Source: a virus (taxonomy: Duplodnaviria > Caudoviricetes). Taken from it: a stretch of DNA of 55,124 nucleotides. Where the stretch lies: the IMG/VR virus record IMGVR_UViG_3300027747_003429, positions 1 to 55,124 of that record. The stretch is one strand, 5' to 3'. This document shows positions 1-55,124 of the stretch, one piece after another. Position numbers and translations under genes: made by a program. The notes under the pieces were generated by a model. That model was not told the DNA's origin. It worked only from the letters and a program-made list of their open reading frames with translations, and searched no databases. Position 1 is the stretch's first letter; the number at the start of each line of letters is the position of its first letter.

Positions 1-327
1 TAGTTCATAAAAATTTTCAAGAGCTTCTTGTTTGGAATTGGCTGGGGCTTCAAATGAAATACTTATATTTCTTTTTGTATTTTTAAATGTTTGGATTGAA
101 TCCATGCGTCCCATCGTTTCTTTTTCATTCCAATTTATTTTAAAATTATCGCTAAAAGATGTAATAAAAGCCTTAAAAGTAGCATGGCTTAAGAAATTAC
201 TTTTTTCTAATGATTTACGAATTGTTGGCACGTGATAAAACTGAATTACGAATCCATTTTTATCTTTTGATGATCCATTTCTAAAATTAGGACCAGCCAT
301 TGTATCTGTTTCGTCAAAAAAAGCCAT
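1..327 (-). CDS. Baseplate/tail-tube-initiator-like protein (gp48/gp54-like), partial, runs off the window
   Basis: Not in the ORF track. Manual translation from ATG at 327: MAFFDETD...ATFKAFITSFSDNFKINWNEKETMGRMDSIQTFKNTKRNISISFEAP, open to position 1. Tube-like FxAF...W...GRxD...TxRxI pattern; lies immediately after the tape measure gene. Confidence 0.55.
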   Translation of the reverse strand, partial: MAFFDETDTMAGPNFRNGSSKDKNGFVIQFYHVPTIRKSLEKSNFLSHATFKAFITSFSDNFKINWNEKETMGRMDSIQTFKNTKRNISISFEAPANSKQEALENFYEL

Positions 328-334
328 ATTTTAT

Positions 335-2857
335 TTATCCTGTAATATCGTCTTTAGATTTCAAGTCTGTTGTTTTTCCGAATGCTCTGCTTCCATTTGA
401 AGCATTTGGATTGTTCGATACATGAACTATCTTATTAACTATCTTTCTATCCAATTCTTTACCATCTAGAGTAATCGGCATTTCTACTGTAAGATTGACA
501 TTAATTGGTTTTTCAGAAGAGCCGGCCTCTGATGCGGTCTTTGTGGCAGATGAAATATTATTTGTCAATGTTGAAGCTGTCGGCACAGCTACTGCTGCTG
601 CCACTATTGGCATCATAAGAGGATTCATCATTACTAATGAAAATGCTGCAGCTGCAGTAGCAACTCTTTCCATGTAATCAGCCATTTGACTCATTATATT
701 TCTTATGTTTTCTAGTTTTGTAATTTCAAAATTAGTAATCGCATCAAAGCCTTCTTTTGCCATTTGTATACCTTGACCAACCAACAAGAATGACATGCCG
801 AATAGTAACATTACACCAGCCAATGCTCCCAGCACAAACAAGCCAGCTGAACCTATTGTGCCTAACGTACCTAAAGCAGTGGCGAGTCCATATAGTGAAG
901 CTGCTAAAATTCCAAATGCGACGGCGGCTGTTAAGGATGCTGTTCCACCATCAATTAGAATTTTAAATAAATAGCCTATCGCTAGCACTATACCAATAAC
1001 GCCAGCAAGTATAAGTGCTATTGGCAAACTAACTGCCAAAAATGCTGCTGCCAAAGCCAACAAGACAGCTGCTATTGGAAGCAATGCTGGAATTAGTGGA
1101 GTCACAGCAGCGGTAAATCCTATAAGACCAGCAGCCGCTTCGGCAGCACCTACTTCAGTTTCAGCACCAGCTGCAGCAAAACCAGCACCACCTAATTCAG
1201 CTTCAGCACCAGCAGCAGCGATGGCAGTACCAGCAGCAGCAGCAGAAGCACCTATTCCTCCGAAACTGATACCGAGAGCCGATGCTACTGTTGCAGCTTG
1301 AGCTGCCATTGTTAGCAAGAATCCACCAATCACGGCTCCAGCACTATATACTACGCCGACAATTGTTAAAAATATGCCAACCAACCCAACACCCCAAGCA
1401 ATAATAGGATAATCTAACAGATCAGCAATTACATCAACAACAGTTCCTATAACAGCAGAGACAAGCTGGAAAACTGGCGCCAATTTGGCCAATATCGCAG
1501 TAAGCTTGTCACCAATTGGCGTAAATGAAGCTACTGCATCATTAAATGTTTTTTCAGCATCAGCTGCTTGTTTTGCTTCTAATGAAGTCTTTTTAAAGAA
1601 TGCGCCGGCTGAATTAATATCTGTACCGAGTATATCGGCAAACATTCTTCTTTGTTGACCAGATAGTTGATCAAAACTCTTTCCTGTTTTCTGTAAAGCA
1701 TCACGCAACATGTCCTGTGCTTTAATAGGATCTTCGCTGGCTGCTTTCAATAAACCAAGAGAATCTACATAGTTGCCACCAAGGACAGAATTTAATTCAC
1801 CAGCAGCTTCGGCGGCACCTTCAAATGTGGTAAATCTCTCTGTTATATCTAAAAGCTTATCCATTTCTATTCCCAAAGCTTTTGATCTAAATGCCATATC
1901 TTTGAAAATTGCCGGACCTTGTTTACCAAAAGCTGCTAGTCGTGGCATCGTAGAAGCAAGGCCATCATTAATCGCTTTTGTGCTTATTCCGTTAACGTGA
2001 GCAAAAGCCACTAATTCTTTTTCATATTTTGCAGCTTCTTGAGCACCCATACCCATACTCTTTGAAGCCATATTAAGAAATTTGGCAGTTGTGTCTGCTG
2101 CTATGCCGGCTTTTTCTAATTTTGTAGCTGTATTGGCCAAGTCCGTTTGGATTTCTTTTGACATGCCACTGAATTCAGAAAATTCATTATGAAGACTTGT
2201 TATTGCTCTTACAGCATCAGCAGCACTTACGCCTAGGCGAGCATTAGTCATGGCAATATCTCTAACAGCATCATTATATTTGTCGGATGTGTTTGTCGCC
2301 TTATTCAACTCTGCCGTTAAATTGTTGAAAGATTTTCCCTGTTCAAGAGCAACCGTCAACATAAGCAAACTAGCTTCTGTTAGTTTTGCGGCTAATGTGG
2401 CACGAGCATCTTCTTTGCTTATTGTTTTTGAAATTTTTTCGATATCTTCTAATTGAGCTTTAAATTTAGCACCAAAACCTAAACGTTTTTCATCTGCTTT
2501 AACAAGACCAAAATATAAATCTTTAATTTGTTGAACTCTTTTTTCTTCTTTTTGTCTCAACTCATTCATCTTAACAGATGATTTGATACGATTTTCTTCT
2601 TGAACTCGTATTCTAGCTAATTCAGCTAGGCTGCTTTCTAATTCAATTTTATCGGCAGTAGTTAATTCTTTTATTTGATTCAAAAGCTTGATCTTGTTAA
2701 GAAGAGCCGATTCTTCTTGTTCAAATCTGATTTTATTTAAATTAGCAATAAATTGAGCTTGTTCGGCTTCTTCTTTGAGACTTTCTTGCTTCTCTTTAAC
2801 AATTCTAGCAATTTCTTCTTGAGCCTGTTTTTCTTTTAGTGTGTCTTCGAGAGTCAT
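335..2857 (-). CDS. Tail tape measure protein
   Basis: 840 aa; helical/coiled-coil N-terminal half and long Ala/Gly-rich hydrophobic segments in the C-terminal half; downstream of tube and chaperone genes. Confidence 0.75.
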   Translation of the reverse strand: MTLEDTLKEKQAQEEIARIVKEKQESLKEEAEQAQFIANLNKIRFEQEESALLNKIKLLNQIKELTTADKIELESSLAELARIRVQEENRIKSSVKMNELRQKEEKRVQQIKDLYFGLVKADEKRLGFGAKFKAQLEDIEKISKTISKEDARATLAAKLTEASLLMLTVALEQGKSFNNLTAELNKATNTSDKYNDAVRDIAMTNARLGVSAADAVRAITSLHNEFSEFSGMSKEIQTDLANTATKLEKAGIAADTTAKFLNMASKSMGMGAQEAAKYEKELVAFAHVNGISTKAINDGLASTMPRLAAFGKQGPAIFKDMAFRSKALGIEMDKLLDITERFTTFEGAAEAAGELNSVLGGNYVDSLGLLKAASEDPIKAQDMLRDALQKTGKSFDQLSGQQRRMFADILGTDINSAGAFFKKTSLEAKQAADAEKTFNDAVASFTPIGDKLTAILAKLAPVFQLVSAVIGTVVDVIADLLDYPIIAWGVGLVGIFLTIVGVVYSAGAVIGGFLLTMAAQAATVASALGISFGGIGASAAAAGTAIAAAGAEAELGGAGFAAAGAETEVGAAEAAAGLIGFTAAVTPLIPALLPIAAVLLALAAAFLAVSLPIALILAGVIGIVLAIGYLFKILIDGGTASLTAAVAFGILAASLYGLATALGTLGTIGSAGLFVLGALAGVMLLFGMSFLLVGQGIQMAKEGFDAITNFEITKLENIRNIMSQMADYMERVATAAAAFSLVMMNPLMMPIVAAAVAVPTASTLTNNISSATKTASEAGSSEKPINVNLTVEMPITLDGKELDRKIVNKIVHVSNNPNASNGSRAFGKTTDLKSKDDITG

Positions 2858-2870
2858 TTAAATCTATCTC

Positions 2871-3197
2871 CTATTTAAATGGCCATCTTAGACCAGTTGT
2901 TTTTTCAAAAGCTGAAACTGCTTTATCTAGTTCTGCTTTTGAACGATATGTGCGAGGATTATCTAAACCAAGAGAATAAAACGTTTGTAGATATTTCTTT
3001 TCGTGAGAAAGAGCATCTTTAAGTGCCGCTATCTGGTTTTCAGTTCCGCGAATATTAATTTCTGGTGTTGACATACCAAACATTCTTTGCATCAATAGTT
3101 TAATTAAACTACCAAACATTCTTAAAAAACTTTCATCAAGCTTATTTTCTTGTTTTTCATTTAAATTTAAAACTAATGGAACCAATTTATCTGACAT
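2871..3197 (-). CDS. Hypothetical protein (108 aa)
   Basis: GAGG SD, own ACTATTTATT promoter motif upstream (3215-3224); function not recognised. Confidence 0.7.
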   Translation of the reverse strand: MSDKLVPLVLNLNEKQENKLDESFLRMFGSLIKLLMQRMFGMSTPEINIRGTENQIAALKDALSHEKKYLQTFYSLGLDNPRTYRSKAELDKAVSAFEKTTGLRWPFK

Positions 3198-3214
3198 ACA
3201 TACACCTCAACGAT

Positions 3215-3224
3215 AATAAATAGT
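3215..3224 (-). promoter_or_regulatory. Late promoter motif ACTATTTATT
   Basis: Member of the recurrent ACTANTTAW motif found shortly upstream of gene starts. Confidence 0.6.
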
Positions 3225-3230
3225 TTTACC

Positions 3231-3263
3231 AAAAAATATAGGGCTAATTAAAGCCCTATATTT
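3231..3263 (-). terminator. Intrinsic terminator
   Basis: 12-bp stem AAATATAGGGCT/AGCCCTATATTT followed by a T-run on the minus strand. Confidence 0.7.
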
Positions 3264-3454
3264 ATCTTTTCTTTGTTGCCTTTTCGATAGCTTCGTTTTC
3301 TTCTTGCTTTTGTTTTACGAGGCGTTTAAGAAACCATATTCTAATTTTGACTGGCAAATTATAGGCCTCTGTAAAACTCCAGCCACCGTGATATTTTAAT
3401 AAGAAAAACTGTTCGTAAACGTTTTCTATATATTCATCACTTAGGCCAAAAAAA
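3262..3454 (-). CDS. Baseplate hub/tail assembly chaperone C-terminal part (T4 gp51-like), probably reached by frameshift
   Basis: YEQFFLLKYHGGWSFTEAYNLPVKIRIWFL motif; no credible start or SD; frame opens across the T7 run at the end of the upstream gene. Confidence 0.6.
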
Positions 3455-4291
3455 GTCCACCGTAAAGGGCACCTCCATCTCCTGTTCAAAGGAGCATGAA
3501 GAACAAGTGAATTGTTGCTTCATATCAATATTTGGAGTTATTTCACGATATAGACTTCTTAGTGTCTTGGCATCAATAGCTGGCAAATTTTCTATAAATT
3601 GCTTTAAGAATGTTTTATCTTTGTTGCCATTAACAGAAACAACATAAGCTTTCATCTGAGAAGTCGATAACTCTTCTGGAAGATTCATCTTCTTTCTCTT
3701 CTCTGCCAACTCTGCGATTTCGGTTTCATCTTTACCATTCAACAATCTTACTTCAACGCTTGATCTTGTTTTTGGTAATTCGATTATGAATGTATTGTTT
3801 TCTGTTTTTGTAAGACCTATTTCTTGTGGGTTATCGCAACGATGAATATTTAATTTTTCTAGATCAAAGTCGTGTTTGGCATTAGTACCGCAACTTGGAC
3901 AAGTTATAGCGGTCTTGTATGAAGAACCATAGCCGGAAATACGTGAAGCAACTATAAGTGCGTTCTTATCTCCAACTAGTAAATTATCTACCTTAATTGA
4001 TTTATCAACTATAAGACTTTCCAACATTCTGTCGATAGCCACGCCTTTTTTAATAAGTGAGCGTGAGGTAAGAATGTCTTCCTCTTTAGCTGTCATAAAT
4101 TTAATTTCAACCTTATCTTTACCACGAAGCGGATGACCTTCGGCATATAATTCGCCTTTTGATGGCAAATCAACGAACTCTGTTGGTGCCACAAAGCTTA
4201 GTGGACTTGCTTGTGCTGTTTGAACTGGCATCTGAGCTGCTGGAGCTTCTGCTTGCGTTAAAGCACCTAATCTATCTTCATTATCTCTCAT
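3437..4291 (-). CDS. Baseplate hub subunit / tail assembly chaperone (T4 gp26-like)
   Basis: VDLPSKG, FMTAKEEDIL, two CxxC pairs (CPSC, CSSC), internal repeat (ELPKTR..VEVRLLNGKDE), ends DFFWPK; GAGG SD. Confidence 0.7.
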   Translation of the reverse strand: MRDNEDRLGALTQAEAPAAQMPVQTAQASPLSFVAPTEFVDLPSKGELYAEGHPLRGKDKVEIKFMTAKEEDILTSRSLIKKGVAIDRMLESLIVDKSIKVDNLLVGDKNALIVASRISGYGSSYKTAITCPSCGTNAKHDFDLEKLNIHRCDNPQEIGLTKTENNTFIIELPKTRSSVEVRLLNGKDETEIAELAEKRKKMNLPEELSTSQMKAYVVSVNGNKDKTFLKQFIENLPAIDAKTLRSLYREITPNIDMKQQFTCSSCSFEQEMEVPFTVDFFWPK

Positions 4292-4302
4292 TTAACACCT
4301 CT

Positions 4303-4340
4303 AAAAGAAAAACGGGTATACCATTAAATATGATATACCC
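4303..4340 (-). terminator. Intrinsic terminator after the tail tube gene
   Basis: GGGTATA-CAT stem-loop followed by GTTTTTCTTTT on the minus strand. Confidence 0.6.
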
Positions 4341-4368
4341 ATATATTCTTTTTGTTAAGTTAGAAAAA

Positions 4369-4977
4369 TCAGGCTGGTCTGAAGATATTATCTGTGCCTT
4401 CATCGAAGATACAGTAATCGTATGTAACTTCAATATCTACTGTTGCGATACCATCGTCTTCATAACTTAATTCACTTGGTGTGTATTTTGTTATAAATGC
4501 GTTCTTAAGTGTCCATTTTTCAACCGTTTCGCCTTCTGCGTTAACCAACGAGATAGTAACACCATTGGCATTTGCTGCTGTTGGTCCTGTACCACCACGG
4601 GCACCAGAACTCAATGAATCAACAGCTTTTGCTTTTGAGATAGTATTTAAACTACCTTCAGTTGATGGAACAACATAACCAGCTGAAGTCAAAATTTGTA
4701 ATAATGACTTCATTGTATCTGGTCCATTATCGTCTTGACCACCAACAACACCACCAGCAGTATCAACCATAGTTAGTGTGATTGGTTTCCATTCTGGACG
4801 ACCTGGATAATTGAAAGTGTGATTTAGGTATTTGTGCTGCTTTGAAGTTACTTCAATTGATGGTCTACCAACCTTTGTAGCAAAATACATATTGCCATTG
4901 TATATACCGTCAAATTGTACAACCCAACGATTTTGTCTTTTTGGTTCTATTCTACCGTCTGTCCAAAAATTTGCCAT
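4369..4977 (-). CDS. gp19: Tail tube protein (gp19-like)
   Basis: EPKRQNRW, YPGRPEWKPITLT, EKWTLKNAFI, LSY...YD motifs; follows the sheath gene; AGGAG SD. Confidence 0.85.
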   Translation of the reverse strand: MANFWTDGRIEPKRQNRWVVQFDGIYNGNMYFATKVGRPSIEVTSKQHKYLNHTFNYPGRPEWKPITLTMVDTAGGVVGGQDDNGPDTMKSLLQILTSAGYVVPSTEGSLNTISKAKAVDSLSSGARGGTGPTAANANGVTISLVNAEGETVEKWTLKNAFITKYTPSELSYEDDGIATVDIEVTYDYCIFDEGTDNIFRPA

Positions 4978-5000
4978 TTTAAAATTCTCCTGTTATCACA

Positions 5001-5010
5001 CTTAATTAGT
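5001..5010 (-). promoter_or_regulatory. Late promoter motif ACTAATTAAG (tube)
   Basis: Recurrent motif, 23 nt before the start codon. Confidence 0.6.
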
Positions 5011-5025
5011 ATATTACTTTAAATA

Positions 5026-7827
5026 TCAAAGGTCATCGAATGATGCGCCACTATTTGTAATAACGAAGTCGATACCAATGAACTCAATTGCGTAAGCTGG
5101 TTTGATAAAGATTTTCGCATACATAGTGTTTCTATCGATAAGATCTGGTGTTGTTGTAGTTTCATCTAGAACAACCTTGTAATCAACGATACCACCACCG
5201 GATTTTGTGCTTTCCATTAGTGGATTGACTTGGTTAATGAAACGCTGCCAAGTTGTCTTGATGTTTTGGTCAAACAATAGACCTGAAGCGATTCTTGAAA
5301 CTTGTTTCTTGAGGAACAATACAAGTCTGCGGACGTTGATTCTATCAAGTGCAGATGGTGTTGCTTGTAGGGTCTTTTGACCAAAGATTACAATACCTTC
5401 TGCTGGGAATCTTGCGATTGGGTTGATATTGACTTCGTATAGATCGTCACGTTGTGTTGCCTTTAGAACTTCACGAACATCTGTTACGGCCAAACCAGCT
5501 GAACCACGATCTAGACCACCACGGTTGAAACCTGCTGGAGCAAACCAAACAGCCGATACTTCTTGTGATGAAGCCATTGTGCCGAGCGCAACAACTGATG
5601 GTGGCATCCAAAGATCGCCATTTTCACGTTGATCTTTGACCTTAACCCACGGGTAGTATGTACAAGCATAACTTGTATTAAAGCTCTTATCCTTGACATT
5701 GTTGATGGTGTCTTTTGAGGAGCCAATTCTATCAACTTCTGATAGGGTGCTTTCTGCTTCTGGCGTATAACCACCAGCAACATCGATAATTGCGAGAGCA
5801 TCAGCGCGGGATTCACAGATTTCGATTGCGCGGTCTGTTATAACCTGTTCTGTTACGCCTGGAACTGTTAACAAATTCATATCAAGAGTTTCTGGATCCA
5901 TTACTGAATCTAGTGCTCTCTTTAATGAATAGACGGCGTAGTTGTCTCTGCCATCGGCATCAGCATTTGCCAAGAAGCTATTTCTTAATGGATTCTTTTC
6001 ATCGATACGGAAGCCGTCTGTACCACCAAACAATGGAAAGGTAAAGCTGTTGAAACCAGCATTAAGAACGTTTCTGTAACCTTCGTTTGAACCGGTAGCT
6101 GAAGCAGAGATAGCTGTCAATGAGTTACCATCAACTCTTGAACCTTGTACCCAAAGAGCACTGGTTGATGATGTTAATGAACTACTAACTTCGTCTAGTG
6201 TAAATACGATACCACTTGCGGCACCTGCTTCGCCTCCGAATTCGTATGAATCGCCTAGGAGAGTTGGTTTGGCTCTCAATAGATCAAGAACATCTTCGTT
6301 AAAGAGTCTGCCACTTGTTGCTTCCAAGCCAAAGTGTGTAGTTGTACCTCTTTGAGAAGCTGTGACTACCATTGGTAATGTTGGGAATAACAATTCACAA
6401 TCTACGTTGGTATTAACAGAACCATCGAACAAAGATGATGTAACTGTACTGACGCCGTTGTCAATTTCGACAGGAGCCAATCCCGGAGGACCAAAGAAGC
6501 CGAATGGCAATAGAACTGGATCGAGAGCGCCTTGCTCTAATAGTGGATCCATTTCAACACGAACAAAACTGGAACGGTTGTCAAAGTTACCGATGGTTTT
6601 GTGTTTTTCTTGATCCGAATCCCAAACAACACTCTTATCACCAATTAGTTTGGCAATATAGTTTTCTGATGTTGGATCAAGATTACAGTTTGTGAATGTT
6701 TCAACGGTTTCTTGCTTCTTGTCTGAGTCTGTTATTTTACGAACTTTAACAGTAAATGAACCATATTTGTTAAAATTGTTGCTTGAAGGTTTGATATCTT
6801 CAATTGAGAGTTTGAGGTTCTTTTGTTCCCATTCGCCAGAGCTATCACCACTTTCACCACCGAGTGTTGAGAAGCGGAAAAGTTTTGGCATTTCTTCTGC
6901 TACGAAGCTTGAAGTAACAGAATTCAAGTCTTGTGAAATGATCCAGCCTGATTTTGCTGGTTGCGCTTGAACACCAAGTTGATTGCCCAAGTTTGTGCCT
7001 GCGGCATTTTCCAAGGCTACAACGGCCGCCATAGCTTTGCCACTATCGCCGTCCAAAACAGTTTGTTTTAGGAATGTTTCAAAGGTTTCACCTAGCCAAT
7101 ATGTTTTTAGGATAGCGGATGGTGTAATTGCGCCATTTGTTAAAACAGGATTTGTATTCAAAACTTTACGGATATGTTTTGAACTTGATTTGTTAAAGTT
7201 GAATGCTGTGTTTAGTTTTTCTGTTCCACCAGCATCTCTTACGATGATTCTGAATTCGAAGTCATCACCAGTATTGGTGACAAAGAGATTTGGGCCAGAA
7301 ACTAGATTACTGCCTGTTAAATTGGTACCAGCCAATTCAACCGAGCCAGTTGCCAAATAGACAACGGCAGCAAGAGCGCCAGTTACGGCAGAACCTGATG
7401 GAGCAACGAAGATACCCCAAGCGCCACCTTGTTCAGCAGCAAGACCAGAGCCGGCTTTCCAGCCAGCTTGTGCTGGTTCACTGGCTAAAGCGTTTGGATG
7501 TTGAACACCCAATACACGGACAGCTGTTAGTGGTGAGGAGTTTTTTAGCCAAGCTTCTGCGGCATAAGCAGCATAAGTTGGAGATTGTAGTTGACCAGTT
7601 CTCCAAACATCGCTTCTTGTTGAATTAACAACGCCACGTGTTGGAGGACCAAATGCGTTATCAAATTCAGTATAACCTTGAACTGTTACTGGTACTAAGC
7701 CAGGACCACGCTGGTAACTACCAACTACAACTGGGCCAATTGCGCCATTGGTAGTGGTTAATACAGAACGGTCTACTTCATTAATTTTTACACCTGGTGA
7801 TACGAAGCGGAATCTTTTAGCAGTCAT
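5026..7827 (-). CDS. gp18: Contractile tail sheath protein (gp18-like)
   Basis: FVSPGVKINEVD N-terminus; YYPW, WFAPAGFNRG, RDDLYEVNINPI, GQKTLQ, SALDRINVRRL, IKPAYAIEFI. Confidence 0.95.
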   Translation of the reverse strand: MTAKRFRFVSPGVKINEVDRSVLTTTNGAIGPVVVGSYQRGPGLVPVTVQGYTEFDNAFGPPTRGVVNSTRSDVWRTGQLQSPTYAAYAAEAWLKNSSPLTAVRVLGVQHPNALASEPAQAGWKAGSGLAAEQGGAWGIFVAPSGSAVTGALAAVVYLATGSVELAGTNLTGSNLVSGPNLFVTNTGDDFEFRIIVRDAGGTEKLNTAFNFNKSSSKHIRKVLNTNPVLTNGAITPSAILKTYWLGETFETFLKQTVLDGDSGKAMAAVVALENAAGTNLGNQLGVQAQPAKSGWIISQDLNSVTSSFVAEEMPKLFRFSTLGGESGDSSGEWEQKNLKLSIEDIKPSSNNFNKYGSFTVKVRKITDSDKKQETVETFTNCNLDPTSENYIAKLIGDKSVVWDSDQEKHKTIGNFDNRSSFVRVEMDPLLEQGALDPVLLPFGFFGPPGLAPVEIDNGVSTVTSSLFDGSVNTNVDCELLFPTLPMVVTASQRGTTTHFGLEATSGRLFNEDVLDLLRAKPTLLGDSYEFGGEAGAASGIVFTLDEVSSSLTSSTSALWVQGSRVDGNSLTAISASATGSNEGYRNVLNAGFNSFTFPLFGGTDGFRIDEKNPLRNSFLANADADGRDNYAVYSLKRALDSVMDPETLDMNLLTVPGVTEQVITDRAIEICESRADALAIIDVAGGYTPEAESTLSEVDRIGSSKDTINNVKDKSFNTSYACTYYPWVKVKDQRENGDLWMPPSVVALGTMASSQEVSAVWFAPAGFNRGGLDRGSAGLAVTDVREVLKATQRDDLYEVNINPIARFPAEGIVIFGQKTLQATPSALDRINVRRLVLFLKKQVSRIASGLLFDQNIKTTWQRFINQVNPLMESTKSGGGIVDYKVVLDETTTTPDLIDRNTMYAKIFIKPAYAIEFIGIDFVITNSGASFDDL

Positions 7828-7860
7828 TATACAAATCTCCTCTAAAATTAACTTTTCTAA

Positions 7861-7870
7861 AATAAATAGT
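7861..7870 (-). promoter_or_regulatory. Late promoter motif ACTATTTATT (sheath)
   Basis: Recurrent motif upstream of the sheath start. Confidence 0.65.
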
Positions 7871-7897
7871 GCTGTTTATACTCAAAAGCCGGCATTT

Positions 7898-8719
7898 TTA
7901 CCATTTCTTTTTAAGTGGTGAGCTTTCGTTAACTATCACATATTCTCTTGGTATTTTAACTTCAACAGCATTTTCACGATAAATTATATTTGTATCGATT
8001 TCATTAGTGCCGGCGCCAACAAGATGGCCGATAACATTTAATTTAATTGTTGTTTTAAACATTCTTTCTTCTTGTTCTAATTTGTCGCCATTATGTTCAA
8101 TAGCATAATCAGCGTCAATGTTAACTTCAAAACGGTGCCCTTCATTCTCAATAACAAAATAATTACCGGCACCAGTAAACACGAGAAATGGTTGTGTTAG
8201 TTCATTCATTTGTTGCTGGTATTCTGTCCTTAATTGAATTTCGTATTGAAATACTGCTTGAACAGGAAATTTAACTGATTTAAAGCCATATACAACTTTC
8301 TTGTTTTCTCTTTTCGCATTTGGTTGACCAAATCTTTTTTGTGTATCGGTATTAGCAAAGTTTGTGCTTTTATCTTGATTTACTTGTTTAACAATAACAT
8401 AATCATCTTTAAAGAGATCTGGCACGACGTTGCCGGGAAAAATACCTTTTGGTTTTAAGTCTTTATTTATGCCTGTTCTTTTGACTGTAATAATTGGTAA
8501 TATAAAGGCGCCGTCATTTTGGCGAAGTTCTTTTTTATTTTTGATCTGGAAAGATCTTTCACCAGAAACCCAAATAACGGGAGTTTTTGTGCGACCTCTG
8601 TTGGTTGTGGTATAAAGGTCCATATTTTCGTCTAGCCATTTATAAACAGCTAAATCAATATTTTCTATTTTTGATGGATCAAGTGGAAATTTTCCGTCGC
8701 CTTCTTTTTGAGTTTTCAT
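7898..8719 (-). CDS. Tail sheath stabiliser/terminator (gp15-like)
   Basis: IDLAVYKW, PVIWVSGER, LPIITVKR motifs; located between neck and sheath genes. Confidence 0.55.
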   Translation of the reverse strand: MKTQKEGDGKFPLDPSKIENIDLAVYKWLDENMDLYTTTNRGRTKTPVIWVSGERSFQIKNKKELRQNDGAFILPIITVKRTGINKDLKPKGIFPGNVVPDLFKDDYVIVKQVNQDKSTNFANTDTQKRFGQPNAKRENKKVVYGFKSVKFPVQAVFQYEIQLRTEYQQQMNELTQPFLVFTGAGNYFVIENEGHRFEVNIDADYAIEHNGDKLEQEERMFKTTIKLNVIGHLVGAGTNEIDTNIIYRENAVEVKIPREYVIVNESSPLKKKW

Positions 8720-8723
8720 TTTT

Positions 8724-9572
8724 TTATTCCGTTAACATTGTGATACCATTACCAAATGGTCCATCTTCGAATATTTCAAATGCGAATGGTGATGTATACC
8801 ATTTACCATCTTCATTATAATAGAATTTGTTAGCCATCGCAAATGGTGGTGGTTGATAATCTCCAAGAGCAGTTAGATAAATAATACAACCTTTGTAATT
8901 TTGTGGATTTTCGTTGTAATCTATAAACTGTGGTAAATCTTGTGAGTTGTTTGCGGCATTAATTTTATTAATTCTGCCTCTACAGCCTTCGACAACATCG
9001 CCCATATTTACAATCTGGCCATCTTCTGTCATTTCACGGAAGAGTTCCAATACCTCATCTATTTCTGCTGGGTATTCAAATAATCCCGCTCTTGCGGAAG
9101 TACAAGTTGATTGTATTTCAAAACGGTGTTCTGCTTGACCGAACAATTGTCTTGGAAGATTCGCAGTCATTATTTCATAAAAACGACCACCGTAGAATAC
9201 AAAGTCGCCTTCACGAACATACAGGTTTTGATCTTCTGTCAATCTGCGACGGTGAAAGTTTACAGTTATTTTAGTTTTCTTATCCAAACCAAATGTATCT
9301 GTTGCGGTTTCAACGCCATCAAATTTAACAAGAGCGTGAACTCTTACGGGTGGTAAAAAGTTCTTTTCTATTGCCTCGCCATAAACAGGGTGAAAGTTAG
9401 TATGTATATAGCTTATAGGAAAATAAAGAAGTGTTTGACCGATAACTCGCTCAATTACTTCATCATTAACTTGTTTAACAAGATCGCGTTCCTTTTCGCC
9501 AAGAAACATTGGCGGTGGAGGATTTGATGGCTGTTCCCACTTATTGGCTTTACTATTTTTCTTTCTTGCCAT
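8724..9572 (-). CDS. Neck/head-closure protein (gp14-like) with an extra C-terminal domain
   Basis: YGEA..K.F.PP, REGDFV.YG..FYEI motifs; position after the gp13-like gene. Confidence 0.6.
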   Translation of the reverse strand: MARKKNSKANKWEQPSNPPPPMFLGEKERDLVKQVNDEVIERVIGQTLLYFPISYIHTNFHPVYGEAIEKNFLPPVRVHALVKFDGVETATDTFGLDKKTKITVNFHRRRLTEDQNLYVREGDFVFYGGRFYEIMTANLPRQLFGQAEHRFEIQSTCTSARAGLFEYPAEIDEVLELFREMTEDGQIVNMGDVVEGCRGRINKINAANNSQDLPQFIDYNENPQNYKGCIIYLTALGDYQPPPFAMANKFYYNEDGKWYTSPFAFEIFEDGPFGNGITMLTE

Positions 9573-9581
9573 TTTTTAACC

Positions 9582-10862
9582 TCAACCTGTAAATATAGCT
9601 AATGGAACTTTCTCAATTGTCTTCTGGACATTTTCAGTAATACCGGCAGTTTGTTCTGCTAGTTTATCGTATGTCATCTCAGCTAGGATTGTCTTCATCT
9701 CTTCTCTCAAAGCTGCCATTTCTTCTTTTGCTTGCGATAAAAGGGCATCGGCGTTCAATGTGACATTTTCACCTGGAATTGGAACTGTGCTAAATTTACC
9801 ACGAATTTGTCCAAGCATTTCTTTACAGATTGCGAGAGCAAAACGACGAATCCACTGCTTACCAATTGAGTTGATGTTTTCATAAGGTATATTAGCAAAT
9901 GGTAATGTATTCATATTATTTACACCATTTGCTCTATCACTTTGCGAAGAAGCTGACCCGCTTGGACCAGCATCACCATAATCGAATGGACCTTGTGGAA
10001 TTGTAAATTCAATCCAAATGTTTCTAAGATCCATTAATGCTGGAGCTGGAAACATTCTTATTTTGTTATTTCTAATCTCATAAGAATAATGAGAGATACG
10101 AGTATAAATATTGTCTTCATAAGCCATTGCCTGCATTTTATTATGCCAAGCCGGAATTACTTCAAATGTGCTATCATCAGCATATTGACCATAGGTGCTT
10201 AAATTACCTACGGTATTTATACCACCGTAATAACCATAAAATCTCCACATTGCTCTTGGTGATTTGTAATATACTTTTTTAACTTCTACTTTCTTATCAA
10301 TCAAGCCAGCAAAAGGACAGCCGGGTTGCTGACTGGCTGTAACTAATGCTTTTTGAATATCATAATCTTGTTGTTCTTCGATAATTGGTATAGAAGCGGA
10401 GAATACTGTTAAGTTACCACCAACGGCAACCATCTCCGACGTTTTGGTCATAACTTCTTTCGCATAACCGATATCAAAAGATGGTAGCATTAATTGTGGA
10501 TTTTGACCAGAAAGAGTACTGCCACTAGCAAATTCGCCATCACTATTAAAAGTGCCTGTTGGAGCACCAAGAGCACTAGCCATTACGTTTCTTGATTGGT
10601 GAACGTTAATAATATAACTGTATTCTAAAACAGCCGATTCGTATGCCGCATAAACGTTTTGTTCAGTTAATTCAATATCTAAAACATCGCCACCTAACAT
10701 TTTGTAGGTATAGGCAACCTGATCAACAGCGCCAGTTACGAAATCAGCATTACTGGCATAAACACCGAATGGTAAACTAGCAGTAACACGACTTAATGTG
10801 CCAACCGCTGGTAATACAATTGCGCTTATTTGACTTTTTGGTGCTAATACAGGTAATGCCAT
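9582..10862 (-). CDS. Neck/head-tail adaptor protein (gp13-like)
   Basis: LGGDVLDIEL, QWIRRFALAICKEMLGQIRGKF, VTLNADALL; ends IFTG. Confidence 0.7.
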   Translation of the reverse strand: MALPVLAPKSQISAIVLPAVGTLSRVTASLPFGVYASNADFVTGAVDQVAYTYKMLGGDVLDIELTEQNVYAAYESAVLEYSYIINVHQSRNVMASALGAPTGTFNSDGEFASGSTLSGQNPQLMLPSFDIGYAKEVMTKTSEMVAVGGNLTVFSASIPIIEEQQDYDIQKALVTASQQPGCPFAGLIDKKVEVKKVYYKSPRAMWRFYGYYGGINTVGNLSTYGQYADDSTFEVIPAWHNKMQAMAYEDNIYTRISHYSYEIRNNKIRMFPAPALMDLRNIWIEFTIPQGPFDYGDAGPSGSASSQSDRANGVNNMNTLPFANIPYENINSIGKQWIRRFALAICKEMLGQIRGKFSTVPIPGENVTLNADALLSQAKEEMAALREEMKTILAEMTYDKLAEQTAGITENVQKTIEKVPLAIFTG

Positions 10863-10886
10863 CTCATTATAACTCCTAAGTTATTT

Positions 10887-10896
10887 AATAAATAGT
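10887..10896 (-). promoter_or_regulatory. Late promoter motif ACTATTTATT (neck)
   Basis: Recurrent motif just after a terminator. Confidence 0.65.
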
Positions 10897-10917
10897 TCCT
10901 ATATATGTCTTAATCAA

Positions 10918-10948
10918 AATAAGAAACCCGCCATTTCTGGCGGGTTTT
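10918..10948 (-). terminator. Intrinsic terminator (GAAA loop)
   Basis: AAACCCGCCA-GAAA-TGGCGGGTTTCTTATT on the minus strand. Confidence 0.8.
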
Positions 10949-10953
10949 GTTAT

Positions 10954-11634
10954 TTATAATGCACCTGGTGGTGTAAAATTGGTTGTATATCTTCCAGTAC
11001 CTTTAGTTATTCTTAAATCATCAATATATCCACTAAAATCTGCCAAATTACCTTTTCCTATTCTAAATCCATCCAAGCCAGGATTTGAATATGTGTAATT
11101 TTTTATATCTGTAAATGAATTTTGTAATATTCCATCAAAATATATTTTTACATTATTTGAATTTCTACTAATAGCTACATGATGCCATTTATTATCTAAA
11201 ATAGAAGAACATGAAACAGCCCATAAATTTGTTGAATTATAAGAATCATTCCATCTTAAATCAGAATTTTGTATTAGCAATCCCCAAAATGTACCACCAG
11301 ATAACTTTGCTGGGTTCATTATATTTCCATTGGATGAACTTGATTTTATCCAAAACTCAACTGTAAAATCTCCTGTTCCAAATGCAAAAGCAGAACTGGT
11401 AGAAGAGTCAATGTCCAAATAATCTCCATTTCCATCAAAATATAAACTTGAACCACCAAATTTGCTTTGAGCGGTGTTTATTACAGCATTTCCATTTGCT
11501 GTTACAAAAAAATTGTTATTACTACTGTCAACAATATTTGTACTACCATTTGTTGCATTACCTTTTAATAGCAATGTAACATTTGTAAAATATGGTTCTG
11601 AATTTTCTGCTTGTGATTCACTATAAAAAAACAT
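10954..11634 (-). CDS. LamG/concanavalin A-like lectin-domain virion protein
   Basis: SSLYFDG, DFTVEFW, WHHVAISR, GYIDDLRIT, YTTNFTPP motifs; AGGAG SD. Confidence 0.8.
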   Translation of the reverse strand: MFFYSESQAENSEPYFTNVTLLLKGNATNGSTNIVDSSNNNFFVTANGNAVINTAQSKFGGSSLYFDGNGDYLDIDSSTSSAFAFGTGDFTVEFWIKSSSSNGNIMNPAKLSGGTFWGLLIQNSDLRWNDSYNSTNLWAVSCSSILDNKWHHVAISRNSNNVKIYFDGILQNSFTDIKNYTYSNPGLDGFRIGKGNLADFSGYIDDLRITKGTGRYTTNFTPPGAL

Positions 11635-11672
11635 TATAATATCTCCTGTTCAAAGTTGAACTTAATAATAGA

Positions 11673-11682
11673 TATAATTAGT
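11673..11682 (-). promoter_or_regulatory. Late promoter motif ACTAATTATA
   Basis: Recurrent motif just after a terminator. Confidence 0.6.
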
Positions 11683-11694
11683 TTTAATAATTTT

Positions 11695-11726
11695 AAAAAA
11701 GAAACCCACCATTGCTGGCGGGTTCT
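11695..11726 (-). terminator. Intrinsic terminator (GCAA loop)
   Basis: AACCCGCCA-GCAA-TGGTGGGTTTCTTTTTT on the minus strand; near copy of the terminator at 10918. Confidence 0.8.
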
Positions 11727-11737
11727 TTGTGTATCTA

Positions 11738-14038
11738 TTATAATGAACCGGGCGGAGTAAAGTTAGCAGTATATAATGCGACATTTTTGGTGATTCTAAA
11801 ATCATCTAGATATCCTTTATACCAGCCTTGTGGACCATACGTTGAAGCATCTTGCCAGTATCCACCTATTGTTGGTGCGTGTGATGGATCAGAATCAAAC
11901 GAACGTGTCCAACCAGTAATTGTATTTTCCAAGACACCATTAAGGAAGATTCTTATAGTAGAATTCTGTCTTGTAATTGCTATATGACTCCAAGTACCAA
12001 ATGGAATATTGGAAACTGTATTATATTGTAAATTTGCTACTCTATGATAAAAGCCAAATTTTCCATTAGAAAATCTAAATAGATATCTGTTTGTAGCACT
12101 TGTTGTGGCGCCATAGCTTGCATATATTATTTTACTTGTTAAACTGGATGAAATTGGATTACACCAGAATTCAAGAGTCCAATCGGAATTACCGAGATTT
12201 AATGGAGGATAGTTAACAGCGGAACCGGTTCCAACGTTCAACAAATCAGTAGAACCATTAAAATACAAGCTTGAACTACCATACTTACTTTGGTTAGAAC
12301 TAATGCTGGCACTTCCTACGGTAGTAACAAGAACACCATTTGGACCACTATCAGACATGTATATCTGACCACCAAGTCCGTATGTATAGGCATCACCTTT
12401 TAGTAAAACAGAAGTATCACCATAATATACTGGCATACCATCGCCACTTATATTTATTGATTTATTCGTGCCTCCGGAGGAACTTAATGTTAGAACTGCT
12501 GATTTAGAACCGGTTGTTGTTGGCGCAAATGTGCCAGAAATTGTTTGCGTACCACCGGCTGTTATATTAAACGAGCTTGGAGAGAAGCTAAATTGATTTG
12601 AATTATTACTTAATGTGACTGCTTCTGTTCCACCTAAACCACTTGCTGCTACAGTAAATGTATTTGAACTGGTTTTATTGATTTCGGTTTGCGCAAAATT
12701 TAGAGCACCAATACTAAATCCTATTTCAAGTGGTCTATAAATACCAGAACCTGTTAATGAAACATTCTTAACGCTACCGCCAGATGAAGATAACGTTAAT
12801 AAGCCAAGTTTAGAACCAGTTGAATTTGGTGTAAAGTATGTTGTAACCAACTGATTTGAGCCACCAGTTAAACTAAACGAACTTGGTGAAAAATCAAACT
12901 GATTAGAATTATCACTTAATACAACGGTTTCAACCGCACCGACTCCTCCGGCGGAAACCGTGAGTGTTGCTGATGAAGTTTCATTAACATAACCATTTCC
13001 AAAATTAATTTGTCCAACACTTGAAGTTAATACAAGTGCTCTATAAATACCAGAACCTGTTAAGGCAATATTCTTTGTGCTTCCACCAGATGAACTCAAA
13101 GTCAAAGTAGCATTCTTTGTGCCTGAACTACTTGGTGTAAATTTAGCAGTAACAGTTTGGCTTGAACCACCACCGATCAAACTAAATGAACTTGGCGAGA
13201 AATCAAACTGATTAGAATTATCACTTAATGTAACAGTTTCTATTCCGCCAATACCGCCGGCTGATACTGTAAATGTTGCTGATGCTGTTTCATTAACATA
13301 TCCACTACCAATATTAAGACCGTTAACGCTTGAAGTTAATACAAGTGGTCTATACAGAGCAGAACCATTTAGTGATACGTGCGCCACATCACCACCGCTA
13401 GCTGATAATGTTAATAAGCCAAGCTTTGAACCACCGGAAGTTGGTGTAAAGTATACTGTGACAGCTTGTGTTTGATTTGTTCCAGTCATACTAAATGAGC
13501 TTGGTGAGAAATCAAATTGATCTGAATCATCAGCAAGGAGCACTATATCTTGAACTCGGCCACCAGCAGAAACTGTAAATGTCGCACTCGATGTTTCATT
13601 TACGTAGGCACTGCCAAGATCAAGTATTCCAGCACTTGAAGTTATTATAAGTGGGTCAGCAACACATGTAGCGGCCAAACTTATTTTTTTTGTACTACCA
13701 CCGACGGCTGATACAAAAATACTGCCTGTTTTTATACCCCAGCTTGTAGGATTAAATGTTACAGTAATAACTTGATTTGTAACACCAGGAGTCATCGTAA
13801 AAGATGATGGCGAAAAACTAAACTGATCAGTATCGCCTACTAGTGTTACTGGTTCTATTGAAATTATATTTGGCGCTGCGCCGGCAGTTAAAACAAACGT
13901 TGCTTGACTGCTGGAGCCAATACCGACTGAATCAAGAGCCAAAGAATTCTTGCTTGACGTTAATGCCAGCATTACAAAACTTTGAGTATTATAGTTTTGT
14001 TGCTGTGAATTATCATCTGGTTCTGCGTAAAAAAACAT
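11738..14038 (-). CDS. Ig-like (ASH/Cep192-type) repeat plus LamG-domain virion protein, Hoc-like decoration candidate
   Basis: Five ~105-aa repeats (QFxFSPSSF...V.F.P...G.K...L.LSxSGG) then a LamG domain ending YTANFTPPGSL; directly downstream of the major capsid gene. Confidence 0.7.
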   Translation of the reverse strand: MFFYAEPDDNSQQQNYNTQSFVMLALTSSKNSLALDSVGIGSSSQATFVLTAGAAPNIISIEPVTLVGDTDQFSFSPSSFTMTPGVTNQVITVTFNPTSWGIKTGSIFVSAVGGSTKKISLAATCVADPLIITSSAGILDLGSAYVNETSSATFTVSAGGRVQDIVLLADDSDQFDFSPSSFSMTGTNQTQAVTVYFTPTSGGSKLGLLTLSASGGDVAHVSLNGSALYRPLVLTSSVNGLNIGSGYVNETASATFTVSAGGIGGIETVTLSDNSNQFDFSPSSFSLIGGGSSQTVTAKFTPSSSGTKNATLTLSSSGGSTKNIALTGSGIYRALVLTSSVGQINFGNGYVNETSSATLTVSAGGVGAVETVVLSDNSNQFDFSPSSFSLTGGSNQLVTTYFTPNSTGSKLGLLTLSSSGGSVKNVSLTGSGIYRPLEIGFSIGALNFAQTEINKTSSNTFTVAASGLGGTEAVTLSNNSNQFSFSPSSFNITAGGTQTISGTFAPTTTGSKSAVLTLSSSGGTNKSINISGDGMPVYYGDTSVLLKGDAYTYGLGGQIYMSDSGPNGVLVTTVGSASISSNQSKYGSSSLYFNGSTDLLNVGTGSAVNYPPLNLGNSDWTLEFWCNPISSSLTSKIIYASYGATTSATNRYLFRFSNGKFGFYHRVANLQYNTVSNIPFGTWSHIAITRQNSTIRIFLNGVLENTITGWTRSFDSDPSHAPTIGGYWQDASTYGPQGWYKGYLDDFRITKNVALYTANFTPPGSL

Positions 14039-14066
14039 TTTTTAATCCTCCAAGATTAAGTTACGT

Positions 14067-14076
14067 AATAAATAGT
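14067..14076 (-). promoter_or_regulatory. Late promoter motif ACTATTTATT
   Basis: Recurrent motif just after the MCP terminator. Confidence 0.65.
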
Positions 14077-14090
14077 TTCAAATACTCTTA

Positions 14091-14118
14091 AAAAGAAAAT
14101 GCCCGCTTTCGCGGGCAC
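14091..14118 (-). terminator. Intrinsic terminator after the major capsid gene
   Basis: GTGCCCGC-GAAA-GCGGGCATTTTCTTTT on the minus strand. Confidence 0.8.
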
Positions 14119-14151
14119 TCTCTATCTGGCTTTATGCTGCCAGTTTAGTTA

Positions 14152-15876
14152 TCAACCCAAGAGGTCTTCAACGACAACTAGGCCGAACATGTCTGGACGA
14201 ACCATCTTCTTAGCGTAACGGGTCATAACGCCCTTACGTGGTACGAAGTCTTCTGTACCGAAAATGGTTGGTGTGACTTGGAGTGGTACGTATGGAGCGT
14301 AGACATAGCCACTTTCCAAGAATTGTGTACCACGACGACCAACTAGCAACAAGTTGCGTGGGAAGTATGGGTCAACCATGACGTCCCATTTCTTGCTGAG
14401 TGAGCCGACCTTAACAGCACCAGCTGTGCCCTTGGCTTCATCTGGAACAACACCTGAAGCACGGAAGCCAGCAGTCATTTCGAGGATACTGGCAACTTCT
14501 GGTGAAGTTACGATGAAGTTAGCACCACCACGTAGTGTCTTACGGTGGATTTGAGCACTTAGGTCGTTAACGGTTTCGAGTAGTGTTTCGTACCACATTG
14601 AAACGTTACCGGTGAAGTCAGCACCCAATTGTAGTTCATTGGCTGTGCCGCCGTTAATTGGAGCGCCAGTTGCTTTGTTTAGGAAGCGACCTGGACGACG
14701 TGACCAGTGGTAAACACCGGCTGTAGCACCTTTAACGAGGTCTTCTAGAACTTCTTGATCAATTTCAAGAGCGATGTGTTCGCTCATGATGCTTGTCAAT
14801 TCAACTTCGGCATCGAGGTTGTGGTAAGCATTTAGATCTTGACCGAGTTCTGGTGTCCACTTGACTTTGAGCTTCTTGGTTTTGGCGCTGACTGATACTG
14901 AATCGATCTTGACGTCGATTTCTGGAATATCAGCATTACCTTCAAGTGCCCATTGTGCTGTACCACGGATTGAACCGAGGCCACTTGATACCAAGTGATC
15001 GTCAGCTGGGAAGGTGACGGTCTTTGTACCGGTTGTTAGTTCTGTTAGTAGAGCACCGACAACGCCTAGACTGTTTGCTTTAAATACTAGACGTAAGTGG
15101 GTGTATAAGTCACCAGCTGCATTAGCACCGGTGGAATCGCACTTGGCTGTCAAACGACGAACTTGTGTACCATTTGTGACTGCGCTTGAAACTTTAACAG
15201 CGACTAGATCGCTTCTGTTAAGAGGAGCACCACCAGCTTCTAGTGAAGCTACTGGAACAACAACGACGACACAGGCATCAGAACCTGAAACTAGGTCTGG
15301 GTCAAAACGTAGAGCGCGATCCAGATCTGGATCGGCACCAACTGTATTACCGCCACCGACGAATGTGGCAGATGATAGTGAGGCAGTGACTGAACCAGTG
15401 GCACTGCTGTAACCGTTGTTCAAGCTGTAGAATGATTTTTCAAGGTTTTTACCTGTCAAATCAACGCCGCCTGTGATTTGGCTAGCTAGACGACCACCAC
15501 CGAATACTGAATCACCAGCTTCTGAACCTAAACGACTGCCACTGACTTTGAAGTCGAGGAAGAAGATTAGACCGCTTGGTAGACTCATTGGTTGAACTGA
15601 AACGAGTTCGTTAGCAATTAAGCTACCGAATACACGACGAACGATTGGGAATGCTACGGCAGCGAAACCTTCGACGTCACCAGCACTCATGGCACTACTT
15701 TCTTTGAGTAGTTGCTTGGCTTGGTTTTCTAGTAGAACGGCCATACCGTTCTTTTGACTTTCATCTTTTAGACCTTCTAATAGACCGGTCTTTTCCCACT
15801 TAGCACGTAGAGCGGCACCTTCTTTTGAAAGGTCACGGTCAACGATATTTTCTGTTAAACGCTTCAAAATTGACAT
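14152..15876 (-). CDS. gp23: Major capsid protein (T4 gp23-like)
   Basis: KWEKTGLLEGL, LLENQ, VQPMSLPSGLIF, ELGQDLNAYH.LDAE.EL, YAPYVPL, PRKGVMTRY; AGGAG SD; biased codon use. Confidence 0.95.
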   Translation of the reverse strand: MSILKRLTENIVDRDLSKEGAALRAKWEKTGLLEGLKDESQKNGMAVLLENQAKQLLKESSAMSAGDVEGFAAVAFPIVRRVFGSLIANELVSVQPMSLPSGLIFFLDFKVSGSRLGSEAGDSVFGGGRLASQITGGVDLTGKNLEKSFYSLNNGYSSATGSVTASLSSATFVGGGNTVGADPDLDRALRFDPDLVSGSDACVVVVVPVASLEAGGAPLNRSDLVAVKVSSAVTNGTQVRRLTAKCDSTGANAAGDLYTHLRLVFKANSLGVVGALLTELTTGTKTVTFPADDHLVSSGLGSIRGTAQWALEGNADIPEIDVKIDSVSVSAKTKKLKVKWTPELGQDLNAYHNLDAEVELTSIMSEHIALEIDQEVLEDLVKGATAGVYHWSRRPGRFLNKATGAPINGGTANELQLGADFTGNVSMWYETLLETVNDLSAQIHRKTLRGGANFIVTSPEVASILEMTAGFRASGVVPDEAKGTAGAVKVGSLSKKWDVMVDPYFPRNLLLVGRRGTQFLESGYVYAPYVPLQVTPTIFGTEDFVPRKGVMTRYAKKMVRPDMFGLVVVEDLLG

Positions 15877-15904
15877 TGTAATTCTCCTTAAATGAATTTA
15901 AATA

Positions 15905-17257
15905 CTATTTCTTGATACCGGCAAGCTTGCTCCATCTATCAAAAGCTGGAGTATTTGCTGGTTCTTCTTTTTCACGTGAACGAATACTAAAACCGCTATT
16001 TCTTGTAACAGCTTCGCTAAGTGATTTTGGTTTGCTAGTTTTAGCTGAACCCACTGTGCTTTGAAGTGTTTCAAATATGATTTTAACTTCGTCAACAGAA
16101 TCAGCTTTGGAAATAGCTTCGACAATTGTAGATTTTTGTCGCTCATTCAAGGAGACGCTACTTAATGCTTGATTCTTGTAATATAACTTAGCATTTTGAA
16201 CATTGATTTGTTCAATCTGCTTTGCAAATTCTAATGCACTTGCTTGCATTTCTTGATGTTCTTTACGCAAACGTGCATTTTCTTCTGTTAGAAGTCTGTT
16301 CTGTGATTGAACTTTTTTATGTTCTTCTAACAGTTGTGAAGTCTTTTCTGCTAATACGCGAGCTTCGTTTAATTGTGTCTTTGAAGCTTGTGGCTTCTTG
16401 CTTTCGCGTAATTGGCTTGACATTAGTTCTTTTGCTATTTTAGCAGCAATTGAAGCAATTTGTTCATCTGATTTTGTATCTTTTATTGCTTCTATGGCAA
16501 CATCACCATCAATTTGGACTTTTTCTGAACTTAGACGATCTGTATAACGACCATCTTCTTGTAGTTCTTCTTCTTGTTTTTGTTGTTTCTTACCGGCACG
16601 TAGAGCAGCAAAATCAGCGGCTGTTAATTTGCCTTTTGGTTCAGCAACATCTAATTTCTTTTGGCCTGGTGTCAATTCTTCTTCCCATTTTGCTTCTTTG
16701 AAAAGATCTTCGTCTTCAAGAAGGCTGTTGATCAATTCTTCGTCAAGTTCAATTTCTTCATCAACAATTTGTTCTTGAAGTGCTGGCTCAGTTTCCTCTT
16801 CTTTTGGTGGAACTTCTGGGGCAACATTAGCATTGACGTCTGGAGCTACTGTGGCTTCTTCTGCTGGTGTCATTGGGGCAGCTAATGGTTGTGACATATC
16901 ATTTGACATACCACTTCCTGAATCAACTGATGACATAGCTTTTTGTAAATCAGCAAAATCGATTTCGATTACTTTTTGATTATCTGGGCATGGGCATAGA
17001 TCCATACCATTTGTGGCAGCCATTGGTATTTGACCATCTAGTGAGCCGACGGCCTGTGGAACAGCAGAAGGATCACCTGAAAGTGCGTCCATATCTGGAT
17101 CCAACATTGCTTCATCTTCTTGTTCTAAGAGAAGACTTTCTAGTGCTTTTTTAACTTCTGGATTGTATTTTTCCAACACAGCTTCTTGGGCACTTTTTAA
17201 AGCAGCTTCTTTAAGTGCTTTTGCATCAACAATTGCTTCTTCTAACAAATTTGACAT
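15905..17257 (-). CDS. Prohead core scaffold protein
   Basis: Acidic and coiled-coil, many L/I-x-E sites, ends LAGIKK; immediately upstream of the MCP gene. Confidence 0.75.
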   Translation of the reverse strand: MSNLLEEAIVDAKALKEAALKSAQEAVLEKYNPEVKKALESLLLEQEDEAMLDPDMDALSGDPSAVPQAVGSLDGQIPMAATNGMDLCPCPDNQKVIEIDFADLQKAMSSVDSGSGMSNDMSQPLAAPMTPAEEATVAPDVNANVAPEVPPKEEETEPALQEQIVDEEIELDEELINSLLEDEDLFKEAKWEEELTPGQKKLDVAEPKGKLTAADFAALRAGKKQQKQEEELQEDGRYTDRLSSEKVQIDGDVAIEAIKDTKSDEQIASIAAKIAKELMSSQLRESKKPQASKTQLNEARVLAEKTSQLLEEHKKVQSQNRLLTEENARLRKEHQEMQASALEFAKQIEQINVQNAKLYYKNQALSSVSLNERQKSTIVEAISKADSVDEVKIIFETLQSTVGSAKTSKPKSLSEAVTRNSGFSIRSREKEEPANTPAFDRWSKLAGIKK

Positions 17258-17297
17258 TATCTTCTCCCAAATTCAAAAAATAAATATAGATTTTCAA

Positions 17298-17307
17298 TAT
17301 AACTAGT
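17298..17307 (-). promoter_or_regulatory. Late promoter motif ACTAGTTATA (scaffold-MCP operon)
   Basis: Recurrent motif upstream of the scaffold gene. Confidence 0.6.
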
Positions 17308-17360
17308 AGTGTAGTTTCACAAAATGCCGTTTAATGCTTATTAATCATACATTTTCTGAA

Positions 17361-17912
17361 TCAAGATTTGTTAATCATACACTTTATTAAATTACTGACA
17401 CCAGTTGCGTCTTCAAGAGCCTGACCAATAATAATTCCGGTCAAATCTCTTTTGAATCCCCAACGCTTTGTCTTGACAGCTTTTGCGTGACCGGGTATAT
17501 TGCTTGTACAAATAAAATCACCACGTTTTACATCACCTGTAACAAGCACTTTTTCTGCTCCAAAAACAACCGGCTCACTTTTATTGTCTTTTGCGACACC
17601 CATAACTAATGAATCTTCTTCTTTTGAACACGGCTCTAAACCATTTTCGCCCCACACAAGAACAGTTCCATCAACACATTCCGAAATAGAAGGTGTTGAA
17701 AGACCATATTCGAATATAGCACCAACAGTTGTTTGTAGAGCATAAATATCCTTCCAACGAGCAGTAGGACTACCCAATTCAGTAATACCATTTCCGTTTG
17801 GAGACAAATTACCAGTTATTGCCACAGAGCCACTAAAGCTTACTGTTCCATTATCTAATAACTTGTGAATTACGGTGGTGCCTTTATGTACGGCAATACC
17901 TTTAGATGCCAT
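17361..17912 (-). CDS. Short fibre protein with peptidase-G2-like intramolecular chaperone domain
   Basis: LGSPTARWKDIY then V.GDVKRGDFICTS..PGHA...G.IIGQALE pattern; N-terminus shared with the upstream fibre. Confidence 0.5.
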   Translation of the reverse strand: MASKGIAVHKGTTVIHKLLDNGTVSFSGSVAITGNLSPNGNGITELGSPTARWKDIYALQTTVGAIFEYGLSTPSISECVDGTVLVWGENGLEPCSKEEDSLVMGVAKDNKSEPVVFGAEKVLVTGDVKRGDFICTSNIPGHAKAVKTKRWGFKRDLTGIIIGQALEDATGVSNLIKCMINKS

Positions 17913-17970
17913 TATTAACCTCTACAATACTATAAATATTGCTATATCATAAAAAAAGCAATATTTAAGC

Positions 17971-18002
17971 AAAAAAAGAAGGGCTGACCAGCAGCCCTTC
18001 TT
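17971..18002 (-). terminator. Intrinsic terminator
   Basis: AAGAAGGGCTG/CAGCCCTTCTT stem followed by a T-run on the minus strand. Confidence 0.75.
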
Positions 18003-18025
18003 AAACCAACCTAAATTAGTTTAAA

Positions 18026-19996
18026 TCAGCCTACGTAGAATGGTGCGTCGAACCAAACACCACCCTGACGGAAGTACCAGCAGCCACCACGTGGGAAGGC
18101 ACTGGAATTGTCATCGGTTGCGTCGGTGAGATAGAACATATCACCATCTTGTGCTGAACGAGCAGCAGCTTGGGCGCGTGTCATCTTGACAGAGACTGCG
18201 CCTTGTGCTACACTCATATCACCACTTGTTACTGTCATTCCGCCAGCAACTGAAGCACCACCAACAACACTTAGACCAGCACTTGCTGAAACCACGTTTG
18301 CTGAGAGTGTACCAGTGATACTGACTGAATCTTTGAGTGAAACAGTTACAACGCCGGCAGCACTTGCGACACCAATATTACTTGAGCCAGTGATTGTGAA
18401 TGAACCGCTCTTGGCGAGAACACTCATACCATTGACTTGGAATGCTGATGCGTCAATTTGTGCTTGTAGACCTGCTTCTACACCGAGAGCACGAGCTTTT
18501 TCAGCAGCAAGGTTGCCACTGATTGTGTTTTCTGCGCCGGTTGCTCTTGAAATTTCAGCAGCCAATGCAGCACTATTTGATGCTGTGTAGGTACTGAAAT
18601 CTGAACGCATGTTGCTTGCTGTACTGTTGATGGCAACAATAGCTGAAGCTAGAGCGTTATCATTTGTTAGGTCGATGCTGTTAACAAAATTAACAACTTC
18701 TTTGAAGCTGTCAAGATCAACACTTGAACCAGATAGAATTGCGTCAATTCTGCCTTTTTCAACGTTGATAGCACCTTGTAGGGCGCTTTCAGCAGCAGCT
18801 GCGCGATCTTTTTCTGCAACGATTGCGTTACTTGAGCTTAAAGCTAGTTCGTCAATACGACCACCCAAAGCAACTTCTGCAGCTTTTGCGCGTGTTTCTT
18901 CTGCATCAACATCGGCTGCGCGAGCAGTTGCTTCTGCAGCAATAGCAATTGATAGAGCGGCTTCAGCTGTTTGTGCTCTTGAAGCTTCATCTGCAATATC
19001 TTCAGCTAAACCTTGTTCAGCAGCTGTTGCGCGGGTTGTTTCAGCTGCAAGGGCACCTGAAAGTGTACCGGAAAGACTTGCATCTGCTGCTGCCCATGCT
19101 AATGCATCGGCTGCATCTCGTGCATCGATGTATGTCTTTAGTGAACTTGAAAGATCATTGTTTGCTGTTGTTTGAGCTGTGTTGATGCCATCAACGTAAC
19201 TCTTCAATGAACTTGAAACTGAATTCAAGTTTGATTGTACTGCTGCATCACCTGCAATACGTGCCGCACGTTCGGTTGCTAATGAACCAGAAACTGAACC
19301 TGAAACTGTATCAAGATTTGCTTGTACTGCTGCGTCACCGGCGATGCGGGCTGCAACTTCAGTTGCTAGTGAACTTGAAACACTGTTTGATAGACTTGTA
19401 ACAGCTGTTCCACGATCTGAAATTTCTGCTGCTAATGCGCCACTTAGAACTGCTACTCTTTTTGTTAAGTCAACAGCTGCTGCACCATCACCATCCAAGA
19501 AATCAGCGATTTCTTTAATACTGTTTAGTGAAGCTGTGATTGTTGCTAGAGTTTGACCGTCACCAATTACTGCTTGAACGGTTGTTTCTAGAGTGCCAAC
19601 ACGAGTATTGAAAGCACCAGATAGAGCTGTATTTGCTGCTGTTTGTGCTGCGTCAATACCATCAACATAACTCTTGACTGAGCTTGAAAGAGCTGTTCTT
19701 GCAGCTGCTTCAGCTTGATCTTGAGTGTCGATGTATGATTTTAATGAACCACTTTGTGAACTAGCGGAATTTTTTAATTCAACTAAGATACCACCGAGTG
19801 TTGTGTTGGTGAATTCGCCACCAACGTTGCCAACTAGAACGCTGTTGGCTGATGCGGTCATTTGACCGGTTACATTAACGTTACCGCTAACTGTAACTTG
19901 TGCTGGATTTGCAGCTGTACCAAGTACAACTGTACCATCTTGCATTAATTTGTGGACTACTGCGGAGCCACTAAATACTGCTAAACCTTTTTTCAT
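18026..19996 (-). CDS. Coiled-coil head/neck fibre (whisker-like), 656 aa
   Basis: Start moved to ATG 19996 (AGGAG SD; MKKGLAVF). Repeats E..RA.AAE..L and E.AARIAGDAA typical of trimeric phage fibres. Confidence 0.65.
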   Translation of the reverse strand: MKKGLAVFSGSAVVHKLMQDGTVVLGTAANPAQVTVSGNVNVTGQMTASANSVLVGNVGGEFTNTTLGGILVELKNSASSQSGSLKSYIDTQDQAEAAARTALSSSVKSYVDGIDAAQTAANTALSGAFNTRVGTLETTVQAVIGDGQTLATITASLNSIKEIADFLDGDGAAAVDLTKRVAVLSGALAAEISDRGTAVTSLSNSVSSSLATEVAARIAGDAAVQANLDTVSGSVSGSLATERAARIAGDAAVQSNLNSVSSSLKSYVDGINTAQTTANNDLSSSLKTYIDARDAADALAWAAADASLSGTLSGALAAETTRATAAEQGLAEDIADEASRAQTAEAALSIAIAAEATARAADVDAEETRAKAAEVALGGRIDELALSSSNAIVAEKDRAAAAESALQGAINVEKGRIDAILSGSSVDLDSFKEVVNFVNSIDLTNDNALASAIVAINSTASNMRSDFSTYTASNSAALAAEISRATGAENTISGNLAAEKARALGVEAGLQAQIDASAFQVNGMSVLAKSGSFTITGSSNIGVASAAGVVTVSLKDSVSITGTLSANVVSASAGLSVVGGASVAGGMTVTSGDMSVAQGAVSVKMTRAQAAARSAQDGDMFYLTDATDDNSSAFPRGGCWYFRQGGVWFDAPFYVG

Positions 19997-20067
19997 TTTA
20001 TATCTCCTAAAATAAGTTAAAGATCTTCTGTACTGTACATGGTACAAATACAAAAGTCTCGATTACA

Positions 20068-20077
20068 TATAATTAGT
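20068..20077 (-). promoter_or_regulatory. Late promoter motif ACTAATTATA (fibre)
   Basis: Recurrent motif after the rpsU terminator. Confidence 0.6.
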
Positions 20078-20146
20078 TTCAAATTTTTTTAAAAATGCTA
20101 AGTAGTGTCTTGCTTTTCTAAAGTACCATATAAGATTGTCGTCGAG

Positions 20147-20176
20147 AAAAAACAAAGCGTGGCATTTCTGCCACAC
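20147..20176 (-). terminator. Intrinsic terminator after rpsU
   Basis: GTGTGGCA-GAAA-TGCCACGC-TTTGTTTTTT on the minus strand. Confidence 0.7.
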
Positions 20177-20230
20177 TTCATTTAACTTATTTAGGAGTAT
20201 CTAACAAATCTAACAAATCTGAAAACTTGG

Positions 20231-20437
20231 TCAATCTTTTTCTGAAGCTTGTTGTTCTTTAAGCTTCTTCATCACCCGCTTTCTTCTGCGTTTTTCTTCA
20301 TTCCTTTTGACCGAAGGCTTTTTAAAATATTTTCTTTCTTGAATTTCATCTAGCAAACCACTTTTCTTAACCTTGTTAAGAAAGCGTTTAATAGCAGCTT
20401 CAACATTTTCATCTCTGCCTACTTTTACTGCAGTCAT
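20231..20437 (-). CDS. rpsU: Phage-encoded 30S ribosomal protein bS21
   Basis: V.VGRDENVEAAIKRF..KVKKSG...E...RKYFKKPSVKR matches the bS21 signature. Confidence 0.88.
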   Translation of the reverse strand: MTAVKVGRDENVEAAIKRFLNKVKKSGLLDEIQERKYFKKPSVKRNEEKRRRKRVMKKLKEQQASEKD

Positions 20438-20910
20438 TTCTTTGTACCTTTCATAAATGCTTGTGTAAACTTTGGATTTAACAAGCCACTAATATCGACA
20501 CCAGAATCATTTGGGGCTATTCCTGATAGTGGATTAGCTGGACCAGATTGAACAGGTTCATCTGGTATAGTATCGCTGATCCCTTCAAAAATGTTAACAC
20601 CCTTATACGCTGTTCTGCCAATATTATCTAACAATTCTTTATTATTGCTTACAACTTTTTTAGCTTGTGATCTTTTTAGGATCTCGCGCATATGTGAGTC
20701 TTCATCCAATTCTTGTTGTTCTTCCAAGAATTGAGCTTTTTGTTGTTTAGCGGGCTGCTTACTTTCTACTATAACTGGCTGTAAGCCTTTTACCACTTCG
20801 CTAATAACCTGAGATAATAATCCACTTTCTAAAAGAATGGCTTGAATGTTTTCATTAACGCATTCCTTTACAATTGGATTTATTAAATCTTTTAATTCGT
20901 TCCTTTTCAT
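20434..20910 (-). CDS. Hypothetical protein, possible internal head protein
   Basis: MKRNELKDLINPIVKEC leader; GAGG SD; ATGA overlap with rpsU. Confidence 0.6.
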   Translation of the reverse strand: MKRNELKDLINPIVKECVNENIQAILLESGLLSQVISEVVKGLQPVIVESKQPAKQQKAQFLEEQQELDEDSHMREILKRSQAKKVVSNNKELLDNIGRTAYKGVNIFEGISDTIPDEPVQSGPANPLSGIAPNDSGVDISGLLNPKFTQAFMKGTKK

Positions 20911-20922
20911 CTCAACCTCGTT

Positions 20923-21522
20923 TCATTCTATTATATCATTAAGAAGTCGTACTAGTTTATCACTTTTTGTTAGTGATGCTGCTTTTTTTGCTTCACTTAA
21001 ATTCAAGAAAGCACCTTTGGTCGAGGGCTCAGAAACAATATCAAAACAAATTAACTGTAAATCGTCTTCTACAATTGTTTTACCTTGTGATTCTCTAACT
21101 GAACCAAGAGCTCTTGAAGAAATACCAAGTGTAACACCATTACTAATAAGTGCTTTTAAGATATTGCCTGCTGGTGTATCTAGGATTTTTAATTTACCCA
21201 TTACATCTTTGCCATTCCACCAAACATCTGTAACGATGTGTGAAACGTTTTTAAGATTGATTACTGAATCATCTGGATGATCTAGCTCACCAACAGCGCG
21301 ATTTTGGGCAATTAGATTTTTATAATTCTCTACTTCTCTGCGAAGAGTTTGTTCTGGATAAACACGGCCATTTCCATTTTCTGCGTCTGCTCGTTGCATG
21401 ACACCAGTTAGGAAAAATGCTTTATTTTCACGAACTTGAACTTTTTCACTTTCGGTAAGAAAGTCTTCACATTTTCCACCATCACATAGTTGGTAGAATT
21501 CTCTTAAAACATATTTGCTCAT
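20923..21522 (-). CDS. gp21: Prohead protease (T4 gp21-like)
   Basis: NGNGRVYP, GELDHP, GISSRALGS, FDIVSEPS catalytic motifs. Confidence 0.92.
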   Translation of the reverse strand: MSKYVLREFYQLCDGGKCEDFLTESEKVQVRENKAFFLTGVMQRADAENGNGRVYPEQTLRREVENYKNLIAQNRAVGELDHPDDSVINLKNVSHIVTDVWWNGKDVMGKLKILDTPAGNILKALISNGVTLGISSRALGSVRESQGKTIVEDDLQLICFDIVSEPSTKGAFLNLSEAKKAASLTKSDKLVRLLNDIIE

Positions 21523-22454
21523 TTTGTTTTACCTGTTAGGAAATTATAAATTTCTTCTATAATGGCTTCTTGAAGAGATTCGCCAAGTCTACCGCCGGCT
21601 TTCATCATTCCTTTTTGTAGTGGCACTGTTGTCCCTTTTTTAACTGGCTGTTTTTTTGTTGTTTTTCTTTTTACTGTCTTTTGCTTTCCGATTCCCATAA
21701 GAGCTAGCAATTCATCTTTTTCGCCAGCGGTCGCTTTTCCAGAATCAAATTTTTGTTTAAGTTGTGCGGCTCGATCAGCACTTGTTTTTGCTACTTCTTT
21801 TGCTGCCTCTGGATTTGGAGCGTCTTCTACTGGGGGGAGAAAATTAATTTTAGCTTTCTTCGTTTTTACTTCCATTCCGGGCACCAAATCTGGTATTTCT
21901 TGTTTTTGTGCCGCTGTTGATGGCTCTTCTTTGTTGGGTGTTGAGCCAACAATCATATCATCACTAACCTCTGTTTCTGGCTCTGCTTGCTTTTGAGTTG
22001 ACGCAGCAGCAGATGCCTGAGCAGGTACGTTTAAACCGAGATCTTGTAATTGTTTTCTTGCTTGTTCGTTTTTGCTCATTTGAAAGATAAAGTGATCAAC
22101 GTCTTTTTCATCAATCTTTTTATCTTTCATTAATTTTAACAATTGACTTTCGTAAGCCTCTTGTAGAGGATTAGCTGAAAAGAGCATTTTACCTAAATCG
22201 CTGTCTTTAACTAATTTGCTATCTCTATTCATTTGAATAAAGTCGGCAACTAGTTGTAGTTTCTTATTAAAATCTAATGGTTTTTGGCCATCTTTTGAGG
22301 CGCCTTTTTGAGATGCTTTTACATATTCTGCGCCTTTATTAAATTTGTCACTAAATTTATTAAACCAGTCTGAGACTGCGCCTTCTTCTTGAATGCTTTC
22401 TTGTAGCATTTGTTGTACAACTAACTTTTTAATATCTTCACGATTTATGGTCAC
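21519..22454 (-). CDS. Hypothetical protein, possible internal head protein
   Basis: Likely GTG start at 22454 (AGGAG 7 nt upstream); repeated LQE/IQE sites; low-complexity charged sequence. Confidence 0.6.
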   Translation of the reverse strand: MTINREDIKKLVVQQMLQESIQEEGAVSDWFNKFSDKFNKGAEYVKASQKGASKDGQKPLDFNKKLQLVADFIQMNRDSKLVKDSDLGKMLFSANPLQEAYESQLLKLMKDKKIDEKDVDHFIFQMSKNEQARKQLQDLGLNVPAQASAAASTQKQAEPETEVSDDMIVGSTPNKEEPSTAAQKQEIPDLVPGMEVKTKKAKINFLPPVEDAPNPEAAKEVAKTSADRAAQLKQKFDSGKATAGEKDELLALMGIGKQKTVKRKTTKKQPVKKGTTVPLQKGMMKAGGRLGESLQEAIIEEIYNFLTGKTK

Positions 22455-22482
22455 AGAAATACTCCTATTCAACTATTCAAAA

Positions 22483-22492
22483 AATAAATAGT
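22483..22492 (-). promoter_or_regulatory. Late promoter motif ACTATTTATT (protease-rpsU operon)
   Basis: Recurrent motif, inside an 11-bp inverted repeat. Confidence 0.6.
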
Positions 22493-22544
22493 TGAATTTA
22501 TATCAAATACGTTAAGTTTTGTTGATTTTACGCCTCACGACGAT

Positions 22545-22571
22545 TAAAAAAGTGCAGCGGCAAGCTGCACC
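22545..22571 (-). terminator. Intrinsic terminator
   Basis: GGTGCAGC-TTGCC-GCTGCACTTTTTT on the minus strand. Confidence 0.75.
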
Positions 22572-22573
22572 CG

Positions 22574-22639
22574 TTAACTACCTTTGCAGCATCTGCGGCA
22601 AACAGGTAGGAACCATTTAATTGTAACTAACGAGTTCAT
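22574..22639 (-). CDS. 21-aa Cys/Arg-rich small protein MNSLVTIKWFLPVCRRCCKGS
   Basis: AGGAG SD 6 nt before ATG; fills the gap between the upstream stop and a terminator; below the ORF-track size cutoff. Confidence 0.55.
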   Translation of the reverse strand: MNSLVTIKWFLPVCRRCCKGS

Positions 22640-22642
22640 AGC

Positions 22643-22939
22643 TTACTCCTTTGAAAATTTAATCCCCTCATCGGAGACTGTCTTATCTAATAAATAGGAT
22701 GTGCCAGAACTTATACATCCCAGCAAGAAACCTGTGATAAGTGAATTATCAAAATAGTAAAGATTTGTTAATGGTTTAATACACCAAAGAAACAGGCCAA
22801 CCCAAAATCCCGTACACATAGAGCAGGATAATAGTTCGCCAAAGAATCCAGTTTTTGGTCTTATCTTATCAAATATCTTACCGTAACACAATATCTGGGT
22901 CAAACCATAAGATATAAGAATAAAAATTAATAAATTCAT
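22643..22939 (-). CDS. Small membrane protein with CxxCxGFW motif (DUF1360-like)
   Basis: Three hydrophobic segments; ELLSCSMCTGFWVG. Confidence 0.6.
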   Translation of the reverse strand: MNLLIFILISYGLTQILCYGKIFDKIRPKTGFFGELLSCSMCTGFWVGLFLWCIKPLTNLYYFDNSLITGFLLGCISSGTSYLLDKTVSDEGIKFSKE

Positions 22940-23127
22940 CTGCGTCGAGCTTTCGGTTTTTCTGAAATGCGATTGGCATGTGACTTGTTAGTACCTTGTG
23001 AGTCCTGTGAATCACCGCCACGTTTTGATTTTATTGCTCTTCGTTGTTTTCTGTTAAGCTTTTGTTCTTTTTGTTCTTCTTGAACAGGTTGTTCTTTTAC
23101 CTGCTCTTCGGCGTTTTCTTCCTGCAT
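22936..23127 (-). CDS. Small hypothetical protein (acidic N-half, basic C-half)
   Basis: Likely start MQEEN at 23127 just after the upstream stop; LNRKQRRA motif. Confidence 0.5.
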   Translation of the reverse strand: MQEENAEEQVKEQPVQEEQKEQKLNRKQRRAIKSKRGGDSQDSQGTNKSHANRISEKPKARRR

Positions 23128-23131
23128 ATAA

Positions 23132-23725
23132 TCACCACCAACCACCAAGATATCTTCTGCTTTGATATTTAGGAATAGAACCTTTTTCTGGTTCTTGTGG
23201 GACTTCACCAAGTTCTGTTGAATCTTCATCAGTTGGATCGGTCATATATTTATCAAATTCTTCATCATATTTCTTGTCGAATTCAAGTGACGGACGTTGT
23301 TCATCGATCCAAGTGCTTATATTCAACAATACTAGTTGATCTAATGGAACACCAGTATCTTTTGGTGTCAAAATGGTTCCTTCAATAGAACCAAATACGT
23401 TGCCACCTTTAATACTTTCTGGTGCCACGATTCCTCTTCTAGAAAGGAAGTCGAATAGTTTGTCTTGTGTTGCGTAAACAAGATCGCTGTGGGCTATTTT
23501 TTGCTTTTCGCTATATGGAAATGTTACAATCTTTTTCTTTTCTGGCATCAAAACAATGTCAATATAGTGGTGATCGTAAATATAATAATTTCCATCCAAG
23601 GTTTTACGAATATTGAGTTTAACGCCCAACTTACCATCTGGTTTTTGTTGAACTTTTGATTCTGGCTGAGAATCTTTTTGTTCTTCGCTATTTGTTTCTT
23701 CGCCAACTTTAACTGTTAAAGCCAT
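23132..23725 (-). CDS. Hypothetical protein
   Basis: 197-aa ORF coupled to its neighbours in the head module. Confidence 0.65.
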   Translation of the reverse strand: MALTVKVGEETNSEEQKDSQPESKVQQKPDGKLGVKLNIRKTLDGNYYIYDHHYIDIVLMPEKKKIVTFPYSEKQKIAHSDLVYATQDKLFDFLSRRGIVAPESIKGGNVFGSIEGTILTPKDTGVPLDQLVLLNISTWIDEQRPSLEFDKKYDEEFDKYMTDPTDEDSTELGEVPQEPEKGSIPKYQSRRYLGGWW

Positions 23726-24561
23726 TATCTGGTTGCCTCATTAATAAAGCTTTGGATTTTAAGAACATCAGTCAACATTTGGTGATCAACTGGTCTTTTC
23801 TTGAAATCTTCTAGCTTCTCAGCTAGTTTGTTTGTTTTCTCGGCAAGAAGTTTGTTATTAATAAATTCTTCTGTTTTAAGAACTTCGGTAACTTTTTGTT
23901 TTAATCTACCGATTTCTTCATTTAAATATACTTTTAAACCAACACCATCATCGGTGCCAGACATAACATAATAAGAAAGTAGTTCTTTTTGTTCTTTTAA
24001 CAAATTATTACCATACTTTTCGTTGAACTTCTTAGCAAATGAAGTATAAACAATACTATCTACTGACTGCATATTTTTGTTTGATACTTCTTCTTTCTTT
24101 GTTACCAAAGATTCTACCAAGGTTTGTTCTAACAATACACGCTCTTTAATTGGAGCTGTTTTGTTAAAAATTTGATAAATGGTGGCTAGATTTTTATAAT
24201 CTGGCAAGAAGTTATTAAATACGCCTGGATTCAGTTCTTTGTTGATTGTATTAATCAGCTTTGTTTGTTCATCGTATATTTGTTCCTGATCTAAATCAGA
24301 GTGTAATCTAACGACTTCCTGAACGAGTCTTTCCGCAAACTTATTATCCAAATTAGCACTTTCGTGAAGAACAGAATATAGTTGAAGTTCTTTTTGAAGA
24401 ATAGACTCACTATTAAAGAACTTCTTACAAATACCAACTATTTTGGCTTTTGTATCGCTGTCCTTATTGACAATAGCTCTTGTCAACTCTTTTGTGAGAC
24501 TCTCATATAAGAAAGCCGTATTGCGTTTCTTATTGTGCTTTAGTTTGCTTCTTGGTTGCAT
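23725..24561 (-). CDS. Hypothetical head-module protein
   Basis: Likely start MQPRSKLKHNKKRNTAFLYE (GGAG SD); helical; directly after the portal gene. Confidence 0.65.
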   Translation of the reverse strand: MQPRSKLKHNKKRNTAFLYESLTKELTRAIVNKDSDTKAKIVGICKKFFNSESILQKELQLYSVLHESANLDNKFAERLVQEVVRLHSDLDQEQIYDEQTKLINTINKELNPGVFNNFLPDYKNLATIYQIFNKTAPIKERVLLEQTLVESLVTKKEEVSNKNMQSVDSIVYTSFAKKFNEKYGNNLLKEQKELLSYYVMSGTDDGVGLKVYLNEEIGRLKQKVTEVLKTEEFINNKLLAEKTNKLAEKLEDFKKRPVDHQMLTDVLKIQSFINEATR

Positions 24562-26572
24562 CTTTCTTCTCCAATTCACTAATTAGATCCTTAATTCTCT
24601 TATTGTTTTCTAGAATAAGTTTTTCCTCATTCTTATCATGATTAGGCGATTCGTGTTCAACACTTTCTTCAAATGGCACCTTGGCTAAACTACGCATATC
24701 GGACAAGCCTTTAAATGTATTTCTAACAGTATTTGAAGCAAGGTTGATATTTCCCATTGATTTCATATGCTGCATACGGCCACTTCGTGAATCCGAAGTA
24801 ACTGGCTCATACCATTTACCTTTTGAATTCGAAGTTGTTGTTGAACCATCGGTAGCTTTATATTTAATTGATACCACTTTGTCATCGCTTCTTCTGGCGG
24901 GGGGCGCAACAAGTAGTGGCCCACCTTCTGTGCCGCCTTCTGGTGAACTTTCGCCACCTTCACCGCCAGTTTCAGCACCACCTTCACCTTCGCCTTCTGG
25001 GGGCGTTTCAGTAGCAGTTTCTTCACCTTCTGGTGGAGTTTCAGCACCACCACTTTCTTCTGGTGCGAAGTCTGATAATTCACCACCGCCAGTGCTTTCG
25101 GTTTCAACTGCTTCTGCTTCTCTATCAAGCATTGTGCTGAATTTGCGGTCATAGAATAGTTCACGTTGATTACGTAGGAAGTCTTCTTCACTCATACCAA
25201 ATAGGTTCTTGGCAATCCAGCGTTTGCTGAAAAAGTTTTCAGTGGCTGAACCAGCAACGTCGAATTTGGTTTTCCAATGTTCTAGTTCTTGTAGCTCGGC
25301 AATCTTTGATGGATTGTTAAGTGATAGTTTGTGGCCCAGTAGATCATCACCACGATAGCCAAGAACATATAAATGGATAACACCAATTTTTTCTAGTTCA
25401 CTAATGACTGAACGTTGTAATCTTTGAATTGTTCTTGCGAATCTTACATCCTTTTGTGAAAGAGTTGTTTTATCTTCTTCTCCACCTTCACCACGAGCAA
25501 GATAGCTTTGTGGGATCTTGATGGCTGAGAATAGTTTATCTCTTAGATATTTAACGTCTTCGATATCGCCAGTATAAGTGCCACCTGGAAGGCTTTCAAT
25601 CTTTGTATTTGATGTAGCACCACGAACTGGTAAGAAGTAATCTTCTTCAATACTCATTGGATTATAGCGCAAGTCAACACGACCTGTTTTATCATCAACG
25701 ATTTGGTTACGTTTCATTGTTGAAACGATCTTTTGCATGTACTGTTCAACATCATTTGGATCAATATTGCCAACGTCAATATAAAATACACGACGTTCTG
25801 GTGAACGAACAATACGGTATGCCATCATGGCATCTTCTAGAAGAGTTAATTGACGCCAAATACGGCGTGCTGGTTCTAGAATTGATGTGCCATATGGAGC
25901 ATAACGGTCATTTCCAAGAATACGGAAATGGGCTAATTGCCAATTTTCGAATGTCATACCACCGGTATTCCATTGGAACTGGACATAATTAGGATTTGTT
26001 TCATCCTGACCTTCCAATCTTTCTACTTCGTGTGGTGGAAGACCAATTACATTTTTAATACCTAGTTCTTCATCTATATCGAGATATAGGAAGAAGTCAC
26101 CGTATTTACACATATTACGGCACCAGCCAAATAGGTTAAATTCAAGGTTGAGGATATTATGATAAAGATTGTTTAGAATATTTTTAATTTCTTCGTTATC
26201 GCAATCAATACGCAACATCTTTTGGAGTTGGCTCCAAGTTGTCATTTCATCAGCATAGATATCCATTGCTGACGCAATTTCTGGTGTAAATTCCATTTGA
26301 TCGAATTCGGCATAACGTTCACCACGATTATGATTCTTCATCATATTCGTATGAATAAATTCAAATGGATTGTAATCGGTCTTTTGGAAAGCTTTTCCAG
26401 AAGCTGATTTAAAGCTGTATTTATCTAGCTCTTTACGCTTTTCTTGACGATAAAACTGCGCTCTTTTATTAACAATTGGTCCAGATAAGAGACGTGTTAG
26501 TCTCCTGAAAAGATTTGATTCTGGATTTCTTGTATTCTTACCTGACGGTGCGTTTCTATTGTTTGCTGGCAT
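24530..26572 (-). CDS. gp20: Portal protein (T4 gp20-like)
   Basis: PEIASAMDIYADE, LLEDAMMAYRIVRSPERRVFYIDVGN, EEDYFLPVRG, IESLPGG; acidic Gly/Glu C-terminal extension. Confidence 0.95.
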   Translation of the reverse strand: MPANNRNAPSGKNTRNPESNLFRRLTRLLSGPIVNKRAQFYRQEKRKELDKYSFKSASGKAFQKTDYNPFEFIHTNMMKNHNRGERYAEFDQMEFTPEIASAMDIYADEMTTWSQLQKMLRIDCDNEEIKNILNNLYHNILNLEFNLFGWCRNMCKYGDFFLYLDIDEELGIKNVIGLPPHEVERLEGQDETNPNYVQFQWNTGGMTFENWQLAHFRILGNDRYAPYGTSILEPARRIWRQLTLLEDAMMAYRIVRSPERRVFYIDVGNIDPNDVEQYMQKIVSTMKRNQIVDDKTGRVDLRYNPMSIEEDYFLPVRGATSNTKIESLPGGTYTGDIEDVKYLRDKLFSAIKIPQSYLARGEGGEEDKTTLSQKDVRFARTIQRLQRSVISELEKIGVIHLYVLGYRGDDLLGHKLSLNNPSKIAELQELEHWKTKFDVAGSATENFFSKRWIAKNLFGMSEEDFLRNQRELFYDRKFSTMLDREAEAVETESTGGGELSDFAPEESGGAETPPEGEETATETPPEGEGEGGAETGGEGGESSPEGGTEGGPLLVAPPARRSDDKVVSIKYKATDGSTTTSNSKGKWYEPVTSDSRSGRMQHMKSMGNINLASNTVRNTFKGLSDMRSLAKVPFEESVEHESPNHDKNEEKLILENNKRIKDLISELEKKDATKKQTKAQ

Positions 26573-26576
26573 TTAT

Positions 26577-28169
26577 TTATCCCTTGATTAACCAATTTAG
26601 TTCTTGATATTTTTTAACTATATCTTCTTTGAATGGATCTAAAGCTTCGTTCCTCTTGTATCCCTGCTGGTCTGGAAGAAGCGTATTGATTTTCGAATTG
26701 GCCTTCATCATAGACGTTAACAACGCTTTTGTATAGGCTGCTTCTCGTTTATTCGCATTCAAAGCCGTATCTCTTACCCAACAGCAAATAGCTATCGACA
26801 TTACCAAGTCATCGTGATAGCCACGCATTGCTTCTGGTCTGCCATTATTCCAAACGAATGTTTCAAGCTCTTGATACAAGCGTCCGGATTTGATATTAAT
26901 TACCTTATTGCGAATAAATTCTTCCATTTTCGCAATAATAAGAGGTCTTGTTTTTGAAGTAGTAGAAAAACCTGGAACAACACCGTTTTGAACTTCTGCT
27001 GTCATAGCTTCTACATATTCGTGACTGCTCTTTGTTGAGTAATACAGATTTGGATAATCCATATCAATTAATTTTTCTAATATATTGTAGCCAACGTTAT
27101 TGTTCTCAACAACCATCAAGGCATTGCCGTATTCTCTGCCAACTGAATTAAGCATCGAGGCAAACATATCAAGAGCCGGCTTTCCTTGGTATTCAGCAAC
27201 CTGTTCCATTGTTTCTAATTTAATAACATGAAATACTGAATTGTCGCCACCATCGCCTCTCGCAACGTCAGCAATAATCATATAAGAATTACCATTTTGT
27301 GGTTCTTCCCATATCCAATAATTTCTATCGAAACCTGTTCGATATTTTGGTTCAAGAATTATTTCTTTAATTGCTGCCATGTTATCTGGGTGAATAACTG
27401 TTTCACCAGACATATTAAATGAACATTCAAATTCTTGAGCAATATCTCTGCGAGACATACTCTTTGTTTGTTCTTTAAACCATTCTGGTGTATTATCTGG
27501 ATGAACATCCCATGGCAATTTTATTGGATAAAAATTGTTTACCTGATTTTCTGCATCAGTATATGTTTTATAAAACCAATTACCAACACCATTTGGTGTT
27601 GAAAGTGCGATACAGCGACCACCGGTTGAAATTGTTGGGAAGATACCTGTCCATAATTCTTCCATGTTTTCAACGTGTGCGGCTTCGTCGATAATTAATA
27701 GAGATAGTGCTTCTGATCGACCAGCATCACTTTTTGATGTGGTTGAAGCTTTAATGTTTGAACCATTTGATAGTTCGAATGAAGTTTGGTTATCAATTGT
27801 TATTTCTGCTATTCTCAACCAATCTGGAATGCTCTTCATCATCTTCTTGACTTTGGCAGCCAAGTTAGCAGCAGTTTTAAATTTGGTTGCCAATACAAGA
27901 ACCGTCTTTTCACGACGGAATAACATTAGCCAAGTCGCATAACCAGCAACGATTGTAGAAATACCAAGCTGACGAGCTTTTAAAATAACATTGAATCTGT
28001 GATCGTTGAAATCAGTCAACAAATCATCTTGATAATCAAATGTTGTAAATGGTATTTGACCCTTCAAAGGGTGTGTAATTTTTACGTAATTTTTTAGGAA
28101 ATAAATTGGATCATTTCCACATTTACGTATTTCGTCTTTGACGGCTTCTTTTGTTAATTTGTATGCCAT
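26577..28169 (-). CDS. terL: Terminase large subunit (T4 gp17-like)
   Basis: KARQLGIST Walker A, LLIIDEAA Walker B, STPNG motif, nuclease acidic residues ADVARG and HDDLV. Confidence 0.95.
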   Translation of the reverse strand: MAYKLTKEAVKDEIRKCGNDPIYFLKNYVKITHPLKGQIPFTTFDYQDDLLTDFNDHRFNVILKARQLGISTIVAGYATWLMLFRREKTVLVLATKFKTAANLAAKVKKMMKSIPDWLRIAEITIDNQTSFELSNGSNIKASTTSKSDAGRSEALSLLIIDEAAHVENMEELWTGIFPTISTGGRCIALSTPNGVGNWFYKTYTDAENQVNNFYPIKLPWDVHPDNTPEWFKEQTKSMSRRDIAQEFECSFNMSGETVIHPDNMAAIKEIILEPKYRTGFDRNYWIWEEPQNGNSYMIIADVARGDGGDNSVFHVIKLETMEQVAEYQGKPALDMFASMLNSVGREYGNALMVVENNNVGYNILEKLIDMDYPNLYYSTKSSHEYVEAMTAEVQNGVVPGFSTTSKTRPLIIAKMEEFIRNKVINIKSGRLYQELETFVWNNGRPEAMRGYHDDLVMSIAICCWVRDTALNANKREAAYTKALLTSMMKANSKINTLLPDQQGYKRNEALDPFKEDIVKKYQELNWLIKG

Positions 28170-28173
28170 AAAA

Positions 28174-28208
28174 TAAAAAACCCAACTAGATTAAATAGTT
28201 GGGTTTTT
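28174..28208 (-). terminator. Terminator-like hairpin overlapping a late promoter motif
   Basis: 13-bp stem AAAAACCCAACTA/TAGTTGGGTTTTT; ACTATTTAAT spans arm and loop. Confidence 0.6.
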
Positions 28209-28228
28209 AGCTTAATTTGGGCTATTTT

Positions 28229-28756
28229 TTATTTCATACCCTGTTTCTTCTTAACATCCATCACACAACTTTCATACTTATCTTTATCTTCTCTTCCAAC
28301 TTGTGCGGTACAGACTGCCCAAGGATTAACTTTTTTTTCACTTAAAGCGGCTGCTATTTCTTCCGCTATCATTTCTTCTAAATTTTCATCATCGCCCAAT
28401 TCAACTTCTTCATCTTCTTCTGCGGCTTCTTCTGGTGCCATCTCTTCACTTTGATCAGCCATTTGGCCTTCAAGGAAGTGCTTAACGTCGCCCATCATTG
28501 CTGCGCATTTTGTAATCTTTGATTGAACCCAAGCTGGGAGTTGGTCGTCGTTTTCGAGCATATCACGAACTTCTTGACCATACTTGGCAATTTTAAACAA
28601 CTCACCACGAGCCATTCCACCTTCTTCGTCTGGTTCACCAAACATGTCTGGTGCTGCCTCTTCTTCCATTCTTGGTGCTTGTGAAGCCATTGCCAAAGCT
28701 TCCATTTCTTCTTTAAGAATCTGCTTAAAGCGTTCTTCTGTTATTTTAATTTTCAT
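28229..28756 (-). CDS. Acidic hypothetical protein, possible internal head protein
   Basis: MKIKITEERFKQILKEE leader; EGGMARGEL...LPAWVQSKIT domain; NPWAVCT..VG C-terminal motif. Confidence 0.6.
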   Translation of the reverse strand: MKIKITEERFKQILKEEMEALAMASQAPRMEEEAAPDMFGEPDEEGGMARGELFKIAKYGQEVRDMLENDDQLPAWVQSKITKCAAMMGDVKHFLEGQMADQSEEMAPEEAAEEDEEVELGDDENLEEMIAEEIAAALSEKKVNPWAVCTAQVGREDKDKYESCVMDVKKKQGMK

Positions 28757-29337
28757 TTCTTTTCCTCCGACTTTTCCTTTTTACGGGTATCGTTTTGTGG
28801 TCTTTTGACGCCGGGGAATTCATCTTTATCAATAGCTAACATTTTATCAGCTTTTTTATCGAAAGCTTTCTTTATGCTGTCTTCTTCTTCTTTTGGATCT
28901 TCCATTGAGCTAATTTCATAATGGCAAATACCTTTTAAGTTGGTGCGGACCATTGAAACTGCTTCTACTTCATACTGGGTCTTGCCTTTCATTTTTAATG
29001 TCAAGGTAGAACCAGTAACTTTCTTAAATTCTTTCTTTAAATAAGCAACTATTTCTTGAATTCTGCCTTCAATTTCTTCTTCTAGCTTATTTTCTAATGC
29101 GGCCAACTTGTGTTTAGCCATCATTTGTAGATGATAGGTCACGCACAACATATTTGGACCAGTTACTTTGACAGTAAAGCCGTCAATTGTGCGCATGGTG
29201 CGAGGATCAAGAATTTCACTTTCCCGATCTAAACCGGTTTTTAGTGGTTTACCATCACTATCCTTAGCACCGTCATAAGCATTAGCGGTTGCCTGCTTAA
29301 TGCCTTTTACTAATTCTTCAACAGATATAGTTGCCAT
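28753..29337 (-). CDS. Hypothetical protein
   Basis: 194-aa ORF, GGAG SD, coupled to neighbours. Confidence 0.65.
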   Translation of the reverse strand: MATISVEELVKGIKQATANAYDGAKDSDGKPLKTGLDRESEILDPRTMRTIDGFTVKVTGPNMLCVTYHLQMMAKHKLAALENKLEEEIEGRIQEIVAYLKKEFKKVTGSTLTLKMKGKTQYEVEAVSMVRTNLKGICHYEISSMEDPKEEEDSIKKAFDKKADKMLAIDKDEFPGVKRPQNDTRKKEKSEEKK

Positions 29338-29344
29338 TTAAAGA

Positions 29345-29551
29345 TCACTCCCCTTTTCTAGCTTCTTTTACTTCTGAAACTAGTTTACGAACGTCTTTTA
29401 GCTTTGCGATGGCTTCTTGTGCTTTTTTACGAACACGAACACCAGCTGAAGCATTGCCGTTATCGAATTTTTCTGCATCACGTAGTGATAATTCTAGTTC
29501 TTTTACTAATTCTGCTAGCATTTCACTTACTTTTTTGAGGTCGCCACCCAT
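29345..29551 (-). CDS. Histone H1-like (Hc1-family) small DNA-binding protein
   Basis: DAEKFDNGNASAGVRVRK...K..RK helical-hairpin motif typical of short Hc1-like proteins. Confidence 0.6.
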   Translation of the reverse strand: MGGDLKKVSEMLAELVKELELSLRDAEKFDNGNASAGVRVRKKAQEAIAKLKDVRKLVSEVKEARKGE

Positions 29552-29912
29552 TTTTCCATCTCTCCTCTCTGTCTTCTACGTATTGTAAATAACAATCATA
29601 GCAACAGTCAAATTTCAATAAGTATAAATCATCCTTTGCGTTAAGTAAATACTTTTCACAAACAGAACAATTTTTATTATTCTTCTTGTTAACTAGTTTT
29701 TTTGAAATTAAAAATCCATCTTTTTCTACTTTATCTTCATTTTCTTCAACTTTAAATAGCTTTTGAGCATTTTCTTTTGCTTGTTCTTGGTATTCCTTCT
29801 CTTTTTCTGGTGTCCAATCCCGTCTTGGATTAGCAATTGCCTCTTCACCGTATTGTTTTTTAATTGCTTGTTCTAGTTTACCAAGATATTCAATACTTTT
29901 TTTCGGTTCCAT
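29523..29912 (-). CDS. Hypothetical protein with putative zinc finger
   Basis: CSVC...CCYDC; ends WKNGWRP. Confidence 0.6.
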   Translation of the reverse strand: MEPKKSIEYLGKLEQAIKKQYGEEAIANPRRDWTPEKEKEYQEQAKENAQKLFKVEENEDKVEKDGFLISKKLVNKKNNKNCSVCEKYLLNAKDDLYLLKFDCCYDCYLQYVEDREERWKNGWRPQKSK

Positions 29913-30935
29913 CTATTTCTCCACAAACGGATTTAAATCCTCTGTTAGATAGAGGATCGCATCTACTGTTATTACAGGACTGCCCAACTTGTTAAACGGT
30001 AAATTAACTGCCGCACCAACCGCAAAATTTGTTTTTACTGCTGGTGGAACAAAATGGTAATCCAATCCAATACCAAGTCTTGAATTTTGTAGACTACCAC
30101 CCAATGGATCTGAAACATCTGCTGATACTTTGCCATATATTCCAATGTTAGTATAGTCAACGTATCTACCTAAATTAGCTACTTCAAAACCAATTCCTGG
30201 CTGTAAAGCAATATCAAACGTTGCCAATGGTCTAAAAGTAAACACATCAATTAATTTTTTCTGTTTCTCTTCTAATTTCTCGTTCACATAATCAAACTTA
30301 CTTTCAACAATCGAAACAGCCGAATCTTTAATCGGCTGTCCATCTTTTGTTACTTCTTCAACGGTCACTCTTCTTACTTGAAGGTTCCCAGTTTTATCTT
30401 TAAAGACTTCGCCTTTAACTTTTATATTTTGAGAATAGGTAAAGGTTTCATTGTTTTGAACAAAGATATCTGGATCTTCCAGATGAAACCTTTTTAGTGT
30501 ATCTTGCCAATGATATTCGATGGAGAGCTGTTTGTTTGGTGGTAGACCGGGACAAGCTACAACCGTTCCTGTCCCTGAACTACCGCCTTCTGTTTTACCC
30601 TGTAAATTGGCAATTAGTCTATCTTTACTTCTTATCTCTAATTTATATTTCTCTCGTTCTTTCTCAAAATCTGCGTCTTTCTTTGTTAATTCACTTTTAT
30701 ATTGTTCCGTAAGAGCCTTCTGGCTGGTTAATTCGGAGTCAGCCAATCCCAAATCTTCATTTAGTGACTGAATGTCTAATTGATGATTTTTGTTTGTAGC
30801 TTCTAGTTGTAGTGATAACGAATGAACTTTCTTTTCTTGCTCCGATAAAGCCGTTGCCAAAAATAATAAAAAAAGAGCCATAATAAAAAAGACGCTAACA
30901 GCAAATAAAGCATATAATCTCTTATTTTTTTCCAT
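29913..30935 (-). CDS. Membrane-anchored coiled-coil protein, spanin-like candidate
   Basis: Start likely ATG 30935 (GGTGGAG SD); basic N-terminus, TM helix, ~85-aa coiled coil, beta-rich C-terminus; follows a holin-like gene. Confidence 0.45.
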   Translation of the reverse strand: MEKNKRLYALFAVSVFFIMALFLLFLATALSEQEKKVHSLSLQLEATNKNHQLDIQSLNEDLGLADSELTSQKALTEQYKSELTKKDADFEKEREKYKLEIRSKDRLIANLQGKTEGGSSGTGTVVACPGLPPNKQLSIEYHWQDTLKRFHLEDPDIFVQNNETFTYSQNIKVKGEVFKDKTGNLQVRRVTVEEVTKDGQPIKDSAVSIVESKFDYVNEKLEEKQKKLIDVFTFRPLATFDIALQPGIGFEVANLGRYVDYTNIGIYGKVSADVSDPLGGSLQNSRLGIGLDYHFVPPAVKTNFAVGAAVNLPFNKLGSPVITVDAILYLTEDLNPFVEK

Positions 30936-30952
30936 ATTTCTCCACCTGTTCA

Positions 30953-31186
30953 TTACTGAATATTACCGGTACCACTTTTTACCCTTGTATATTGTAGTAT
31001 AAAATCCATCGCAGCCTGTGAGCCCAAATAGACCATACTCATTTGAACCCACTGTTCACCTGTAATAAAACCAAGAGGAACACCGGCAGTAGCAAATGCC
31101 CAAACAAGAAGTTTTCTGCTAATCATCTTGTTTAAACCCCTATCTATAAGGGTATTTTTTAATTCTTGTCTACGTATTTTTGTCAT
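30953..31186 (-). CDS. Holin-like small membrane protein
   Basis: 77 aa, SRKLLVWAFAT...W......YLGSQ two-TM pattern. Confidence 0.5.
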   Translation of the reverse strand: MTKIRRQELKNTLIDRGLNKMISRKLLVWAFATAGVPLGFITGEQWVQMSMVYLGSQAAMDFILQYTRVKSGTGNIQ

Positions 31187-31193
31187 ATTAACC

Positions 31194-33791
31194 TCAAATA
31201 TTCACCTTGGCAAAACCGCCAGATGATTCAATAATTATCTGTTCATCAACAATGTCTTTTAGGGCATCCAAGTGCGAAATAAGGATAATTGCTTTGAACT
31301 GATTCTTAATCATATCAATAATTCTTACGAAACCTTCCATGTTTTCTTCGTCAAGAGCTGTTGCTGGTTCATCCAATACGAACAAATCACCAACTGGCAA
31401 ATTACTGACTTTGATTAGTGCCAAACGAATTGCGATAGCAGCGATGCTCTTTTCTGCTCCCGAACCCAATTCAATTGGTCTTGGATCATATTTTGGATGA
31501 CGAATATAGATATCCAGTTTCTTGCCATCGTCCTCGAAAAAGATCTCAAAGTTAACAATGTTGGATAGAATTTTGGCAATCTCTTGATTGATAACTGGAA
31601 GTCTTTTCTTGATAATGTCATAAACAATACCGTTGCTATGCATCGTCTTCAAGAACAGATCATAAGCAAGAAACTCATCACGTAAATTAGCTAATTCAAC
31701 CTTTTCACGTTCAAGAGTTTCTTTTTTATTTACCAATGAACCATGTTCACGATAAAGTTTTTGACTATCACTTTCACAGCCTTCTAGAACAGTTTGAGCA
31801 AGAATAATTTTTGAATTAATATCCTTTTGTTGCTCTTTGATTTGTAATAATTGATTCATCCAAGCTTCATTTTCTTGATAAACTTTCTGTAAGTTTTCCA
31901 ATTCTAAAAGCTGTTGTTGGCAAGAATTGATTGTGTTCTTACCTTTTTCCATTTTTAGATTGAAATCTGAAATTTCTTTGTCAAGAAGATGAAGACTTGA
32001 ATTTAATTGTTCAAACTTATTGATGTGTTTTAAGGTTTGATCATTCCTGACCTTCTCTTCAACTTCTTTTAAGAGTGTTTCATTCTGTAATAATTCTTTT
32101 TCTGTCTCGGGAACAAGTTCACGCTCTTTTGCAGCGTCAACAAGAAACCGACAAGAAAGGAATTCATCACCACAAGGAACATTATCAAGAATAGAAATCT
32201 TTTTCTGTTGTTCTTTTTGCTGTTTCTGCAGCATTTTAACAGCAGATTCCAAAAGAACAGCATTCTTATTTAATTTTTCTAGTTCTTTTTTATCGTTTTT
32301 TAGTTTCTCAAAGTCATATTTTGATAAAGCTTCATTTAGTTGAAGCAGAACAGGCTGACGCTTATCGATCTCTTTCTGAAATTCACCGTTCTTATTCTTA
32401 ACTGTAACAATTTCTTGCTGTTTTACTTGAATATCCTTTTGAACTTTATTGATATCAATAAATTCCTGTTTTGGACCAGCAGCAATTTTAGCTTTTAGCT
32501 CTGAAAGACTGATTTGGTGATTATGCAAATCATCTTTCAATTCTAAACATTTACTTTTGTTGCGTTCTGTAAGAATTTCATTATCAATAATGTCTGTTAA
32601 TGTTTTCGAGATTTCAGCATCAAAATCCTTGCCTTCCAAACGCTTGATTGCGCCCTTCAAAAGAGCACTTTCATCTTTGGCAAGTTTGAATTTCTTATCA
32701 AAGTGTTCTAAATCAAGGAACTTACCAAGAATTTCTTTACGCTTTGTTGAACCTTCATTAATAAATGCTAATGAACCAACCTGACTTGTCATTGAGGTTA
32801 AGAGGAAATCATCAATAGAACCAAAAACACGACGAATGTTTGCGTCAGTTTCGTTTCTATCTAGACCATTCAAACTTTCTTTTTCGCCAGTAGCGTTATC
32901 TACTGAACTAAAATCAAGTGAAGTTTTTGCTTCAACTGTTTCTTCACCATACAACTTCTTGGTGTATTTCTTTGCTTCACGAACAATCTTATATGTCTTG
33001 TTATCAATTTCAATTTCTACACAACCAGAAGCTTCTTCGCGGTTTTGGTTGATAATATCAACATTCTTACGAACGTTCTTTGAAATAGAATTGAAAATTG
33101 TCCATAGAATAGAATCAACTACACTGGATTTACCACTGTAATTCTTGCCAAAGATACCGAGAACACCATTAACGTTTGAAAAGTCAACAGAGTTATCTGT
33201 TCCGTAATTAAACAGATTGTTCCATTCGACCTTCTTCAATTTCCAATGAACGTTACGAGCAACATCATCACTTTGCTCCGCAAGTGTATTGTATTTACGG
33301 TTGAATTCAAATACCTTTTGAAGAACAGTTTCATTTAGCTTATAATCTTTAAGATATTCACCAATAAGCTTTTCCTGAGTTGCGATATCACGAAGGTTTT
33401 CGTGCTCAACTTCATTTGAAAGTTCTTCAACTGAAATGCGCTTTCCCGGCTTGTTCTGGACCGTTACTGATTCGGGTTTAAATCGATTTTTAGCGATATC
33501 TACGGATTTTTTGAGTGCTTGTAGGGAAATATGATTATTCGAAACCAGACGCAATTTAGCGCCTTCCTGAACATCAATATTCTCCGGTAAATTACCATCC
33601 GATTCCAACTCAATTGTAATAAATGGAGATGGATGAGGGATAGAGATATGTTCTACTGAAAATGCATCTTTATCCTGGATGTTCCAAATTAGGAAACCTT
33701 TATCGTTTGTTTCACCAAAGTTCTGTTGTACGGTACTTCCAGGATAAATCGCGCGATGTAGTTTCTTTTTAATTTTAATCTTTTTTTTCAT
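31194..33791 (-). CDS. sbcC: SbcD(Mre11/gp47) C-terminal part fused to SbcC(Rad50/gp46) ATPase
   Basis: N-terminal YPGSTVQQNFGE..KGF (end of the phosphoesterase fold), Walker A GKNYSGKSS, coiled coil with central PCGDEFLSC, signature GSGAEK, Walker B FVLDEP, ISH. Confidence 0.88.
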   Translation of the reverse strand: MKKKIKIKKKLHRAIYPGSTVQQNFGETNDKGFLIWNIQDKDAFSVEHISIPHPSPFITIELESDGNLPENIDVQEGAKLRLVSNNHISLQALKKSVDIAKNRFKPESVTVQNKPGKRISVEELSNEVEHENLRDIATQEKLIGEYLKDYKLNETVLQKVFEFNRKYNTLAEQSDDVARNVHWKLKKVEWNNLFNYGTDNSVDFSNVNGVLGIFGKNYSGKSSVVDSILWTIFNSISKNVRKNVDIINQNREEASGCVEIEIDNKTYKIVREAKKYTKKLYGEETVEAKTSLDFSSVDNATGEKESLNGLDRNETDANIRRVFGSIDDFLLTSMTSQVGSLAFINEGSTKRKEILGKFLDLEHFDKKFKLAKDESALLKGAIKRLEGKDFDAEISKTLTDIIDNEILTERNKSKCLELKDDLHNHQISLSELKAKIAAGPKQEFIDINKVQKDIQVKQQEIVTVKNKNGEFQKEIDKRQPVLLQLNEALSKYDFEKLKNDKKELEKLNKNAVLLESAVKMLQKQQKEQQKKISILDNVPCGDEFLSCRFLVDAAKERELVPETEKELLQNETLLKEVEEKVRNDQTLKHINKFEQLNSSLHLLDKEISDFNLKMEKGKNTINSCQQQLLELENLQKVYQENEAWMNQLLQIKEQQKDINSKIILAQTVLEGCESDSQKLYREHGSLVNKKETLEREKVELANLRDEFLAYDLFLKTMHSNGIVYDIIKKRLPVINQEIAKILSNIVNFEIFFEDDGKKLDIYIRHPKYDPRPIELGSGAEKSIAAIAIRLALIKVSNLPVGDLFVLDEPATALDEENMEGFVRIIDMIKNQFKAIILISHLDALKDIVDEQIIIESSGGFAKVNI

Positions 33792-34635
33792 ATTTTGAGC
33801 CTTTGGCTAAATTTTCTTCCCAAGGTATAAACCTTAAATTACTAATGTCACCTATTACTTCTGGTGGAATATCGTTTAATAGACCATATGAAACAGGTAT
33901 TATATGGTCTAAATGATAAGCACTTTCATCACCTGTCTTACCTCTTTTATCAGAATTTTCTAAAAGATGTAATGGCTGACTCTCGCTTATTCTTCTAACT
34001 TCTTTATAATATTTTTCTTTCTGTGAAAGCTTATTTTGGTATTCTTCGTATGATATACCTAACATCGTTTCTATTAGAGTTATTCTTCTTTTCTCTATTG
34101 TTTCTTTATCTATTGCTTCTAATGCTATTTGATAAGATGTTTTACCATATTTTTCTATACATATTTTTTCACATTCATCTCTATATGTTTGAGAGGAAAA
34201 AGGATGCTCTGTTCCATACTTTTCTAAACTAAATTTTTTTATACTTTCTTTTCTCTTTTTATCGGCCTCAGGATCGTGTCCTACGGGATGTTCTAGGGAT
34301 TTAGAAGCCTCTTGTCTTGAAAAAAGAACTTTTTCCGCATATTCAATATTTTTCCATTTATTTTTCATAATAATAGACATTTTATTTTTCCATTCTTCTG
34401 TATGGAAAGAACAATTTGTATTGCCTATCATCAGATTTTTTTTATCTTCATCAACACATTTACGAGAGCAATATTTGTTTTTTTTTGTTTTTCTAATAAA
34501 AAAAGGATTTTTACAAAATATACAAATTCTTTCATCTCTATCGATTTTTGGTTTTTTATAACCAATATGTTGGCATTTTTCGGAACAATAAATTTTATTT
34601 TTAGTTTCTACTTTACAAATTTTACAAATATTCAT
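33775..34635 (-). mobile_element. Free-standing HNH homing endonuclease gene inserted in sbcD
   Basis: Two CxxC...YCSxxC Zn modules, NUMOD3-like HTEEWKNKMS, KYG repeats, C-terminal HLDHIIP...NL...EN..KG; visibly more AT-rich than flanks; separates the two halves of SbcD. Confidence 0.8.
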
Positions 34636-34690
34636 CTTCTCTCCATATCTGCTGTATTATAAGTAGTAAATACGAAGAGAAAAATATCTA
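34625..34690 (-). promoter_or_regulatory. RBS-sequestering hairpin with late promoter in its loop (HNH gene control)
   Basis: TAGATATT-TTTCTCTTCGTATTT pairs with AGATATGGAGAGAAG-(ATG bulge)-AATATTTG; loop holds ACTACTTATA. Confidence 0.7.
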
Positions 34691-35347
34691 TTCTTGTACA
34701 ATTTCCCAGCCATTTTTTAAGTATTTTTGAAGTTTTTCTTCTTCTACTTCCAATATTACTTCTTGTGCTTCGTCTACTCCCTGATTTGTTTTATGGATAT
34801 CACCAAGAAAACAATAATCAAAGCCTTCAAAAATAGAAACATCGTGATCACCGTGATCCATAACGTATCCCATGTCTGTTTGAACACCAGATACAGAGCC
34901 GTGATAAAGGGCAATATTAATGTTGCTTGGATCACTAATTTTCTCCCAATTTCCTTCATCAAAGATAGAAAGGACATTAAGAGTAATTTTATCATTAATT
35001 GATACTTCACCTGAATCTTTTAATAGATGAAGATTGTTGTGCTGTAGTGCCTGAACAATTGGTGTAATAGCATCCTGACGACCACCATTTTTAAGGTTGC
35101 CGTCGTGATTTCCCAACAGAACATATGTTGGAGCAATATCTGCTAGATTCTTCAAAAACTCCGTTGCTAGTTCAAAGAATTCTGGGCTTAATTGTGTTTT
35201 AGTGTGTGCGATATCACCACAATGAACAATATAATCTACTTTTTGTTCACGTAATGAATCATAAATTTTTGAGAAGATTTCACGATATTCTTTGTGAAAT
35301 TTTAGGTTTCGAATATGTGTGTCACTTAGATGTGCGATTTTAATCAT
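34688..35347 (-). CDS. sbcD: SbcD/Mre11 (gp47-like) metallophosphoesterase, N-terminal part
   Basis: SDTH, GDIAH, GNHD, LYHG, GDIH motifs; stops before the YPGS motif, which starts the downstream-expressed ORF. Confidence 0.88.
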   Translation of the reverse strand: MIKIAHLSDTHIRNLKFHKEYREIFSKIYDSLREQKVDYIVHCGDIAHTKTQLSPEFFELATEFLKNLADIAPTYVLLGNHDGNLKNGGRQDAITPIVQALQHNNLHLLKDSGEVSINDKITLNVLSIFDEGNWEKISDPSNINIALYHGSVSGVQTDMGYVMDHGDHDVSIFEGFDYCFLGDIHKTNQGVDEAQEVILEVEEEKLQKYLKNGWEIVQE

Positions 35348-35502
35348 TTTACCACCATTTCATCAATGAAATAATTTTCTCTGCGGTTTCTGGAATCTTT
35401 TGAATGTTGATCGGCAAATTTAATTGCCTTTTCTTTGCTATCGAAAACAGCTAAAATATCGCTGGCATTATGCCAACTAATTGAAACAATATATACTTTC
35501 AT
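35344..35502 (-). CDS. Small hypothetical protein (52 aa) MKVYIVSISWHNASDILAVFDSKEKAIKFA...EMVVK
   Basis: Not in the ORF track; TAATG overlap with primase and ATGA overlap with sbcD; common phage MKVY.V...ILxVFDSKEKA pattern. Confidence 0.7.
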   Translation of the reverse strand: MKVYIVSISWHNASDILAVFDSKEKAIKFADQHSKDSRNRRENYFIDEMVVK

Positions 35503-36440
35503 TAAATCACCAACTTGAATGCTTTTTGGATAAACGAGTCTTGTGTCATTAGGGTTGCTCGTTTTTTACGACGTGAAAATTCAAGTGTAGACATTTCACC
35601 AACATCTTTATACCCCGTCACATCAATCTTGTAAAGCTCTACGTCATATGACATTAAGCTACGAATAAGATACATCGCTTTCTTTTCTGCGTCTGGATCG
35701 AGTGCAACATAAATTGATGTGTCGTGTTTAACAATTTCCTGAAATAATTTTGAATCTTCACGAAGTGTTGAACCCAAAATAGGAATTGCGTTTCCTGCTT
35801 TAATCGCATCAAACGCACCTTCAACAAGAGTTAAATCACTTTTCCAATCAACAAACAGTTCATTAAATACGATGTCTTTACTTACTTGTGGATTCATATA
35901 ATTTGGTCTTTCACCTGTATAAGAACGTGCCACAAAGTAATTACAAAAACCATCTTTATTGAAGGATGGAATAACTACACGATTTTTATATTCACCTTCT
36001 TTACAATAACCAATTTTCCAACGAACTATATCTTCTTTTTCTAATCCACGTTCTTGAAGATACTTCATTGGTTCTCTGGCAGAATATGGTAAATCTTTAC
36101 CTGTTAAAGAAATAAATTCTTTTGGTAAAGAAATACGGTGTTCTTCTTCTTTCTTTGTTGGAAAAAGAATATCTGTAAGAGACTGATTAATCTCTACATT
36201 ACCAGTTAAAGTTTCCCAAATATGTTTCTGCGAGAAATTTCCATATTTGCGGACAAGACGAGATAGATTTGTTCCTTTAAAATCACAAATCCAGCATTTG
36301 AAGCAATTCTTTTTAATATTGATAGAAAGCTTTTTCTTTTCATGTTTACACTTTGGACAATAAAAAAGTAATTCCCCACCTTGTCGGAGGGGATTACCTA
36401 AAATGTCGATCACGATTTTTGTTTTTTGATCAGCTGACAT
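35502..36440 (-). CDS. dnaG: DNA primase (Zn finger plus TOPRIM)
   Basis: CPKC...CWIC Zn finger, YLQERG, NRVVIP, VEGAFD, LDPDA, KDVGEM; start reassigned to ATG 36440. Confidence 0.88.
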   Translation of the reverse strand: MSADQKTKIVIDILGNPLRQGGELLFYCPKCKHEKKKLSINIKKNCFKCWICDFKGTNLSRLVRKYGNFSQKHIWETLTGNVEINQSLTDILFPTKKEEEHRISLPKEFISLTGKDLPYSAREPMKYLQERGLEKEDIVRWKIGYCKEGEYKNRVVIPSFNKDGFCNYFVARSYTGERPNYMNPQVSKDIVFNELFVDWKSDLTLVEGAFDAIKAGNAIPILGSTLREDSKLFQEIVKHDTSIYVALDPDAEKKAMYLIRSLMSYDVELYKIDVTGYKDVGEMSTLEFSRRKKRATLMTQDSFIQKAFKLVI

Positions 36441-36477
36441 ACTCCCGTAGTATAGCACACTTCTACGGGAGTGTCAA
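36441..36477 (-). promoter_or_regulatory. Sigma70-type early promoter within an inverted repeat
   Basis: TTGACA (36477-36472), 17-nt spacer, TG-c-TATACT (36454-36449); ACTCCCGTAG/CTACGGGAGT inverted repeat. Confidence 0.8.
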
Positions 36478-36479
36478 GT

Positions 36480-38519
36480 TCAAGGAATTGCGCCAGAAAT
36501 AGCAAATAATCGTGCTGCCAATCTATCAATAGCCGATTTAACTGTTGTTGGAGCCGAACCAGACCAATTTCCTGGTGTTGCTGCTGTGTAACTTATATTT
36601 GAACCAGTTATTGTTGTAAATAAAGCTGTTGAGCCTGTTACAGTTGAGCCAGTTACTGTTGTTGCAGTTACAGTATTTGCTCTAACTATATCAAAATCAG
36701 CGATTGAAGGTATATTGGTACCCAATGTTGAAGCAGTTTTATTAAAAACTGAATTTGAGTAAGAGAACAAGCCACCTATAGTAACTTTTGTTGCGAGTTG
36801 ATTAGTGTCTAGAGTTGTTGAATCAACCATTACCACTACACTACTTGGCGATATTGAAGTAACTGCTGGACCGCCACTACTAGTAGCGACAACAGCACAA
36901 TCATTTATTCCTAATGTTCCGGAAATAACAACTGGAGAATATGTTGTAATACTATCTCTAATAGTTACAAATGCATTTGGATTATTTATTATAAAACTAG
37001 AACCACTTGTTGATTGATTTCCACCTTGGAAAGAAGCAAGCCCGCCACTAATAATTAAAATATCTTTATTAAAATCGGTATTTGTTGCTTGGAAATAAGC
37101 AGTTGTTGCTTTTGTAAATGTATTATTTACTTTACAATCTTCTATATATAAACTTCCTGTTCCGCTATGAACCAAGTTGTTTACTGCGATACCAAACAAT
37201 CTTATAGAAGAACCCGGAGCAATAGATTGTGAAATGGTCATTGTTCCAGAAAAATTAACTTCTCCACCATTTGAGCCTTGTGCGGCACAAATCGTAGTAT
37301 TAAACTTACTCATTGTCACATCTTCAATAAAAGTGCCTGGATGTAGAACAATTTGGTCACCACCTTGTGTTGAAGCAGCAGAAATGGCAGCACCAACTGT
37401 TCTATATGGACTTAATAGCGTTCCATTACCAGTAATATCATTACCACTGCCAGTTGAAACGTGCCACTCTCTCGCATAAACGTTTGAAGAAGCGGTTACA
37501 ACCGCACTACCAGATATTACACCATTATTTATTGTAATATTTGGACCTGCGCTAAATTGCGCTCTTACATCATTTGTGAATGTGGCAATTGCTGAACCGG
37601 TTGCTACATAAGAAGCGGTTGCTGCCGTTGTAGCAAAGCTAGCAGAAGTTGAATTGGCTGCGAAGCTAGCTGATGTTGAATTCGTAGCAAAACTAGCTGA
37701 TGTTGAACTGTTTGCGAAACTAGCTGATGTTGAACTGTTTGCGAAACTTGCTGACGTTGAATTCGTAGCAAAGCTAGCTGATGTTGAATTCGTAGCAAAA
37801 CTAGCTGATGTTGAACTGTTTGCGAAACTTGCTGACGTTGAATTTGTAGCAAAGCTAGATGATGTTGAATTGGTTGCGAAGCTTGCTGATGTAGCAAAAC
37901 TTGAACTACCAACCAAATCTCCCTTAAATGAAGCGGTAACAGAATTAAAGTTTGCTGTTGTTCCCGACATTTCAGCAGAAGCAGTTAATGCTCCACTTAC
38001 ATATAAACCTGGAAATATTTGAAGTTTGTCGTAGGCATTTACATATCTTACGTGGGCATTGGCGCCCTGATCGTCGATTGTTGGACCAACGCCACCACTT
38101 CCCCATAATATACCGGCACCATCAAGACCAACGTGCTCTGTACCGCCACTCATTACAGTTATAAATTTATCACCAACTTTTAATGATGATTGACTTATTG
38201 TGCTCAAAAGAGCGATACTGGCTGTGCCATTAACAACCAAATTGCCTTGTATAAAAGCTGCGCTAGCAGTTAAGTTTGTGGTTTGTAAATTAGTTAAACC
38301 AGTTACATTTGTATCTAACGAAAGAGTAACACTTCCACTTGAACCACCACCAGTTAAATTTGTTCCAGCATTAACGTCGGTAATATCACCACCACCGCCA
38401 CCACCAGAAGCAGTGCCAGCAACCCAATTGGTGCCATCATATACAAGTACGTTGCCACTTGCTGGAGCGACTGGTGGAGTTGCTATACCTTTTGTAGAAA
38501 AGCCGTCATTAAAACTCAT
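36480..38519 (-). CDS. Tail fibre/spike protein with beta-helix-like C-terminal domain
   Basis: GDITDVNAGTNLTGGG, FTNDVRAQF modules; WHVSTGSGND..GNGT...PYRTV..AI and LHPGTF.E start of a pectin-lyase-like fold. Confidence 0.65.
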   Translation of the reverse strand: MSFNDGFSTKGIATPPVAPASGNVLVYDGTNWVAGTASGGGGGGDITDVNAGTNLTGGGSSGSVTLSLDTNVTGLTNLQTTNLTASAAFIQGNLVVNGTASIALLSTISQSSLKVGDKFITVMSGGTEHVGLDGAGILWGSGGVGPTIDDQGANAHVRYVNAYDKLQIFPGLYVSGALTASAEMSGTTANFNSVTASFKGDLVGSSSFATSASFATNSTSSSFATNSTSASFANSSTSASFATNSTSASFATNSTSASFANSSTSASFANSSTSASFATNSTSASFAANSTSASFATTAATASYVATGSAIATFTNDVRAQFSAGPNITINNGVISGSAVVTASSNVYAREWHVSTGSGNDITGNGTLLSPYRTVGAAISAASTQGGDQIVLHPGTFIEDVTMSKFNTTICAAQGSNGGEVNFSGTMTISQSIAPGSSIRLFGIAVNNLVHSGTGSLYIEDCKVNNTFTKATTAYFQATNTDFNKDILIISGGLASFQGGNQSTSGSSFIINNPNAFVTIRDSITTYSPVVISGTLGINDCAVVATSSGGPAVTSISPSSVVVMVDSTTLDTNQLATKVTIGGLFSYSNSVFNKTASTLGTNIPSIADFDIVRANTVTATTVTGSTVTGSTALFTTITGSNISYTAATPGNWSGSAPTTVKSAIDRLAARLFAISGAIP
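37620..37905. repeat. In-frame 27-bp tandem repeat (about 10 units) encoding SASFA(T/N/A)(N/S)ST
   Basis: Unit gctgatgttgaattcgtagcaaaacta and variants repeated head to tail inside the fibre ORF. Confidence 0.9.
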
Positions 38520-38520
38520 T

Positions 38521-38919
38521 TCAACCTACTCCTGCTGAACCGGACCAATTGTTTGGTAAATCACCGGCTGAAATATTTGTTAAACCAGCAATTACAGAAG
38601 CTGTTACTGGTGTTCCATTATTACTTAATAAGAATATTTTTGTCACTCTTAAATCGCAAGCAAAACTTTCACCACGATCGAGCAAGAAGAAATTGCTTGT
38701 ATTGGTAACTCCGTTGGCGCTAAAACCAACTCTTAATGTTCCACTTACAGCACTTACATTTTTTACAATTATATTTTTTGTAACTTGTGGAAAGCTGACT
38801 TCTAATGGTGCGCTACCACTTGCTGGTGCGACTAGTGAAGAACTAGCCCAAGGAATACCAGAGGCTTGATATGAGCCGACATTTGATAAACCGGCTTGAA
38901 CATAGTTGTAAGTTGACAT
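38521..38919 (-). CDS. Small beta-rich virion protein
   Basis: 132 aa, GGAG SD, upstream ACTATTTAG motif; in the fibre cluster. Confidence 0.6.
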   Translation of the reverse strand: MSTYNYVQAGLSNVGSYQASGIPWASSSLVAPASGSAPLEVSFPQVTKNIIVKNVSAVSGTLRVGFSANGVTNTSNFFLLDRGESFACDLRVTKIFLLSNNGTPVTASVIAGLTNISAGDLPNNWSGSAGVG

Positions 38920-38949
38920 TAATAAACTCCGTTTTTAAAAGATACTAAC

Positions 38950-39471
38950 CTAAATAGTACCTTTTAAAAGTAAATAACCAGCTTTTGCTATAACAAAACT
39001 ATCTGCCATATCATAAAAATGGTCTTTTATGTTGGTGCTGTTTTTTTTATGTTCTACCTTGAACCAAATTTCGTTTTGTAGCATCCAATCCATCACTTGT
39101 TGTTTTGCTGGAATTCCTTTGACAATTTTTATTCCACAAGTTTTTCTTGCTGTTGTTGAACCAACATAATTTACTTTTATTCCTAATTCTTCCCAAATCA
39201 TCCAGCAAAGAATACCGTTAAATTTAGCAAGTGAAAGAATTGTTTTAGCAGATGAAAAACCGGGTCGAAATGCTTGAAGACTTTCTTCAACAAATACTTC
39301 TGTTATTGGGTATTTCTTTTTTAAGTCCCTTATTTCTTTCTTCGCTCGTTTTAATTTCTCGAAAACATCGTCTTCTTTAAATTTCCAACAATCATTTAAA
39401 ACAACACGACCAGTATAATCTAAAATAGTTATACCGGTGCAGCTAGTAGAAATATCTAAACCTAAAATCAT
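38950..39471 (-). CDS. ruvC: RuvC-like Holliday junction resolvase
   Basis: ILGLDISTSCTG, VFVEE, K..V, DMADSFVIA RNase H-fold catalytic pattern. Confidence 0.8.
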   Translation of the reverse strand: MILGLDISTSCTGITILDYTGRVVLNDCWKFKEDDVFEKLKRAKKEIRDLKKKYPITEVFVEESLQAFRPGFSSAKTILSLAKFNGILCWMIWEELGIKVNYVGSTTARKTCGIKIVKGIPAKQQVMDWMLQNEIWFKVEHKKNSTNIKDHFYDMADSFVIAKAGYLLLKGTI

Positions 39472-39510
39472 CCGCTTATTATAAACTAAATATAAATTTA
39501 TTTAAGTGGT

Positions 39511-40653
39511 TCAAGACCAACTAATAACCCAAATTTCTCCACGGCCACCATTACCACCGGCACCAGAAGTTCTACCGGCACCGGTAGCACATCCGCCACC
39601 GCCACCACCGCCACCGGGAATACCACCATTTCCGCCGGCACTACCAAAAGAATTATTAGCATTAGTGTTCGAACTACCACCGCCGCCACCGCCAGATCCA
39701 CAAAAACCAAGCGAATTTACTTTTCCATTACCAGCAGAACCAGTTATACCAACCGTTCCAGAAGGAGCACTGCTTCCACCGGCAGCACCACCGGTGCCGG
39801 CTGTATATGAGCCACAAGAGCCACCAGCTGTAGCATTAAAGAATGGCGTTCCTGAATAGGATGCTCCATGACCACCACCACCTGCTCCATATACTGATGA
39901 ACCACCGGCTAAATTAACACCACCAAGTGTAACGCCTCCACCACCACCGCCACCAAATTCAGCACATCCACCATTTGTTACTACGGAACCTAGACCACCT
40001 GCGCCGGCAACAGATGTAATAGAAAGGGTTGTAGTACTACCCGGAACACCACCAGCAGCCGAATTGATGGGAATGCCTTGTTGTCCGTTACCATATGTTC
40101 CACCACCACCTCCACCAGCACCATTTTGAGCACCAGTAGTAGTTCCCAAATATCCACCACCGCCACCACCGGCACGAACTACTGAACCAAAAGAGGAAGA
40201 TTCACCAGAATTTCCTGTTATACCATTTCCACCAACTGAAACTGGTATTCCACCAGTTCCGCCGGCTCCTACATATAATGATTCAGTAGCAGCTAATTGA
40301 CTTGATTGTATTATTCGGGTATTTATTGCTCCACCGCCGCCGCCGGCGCCACCAAATCTTGTATTATTGGTTGTTCCAAGAGCACCACTACCACCACCAC
40401 CGCCGGCGCCAACACAAACGATCATGGTAAATTTTGGCGTAAAGGTTGTTGGTTTTATCCATTGGCCTGAACCGGTTGCTGTGAATTGTTGTATATCAAA
40501 AGTATCTTTGCTGGAACTTACTACATCAACAATAAAATTAGTTATAATTGAAGATGTTATGCCTGTGATACCTGCTCCACTACCCGTAAAAGAAGAAGTT
40601 ATGGTAGTTGCGATTAGGGAACCGGTTATTGAAGTGTTTTGAAATTGAGACAT
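39511..40653 (-). CDS. Glycine-rich adhesin/fibre-tip protein, paralog A
   Basis: Likely start MSQFQNTS; polyglycine GGGGG motifs; ends GRGEIWVISWS. Confidence 0.7.
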   Translation of the reverse strand: MSQFQNTSITGSLIATTITSSFTGSGAGITGITSSIITNFIVDVVSSSKDTFDIQQFTATGSGQWIKPTTFTPKFTMIVCVGAGGGGGSGALGTTNNTRFGGAGGGGGAINTRIIQSSQLAATESLYVGAGGTGGIPVSVGGNGITGNSGESSSFGSVVRAGGGGGGYLGTTTGAQNGAGGGGGGTYGNGQQGIPINSAAGGVPGSTTTLSITSVAGAGGLGSVVTNGGCAEFGGGGGGGVTLGGVNLAGGSSVYGAGGGGHGASYSGTPFFNATAGGSCGSYTAGTGGAAGGSSAPSGTVGITGSAGNGKVNSLGFCGSGGGGGGSSNTNANNSFGSAGGNGGIPGGGGGGGGCATGAGRTSGAGGNGGRGEIWVISWS

Positions 40654-40673
40654 TTTATTCGCCTTTTCTTTTA

Positions 40674-41831
40674 TCAAGCCCAACTAATAACCCAAACTTC
40701 TCCACGACCACCGGCACCACCGGCACCAGAAGAACCAGAAGCAAGACCAGAACCGCAAGCACCACCGCCGCCACCACCACCGGGAATACCACCGGCACCG
40801 CCTGAAAGGCCAGAAAATACTATATTATTAGTGGCGGCTGCTCCACCACCACCGCCACCACCACAAAATCCAGTAGAATTAATTTTTCCATTACCATTTG
40901 AACCAGAGCCGGCAAAGAGAGCACCGCTGACAAAACCAGAGCCTGCCGCGCCACCATCGCCGGCAGTATAAGAACCACAAGAACCACCAGCAGAAGCTGC
41001 TACATAAGTTCCACCGGGATTATATGAGGCACCATTACCACCGCCACCACCACCATATATTGATGAGCCGCCGGGAATACTTACTGCCGCAGCAGTATGC
41101 CCACCGCCACCAGCACCACCAAATTCAGCACAACCACCGTTTGTTGCTATGGAACCTTGCCCTCCACAACCACCTAGTGAAGTAATAGAAAGAACGGTAG
41201 TGCTTCCGGGTAGGCCACCAGCTACAGCAGCAGTTGAACCTTGGGCACCATTACCAAATATTCCACCACCCCCACCACCAGAACCAGCAGCGGCAGCAGT
41301 TGTGCCAAAATAACCACCACCGCCACCACCGGCACGGACATAGGTGCCAAAAGAAGAAGATTCACCAGAACTACCTATTAAACCATTACTGGAAGTAACT
41401 GATGTGCCGCCGGCACCGGGTTTACCTACATATAGCGATTCAGTAGCAGCTAATTGACTTGATGGAATTATTAAGGTGCTTATTGCGGCGCCTCCTCCAC
41501 CACCACCGCCTAGTCTTATTGAGCCTGTTTGAGCGTTGGCTCCACTTCCGCCACCGCCGCCGGCACCAACACATACAACCATAGTCATTTTAGGATCAAA
41601 CGATCCTGATGTTTGTGCCGATGGCTTTATCCACTGACCTGAACCGGTTGTTGTAAATTGCTGTATATCAAAAGCAGTATTATTTGCTCCTATAACATCT
41701 CTAACGAAATTAATAATATTTGAAGCAGTTACATTAGTTAAGTTGAAGCCATTTCCACTAAAACCAGCAGAAGCAGTTACAGAGGTAGCTATTAATGTTC
41801 CAGTTACAGAAGTGTTTTGTAGTTGAGCCAT
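40674..41831 (-). CDS. Glycine-rich adhesin/fibre-tip protein, paralog B
   Basis: MAQLQNTS; colinear with paralog A; ends GRGEVWVISWA. Confidence 0.7.
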   Translation of the reverse strand: MAQLQNTSVTGTLIATSVTASAGFSGNGFNLTNVTASNIINFVRDVIGANNTAFDIQQFTTTGSGQWIKPSAQTSGSFDPKMTMVVCVGAGGGGGSGANAQTGSIRLGGGGGGGAAISTLIIPSSQLAATESLYVGKPGAGGTSVTSSNGLIGSSGESSSFGTYVRAGGGGGGYFGTTAAAAGSGGGGGGIFGNGAQGSTAAVAGGLPGSTTVLSITSLGGCGGQGSIATNGGCAEFGGAGGGGHTAAAVSIPGGSSIYGGGGGGNGASYNPGGTYVAASAGGSCGSYTAGDGGAAGSGFVSGALFAGSGSNGNGKINSTGFCGGGGGGGAAATNNIVFSGLSGGAGGIPGGGGGGGACGSGLASGSSGAGGAGGRGEVWVISWA

Positions 41832-44800
41832 TATTTTTTACCTCTAACTGTTTTCTTTTTATTTTTAAGAAGTTCTATTTCAGTTTGTTGTTTTTCTATT
41901 TTGTCTGTCAACTCTTTAACAGCACTTACAAGCACACTAACCATCTTTGGATAGTTTATGCCCTCACCAACAACAAATTCTGGATATACTTGTTTTACTT
42001 CTTCCGAGATAAATCCGTATTCTTTTCTACCATCATCAATACGTGTATAAGAAACAGGATTTAGTTTTGAAATTGTTGTTAATTGATTATTTAAAGTTTC
42101 TATATTTGTCTTAATTCTTCTTGTTGAAAGTTCTGTTATTGAACCGGAAACAGTTAAGTTATTTGCTATTACTATATCACCACTTCCAGTTATTCTCATT
42201 CTTTCAACAGCGTTTGTGCTAAAAGCAACAGTATCTGCTGTTGGGAAATAAATACCGCTACCTGTCAAGTTTCCCTGTGTTATTAGTGGAGTAGCTGCTG
42301 AACCACTATTGGCAAATCTTAATCTGCCTTGTGTTGTCGAACCGACTGTGCCAGATATAATAAAACAATTATTTTGATCTGTATGGGCTACAATAGTAGT
42401 ATTATTGTATAAATAAACTCCTTTATCGCCACCACCGCGCCCGGAATACAACAACACCGCGCGGCCGGCCTCAAGAATAGTATAATTTGTTCCTGTTGTT
42501 GTAATACTTAAATCACCACTAGAAGTTATTTGCGACGCTGTCGCGGCAACTCCAAGAGATAGATATGAACCGTTTGATCCATTTTCTATTCTAATTCCAT
42601 AATCTGGTGATCCGAAACCACTTTGTCTTACAAATAATTTCGGCTGTATTGCTGTTGAAGCCGTTATGTTGTTAGAAGAAATTATTATTCTATTATTAAC
42701 AAACAAATCGTTTGAAATATTAGAATTTGTGCCAGAAAGCGTTGTAAATTGTGCTGTTGAACCAGTTGTTATTGAACCTGTTATTGTTGTAAATAACGCA
42801 GTTGATCCTGTAACAGTTGAGCCGGTTATTAATGTAAATTGTGCTGTTGTTCCGCTAACAGTTGAAAGTATTGTTGAACCAGTAGTAGTTAAATTACCTG
42901 TTGTTATCAAGTTTCCAGAAACTGATACAGCTGTTGAATTTATTCTTAATTTTTCATTTTCAGCTGCTGTTCCACCTATCGAGAATACAATTGGAGCGCC
43001 GGCGATGGCGGTTGAGAATAACATACCGGAACTTGCGCTTACGTCTGTATTAAGTTGTAGTTGCGAGTTTCCAAGCAAACCAGAAATACCAGCAGAAGAA
43101 TTTCTATAAGTTATTGAAGCATTTCTTCCTGATGAACCTTGATTCAAACTTATTTTTGAACTACCAGCTAAATCAGTTGATTCAAATGTTTGTAAGCAAA
43201 CACCAGAAGAAGTTATTACTGTTAAACTTCCAGTTATTAATGTATTTCCATTAACATCTAGTTTTGTTGATGGAGTTGATGTACCAACACCAAGATTTGA
43301 AGCGATATATGCATTTGACGCTGTTAAAGTTGTGAAAGTAGCAGTTGAGCCACTTACAGTATTGACAGCAATAACATCATGACTTGAGGATAACGAGCCA
43401 AAACTACCTGTACCTGTAACAGTTAATGCGTGTGTTATTTTATTAAATGTAAATCCACTATCAGCACCGAATGAACCAACATCGTTAAATTGAACATATG
43501 AACTTGAACCGGCTGGAAGTGTTGTTCCACCGCCACCGCCAGAACCACCACCACCTGCACCACCACCTCTTAATGTTCCTGCTTGATAAATTCTTGCTGT
43601 GCTTGATGTATCAAAGTTTGATACGTTACCTTTCATTACGAGAAATGCAACCAGTATTGCTGAACCTCTTGTATTTTCACCTTCTGTGAAATTTTCAGTA
43701 CTTATTCCAGCAATAGCATCATCTAAATTGTCGTAAAGTGCTTGTCCGTAATATACGAATAAAGCACGATTAACAGCTTTTGGAAACCAGAAAACACGCT
43801 GAACACTAAATTTGTTATTGCCAACATTTATTAAGTTTCCATTCGCATCTTGATATTTTGTTGGATCAACTTCTGTATATCCAGCATTAGCTATACCTGT
43901 ATCAATTACAGGATTGCCACCGCTAACATGTTGGCGATATATTTTTGATACTGTTACCGCAGGATCGTCTACGGCAGATACGATATTAGGTATATTTGGA
44001 TTGCCAGAATAATTTCTGCCTTCAACATAAGAATCGCCGGCGCTTTTTGTTAAACTTAAACTTGAACCACTTGCCGCAAGATAGTGACCAGCTATTTTTA
44101 ATGGTCCAATTGCGCGGATAAGATCTGCTGTGCTTGTTGCCAATCCATAAGCCGTCGGCGGCGTATTTGTTGCTCCATTTGTAACAGAACCACTTTGATG
44201 TAAAACGCGACCAATAAATATTCTATCTTTGTATTGAGCAAATGTTGGTGGTGTTGGACTTTGTAGGATTTCTCCGTGTTGATCAAGAGAAATATAGCTT
44301 ATTTGAGAAGCAGTCACATAAGTTAATGATTGGCTAACAGAGGCTGTCCAATTAACAAATTGAATTGTTGGATATGGATCAGAACCGGTTGAAGCATTAT
44401 AATTTACTATAAGACCAGAGCCAGAAGTTAAGTTAAACGTTGTTGTTCCATTAACTGTTGATAAAACACCGCCATGTAACAAACCTGTACTTAATGTACT
44501 TTCTAGCCAACGTAAGCGAGTTGTATTATTAAAACTACTACTTGGCTGATATTGTGTAAAATACATATCATTTGTGGAACCAGATGTATAAATATAACTT
44601 GCTGTTTGATTGGTTGGAATTATTACTGGTCCAACGGGAAGTAGCTGAACGTAATTGCCGATAGTTACTCCACCACTAACATATAAATTATTACCAAAAT
44701 TTAAATTTGAAGCAGTAAGCGAGGTGAATTGTGCCGTAGTTCCAGAAATTTGAGAACCAGATAGTGAGCCAGTAATAGTAACTAATGAGCCACTGATGCT

Positions 44801-44845
44801 GACTACGTTATTTGGACCTATATTTAAATTTTTGTTGTATGCCAC
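41831..44845 (-). CDS. Long tail fibre with C-terminal peptidase S74 intramolecular chaperone
   Basis: GVGTSTPSTKLDVNG, ERMRI; C-terminal S.RRIKTNI...LNPVSY...GFISEEV...INY...AVKEL coiled coil; GTG start with GAGGG SD. Confidence 0.8.
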   Translation of the reverse strand: MAYNKNLNIGPNNVVSISGSLVTITGSLSGSQISGTTAQFTSLTASNLNFGNNLYVSGGVTIGNYVQLLPVGPVIIPTNQTASYIYTSGSTNDMYFTQYQPSSSFNNTTRLRWLESTLSTGLLHGGVLSTVNGTTTFNLTSGSGLIVNYNASTGSDPYPTIQFVNWTASVSQSLTYVTASQISYISLDQHGEILQSPTPPTFAQYKDRIFIGRVLHQSGSVTNGATNTPPTAYGLATSTADLIRAIGPLKIAGHYLAASGSSLSLTKSAGDSYVEGRNYSGNPNIPNIVSAVDDPAVTVSKIYRQHVSGGNPVIDTGIANAGYTEVDPTKYQDANGNLINVGNNKFSVQRVFWFPKAVNRALFVYYGQALYDNLDDAIAGISTENFTEGENTRGSAILVAFLVMKGNVSNFDTSSTARIYQAGTLRGGGAGGGGSGGGGGTTLPAGSSSYVQFNDVGSFGADSGFTFNKITHALTVTGTGSFGSLSSSHDVIAVNTVSGSTATFTTLTASNAYIASNLGVGTSTPSTKLDVNGNTLITGSLTVITSSGVCLQTFESTDLAGSSKISLNQGSSGRNASITYRNSSAGISGLLGNSQLQLNTDVSASSGMLFSTAIAGAPIVFSIGGTAAENEKLRINSTAVSVSGNLITTGNLTTTGSTILSTVSGTTAQFTLITGSTVTGSTALFTTITGSITTGSTAQFTTLSGTNSNISNDLFVNNRIIISSNNITASTAIQPKLFVRQSGFGSPDYGIRIENGSNGSYLSLGVAATASQITSSGDLSITTTGTNYTILEAGRAVLLYSGRGGGDKGVYLYNNTTIVAHTDQNNCFIISGTVGSTTQGRLRFANSGSAATPLITQGNLTGSGIYFPTADTVAFSTNAVERMRITGSGDIVIANNLTVSGSITELSTRRIKTNIETLNNQLTTISKLNPVSYTRIDDGRKEYGFISEEVKQVYPEFVVGEGINYPKMVSVLVSAVKELTDKIEKQQTEIELLKNKKKTVRGKK

Positions 44846-44881
44846 AATTCACCCTCGTTTATATTGTTTATTAATTAGCTA

Positions 44882-46177
44882 TCAAAGAACGAACCAATAA
44901 GTGCTTCCATCCGATACTAGTGTTACGGATTGATATGGGCCGTTTAATTCATAAAATAGTGCTCCATCAACAGAGCCAGATATTGTAACTGTGTTAACGG
45001 ATGTATCTATTTTTTTAACAACTAATTGTCTACCAGCATTTCCAGCCGCAACTGTTGGTAAAGTCACGGTCAATGGAGCACTTGAAGCGTCTGCGAAAAC
45101 GACTTGATCTAAACCGTTAACAACATAACTACCAGTTGTAGTGATTTGTGCGACAGTAAATGAACCAGCTGCTTTAAAGCTGTTGCTAGCTAATATATTG
45201 CTACCAGTAATTGCCGATGAACTTAAATTAGTTAGGCCAGAAACTGATGCGCTTAATGAGATGGTTGCTGTTGGACCAGAACCACCTGACACACCAATAT
45301 TATCACCAGCATTTATTTGTGTTACGGCAGTTGTCAAAGCTGATGAAGAAATAACACCAGTTGATGGGTTATAACTTACTGAACCGGTTGCTGATAATTG
45401 ATTTCTTACATCTGCTGAGAAAGTTGAGAAGTTAGAAGCAGTTAGACCAGTTATACCAGCACCACTACCACTAAATACTGAACCGGTTACACCACCAACC
45501 GTATAAATACCTGGGAATACAACTATTTTATCAACAACTGAACCTGAATTTGCTTCATAACGAATATAAGCAGCATTCGGATTTGCTGCGAGACTTGCTG
45601 TTCCATAAATAAGAACACTACCACTAAATTCAGCAGCACTGGCACTTAATGTAGCAGCTTTCAATAAGCTTGCGCTAATATTGCTTGCTGTTAGATTGGT
45701 TAAACCGCCAGTAATTGAACTGGTAAGAACGACTGTTACAGCGCCAGTTGATGCGCTAGCTGATAAATTTGCTCCTGCCGTTAAAGAAGTTACAGCAAAA
45801 CCACTTAAATTTAGACCAGTTATCTGTGAACCGTCACCAGAGAAAGAACCAGTAAATGTTGTTCCACTAACATTACCAACTATACTTAATGGACCTGTTA
45901 ATGAATGAGATGAACCTGAAATATTTACCGAACCGGTAAATTGGTGAACATCCATTGCTAGGCCGGGACCACCATTGTCGCCAAATCTTGTTGAACCGCT
46001 GTGATAAATAACGGATGATGAAACAATTGTTTCACTTATTGTTAATACACTAGCAGAAATTGCGCCTTGAACACTTAAATCACCGCCTACTTTTGTAGAG
46101 CCAGTAATTTCAACAGAGGAGCCACTTAATGAAAGTATGTTTCCTTGTTTTACTTTAACGTTTGCTATATTAGCCAT
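44882..46177 (-). CDS. Tail fibre protein
   Basis: SGSTRFG...HQFTGS, DVRNQ modules; C-terminal VTLP...GRQLVVKKID...LNGPYQSVTL.SDG..W domain. Confidence 0.65.
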   Translation of the reverse strand: MANIANVKVKQGNILSLSGSSVEITGSTKVGGDLSVQGAISASVLTISETIVSSSVIYHSGSTRFGDNGGPGLAMDVHQFTGSVNISGSSHSLTGPLSIVGNVSGTTFTGSFSGDGSQITGLNLSGFAVTSLTAGANLSASASTGAVTVVLTSSITGGLTNLTASNISASLLKAATLSASAAEFSGSVLIYGTASLAANPNAAYIRYEANSGSVVDKIVVFPGIYTVGGVTGSVFSGSGAGITGLTASNFSTFSADVRNQLSATGSVSYNPSTGVISSSALTTAVTQINAGDNIGVSGGSGPTATISLSASVSGLTNLSSSAITGSNILASNSFKAAGSFTVAQITTTGSYVVNGLDQVVFADASSAPLTVTLPTVAAGNAGRQLVVKKIDTSVNTVTISGSVDGALFYELNGPYQSVTLVSDGSTYWFVL

Positions 46178-46196
46178 TTTAAACCACCCCTATAAT

Positions 46197-47156
46197 TTAG
46201 AATACGTACCAATCTGTTCCATCATGAATTAAGGTAATTGACTGATAAGGACCATTTAATTCATACGATGAAGCACCGTTAATTAAATTTGGTGAACTAC
46301 CAGATACAACCACAGAACCACTAACTGAATCAGCTTTAATAACATAGTATTCTCTTGAATCAGCCAATGAAGCACTTGGTAAAGTAATAGATATTGACGA
46401 ACTAGCGCTATTTTTAGCGAATACGGCTCTTTGTGTCGTCAACAAAGAAACAGAAGAACTAACAATTAATTTTGGTAGATCTACGGAAGAAGTTGGTAAG
46501 CCTAAATAATTTGAAGCCGAAATGGTTCCTGTTACATCTAAATTGCCAGATATAACTGTGCTACCAGATACTTTTAGTCCTGGAAATATTACTATTTTAT
46601 CGCTACCAGAATCATAGACAACATATGCTAGATCCGGATTCGATGATAGACTGGCAGAACCATATATTAAAATATCGCCACTTATTACAGCATTAGCACC
46701 AGAAATTTGTGTGCCAGATAGAATATTGGCTGTAACAGAATTTAGTGTTATATCGTCTTTTAGTGTTACTGGATTTAAGACTGTTCCGCTTCCTGTAATA
46801 TTGCCAGAAGTGAATGTTTCCGAACTGCTTGTAAGACTTCCTGTTACAGATATTACGCCGCCTGAAATACCAATATTTGTTCCAGCAGTAAATTGAGCTC
46901 TTACATCGTTAGTAAATCCTGTAATCTGTGAAGCAGTTAAATTAGTTAATTGTGAGCCATTACCAATAAAATTACCACTAACAGAAGCGGTTAAACTAGT
47001 GACACTTAATCTGTTAAATGTTGAACCAGTTATGAAATCCAGCAACTGACCAGCTGTTGCTCTTTGAGTGGTTAAACTACCACTATCAACAATAGGAACT
47101 AAATCGTCCGAGGTTACAGATGTTGCTGCTGGTAGTTGTGAGATCTTAACTGACAT
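46197..47156 (-). CDS. Tail fibre protein
   Basis: KISQLPAA N-terminus; FTNDVRAQF; C-terminus paralogous to 44882..46177 (YELNGPYQS). Confidence 0.65.
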   Translation of the reverse strand: MSVKISQLPAATSVTSDDLVPIVDSGSLTTQRATAGQLLDFITGSTFNRLSVTSLTASVSGNFIGNGSQLTNLTASQITGFTNDVRAQFTAGTNIGISGGVISVTGSLTSSSETFTSGNITGSGTVLNPVTLKDDITLNSVTANILSGTQISGANAVISGDILIYGSASLSSNPDLAYVVYDSGSDKIVIFPGLKVSGSTVISGNLDVTGTISASNYLGLPTSSVDLPKLIVSSSVSLLTTQRAVFAKNSASSSISITLPSASLADSREYYVIKADSVSGSVVVSGSSPNLINGASSYELNGPYQSITLIHDGTDWYVF

Positions 47157-47178
47157 TTACATTGTTTCCTCTATTCTT

Positions 47179-47188
47179 AATAAGTAGT
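47179..47188 (-). promoter_or_regulatory. Late promoter motif ACTACTTATT
   Basis: Recurrent motif upstream of a fibre gene. Confidence 0.55.
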
Positions 47189-47212
47189 AAAGTATATTTT
47201 AAAGTGGCTTTA

Positions 47213-49144
47213 TCAAGTCAATAATGATGATATAACGACCCAACGTGTTTGAGCACCTAGTGTCTGTGCGCAGACCTGAACACTAGTAAACTTACCTGCT
47301 GTATTAGTGTCAAAACTCAAACTTCCGGTGTCGGCACCCTTATAATTCATAGAACCAGTAACACTGAAAGTTGTTTTATTTACAGACGTAATCGTGTAGA
47401 TTCTGCCTTCTAGTTCAGCGGTGATAGTTGGTAGTGCTATAACGATTCCAGCACCTGCTGGTATAACATTAATAAAGCAATCATCTACGGAAGCGGTCTT
47501 GCTGGTAGTATATGTCTGTACGTTAGCAGCGAATGAGCCCTTTACAGTAAACGTAGAACCATTGGCTCCTGCTGATGCTTGATTTACTGCGACTTTATTA
47601 TTCGTATTGTCTATATAAAGCAGATTAGAAGCAAAATTTAAAAATGTAGTTACATTGGCAGCAGAAGCATTAAAAGTAATAGAATCTGCCGCAGCATCAC
47701 CAATAACCGTAAGACCTTTGGTTGTTAGGTCTTGAAAAGTTGCCTTGGAACCTGTAAAGTTACTTGCGCTAACGGCACTTGAACTTAAATTAAGATCAAA
47801 TTTACCAACCGATGCGGTAATGCTTGAACCGGTAAAGAATGAAGCACTTATTTGTGAAGAGCTGACACTAGTTAAGCCACTTATCGATTGTGACATGGCT
47901 ATGGAATATGATAAGCCATCTGCCGGTGTTGTGAAACTCATATTAGTTCCAGGAGTTATCTCGGCTTTTATTTTTCCGCTGGTTATAGTAATGCCGGGGC
48001 CATTGCTGAATTGAGCTCTTACGTCGTTGGCAAATCCAGTAAATTGTGAAGCAGTTAAATTAGTTAATTGTGAACCATTACCCTTGAATGAGCCGGTCAA
48101 CGATACATTTGAAGCACTTAATTGGCTTGATGTAATACTTGTTAGACCAATTAAAGACGAACTCAAAGAAACAGAAGCCGTAGCAGATGAGCCGCCTGTA
48201 ACACCAATATTGTTACCAGCTTGTATAACTCTTACGACACCGAGATCATTTTTAGTGCCACCCAAAGAAACCGATGTGCCATTTAGAGTAATTGAACTAT
48301 TTTGTAGCGAAGAATTTGGCACATTGGAAGCACTTATTTCTCCACCATTAATCACAATACCGGTGCCAGCACTGAATTGGCTTCTTACATCGTTTTGAAA
48401 ACCAGCCATCTGTGAGGCGGTTAGATTGGTTATTTGTGAACCATTGCCTTTCAAGGCACCGCTCAAAGAACTAGCACTAACACTTGTTAGACCAGTTAGT
48501 GTATCGTTTAAATTAAGAGTAACATCGCCTGCTGTTCCACCGCCATTTAAATTGGTGCCAGCTACAACAGAAGTAATATCACCACCACCAGAACCACTAC
48601 CAACAGAAGAAATTACACCATTGACAATTGATATGTTTGAGCCAGCTGTAAATTGCGCTCGCACATCTGTTGTGAAATTCGATAATTGTGAAGCAGTTAA
48701 ATTAGTTAATTGTGAACCGTCGCCAGCAAACGAGCCAGTAAAGGAGCCAGTAAAACCACTGCTAGAAACACTGGTTAAGCCTGTGATTGTATCTTTTAAT
48801 GAAATAGCTGGAATTGGGCCTGCTTCATCGGCAATATCAATATTTTCACTACCAGTAATACTTGTTATATTGGAAGCGGCAGTAGATGAAATAACACCAT
48901 CACTGATTGAAATATTTGTGCCAGCAGTAAATTGATCTCTTACAGATCCTGTGAAATCTGTGAAATTGGTTGCTGGGTCTACAATAAGATTTGGAATTGA
49001 GGTTATTGTTTCTGCTGCCAAATCAATTACCTGTCCAAGTGTTGCTTTTTCTGTCTCAACAATTGAAGTTTTTACCATTGGAACAATATCTTCTGTCGAT
49101 ACAGCACCAGCAGCAGGTAGTTGTGAAATTTTAAAATTTGCCAT
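47213..49144 (-). CDS. Tail fibre protein
   Basis: KISQLPAA N-terminus; repeated G(D/N)GSQ(L/I)TNLTASQ...DVR.QF.AG modules. Confidence 0.65.
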   Translation of the reverse strand: MANFKISQLPAAGAVSTEDIVPMVKTSIVETEKATLGQVIDLAAETITSIPNLIVDPATNFTDFTGSVRDQFTAGTNISISDGVISSTAASNITSITGSENIDIADEAGPIPAISLKDTITGLTSVSSSGFTGSFTGSFAGDGSQLTNLTASQLSNFTTDVRAQFTAGSNISIVNGVISSVGSGSGGGDITSVVAGTNLNGGGTAGDVTLNLNDTLTGLTSVSASSLSGALKGNGSQITNLTASQMAGFQNDVRSQFSAGTGIVINGGEISASNVPNSSLQNSSITLNGTSVSLGGTKNDLGVVRVIQAGNNIGVTGGSSATASVSLSSSLIGLTSITSSQLSASNVSLTGSFKGNGSQLTNLTASQFTGFANDVRAQFSNGPGITITSGKIKAEITPGTNMSFTTPADGLSYSIAMSQSISGLTSVSSSQISASFFTGSSITASVGKFDLNLSSSAVSASNFTGSKATFQDLTTKGLTVIGDAAADSITFNASAANVTTFLNFASNLLYIDNTNNKVAVNQASAGANGSTFTVKGSFAANVQTYTTSKTASVDDCFINVIPAGAGIVIALPTITAELEGRIYTITSVNKTTFSVTGSMNYKGADTGSLSFDTNTAGKFTSVQVCAQTLGAQTRWVVISSLLT

Positions 49145-49170
49145 TATAAATCCTCTTCCTTATATATAGT

Positions 49171-49494
49171 TTATTCTGGTGCCATTGCTGTGCCTATTTC
49201 ATCCAAAAGCACTTGTCCGTCTTCTGCCAATAAGAAATTTAAATCTCCGCAGTTTTCGATCAACAAATAGCCATCATTTTCTGTATATATAATGGCTTCT
49301 TCTTCTGTTATTAGCGCACAATCAATTTCCGGTGGAGTTGTTGATATTCCTCTCAGGAAATCAAATAGGACAGCGTTTCCACCATTATCAGTATCGTTAT
49401 TATATGAAATGGAACCAGAATTGGCAAAAAATCTTACCTTTGGGTAAGCCTTTATTTTATTATATATAATATCGCCACTTCCAAACTTTTTCAT
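49171..49494 (-). CDS. Small baseplate/fibre-attachment protein
   Basis: 107 aa; acidic C-terminal LITE..., YLLIE, LLAEDG..LLDE repeats. Confidence 0.5.
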   Translation of the reverse strand: MKKFGSGDIIYNKIKAYPKVRFFANSGSISYNNDTDNGGNAVLFDFLRGISTTPPEIDCALITEEEAIIYTENDGYLLIENCGDLNFLLAEDGQVLLDEIGTAMAPE

Positions 49495-49573
49495 CGATTC
49501 TTATACCTTTATTAAGTATGATCAAAATTTAAATTGTATTCTAAACTGTGGCATTTAATAATTATCAGGAAAA

Positions 49574-50551
49574 CTAAATGTCTAATTTTAATTTGAATGA
49601 AATACTATCTATTTCACGTTTTCTAACAGGAGTTGCCAATTTAGCAATACCAATCAACTCGCCCATTTCATCATAAATGCCTATTTTAGAAATATAGGTC
49701 GTTTTTTCAAATGGTGGCTCAACTTCGTCGTAATTAACTTGAACAATATTTTTTATAACAGCTTCATCATTCTCGATAAAGAAACTTGAACCTGTTGTCT
49801 TTAATTCATTTTGTCCGAATTCTACGAAAGTTGGATTATTTGAATGATTAAATTCACCTTTTTCTGCGTGAGCAAACATCGTGAGAGTCGGTATTTCCTC
49901 TGTGCCATCAAAGCTGAAATCAAAAGATGATGAAGGAACAACATTATCTCCTTCGGAGCCAGTTGTTAGATAGTAATACCATCTTGGTGCGTATTGTGTT
50001 GCCACTTCAAATACGTTAAAGTTATCCGTATATGTATCACTTAAATCCCAAGAACCAGTAAGTAAAACGAAACCTTCTGAATATAGAACAACACCCGCAA
50101 CTTTTCCCTTGTTCGGTCCTGTTGTTTCTATTAATTCACCGTTTCTTCTGTAATCTTGTAACTCGGCCATTAATGTGCCAGTTACATACCATTTACAACT
50201 TACTGTTCCTTTACGAATCGATTTGCCATAAAAAATAGATGGTATACTTATTAATCTTAATTCTTGTGTTCTTTTGTTACCAAGTTCGCTATTAAAAGCG
50301 TAATGTGGACTTAAATATTTATAATAATCTAATGTGTTTTTAAGAGCCAATAAGTGACTTTTTGGATGACCAGAAACCGGTTCACCAGATAACATTATTT
50401 CGCTGCTTAAAGAAGCCGTGAGCGGATAATTAGAACCGGTAATTACATCGCCATATTGAAAGTCGGCATTGAAACTATCAGTATCTATTGTTTTAAAGGA
50501 AGACAAACTTCCGTCTTTTGTTACAAACGGATACACACTAGAAGTAAGCAT
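49574..50551 (-). CDS. Baseplate structural protein
   Basis: C-terminal EFNHSNNPTF...TYISKIGIYD...LIGIAKLATP..K...FKLKLDI; paralogous to the next gene. Confidence 0.6.
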   Translation of the reverse strand: MLTSSVYPFVTKDGSLSSFKTIDTDSFNADFQYGDVITGSNYPLTASLSSEIMLSGEPVSGHPKSHLLALKNTLDYYKYLSPHYAFNSELGNKRTQELRLISIPSIFYGKSIRKGTVSCKWYVTGTLMAELQDYRRNGELIETTGPNKGKVAGVVLYSEGFVLLTGSWDLSDTYTDNFNVFEVATQYAPRWYYYLTTGSEGDNVVPSSSFDFSFDGTEEIPTLTMFAHAEKGEFNHSNNPTFVEFGQNELKTTGSSFFIENDEAVIKNIVQVNYDEVEPPFEKTTYISKIGIYDEMGELIGIAKLATPVRKREIDSISFKLKLDI

Positions 50552-50610
50552 ATTATTCCTTTAACTAGTCTAAATAAGGGTTATTTTTCTCTGTCCATAG
50601 CTAGAAAATT

Positions 50611-50667
50611 AAATCTTCTGTTACAGAACTACATCCATTTAGTGAGTAGTGCCATAACAGAAGATTT
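50611..50667. other. Long intergenic hairpin (possible structured RNA or processing site)
   Basis: 13-bp perfect AAATCTTCTGTTA/TAACAGAAGATTT stem extended by ACTAC/GTAGT. Confidence 0.6.
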
Positions 50668-50709
50668 GTTGAGAGTTAAGGAAGATTTGAGTTTTCCTTC
50701 CTAGTAAAA

Positions 50710-51726
50710 TTAAAAGTCTAAACGGACGCGAAGTATCATCTCATTCGTCGGATCTTTCTTAAGTGGTTCACTTAATTTAGCAACAGCCAACAATTCATTA
50801 GCTGAACTATAAAGACCAACTGTTGTGACATAACTTACAGGCGCATCTGTTGATGTTTCTTTTACTCTGATCTGACTTTCTGAGAGATAAGTTGGATTAG
50901 AACTGTAATTAAATTCGTTATGATTTAAGCGGCAGAAATAAATTGTTGAATTTAATTCTGTTGTATTATTGAAAGAGCAGTTGATCCAATGTTGTCTAAA
51001 AGCATCGCAAATGCCCTGAATTGAACCAGTCTGCATCGTCTGATTGTGATTTAGAGATCCACTAAATGTAGCGCCCGCGTTGCCACCAGCACCAATAATT
51101 CTGGAATCGATAACTGCGATACCTGCTTGATAATACAACAAGCCAGCATAGGAACTGGTGCTATTGTCTCTATAAAGTATGCCGTATTCACCAGATGGTG
51201 AATTTACTCTATAATCATTTTGGGCACCAATATCAGCCAGTGAACCAGTGCCGACACTGGTTGAAAAAATCAAATTAAATGAACCCTTCTTAATTTCATC
51301 TTTTGTCAAGAGTCTTGAAAAATTGATAAATATCAATTCTTTATATTTGTTTCCTGTGTCAACCAGATTACCATCTTTATCGAATTGAAGAATGGAGCCT
51401 GTTATATCGTGACCAACTAGCAATTGTGCCATTTGGTTATATGTCTGGATTTTCTTTGATATATCAGTAACGCCAGAAGCAGATAACGTAGAATCAGGAG
51501 CCATACCGACAGCCAAATCAAATATATGATTTGCCGATGAACTTAAAACAGGATAATCATAAACGCTTTGGAAGCGACCGTGTGAATAATTTTTAATATT
51601 CTTTTCAACACCAGATTCAACATATGTACCAGAAACAATTGTACCAGTTATTGGTATTGCTTCGTGTAATAATGTTCTGGTAGAAACTGCGTCGTCGCTA
51701 TTTAAATTTTTATATATTGTGGCCAT
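50710..51726 (-). CDS. Baseplate structural protein
   Basis: EFNYSSNPTY...YVTTVGLY...LLAVAKLSEPLKK...VRLDF; GAGG SD. Confidence 0.6.
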   Translation of the reverse strand: MATIYKNLNSDDAVSTRTLLHEAIPITGTIVSGTYVESGVEKNIKNYSHGRFQSVYDYPVLSSSANHIFDLAVGMAPDSTLSASGVTDISKKIQTYNQMAQLLVGHDITGSILQFDKDGNLVDTGNKYKELIFINFSRLLTKDEIKKGSFNLIFSTSVGTGSLADIGAQNDYRVNSPSGEYGILYRDNSTSSYAGLLYYQAGIAVIDSRIIGAGGNAGATFSGSLNHNQTMQTGSIQGICDAFRQHWINCSFNNTTELNSTIYFCRLNHNEFNYSSNPTYLSESQIRVKETSTDAPVSYVTTVGLYSSANELLAVAKLSEPLKKDPTNEMILRVRLDF

Positions 51727-51741
51727 CGTTTTTCCTCTTTA

Positions 51742-52647
51742 TCAAGGTGCTATTCTCTTGACGTATCTTACTGGAATATCTATTCTATAACCGGTTGTAG
51801 CGCCAGTTACTCTTACGTTTGTATCTATTATGTTATAACTACCAGATACACTACCTAGTTGTTCAAACAAATAATCACTTGTTTGAAGTTCTAGGGAAGC
51901 AGCTAACTTAAGTTTCAATCTTGTGCCGGCCGGACCACGAATTGAAGACGCACGATCACCGGTGACAGGAGCTGGTGCTATTTGTGACACTTCTGGATTT
52001 TTTTGAATTGATAGCAAATAAGTCGCCATCTGATCATCATCAATGTAAGAACGGTTTAACTCTGATAAATCCCCTTGTCTTAGGAGTGAGCCAAGGCGAT
52101 TATCCATTTCAACAATATAGCTCGTTTCTCTCAATTCGGCACTAATTTCTTGTGTTGGGCTGATTTTTGTCGTATCTAAGCCTTGATCTAAAACGATATT
52201 ATTGTTGCGTGTAGTATCCTTGTTCTGGGTGAAAAATATACCTGAACCACTGAAATATTTTTCAGTTCCTACATCGGCGACTACCAAGAAATAGTGTTGC
52301 TTGTTGTATGATCCGGCGCCGGCGTTGTCCTGTGCGGCTTCGTCGTCGAACAATTTAATGACCGGTAAAAACAAAAGATCGGTTTGAGCGATTGATAATA
52401 AATGTGATTTAAGAGCAGAAGAATTATCAGTACAAGCTTCTAAAACAGGTGTTTGGAGAATATCAAGATCATAATAAGCACTACCACTTGGATGATCTTT
52501 ATTATATGATGAATAATCAATTTCATCATCACCTAGTGCGAATTTGGCTATTTTAAATGAGCCGTCACCTTTTGCTAAACGGTATCTACCAGTATCGGTT
52601 AAAACCGCATCTAATATGATATCACCACTATTATCTAAAAATGCCAT
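51742..52647 (-). CDS. Baseplate/virion structural protein
   Basis: MAFLDNSGDIILDAVLTDTGR..LA.G...I.KFALGDDEIDY N-terminus; AGGAG SD. Confidence 0.6.
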   Translation of the reverse strand: MAFLDNSGDIILDAVLTDTGRYRLAKGDGSFKIAKFALGDDEIDYSSYNKDHPSGSAYYDLDILQTPVLEACTDNSSALKSHLLSIAQTDLLFLPVIKLFDDEAAQDNAGAGSYNKQHYFLVVADVGTEKYFSGSGIFFTQNKDTTRNNNIVLDQGLDTTKISPTQEISAELRETSYIVEMDNRLGSLLRQGDLSELNRSYIDDDQMATYLLSIQKNPEVSQIAPAPVTGDRASSIRGPAGTRLKLKLAASLELQTSDYLFEQLGSVSGSYNIIDTNVRVTGATTGYRIDIPVRYVKRIAP

Positions 52648-52694
52648 CTGTTTTGCTCCTTAATTCTTTTATAAATATACCGCTTATTTTATTT

Positions 52695-55124
52695 TTACTC
52701 GCAAATAGCAGGATTTGGTAGAGTTTTATGCGTAAATTTGAAATCTATTTCAACAACCTTGCCAGTTACTTTTGACTTGATTTTTAATCTATAGTTTTTA
52801 TTCCAAACTTTTTGTTCTGTTAATCCCAAAACAACATTATCTTTCACTAATTCGGCAGATTCTTTTATATTACCATTTTCATCATAGTATCCGCTTGCTT
52901 GCTCATTTACCAAGGTCTGAGTGGCACTCGGAACAATGTGTAAGAATCTTTTCACGCCTTTTGTTGATTGTTTATCTTCCACTTTTAATAAATCAACAAT
53001 TTTAATAAGTGGAAATATTGTACCATTTTCATTAACCATCTCCACTTCATAAATTGGAGATGGGTTAGAAATATTACCATGAACATCAACTGTTCTAAAC
53101 ATATAATAATATTTTTGATTTGGCGATATGGTATCTACATATGAAGAATGATTTGTTTTTACTGGATCGCAAAATACTCGATTAACTGTTGATTTATCTG
53201 GTATATATGTGGTAGAGGCCGTAACAAAATTATCTTTAAACTCCACATAATCTTTCGGCTGATGTTCCAATTTAAATATCTGAAAATACATCGGTCTGTC
53301 ATCACCGTCGAACATCATTGGTTCTTGTAGTGAGTCAAATTTTTGTACCAATACGTTTCTATCAAAAATATCTTTGTCTTCTGGTTGGATCAGGACAGGC
53401 TCTGCCTTAAATTCACTAATAGAGCCATTTAATCTCAAAAAGATTTTGTTATCTATTCCAATCATACCATCTATCTGAACTTCTGGTGGTGGCGGAGGAT
53501 GGTCAAAAACCGCCATCATATCATTAAATGCTTCTTTTTTAAAAATTATTGGATAGTAAATAAAGGCTTCAAATCCAAGATTCAGCATAGCTTTTAAAAT
53601 AATGCCAACAAATATTCTGATTTGCTCTGGATCAATATTTTGTGTTCTTTCTGGTGTCTTGAATTGCTTTTTTACCATTTCTAACAAACGATTACCGGCA
53701 ATAGAATTATTTTTAGCTCTATTGCTGCCCATTTTTACAAAAAAGTTAATTTGCTGCAAGATAGCTTGACCGCTTATTGGACCCTGATAAGGCTGACTAT
53801 TTGGCGGTTGTTCTCTTGTTAAAATGATGTGGGCCAGGTTTTGAAAAATAGGATCAACTGTTTGTGCTTCACGTACGATCCTAATCCACTGTTCTGCTGT
53901 TAGATTATTTAAAAGTTCGATATTTATTCTTTGACCTAGTGAAAAATTAAATGTTTTAAGAGAATAGTTGTATTTTTTTCCAAATTTAACTTGAGAATCG
54001 AACAGATTTACTTCCTGTACGTCTATTAAATTTGGCATATAAAAAGATTGTATAACAACTCCATTTTTAACAATTTTATCAAGCTGATACATAAATGCTT
54101 CTGTATAAAAAGAAGCACCAGCGACGAAATCAAGAGGATCTAAACTAACAGATTTTATAAACTGTGAAATTCTGCTAGAAAATATAGCCATTCTAATGGC
54201 ACGAGAAATAGAGTTGCTTTGGTTGTTTCTGACAGCAGCTTGTACTGATGGGTTATTTTCAAAAGCGGTTGTATAGCCGGCATCTCTTTGTCTTGGAGGT
54301 CTGCTTGGCTTATCTCCAATACTCAGAATATTACTGCTAGTCAACAACAGTGTCTTGATTGTTCTGGAGAAATCTGATACTGTATTGAAAGTAACACCAT
54401 TCAAAGTTTGACGTGTTATTTCTTCTGCTGTAGTTATTTGACCTTCTCTAAGAACCGTATTTTCGGATAAGATATTTAAATTTAAATTTGTAAAATTTGT
54501 TTTAGAATAATCTATCATCGATTTACAGAATATATCTATAAAACCGGTATCTTCTAAAATCGCACTGAACTCGCTGAGTTCATTTGTTCTGAATTTGATC
54601 TTGTTACCATACGGCATTAAAAATTGATTTCTATTAATATCTTCAATTCTTTTTATACATTCTTTTGTATAATAAATGCTATTCTGTAAATTAGCGATAG
54701 ATTCAAATAAAGGAGTCTGTTCAGTTTCTGTTCTTAGACTCATTTGATATTCGGATGCGTAATTATCGAAATATTCATAAAAATTATTGTTCGGGCCGGC
54801 CTGAATTTCTATTGTATTATCAACCGTAATAATATTATTATAAATTGGATTATCCTTGTTCGAATCATCGCCATAGATATAAAGATTTGGCAAGCCGGAT
54901 TCTAATATGCCTGCTTCTTCGTTTGTTATAGTCTCATAATAGTCTGTATAATAATTATAACCGCTATCCAGACGATAAGTCGGCAGCTGCGGGTAGCCCA
55001 ATTCAGATACCGTCGATTCTTCGACCAACATATCCGATTCATATATGCGACTACCAGAAATCAAATCGGCAGTCATTAATTGAAGTATGGAAGATGTAGC
55101 GTTTGCTAGCATCTCTGCGTTTGC
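52695..55124 (-). CDS. Large hypothetical protein, probably 5'-truncated by the window edge
   Basis: Frame is open upstream of the listed ATG to the end of the window; C-terminal FN3-like YYYMFRTVDVHGNISNPS. Confidence 0.6.
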   Translation of the reverse strand, partial: ANAEMLANATSSILQLMTADLISGSRIYESDMLVEESTVSELGYPQLPTYRLDSGYNYYTDYYETITNEEAGILESGLPNLYIYGDDSNKDNPIYNNIITVDNTIEIQAGPNNNFYEYFDNYASEYQMSLRTETEQTPLFESIANLQNSIYYTKECIKRIEDINRNQFLMPYGNKIKFRTNELSEFSAILEDTGFIDIFCKSMIDYSKTNFTNLNLNILSENTVLREGQITTAEEITRQTLNGVTFNTVSDFSRTIKTLLLTSSNILSIGDKPSRPPRQRDAGYTTAFENNPSVQAAVRNNQSNSISRAIRMAIFSSRISQFIKSVSLDPLDFVAGASFYTEAFMYQLDKIVKNGVVIQSFYMPNLIDVQEVNLFDSQVKFGKKYNYSLKTFNFSLGQRINIELLNNLTAEQWIRIVREAQTVDPIFQNLAHIILTREQPPNSQPYQGPISGQAILQQINFFVKMGSNRAKNNSIAGNRLLEMVKKQFKTPERTQNIDPEQIRIFVGIILKAMLNLGFEAFIYYPIIFKKEAFNDMMAVFDHPPPPPEVQIDGMIGIDNKIFLRLNGSISEFKAEPVLIQPEDKDIFDRNVLVQKFDSLQEPMMFDGDDRPMYFQIFKLEHQPKDYVEFKDNFVTASTTYIPDKSTVNRVFCDPVKTNHSSYVDTISPNQKYYYMFRTVDVHGNISNPSPIYEVEMVNENGTIFPLIKIVDLLKVEDKQSTKGVKRFLHIVPSATQTLVNEQASGYYDENGNIKESAELVKDNVVLGLTEQKVWNKNYRLKIKSKVTGKVVEIDFKFTHKTLPNPAICE

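Follow-up and report, generated by a model that had tools for sequence, protein, structure and literature searches.

An endonuclease cassette with oppositely charged peptide tails fractures a single-chain SbcD–SbcC gene in a T4-like phage

Several phage enzymes are encoded by genes that an endonuclease gene has broken in two, among them the nrdA-a/mobE/nrdA-b locus of Aeromonas phage Aeh1, which is reportedly also the subject of Friedrich et al. 2007. In that locus, a free-standing HNH-family endonuclease gene splits an essential enzyme gene, the insertion gives rise to unique C- and N-terminal tails of opposite charge, and RNA structure restrains translation of the endonuclease (PMC3045599). 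As reported by Crona et al. 2010, these cassette-derived tails are experimentally essential in split NrdA, not for the binding of one half to the other but for the formation of a higher-order dimer of heterodimers, and the authors present the arrangement as a way out that involves neither RNA nor protein splicing and that may hold more generally (PMC3045599). Closer in terms of the enzyme is an intein-less ‘SbcD-like’ fractured locus that Dassa et al. 2009 described from the Lake Gatun metagenome, in which a free-standing endonuclease ORF lies between two same-strand ORFs and overlaps the downstream start with its 3′ end, while 25 C-terminal and 9 N-terminal inserted residues stand on the two sides of the break, flanked by consecutive conserved motifs (PMC2677866). 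The same paper sets out the layout of the split-intein genes of phages, which consist of host N-part, extension, hairpin spacer of 27–51 nt, endonuclease gene, overlapping extension and host C-part, and for whose extensions electrostatic complementarity was proposed (PMC2677866). Lastly, the insert in the T4 topoisomerase II gp39/gp60 gene, split with mobA, has been termed an ‘assembly bracket’ in a 2024 study (PMC11461880).

The window, that is the whole stretch of 55,124 nucleotides that was analysed, is part of a T4-like myovirus genome, with a completeness of about 29%. On its minus strand an SbcD–SbcC (Mre11–Rad50) gene is broken between the motifs GDIHKTNQ and YPGSTVQQ. The N-half (34688–35347, minus strand, 219 aa) ends in GDIHKTNQGVD followed by EAQEVILEVEEEKLQKYLKNGWEIVQE (8 Glu) and a TAG stop; the C-half (31194–33791, minus strand, 865 aa) begins at 33791 with MKKKIKIKKKLH (7 Lys) and continues with RAIYPGSTVQQNFGE. 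The features of the locus are as follows.

34780..35347, minus strand: core of the SbcD/Mre11 N-half, codons 1–189, with the metal-binding motifs up to GDIHKTNQ (Pfam, BLASTN, alignment)
34688..34779, minus strand: acidic N-tail, 30 codons, GVDEAQEVILEVEEEKLQKYLKNGWEIVQE, and TAG stop; cassette-borne, without DNA homology to the split relative L004
34636..34687, minus strand: spacer of 52 nt, whose hairpin pairs with the GGAGAG ribosome-binding site of the endonuclease gene
33775..34635, minus strand: free-standing homing-endonuclease gene, 286 aa, with Cys-rich repeats at the N-terminus, followed by a DUF7487-like region and an HNH-like C-terminus (family matches)
33747..33791, minus strand: basic C-head, 15 codons, MKKKIKIKKKLHRAI, with a new start codon; cassette-borne, overlapping the 3′ end of the endonuclease gene by 17 nt
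31194..33746, minus strand: remainder of the C-half: final strands and capping domain of SbcD, joined to an SbcC/Rad50 ATPase that includes a coiled coil (Pfam, BLASTN)
33747..34779, minus strand: the whole mobile cassette, comprising tail, spacer, endonuclease gene and head, 1,033 nt (BLASTN against L004)

The assignment of the N-half core to SbcD/Mre11 follows from a Pfam Metallophos match (54.9 bits, cut-off 21.5) and from the metal ligands D9, H11, D45, N80, H81, H149 and H185, which are invariant in 34 split N-halves; a matching fold was found with the homologue L034, on which the comparison was made in place of the window's own pieces. A preliminary description of this DNA had identified a nuclease gene, SbcD, split at this point. 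The break is where it was placed, as the coordinates agree, but the target was incompletely named, since the 865-aa C-half also matches Pfam AAA_23 (42.7 bits) and SMC_N (54.6 bits) and hence carries a whole SbcC/Rad50 ATPase. The broken gene is therefore that of a single-chain SbcD–SbcC. Both ATPase halves are recognised by Pfam, and the coiled coil corresponds to long helices (584–942) in the model of a relative, P0150. Moreover, the protein is continuous across the break point in Microcystis phage Mel-JY01 (1,066 aa), and the gene is uninterrupted in 75 of the 80 nearest viral IMG/VR loci, where the break point is occupied by a loop of nine residues; the split is therefore real rather than a chance pattern of ORFs. 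A literature search on Mre11–Rad50 fusion in phages returned nothing relevant among the matches listed.

It could be argued that the cassette simply destroyed the gene, with the phage managing without SbcD–SbcC or the host supplying it. This is highly improbable, given that both halves persist as long intact ORFs in many diverged lineages and that the catalytic residues are those invariant ones of the 34 split N-halves. Between two split alleles, dN/dS is 0.13 for the N-core (0.088/0.656), and it is 0.06 for the C part against L004 (0.067/1.05, over 400 codons), values which indicate purifying selection on both halves.

The edges of the cassette are sharp. In the BLASTN comparison with L004, the N-half core matches at 84% DNA identity down to 34780, homology is absent from 34779 to 33747, and it resumes at 33746 with the remainder of the C-half at 81%. 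In contigs from two metagenome runs, X1 and X4, the 1,051 letters between 33728 and 34780 are missing and 44 different ones stand there instead; these contigs represent the uninterrupted allele of a related strain, and one of the runs is possibly that from which the window itself derives. On either side of the break, the tail residues have no counterpart in the short-loop homologues (the 75 loci above) and are part of the inserted DNA, lying within the cassette that replaces the nine-residue loop. The insertion origin proposed for the tails in the preliminary description is thereby borne out, through the very comparison with uninterrupted homologues that it had called for. A scan for sigma-70 promoters and terminators near the cassette gave nothing above shuffled sequence, and a megablast of the locus against phage records gave no match. 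Nor is there a signal of a long co-conversion tract in 11 windows of the N-core, within which the identity of split with split alleles differs from that of split with unsplit alleles by only −0.017 to +0.011.

Within the cassette, the spacer and the overlap (33775–33791) have the lengths first noted, 52 and 17 nt. The fold of 34620–34700 contains a hairpin of −20.7 kcal/mol (z −4.57), a stability that none of 200 shuffles reaches, and comparable hairpins are described for mobE and for fractured genes (PMC2677866). The gap is indeed filled by an endonuclease ORF, as had been claimed, with matches to phrog_5104 at 1.4e-20 and to phrog_3339, ‘homing endonuclease’, at E 3.6e-4. Its assignment to the HNH family, on the other hand, is only weakly supported: the Pfam HNH score is 12.6 bits against a cut-off of 21.4, a profile search of the PDB returned HNH chains only, weakly, at E 0.8, and an HLDH...N...N pattern can be read in the sequence. 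An ORF at the same site in L071 is 50% identical to it and matches phrog_6050, ‘HNH endonuclease’, at 5.9e-5. Seven other viral loci carry relatives of the HNH-like domain, in no case at an SbcD gene, and inspection of the ORF lists of six of the seven (all but L202) brought no tails resembling the window's pair to notice.

The possibility that splicing restores a continuous protein was considered in several forms. A split intein consists of Hint halves with Cys or Ser at the N-junction and His-Asn plus Cys, Ser or Thr at the C-junction, amounting to some 130 aa or more in total. Tail and head add up to about 45 aa, not enough for a Hint domain, no intein or Hint family is matched in Pfam, and no intein residues stand at the junctions, where the tail begins with E after GVD and the head ends in LH before RAIY. 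A split intein is rejected on these grounds. A group I or group II intron is rejected as well: Rfam covariance models (cmscan, 33000–35600, E up to 10) match no intron family and return only four chance snoRNA/lncRNA matches, the DNA outside ORFs at the break amounts to 52 nt, and the tails are coding sequence in L034. In these respects the preliminary description, which had seen neither intron nor intein, was correct; for its further suggestion of a degenerate split-intein relic, no evidence was found here. That an undetected self-splicing intron, a degenerate intein or a long-range ribosomal bypass nonetheless yields one continuous chain is hardly credible. The succession of short spacer, endonuclease gene and overlap does equal that of the split-intein fractured genes (PMC2677866), and Crona et al. 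raised the idea of a degenerate intein for NrdA (PMC3045599). Against this stand the missing intron families and splicing residues, the shortness of the tails, and a healed allele, L034, in which tail and head are plain coding sequence; known bypasses, according to Dassa et al., cover tens of bases and not hundreds (PMC2677866).

The window thus displays the features of loci of the Aeh1 nrdA and Dassa type, namely a fractured same-strand gene, an endonuclease gene between the parts, a spacer hairpin, a 3′ overlap and cassette-borne tails. The locus of Dassa et al., compared here through its description in the text, has a ‘Vsr-like’ endonuclease where the window has an HNH-like one; the window's C-half is fused to SbcC, unlike that SbcD-like locus; and the published case is a single locus for whose inserted residues the description proposes no role (PMC2677866). 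In Aeh1 the enzyme is different and the polarity reversed, with a basic upstream tail (pI 10.4) and an acidic downstream one (pI 3.8), and the split is reported from one phage, whereas in SbcD–SbcC the split is polymorphic and widespread, the endonuclease turns over and healed alleles exist (PMC3045599). The T4 gp39/gp60 insert is larger (~70 aa, in the TOPRIM domain) than the window's tails of ~45 aa, its cassette also has a 50-nt ribosomal bypass, and the gp39–gp60 structure was solved on an artificial fusion (PMC11461880, PMC2988022). Split-intein extensions are Hint halves that ligate the host protein, in contrast to the window's ~45 aa, which hold no splicing residue (PMC2677866). The locus is, in other words, a real and well-supported case of a trick published in 2009–2011. 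The ‘third way’ of neutralising an insertion, for which novelty had been claimed, is not new, having already been stated with experiments for NrdA (PMC3045599), and an intein-less SbcD-like split having been published (PMC2677866).

With respect to the tails themselves, the opposite charges first seen in this one locus recur throughout the split alleles. Net charge ranges from −3 to −10 in 34 N-tails and from +5 to +9 in 14 C-heads. In the N-tail, L206, G213 and W214 are each conserved in 90% or more of the 34 distinct split N-halves, and the GW pair, present in 31 of the 34, is followed by 3–7 residues. The 14 C-heads share the consensus start M.K(K/R)(I/Y)K(I/V)(R/K)K, in which K6 is invariant and K4 and K9 occur in at least 90%. 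The coding sequence of the head is A-rich, and selection for translation, rather than for binding, could account for Lys-rich AAA codons behind a start codon.

Taken together with the anatomy of the cassette, we infer a likely course of events as follows. In this phage group the gene normally encodes a single chain of ~1,050 aa that joins an SbcD/Mre11 nuclease to an SbcC/Rad50 ATPase. The 1,033-nt homing-endonuclease cassette has here taken the place of a nine-residue surface loop between GDIHKTNQ and YPGSTVQQ, its 30 codons and stop completing the N-half with an acidic strand–helix–strand tail, and its new start codon and lysine-rich strand heading the C-half, while the spacer hairpin would restrain translation of the endonuclease. 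The two polypeptides would then be made separately, without RNA or protein splicing, and would assemble non-covalently into the phosphoesterase fold, in which a β-hairpin, formed across the break by the acidic ...GWEIVxE strand and its basic KxKxK partner, would act as a clasp. The presumed targets of the endonuclease are short-loop alleles, free of the cassette, in relatives that co-infect the cell, into which it would be copied along with its tails.

Structural prediction bears on the clasp in two ways. The AlphaFold model of residues 1–390 of the healed L034 protein (mean pLDDT 90.1) matches Mre11/SbcD structures (3tho_B at E 4e-14, SbcD 7dog_A at 1e-12) and places strands at 215–218 and 221–224, with a two-residue turn between them at the exact break point of the split alleles. 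The β-α-β-like tail of the preliminary description accordingly has a predicted counterpart in this model, as strand–helix–strand, turn and strand. Confidence in the clasp region is moderate, with 10-residue block means of 58–84, which weighs against a clasp. P0150, another relative that is naturally unsplit, was modelled as well; its basic segment has pLDDT <50 and the hairpin is not reproduced, but at so low a confidence this model speaks neither for nor against the clasp. It is also to be borne in mind that the tails of NrdA are dispensable for half–half binding (PMC3045599), such that ‘clasp’ may be the wrong role here too.

In this regard, the tails might be nothing other than a tolerated surface loop, with the native interface of the phosphoesterase fold holding the halves together and the tails persisting as stop, start and Lys codons, as control signals for the endonuclease or as breakers of its target site. 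The formation of the split NrdA heterodimer without tails (PMC3045599) is in keeping with such a loop, as are the basic segment without confident structure in P0150, the A-rich head, and the variable loop length in distant unsplit relatives, which include 13 ‘medium’ loops and other long inserts, for example in P0264. A loop of this kind would not be expected, however, to keep an amphipathic pattern with L206, G213 and W214 across 34 diverged N-halves and K.K.K in 14 C-halves, nor consistently opposite charges, nor the same design next to nuclease genes of three unrelated kinds and in alleles that have healed, where stop and start codons are not needed. On balance the tolerated loop appears unlikely, and the tails probably help the halves to fit together.

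The alleles compared reveal turnover of the endonuclease at one break point. An HNH-like nuclease gene occupies it in the window and in L071, a LAGLIDADG gene in L004 and a TnsA-like PD-(D/E)xK gene in LR756508; L161 retains a ~130-nt HNH stub, and in the healed L034 and L036 tail and head are fused in-frame. The tail pair had been thought to travel with the endonuclease, which holds insofar as cassette and tails move as one, but no single endonuclease lasts as long as the tails do. More tentatively, and at somewhat less than even chances, the pair may be a split mini-domain, self-contained and of long standing, whose original endonuclease is gone and which serves as a landing pad for unrelated nucleases, moves between backbones and can be re-fused in-frame. 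HNH-like, LAGLIDADG and PD-(D/E)xK genes would then have been swapped into a reusable, safe site, and decay of an endonuclease would lead to in-frame re-fusion, by which the enzyme would permanently retain ~31 inserted residues. Were this so, the mini-domain would amount to a portable ‘split tag’ of natural origin that works non-covalently, and selfish DNA would have gained a route for adding new peptide modules to enzymes.

Although no new kind of biology is opened by the SbcD–SbcC split, it provides a clean natural example of how a selfish endonuclease can lodge in a repair gene that looks essential and not kill it. A stop codon, a start codon, a control hairpin and two peptides of opposite charge all come with the insertion. 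Beyond the one SbcD-like locus in the literature and the experiments on NrdA, the alleles give a population-level view of the life cycle of endonucleases at one site: split alleles number in the dozens, nucleases of three types share the break point, one allele is down to a decayed stub, healed alleles have retained the tails as an insert, and uninterrupted alleles occur in the same sample. Many natural sequence variants of a candidate short split-protein clasp are thereby on offer.

Further searches with the tails were of limited yield. A tail-only protein search among longer proteins gave three candidates, none significant, this being a weak search that is silent on the frequency of unsplit tail-bearing forms; a locus search weighted to the tail alignment re-found, among the matches listed, only the contig of L034 with a tail; and the ESM Atlas gave no usable match to the tail module. 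With a degenerate DNA pattern for GWE(I/V)VEE, which is no census, three of the 117 matches listed among viral contigs were real (L113, L161 and L176, the last a piece of L071). The lineage of the tail is decoupled from the backbone of the gene: for L004 the core identity is 0.90 and the tail identity 0.30, and for P0011 the corresponding values are 0.65 and 0.80.

The gene interrupted in the window at 33747-34779 is a single-chain SbcD-SbcC (Mre11-Rad50), since its C-half, which runs for 865 aa to position 31194, bears AAA_23 and SMC_N domains (Pfam); its N-half belongs to the calcineurin-like phosphoesterases (Metallophos, 54.9 bits). The preliminary description had called the gene SbcD, which suits the phosphoesterase N-half and overlooks the 865 aa that follow with their AAA_23 and SMC_N domains, and its counts (8 Glu, 7 Lys, a 52-nt spacer, a 17-nt overlap) were correct when the ORFs were checked. 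The parts are arranged as follows.

34688-35347, minus strand: N-half ORF, 219 aa, ending GDIHKTNQGVD-EAQEVILEVEEEKLQKYLKNGWEIVQE-TAG
34636-34687, minus strand: spacer, 52 nt
33775-34635, minus strand: inserted ORF, 286 aa
start at 33791, minus strand: C-half ORF, beginning MKKKIKIKKKLH-RAIYPGSTVQQNFGE and overlapping the inserted ORF by 17 nt

Purifying selection acts on both halves: when the window is compared with L004, a viral locus with a second split allele, dN is 0.088 and dS 0.656 in the N-core, and over the first 400 codons of the C-part the values are 0.067 and 1.05.

Several observations speak against an intron or an intein in the break. At E up to 10, a cmscan search of 33000-35600 matched no intron family and brought up only four chance snoRNA/lncRNA hits, and the DNA outside ORFs amounts to just 52 nt, in agreement with the earlier remark that there is no room for an intron core. 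Equally, as had been said of the intein catalytic residues, there is no Cys/Ser/Thr at the junctions and no His-Asn; the acidic tail of the N-half and the basic head of the C-half total ~45 aa; and the locus L034 has this tail and head as normal coding sequence inside a single ORF.

The window, which is the entire IMG/VR virus record with an estimated completeness of 29%, carries T4-type capsid, portal, terminase, sheath, tube and baseplate genes, and shares the order primase, small ORF, SbcD-SbcC with Microcystis phage Mel-JY01. In the latter the gene is a single ORF of 1,066 aa, continuous across the break (...GDIHKMQYMDTERRLAYPGS...). Relatives of the N-half are encoded on 593 IMG/VR stretches, of which the best 80 were classified: in 75 the gene is continuous and a loop of 9 residues separates GDIH(K/E)T(N/D)Q from Y.GST, in one more (L044) it is continuous but its short loop differs slightly, two with identical genes (L034 and L036) are uninterrupted yet contain a long insert, and the window's break point recurs in the other two (L004 and L071) as well as in the huge-phage record LR756508.1. 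Comparison to uninterrupted homologs, which the preliminary description had proposed, thus places the break in a gene that is normally continuous. In the short-loop alleles, codon positions 1 and 2 of GDIHKTNQ and Y.GST.QQN.GE are nearly invariant, and DNA of this kind would be the target expected for recognition by a homing endonuclease.

Phages of this group usually have SbcD and SbcC joined in one polypeptide of ~1,020-1,090 aa (window 31194-35347; related proteins P0121-P0269), a length found in most of the 150 best representatives. The Mel-JY01 copy is annotated merely as 'AAA domain containing protein', and none of the papers listed by one literature search describes single-chain phage Mre11-Rad50 proteins of this type.

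The extent of the inserted unit follows from BLASTN against L004, the closest relative, which aligns 35358-34780 at 84% and 33746-30897 at 81% and has no match in 34779-33747. Because nothing in that interval aligns, the differing unit comprises 1,033 nt, from the tail through the spacer and endonuclease gene to the head, and this is almost exactly the interval that had been marked out from the sequence. In L004 the block holds a LAGLIDADG gene, whose Pfam score exceeds the cut-off, between tail and head versions of its own (VVQEMSIEEKEIDEEELPLYIEQGWIKK and MSKIKIIRKKPYFV). L071 has an endonuclease 50% identical to the window's inserted ORF product, and LR756508.1 a TnsA-like PD-(D/E)xK nuclease whose Cys-rich N-terminal repeats resemble those of the window endonuclease. 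The latter had been described as an HNH protein. The evidence for that label is weak: the Pfam HNH score is sub-threshold (12.6 bits against a cut-off of 21.4), a PDB profile search returns HNH chains only, at E 0.8, phrog_3339 'homing endonuclease' matches at 3.6e-4, and a homologue matches phrog_6050 'HNH endonuclease'. A hairpin in the 52-nt spacer pairs with the GGAGAG site of the endonuclease (-20.7 kcal/mol, z -4.57), a stability reached by 0 of 200 shuffles. Elsewhere in the neighbourhood, L004 has a GIY-YIG/NUMOD3 endonuclease gene (3301-4008) between its primase and SbcD genes, a place taken in the window by an unrelated 52-aa ORF (35344-35502), such that the primase-SbcD gap is a second endonuclease slot.

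The complementary acidic and basic tails proposed for the window are conserved. Among 334 classified rows (protein search returns and loci), 36 are split N-halves with a tail, or 34 distinct ones once the duplicates window/P0001 and L071/P0066 are dropped. In the alignment of these 34, Q189, L206, G213 and W214 occur in at least 90% of rows, and GW, followed by 3-7 residues, in 31; it is absent from P0204, P0210 and P0235, the most distant members. The tail after KTNQ has 27-35 residues and a net charge of -3 to -10 (mean -6.8). On the other side of the break, 14 C-halves of 852-874 aa begin M.K(K/R)(I/Y)K(I/V)(R/K)K with K6 invariant, and their heads have a net charge of +5 to +9. The three N-halves without GW (220-231 aa, 42-47% core identity) end in a distinct acidic tail, ...IEIIEE, and may reflect either an independent fracture at the same site or a tail family older than is apparent.

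AlphaFold2 was run on residues 1-390 of L034, a natural unsplit allele, with a 70-row alignment in which split halves were separate rows. The model (mean pLDDT 90.1) matches Mre11/SbcD structures (3tho_B, 4e-14; S. aureus SbcD 7dog_A, 1e-12). Its insert is predicted to form a strand (197-200), a helix (203-211) and a strand (215-218, EIVE), then a two-residue turn (E219-N220) and strands at 221-224 (KIRK) and 228-231, the turn being the point where split alleles end and restart. Confidence in the insert is moderate, because block pLDDT over residues 181-240 is 82, 68, 84, 78, 67 and 58. In a model of P0150, a second unsplit relative of 1,089 aa, the helix and following strand are predicted; the hairpin is not reproduced, and the basic segment 218-230 has pLDDT <50. 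Other unsplit relatives with a medium-length loop (P0264, P0214, P0221 and others) carry different inserts of 17-50 residues in this same loop, from which the hairpin would be a surface element naturally variable in length.

The history of the site can be partly read from its alleles. Between ...GWEIVEE-IV-stop-stop and MTKKYKIRKAQC, L161, an L034-like allele, retains ~130 nt of an HNH-like gene's 3' end, with a GAAGAAA repeat at both edges; this stub (2003-2171) is bounded by GAAGAAA(T) words, which in the tail frame encode Glu-Glu and in the head frame Lys-Lys. Precisely this stub is missing from L034, whose reading ...GWEIVEE-N-KIRKAQC stays in frame. What happened in L034 (4630-4649) looks like a deletion between the GAAGAAA(T) words, with a one-base adjustment that kept the frame, and L034 is read as a probable healed allele, though the reverse order of events may also apply. 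The two differ at 69 of 186 N-core codons, at 1 of 33 tail codons and at 0 of 10 head codons. The tail lineage is not tied to that of the backbone: L004 has the core nearest to the window's (0.90) but a tail identity of only 0.30, and the tails closest to the window's (P0011, 0.80; P0007, 0.74) sit on cores of 0.65-0.68. On a FastTree of 301 N-cores, the long-insert state (39 rows) requires 23 changes, against 34-38 when shuffled (ten of 200 shuffles), counts to be taken as rough given a short tree of poor resolution. The N-core showed no long co-conversion tract.

Metagenome contigs point to further turnover. In run X1, the possible source of the window itself, and in run X4, contigs of a related strain join 33728 to 34780 with 44 letters replacing 1,051; allowing one letter of slack in the alignment, this would fit a short-loop allele with no interruption. 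In run X3, a contig of 5.7 kb from a related phage substitutes 757 other letters for 33779-34739, the region of the endonuclease gene, with similar tail and head ends on either side; these letters may represent a further endonuclease type or a decayed endonuclease gene.

The observed features, namely the anatomy, the cassette edges, the conserved charged tails, the turnover of endonucleases and the selection on both halves, suggest a mechanism in which the two halves would be translated separately and the nuclease fold re-formed non-covalently, with tail and head pairing at the break. The spacer hairpin would restrain the endonuclease, and cuts made in short-loop alleles would let the cassette spread. 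The weakest link is the clasp role of tail and head, because in split NrdA, which likewise has tails at its fracture, these are reported as essential for something other than uniting the two halves (PMC3045599).

Other parts of the arrangement have published precedents. Dassa et al. 2009 list a Lake Gatun locus with an SbcD-like gene in two ORFs, as in the window, and a hairpin over the ribosome site of the endonuclease gene, again as here, is described for mobE and fractured genes (PMC2677866). Crona et al. already speak of a solution distinct from splicing and maybe general, consider a degenerate intein and refer to gp39/gp60 (PMC3045599), and a 2024 cryo-EM study names the T4 insert an 'assembly bracket' (PMC11461880). 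The preliminary observation is therefore confirmed and its interpretation partly supported: the split, the conserved tails of opposite charge and the lack of intron or intein signatures stand, and the novelty claimed for a 'third way' does not. What goes beyond these three papers is the breadth of split polymorphism at the SbcD break, the occurrence of three nuclease types at a single break point, the endonuclease stub (L161) and healed alleles, the placement of the break at a hairpin turn in the predicted structure, and the single-chain SbcD-SbcC setting.

Two other regions of the window deserve mention. Adjoining the major capsid gene, two ORFs (10954-11634 and 11738-14038) have concanavalin-like lectin (Laminin_G_3) and Ig-like ASH/HYDIN-type domains and may be capsid or fibre decoration proteins. 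Adjoining the primase gene, a 679-aa ORF (36480-38519) without a Pfam match has long near-repeat runs (SASFATNSTSASFA...) and is probably a fibre protein.
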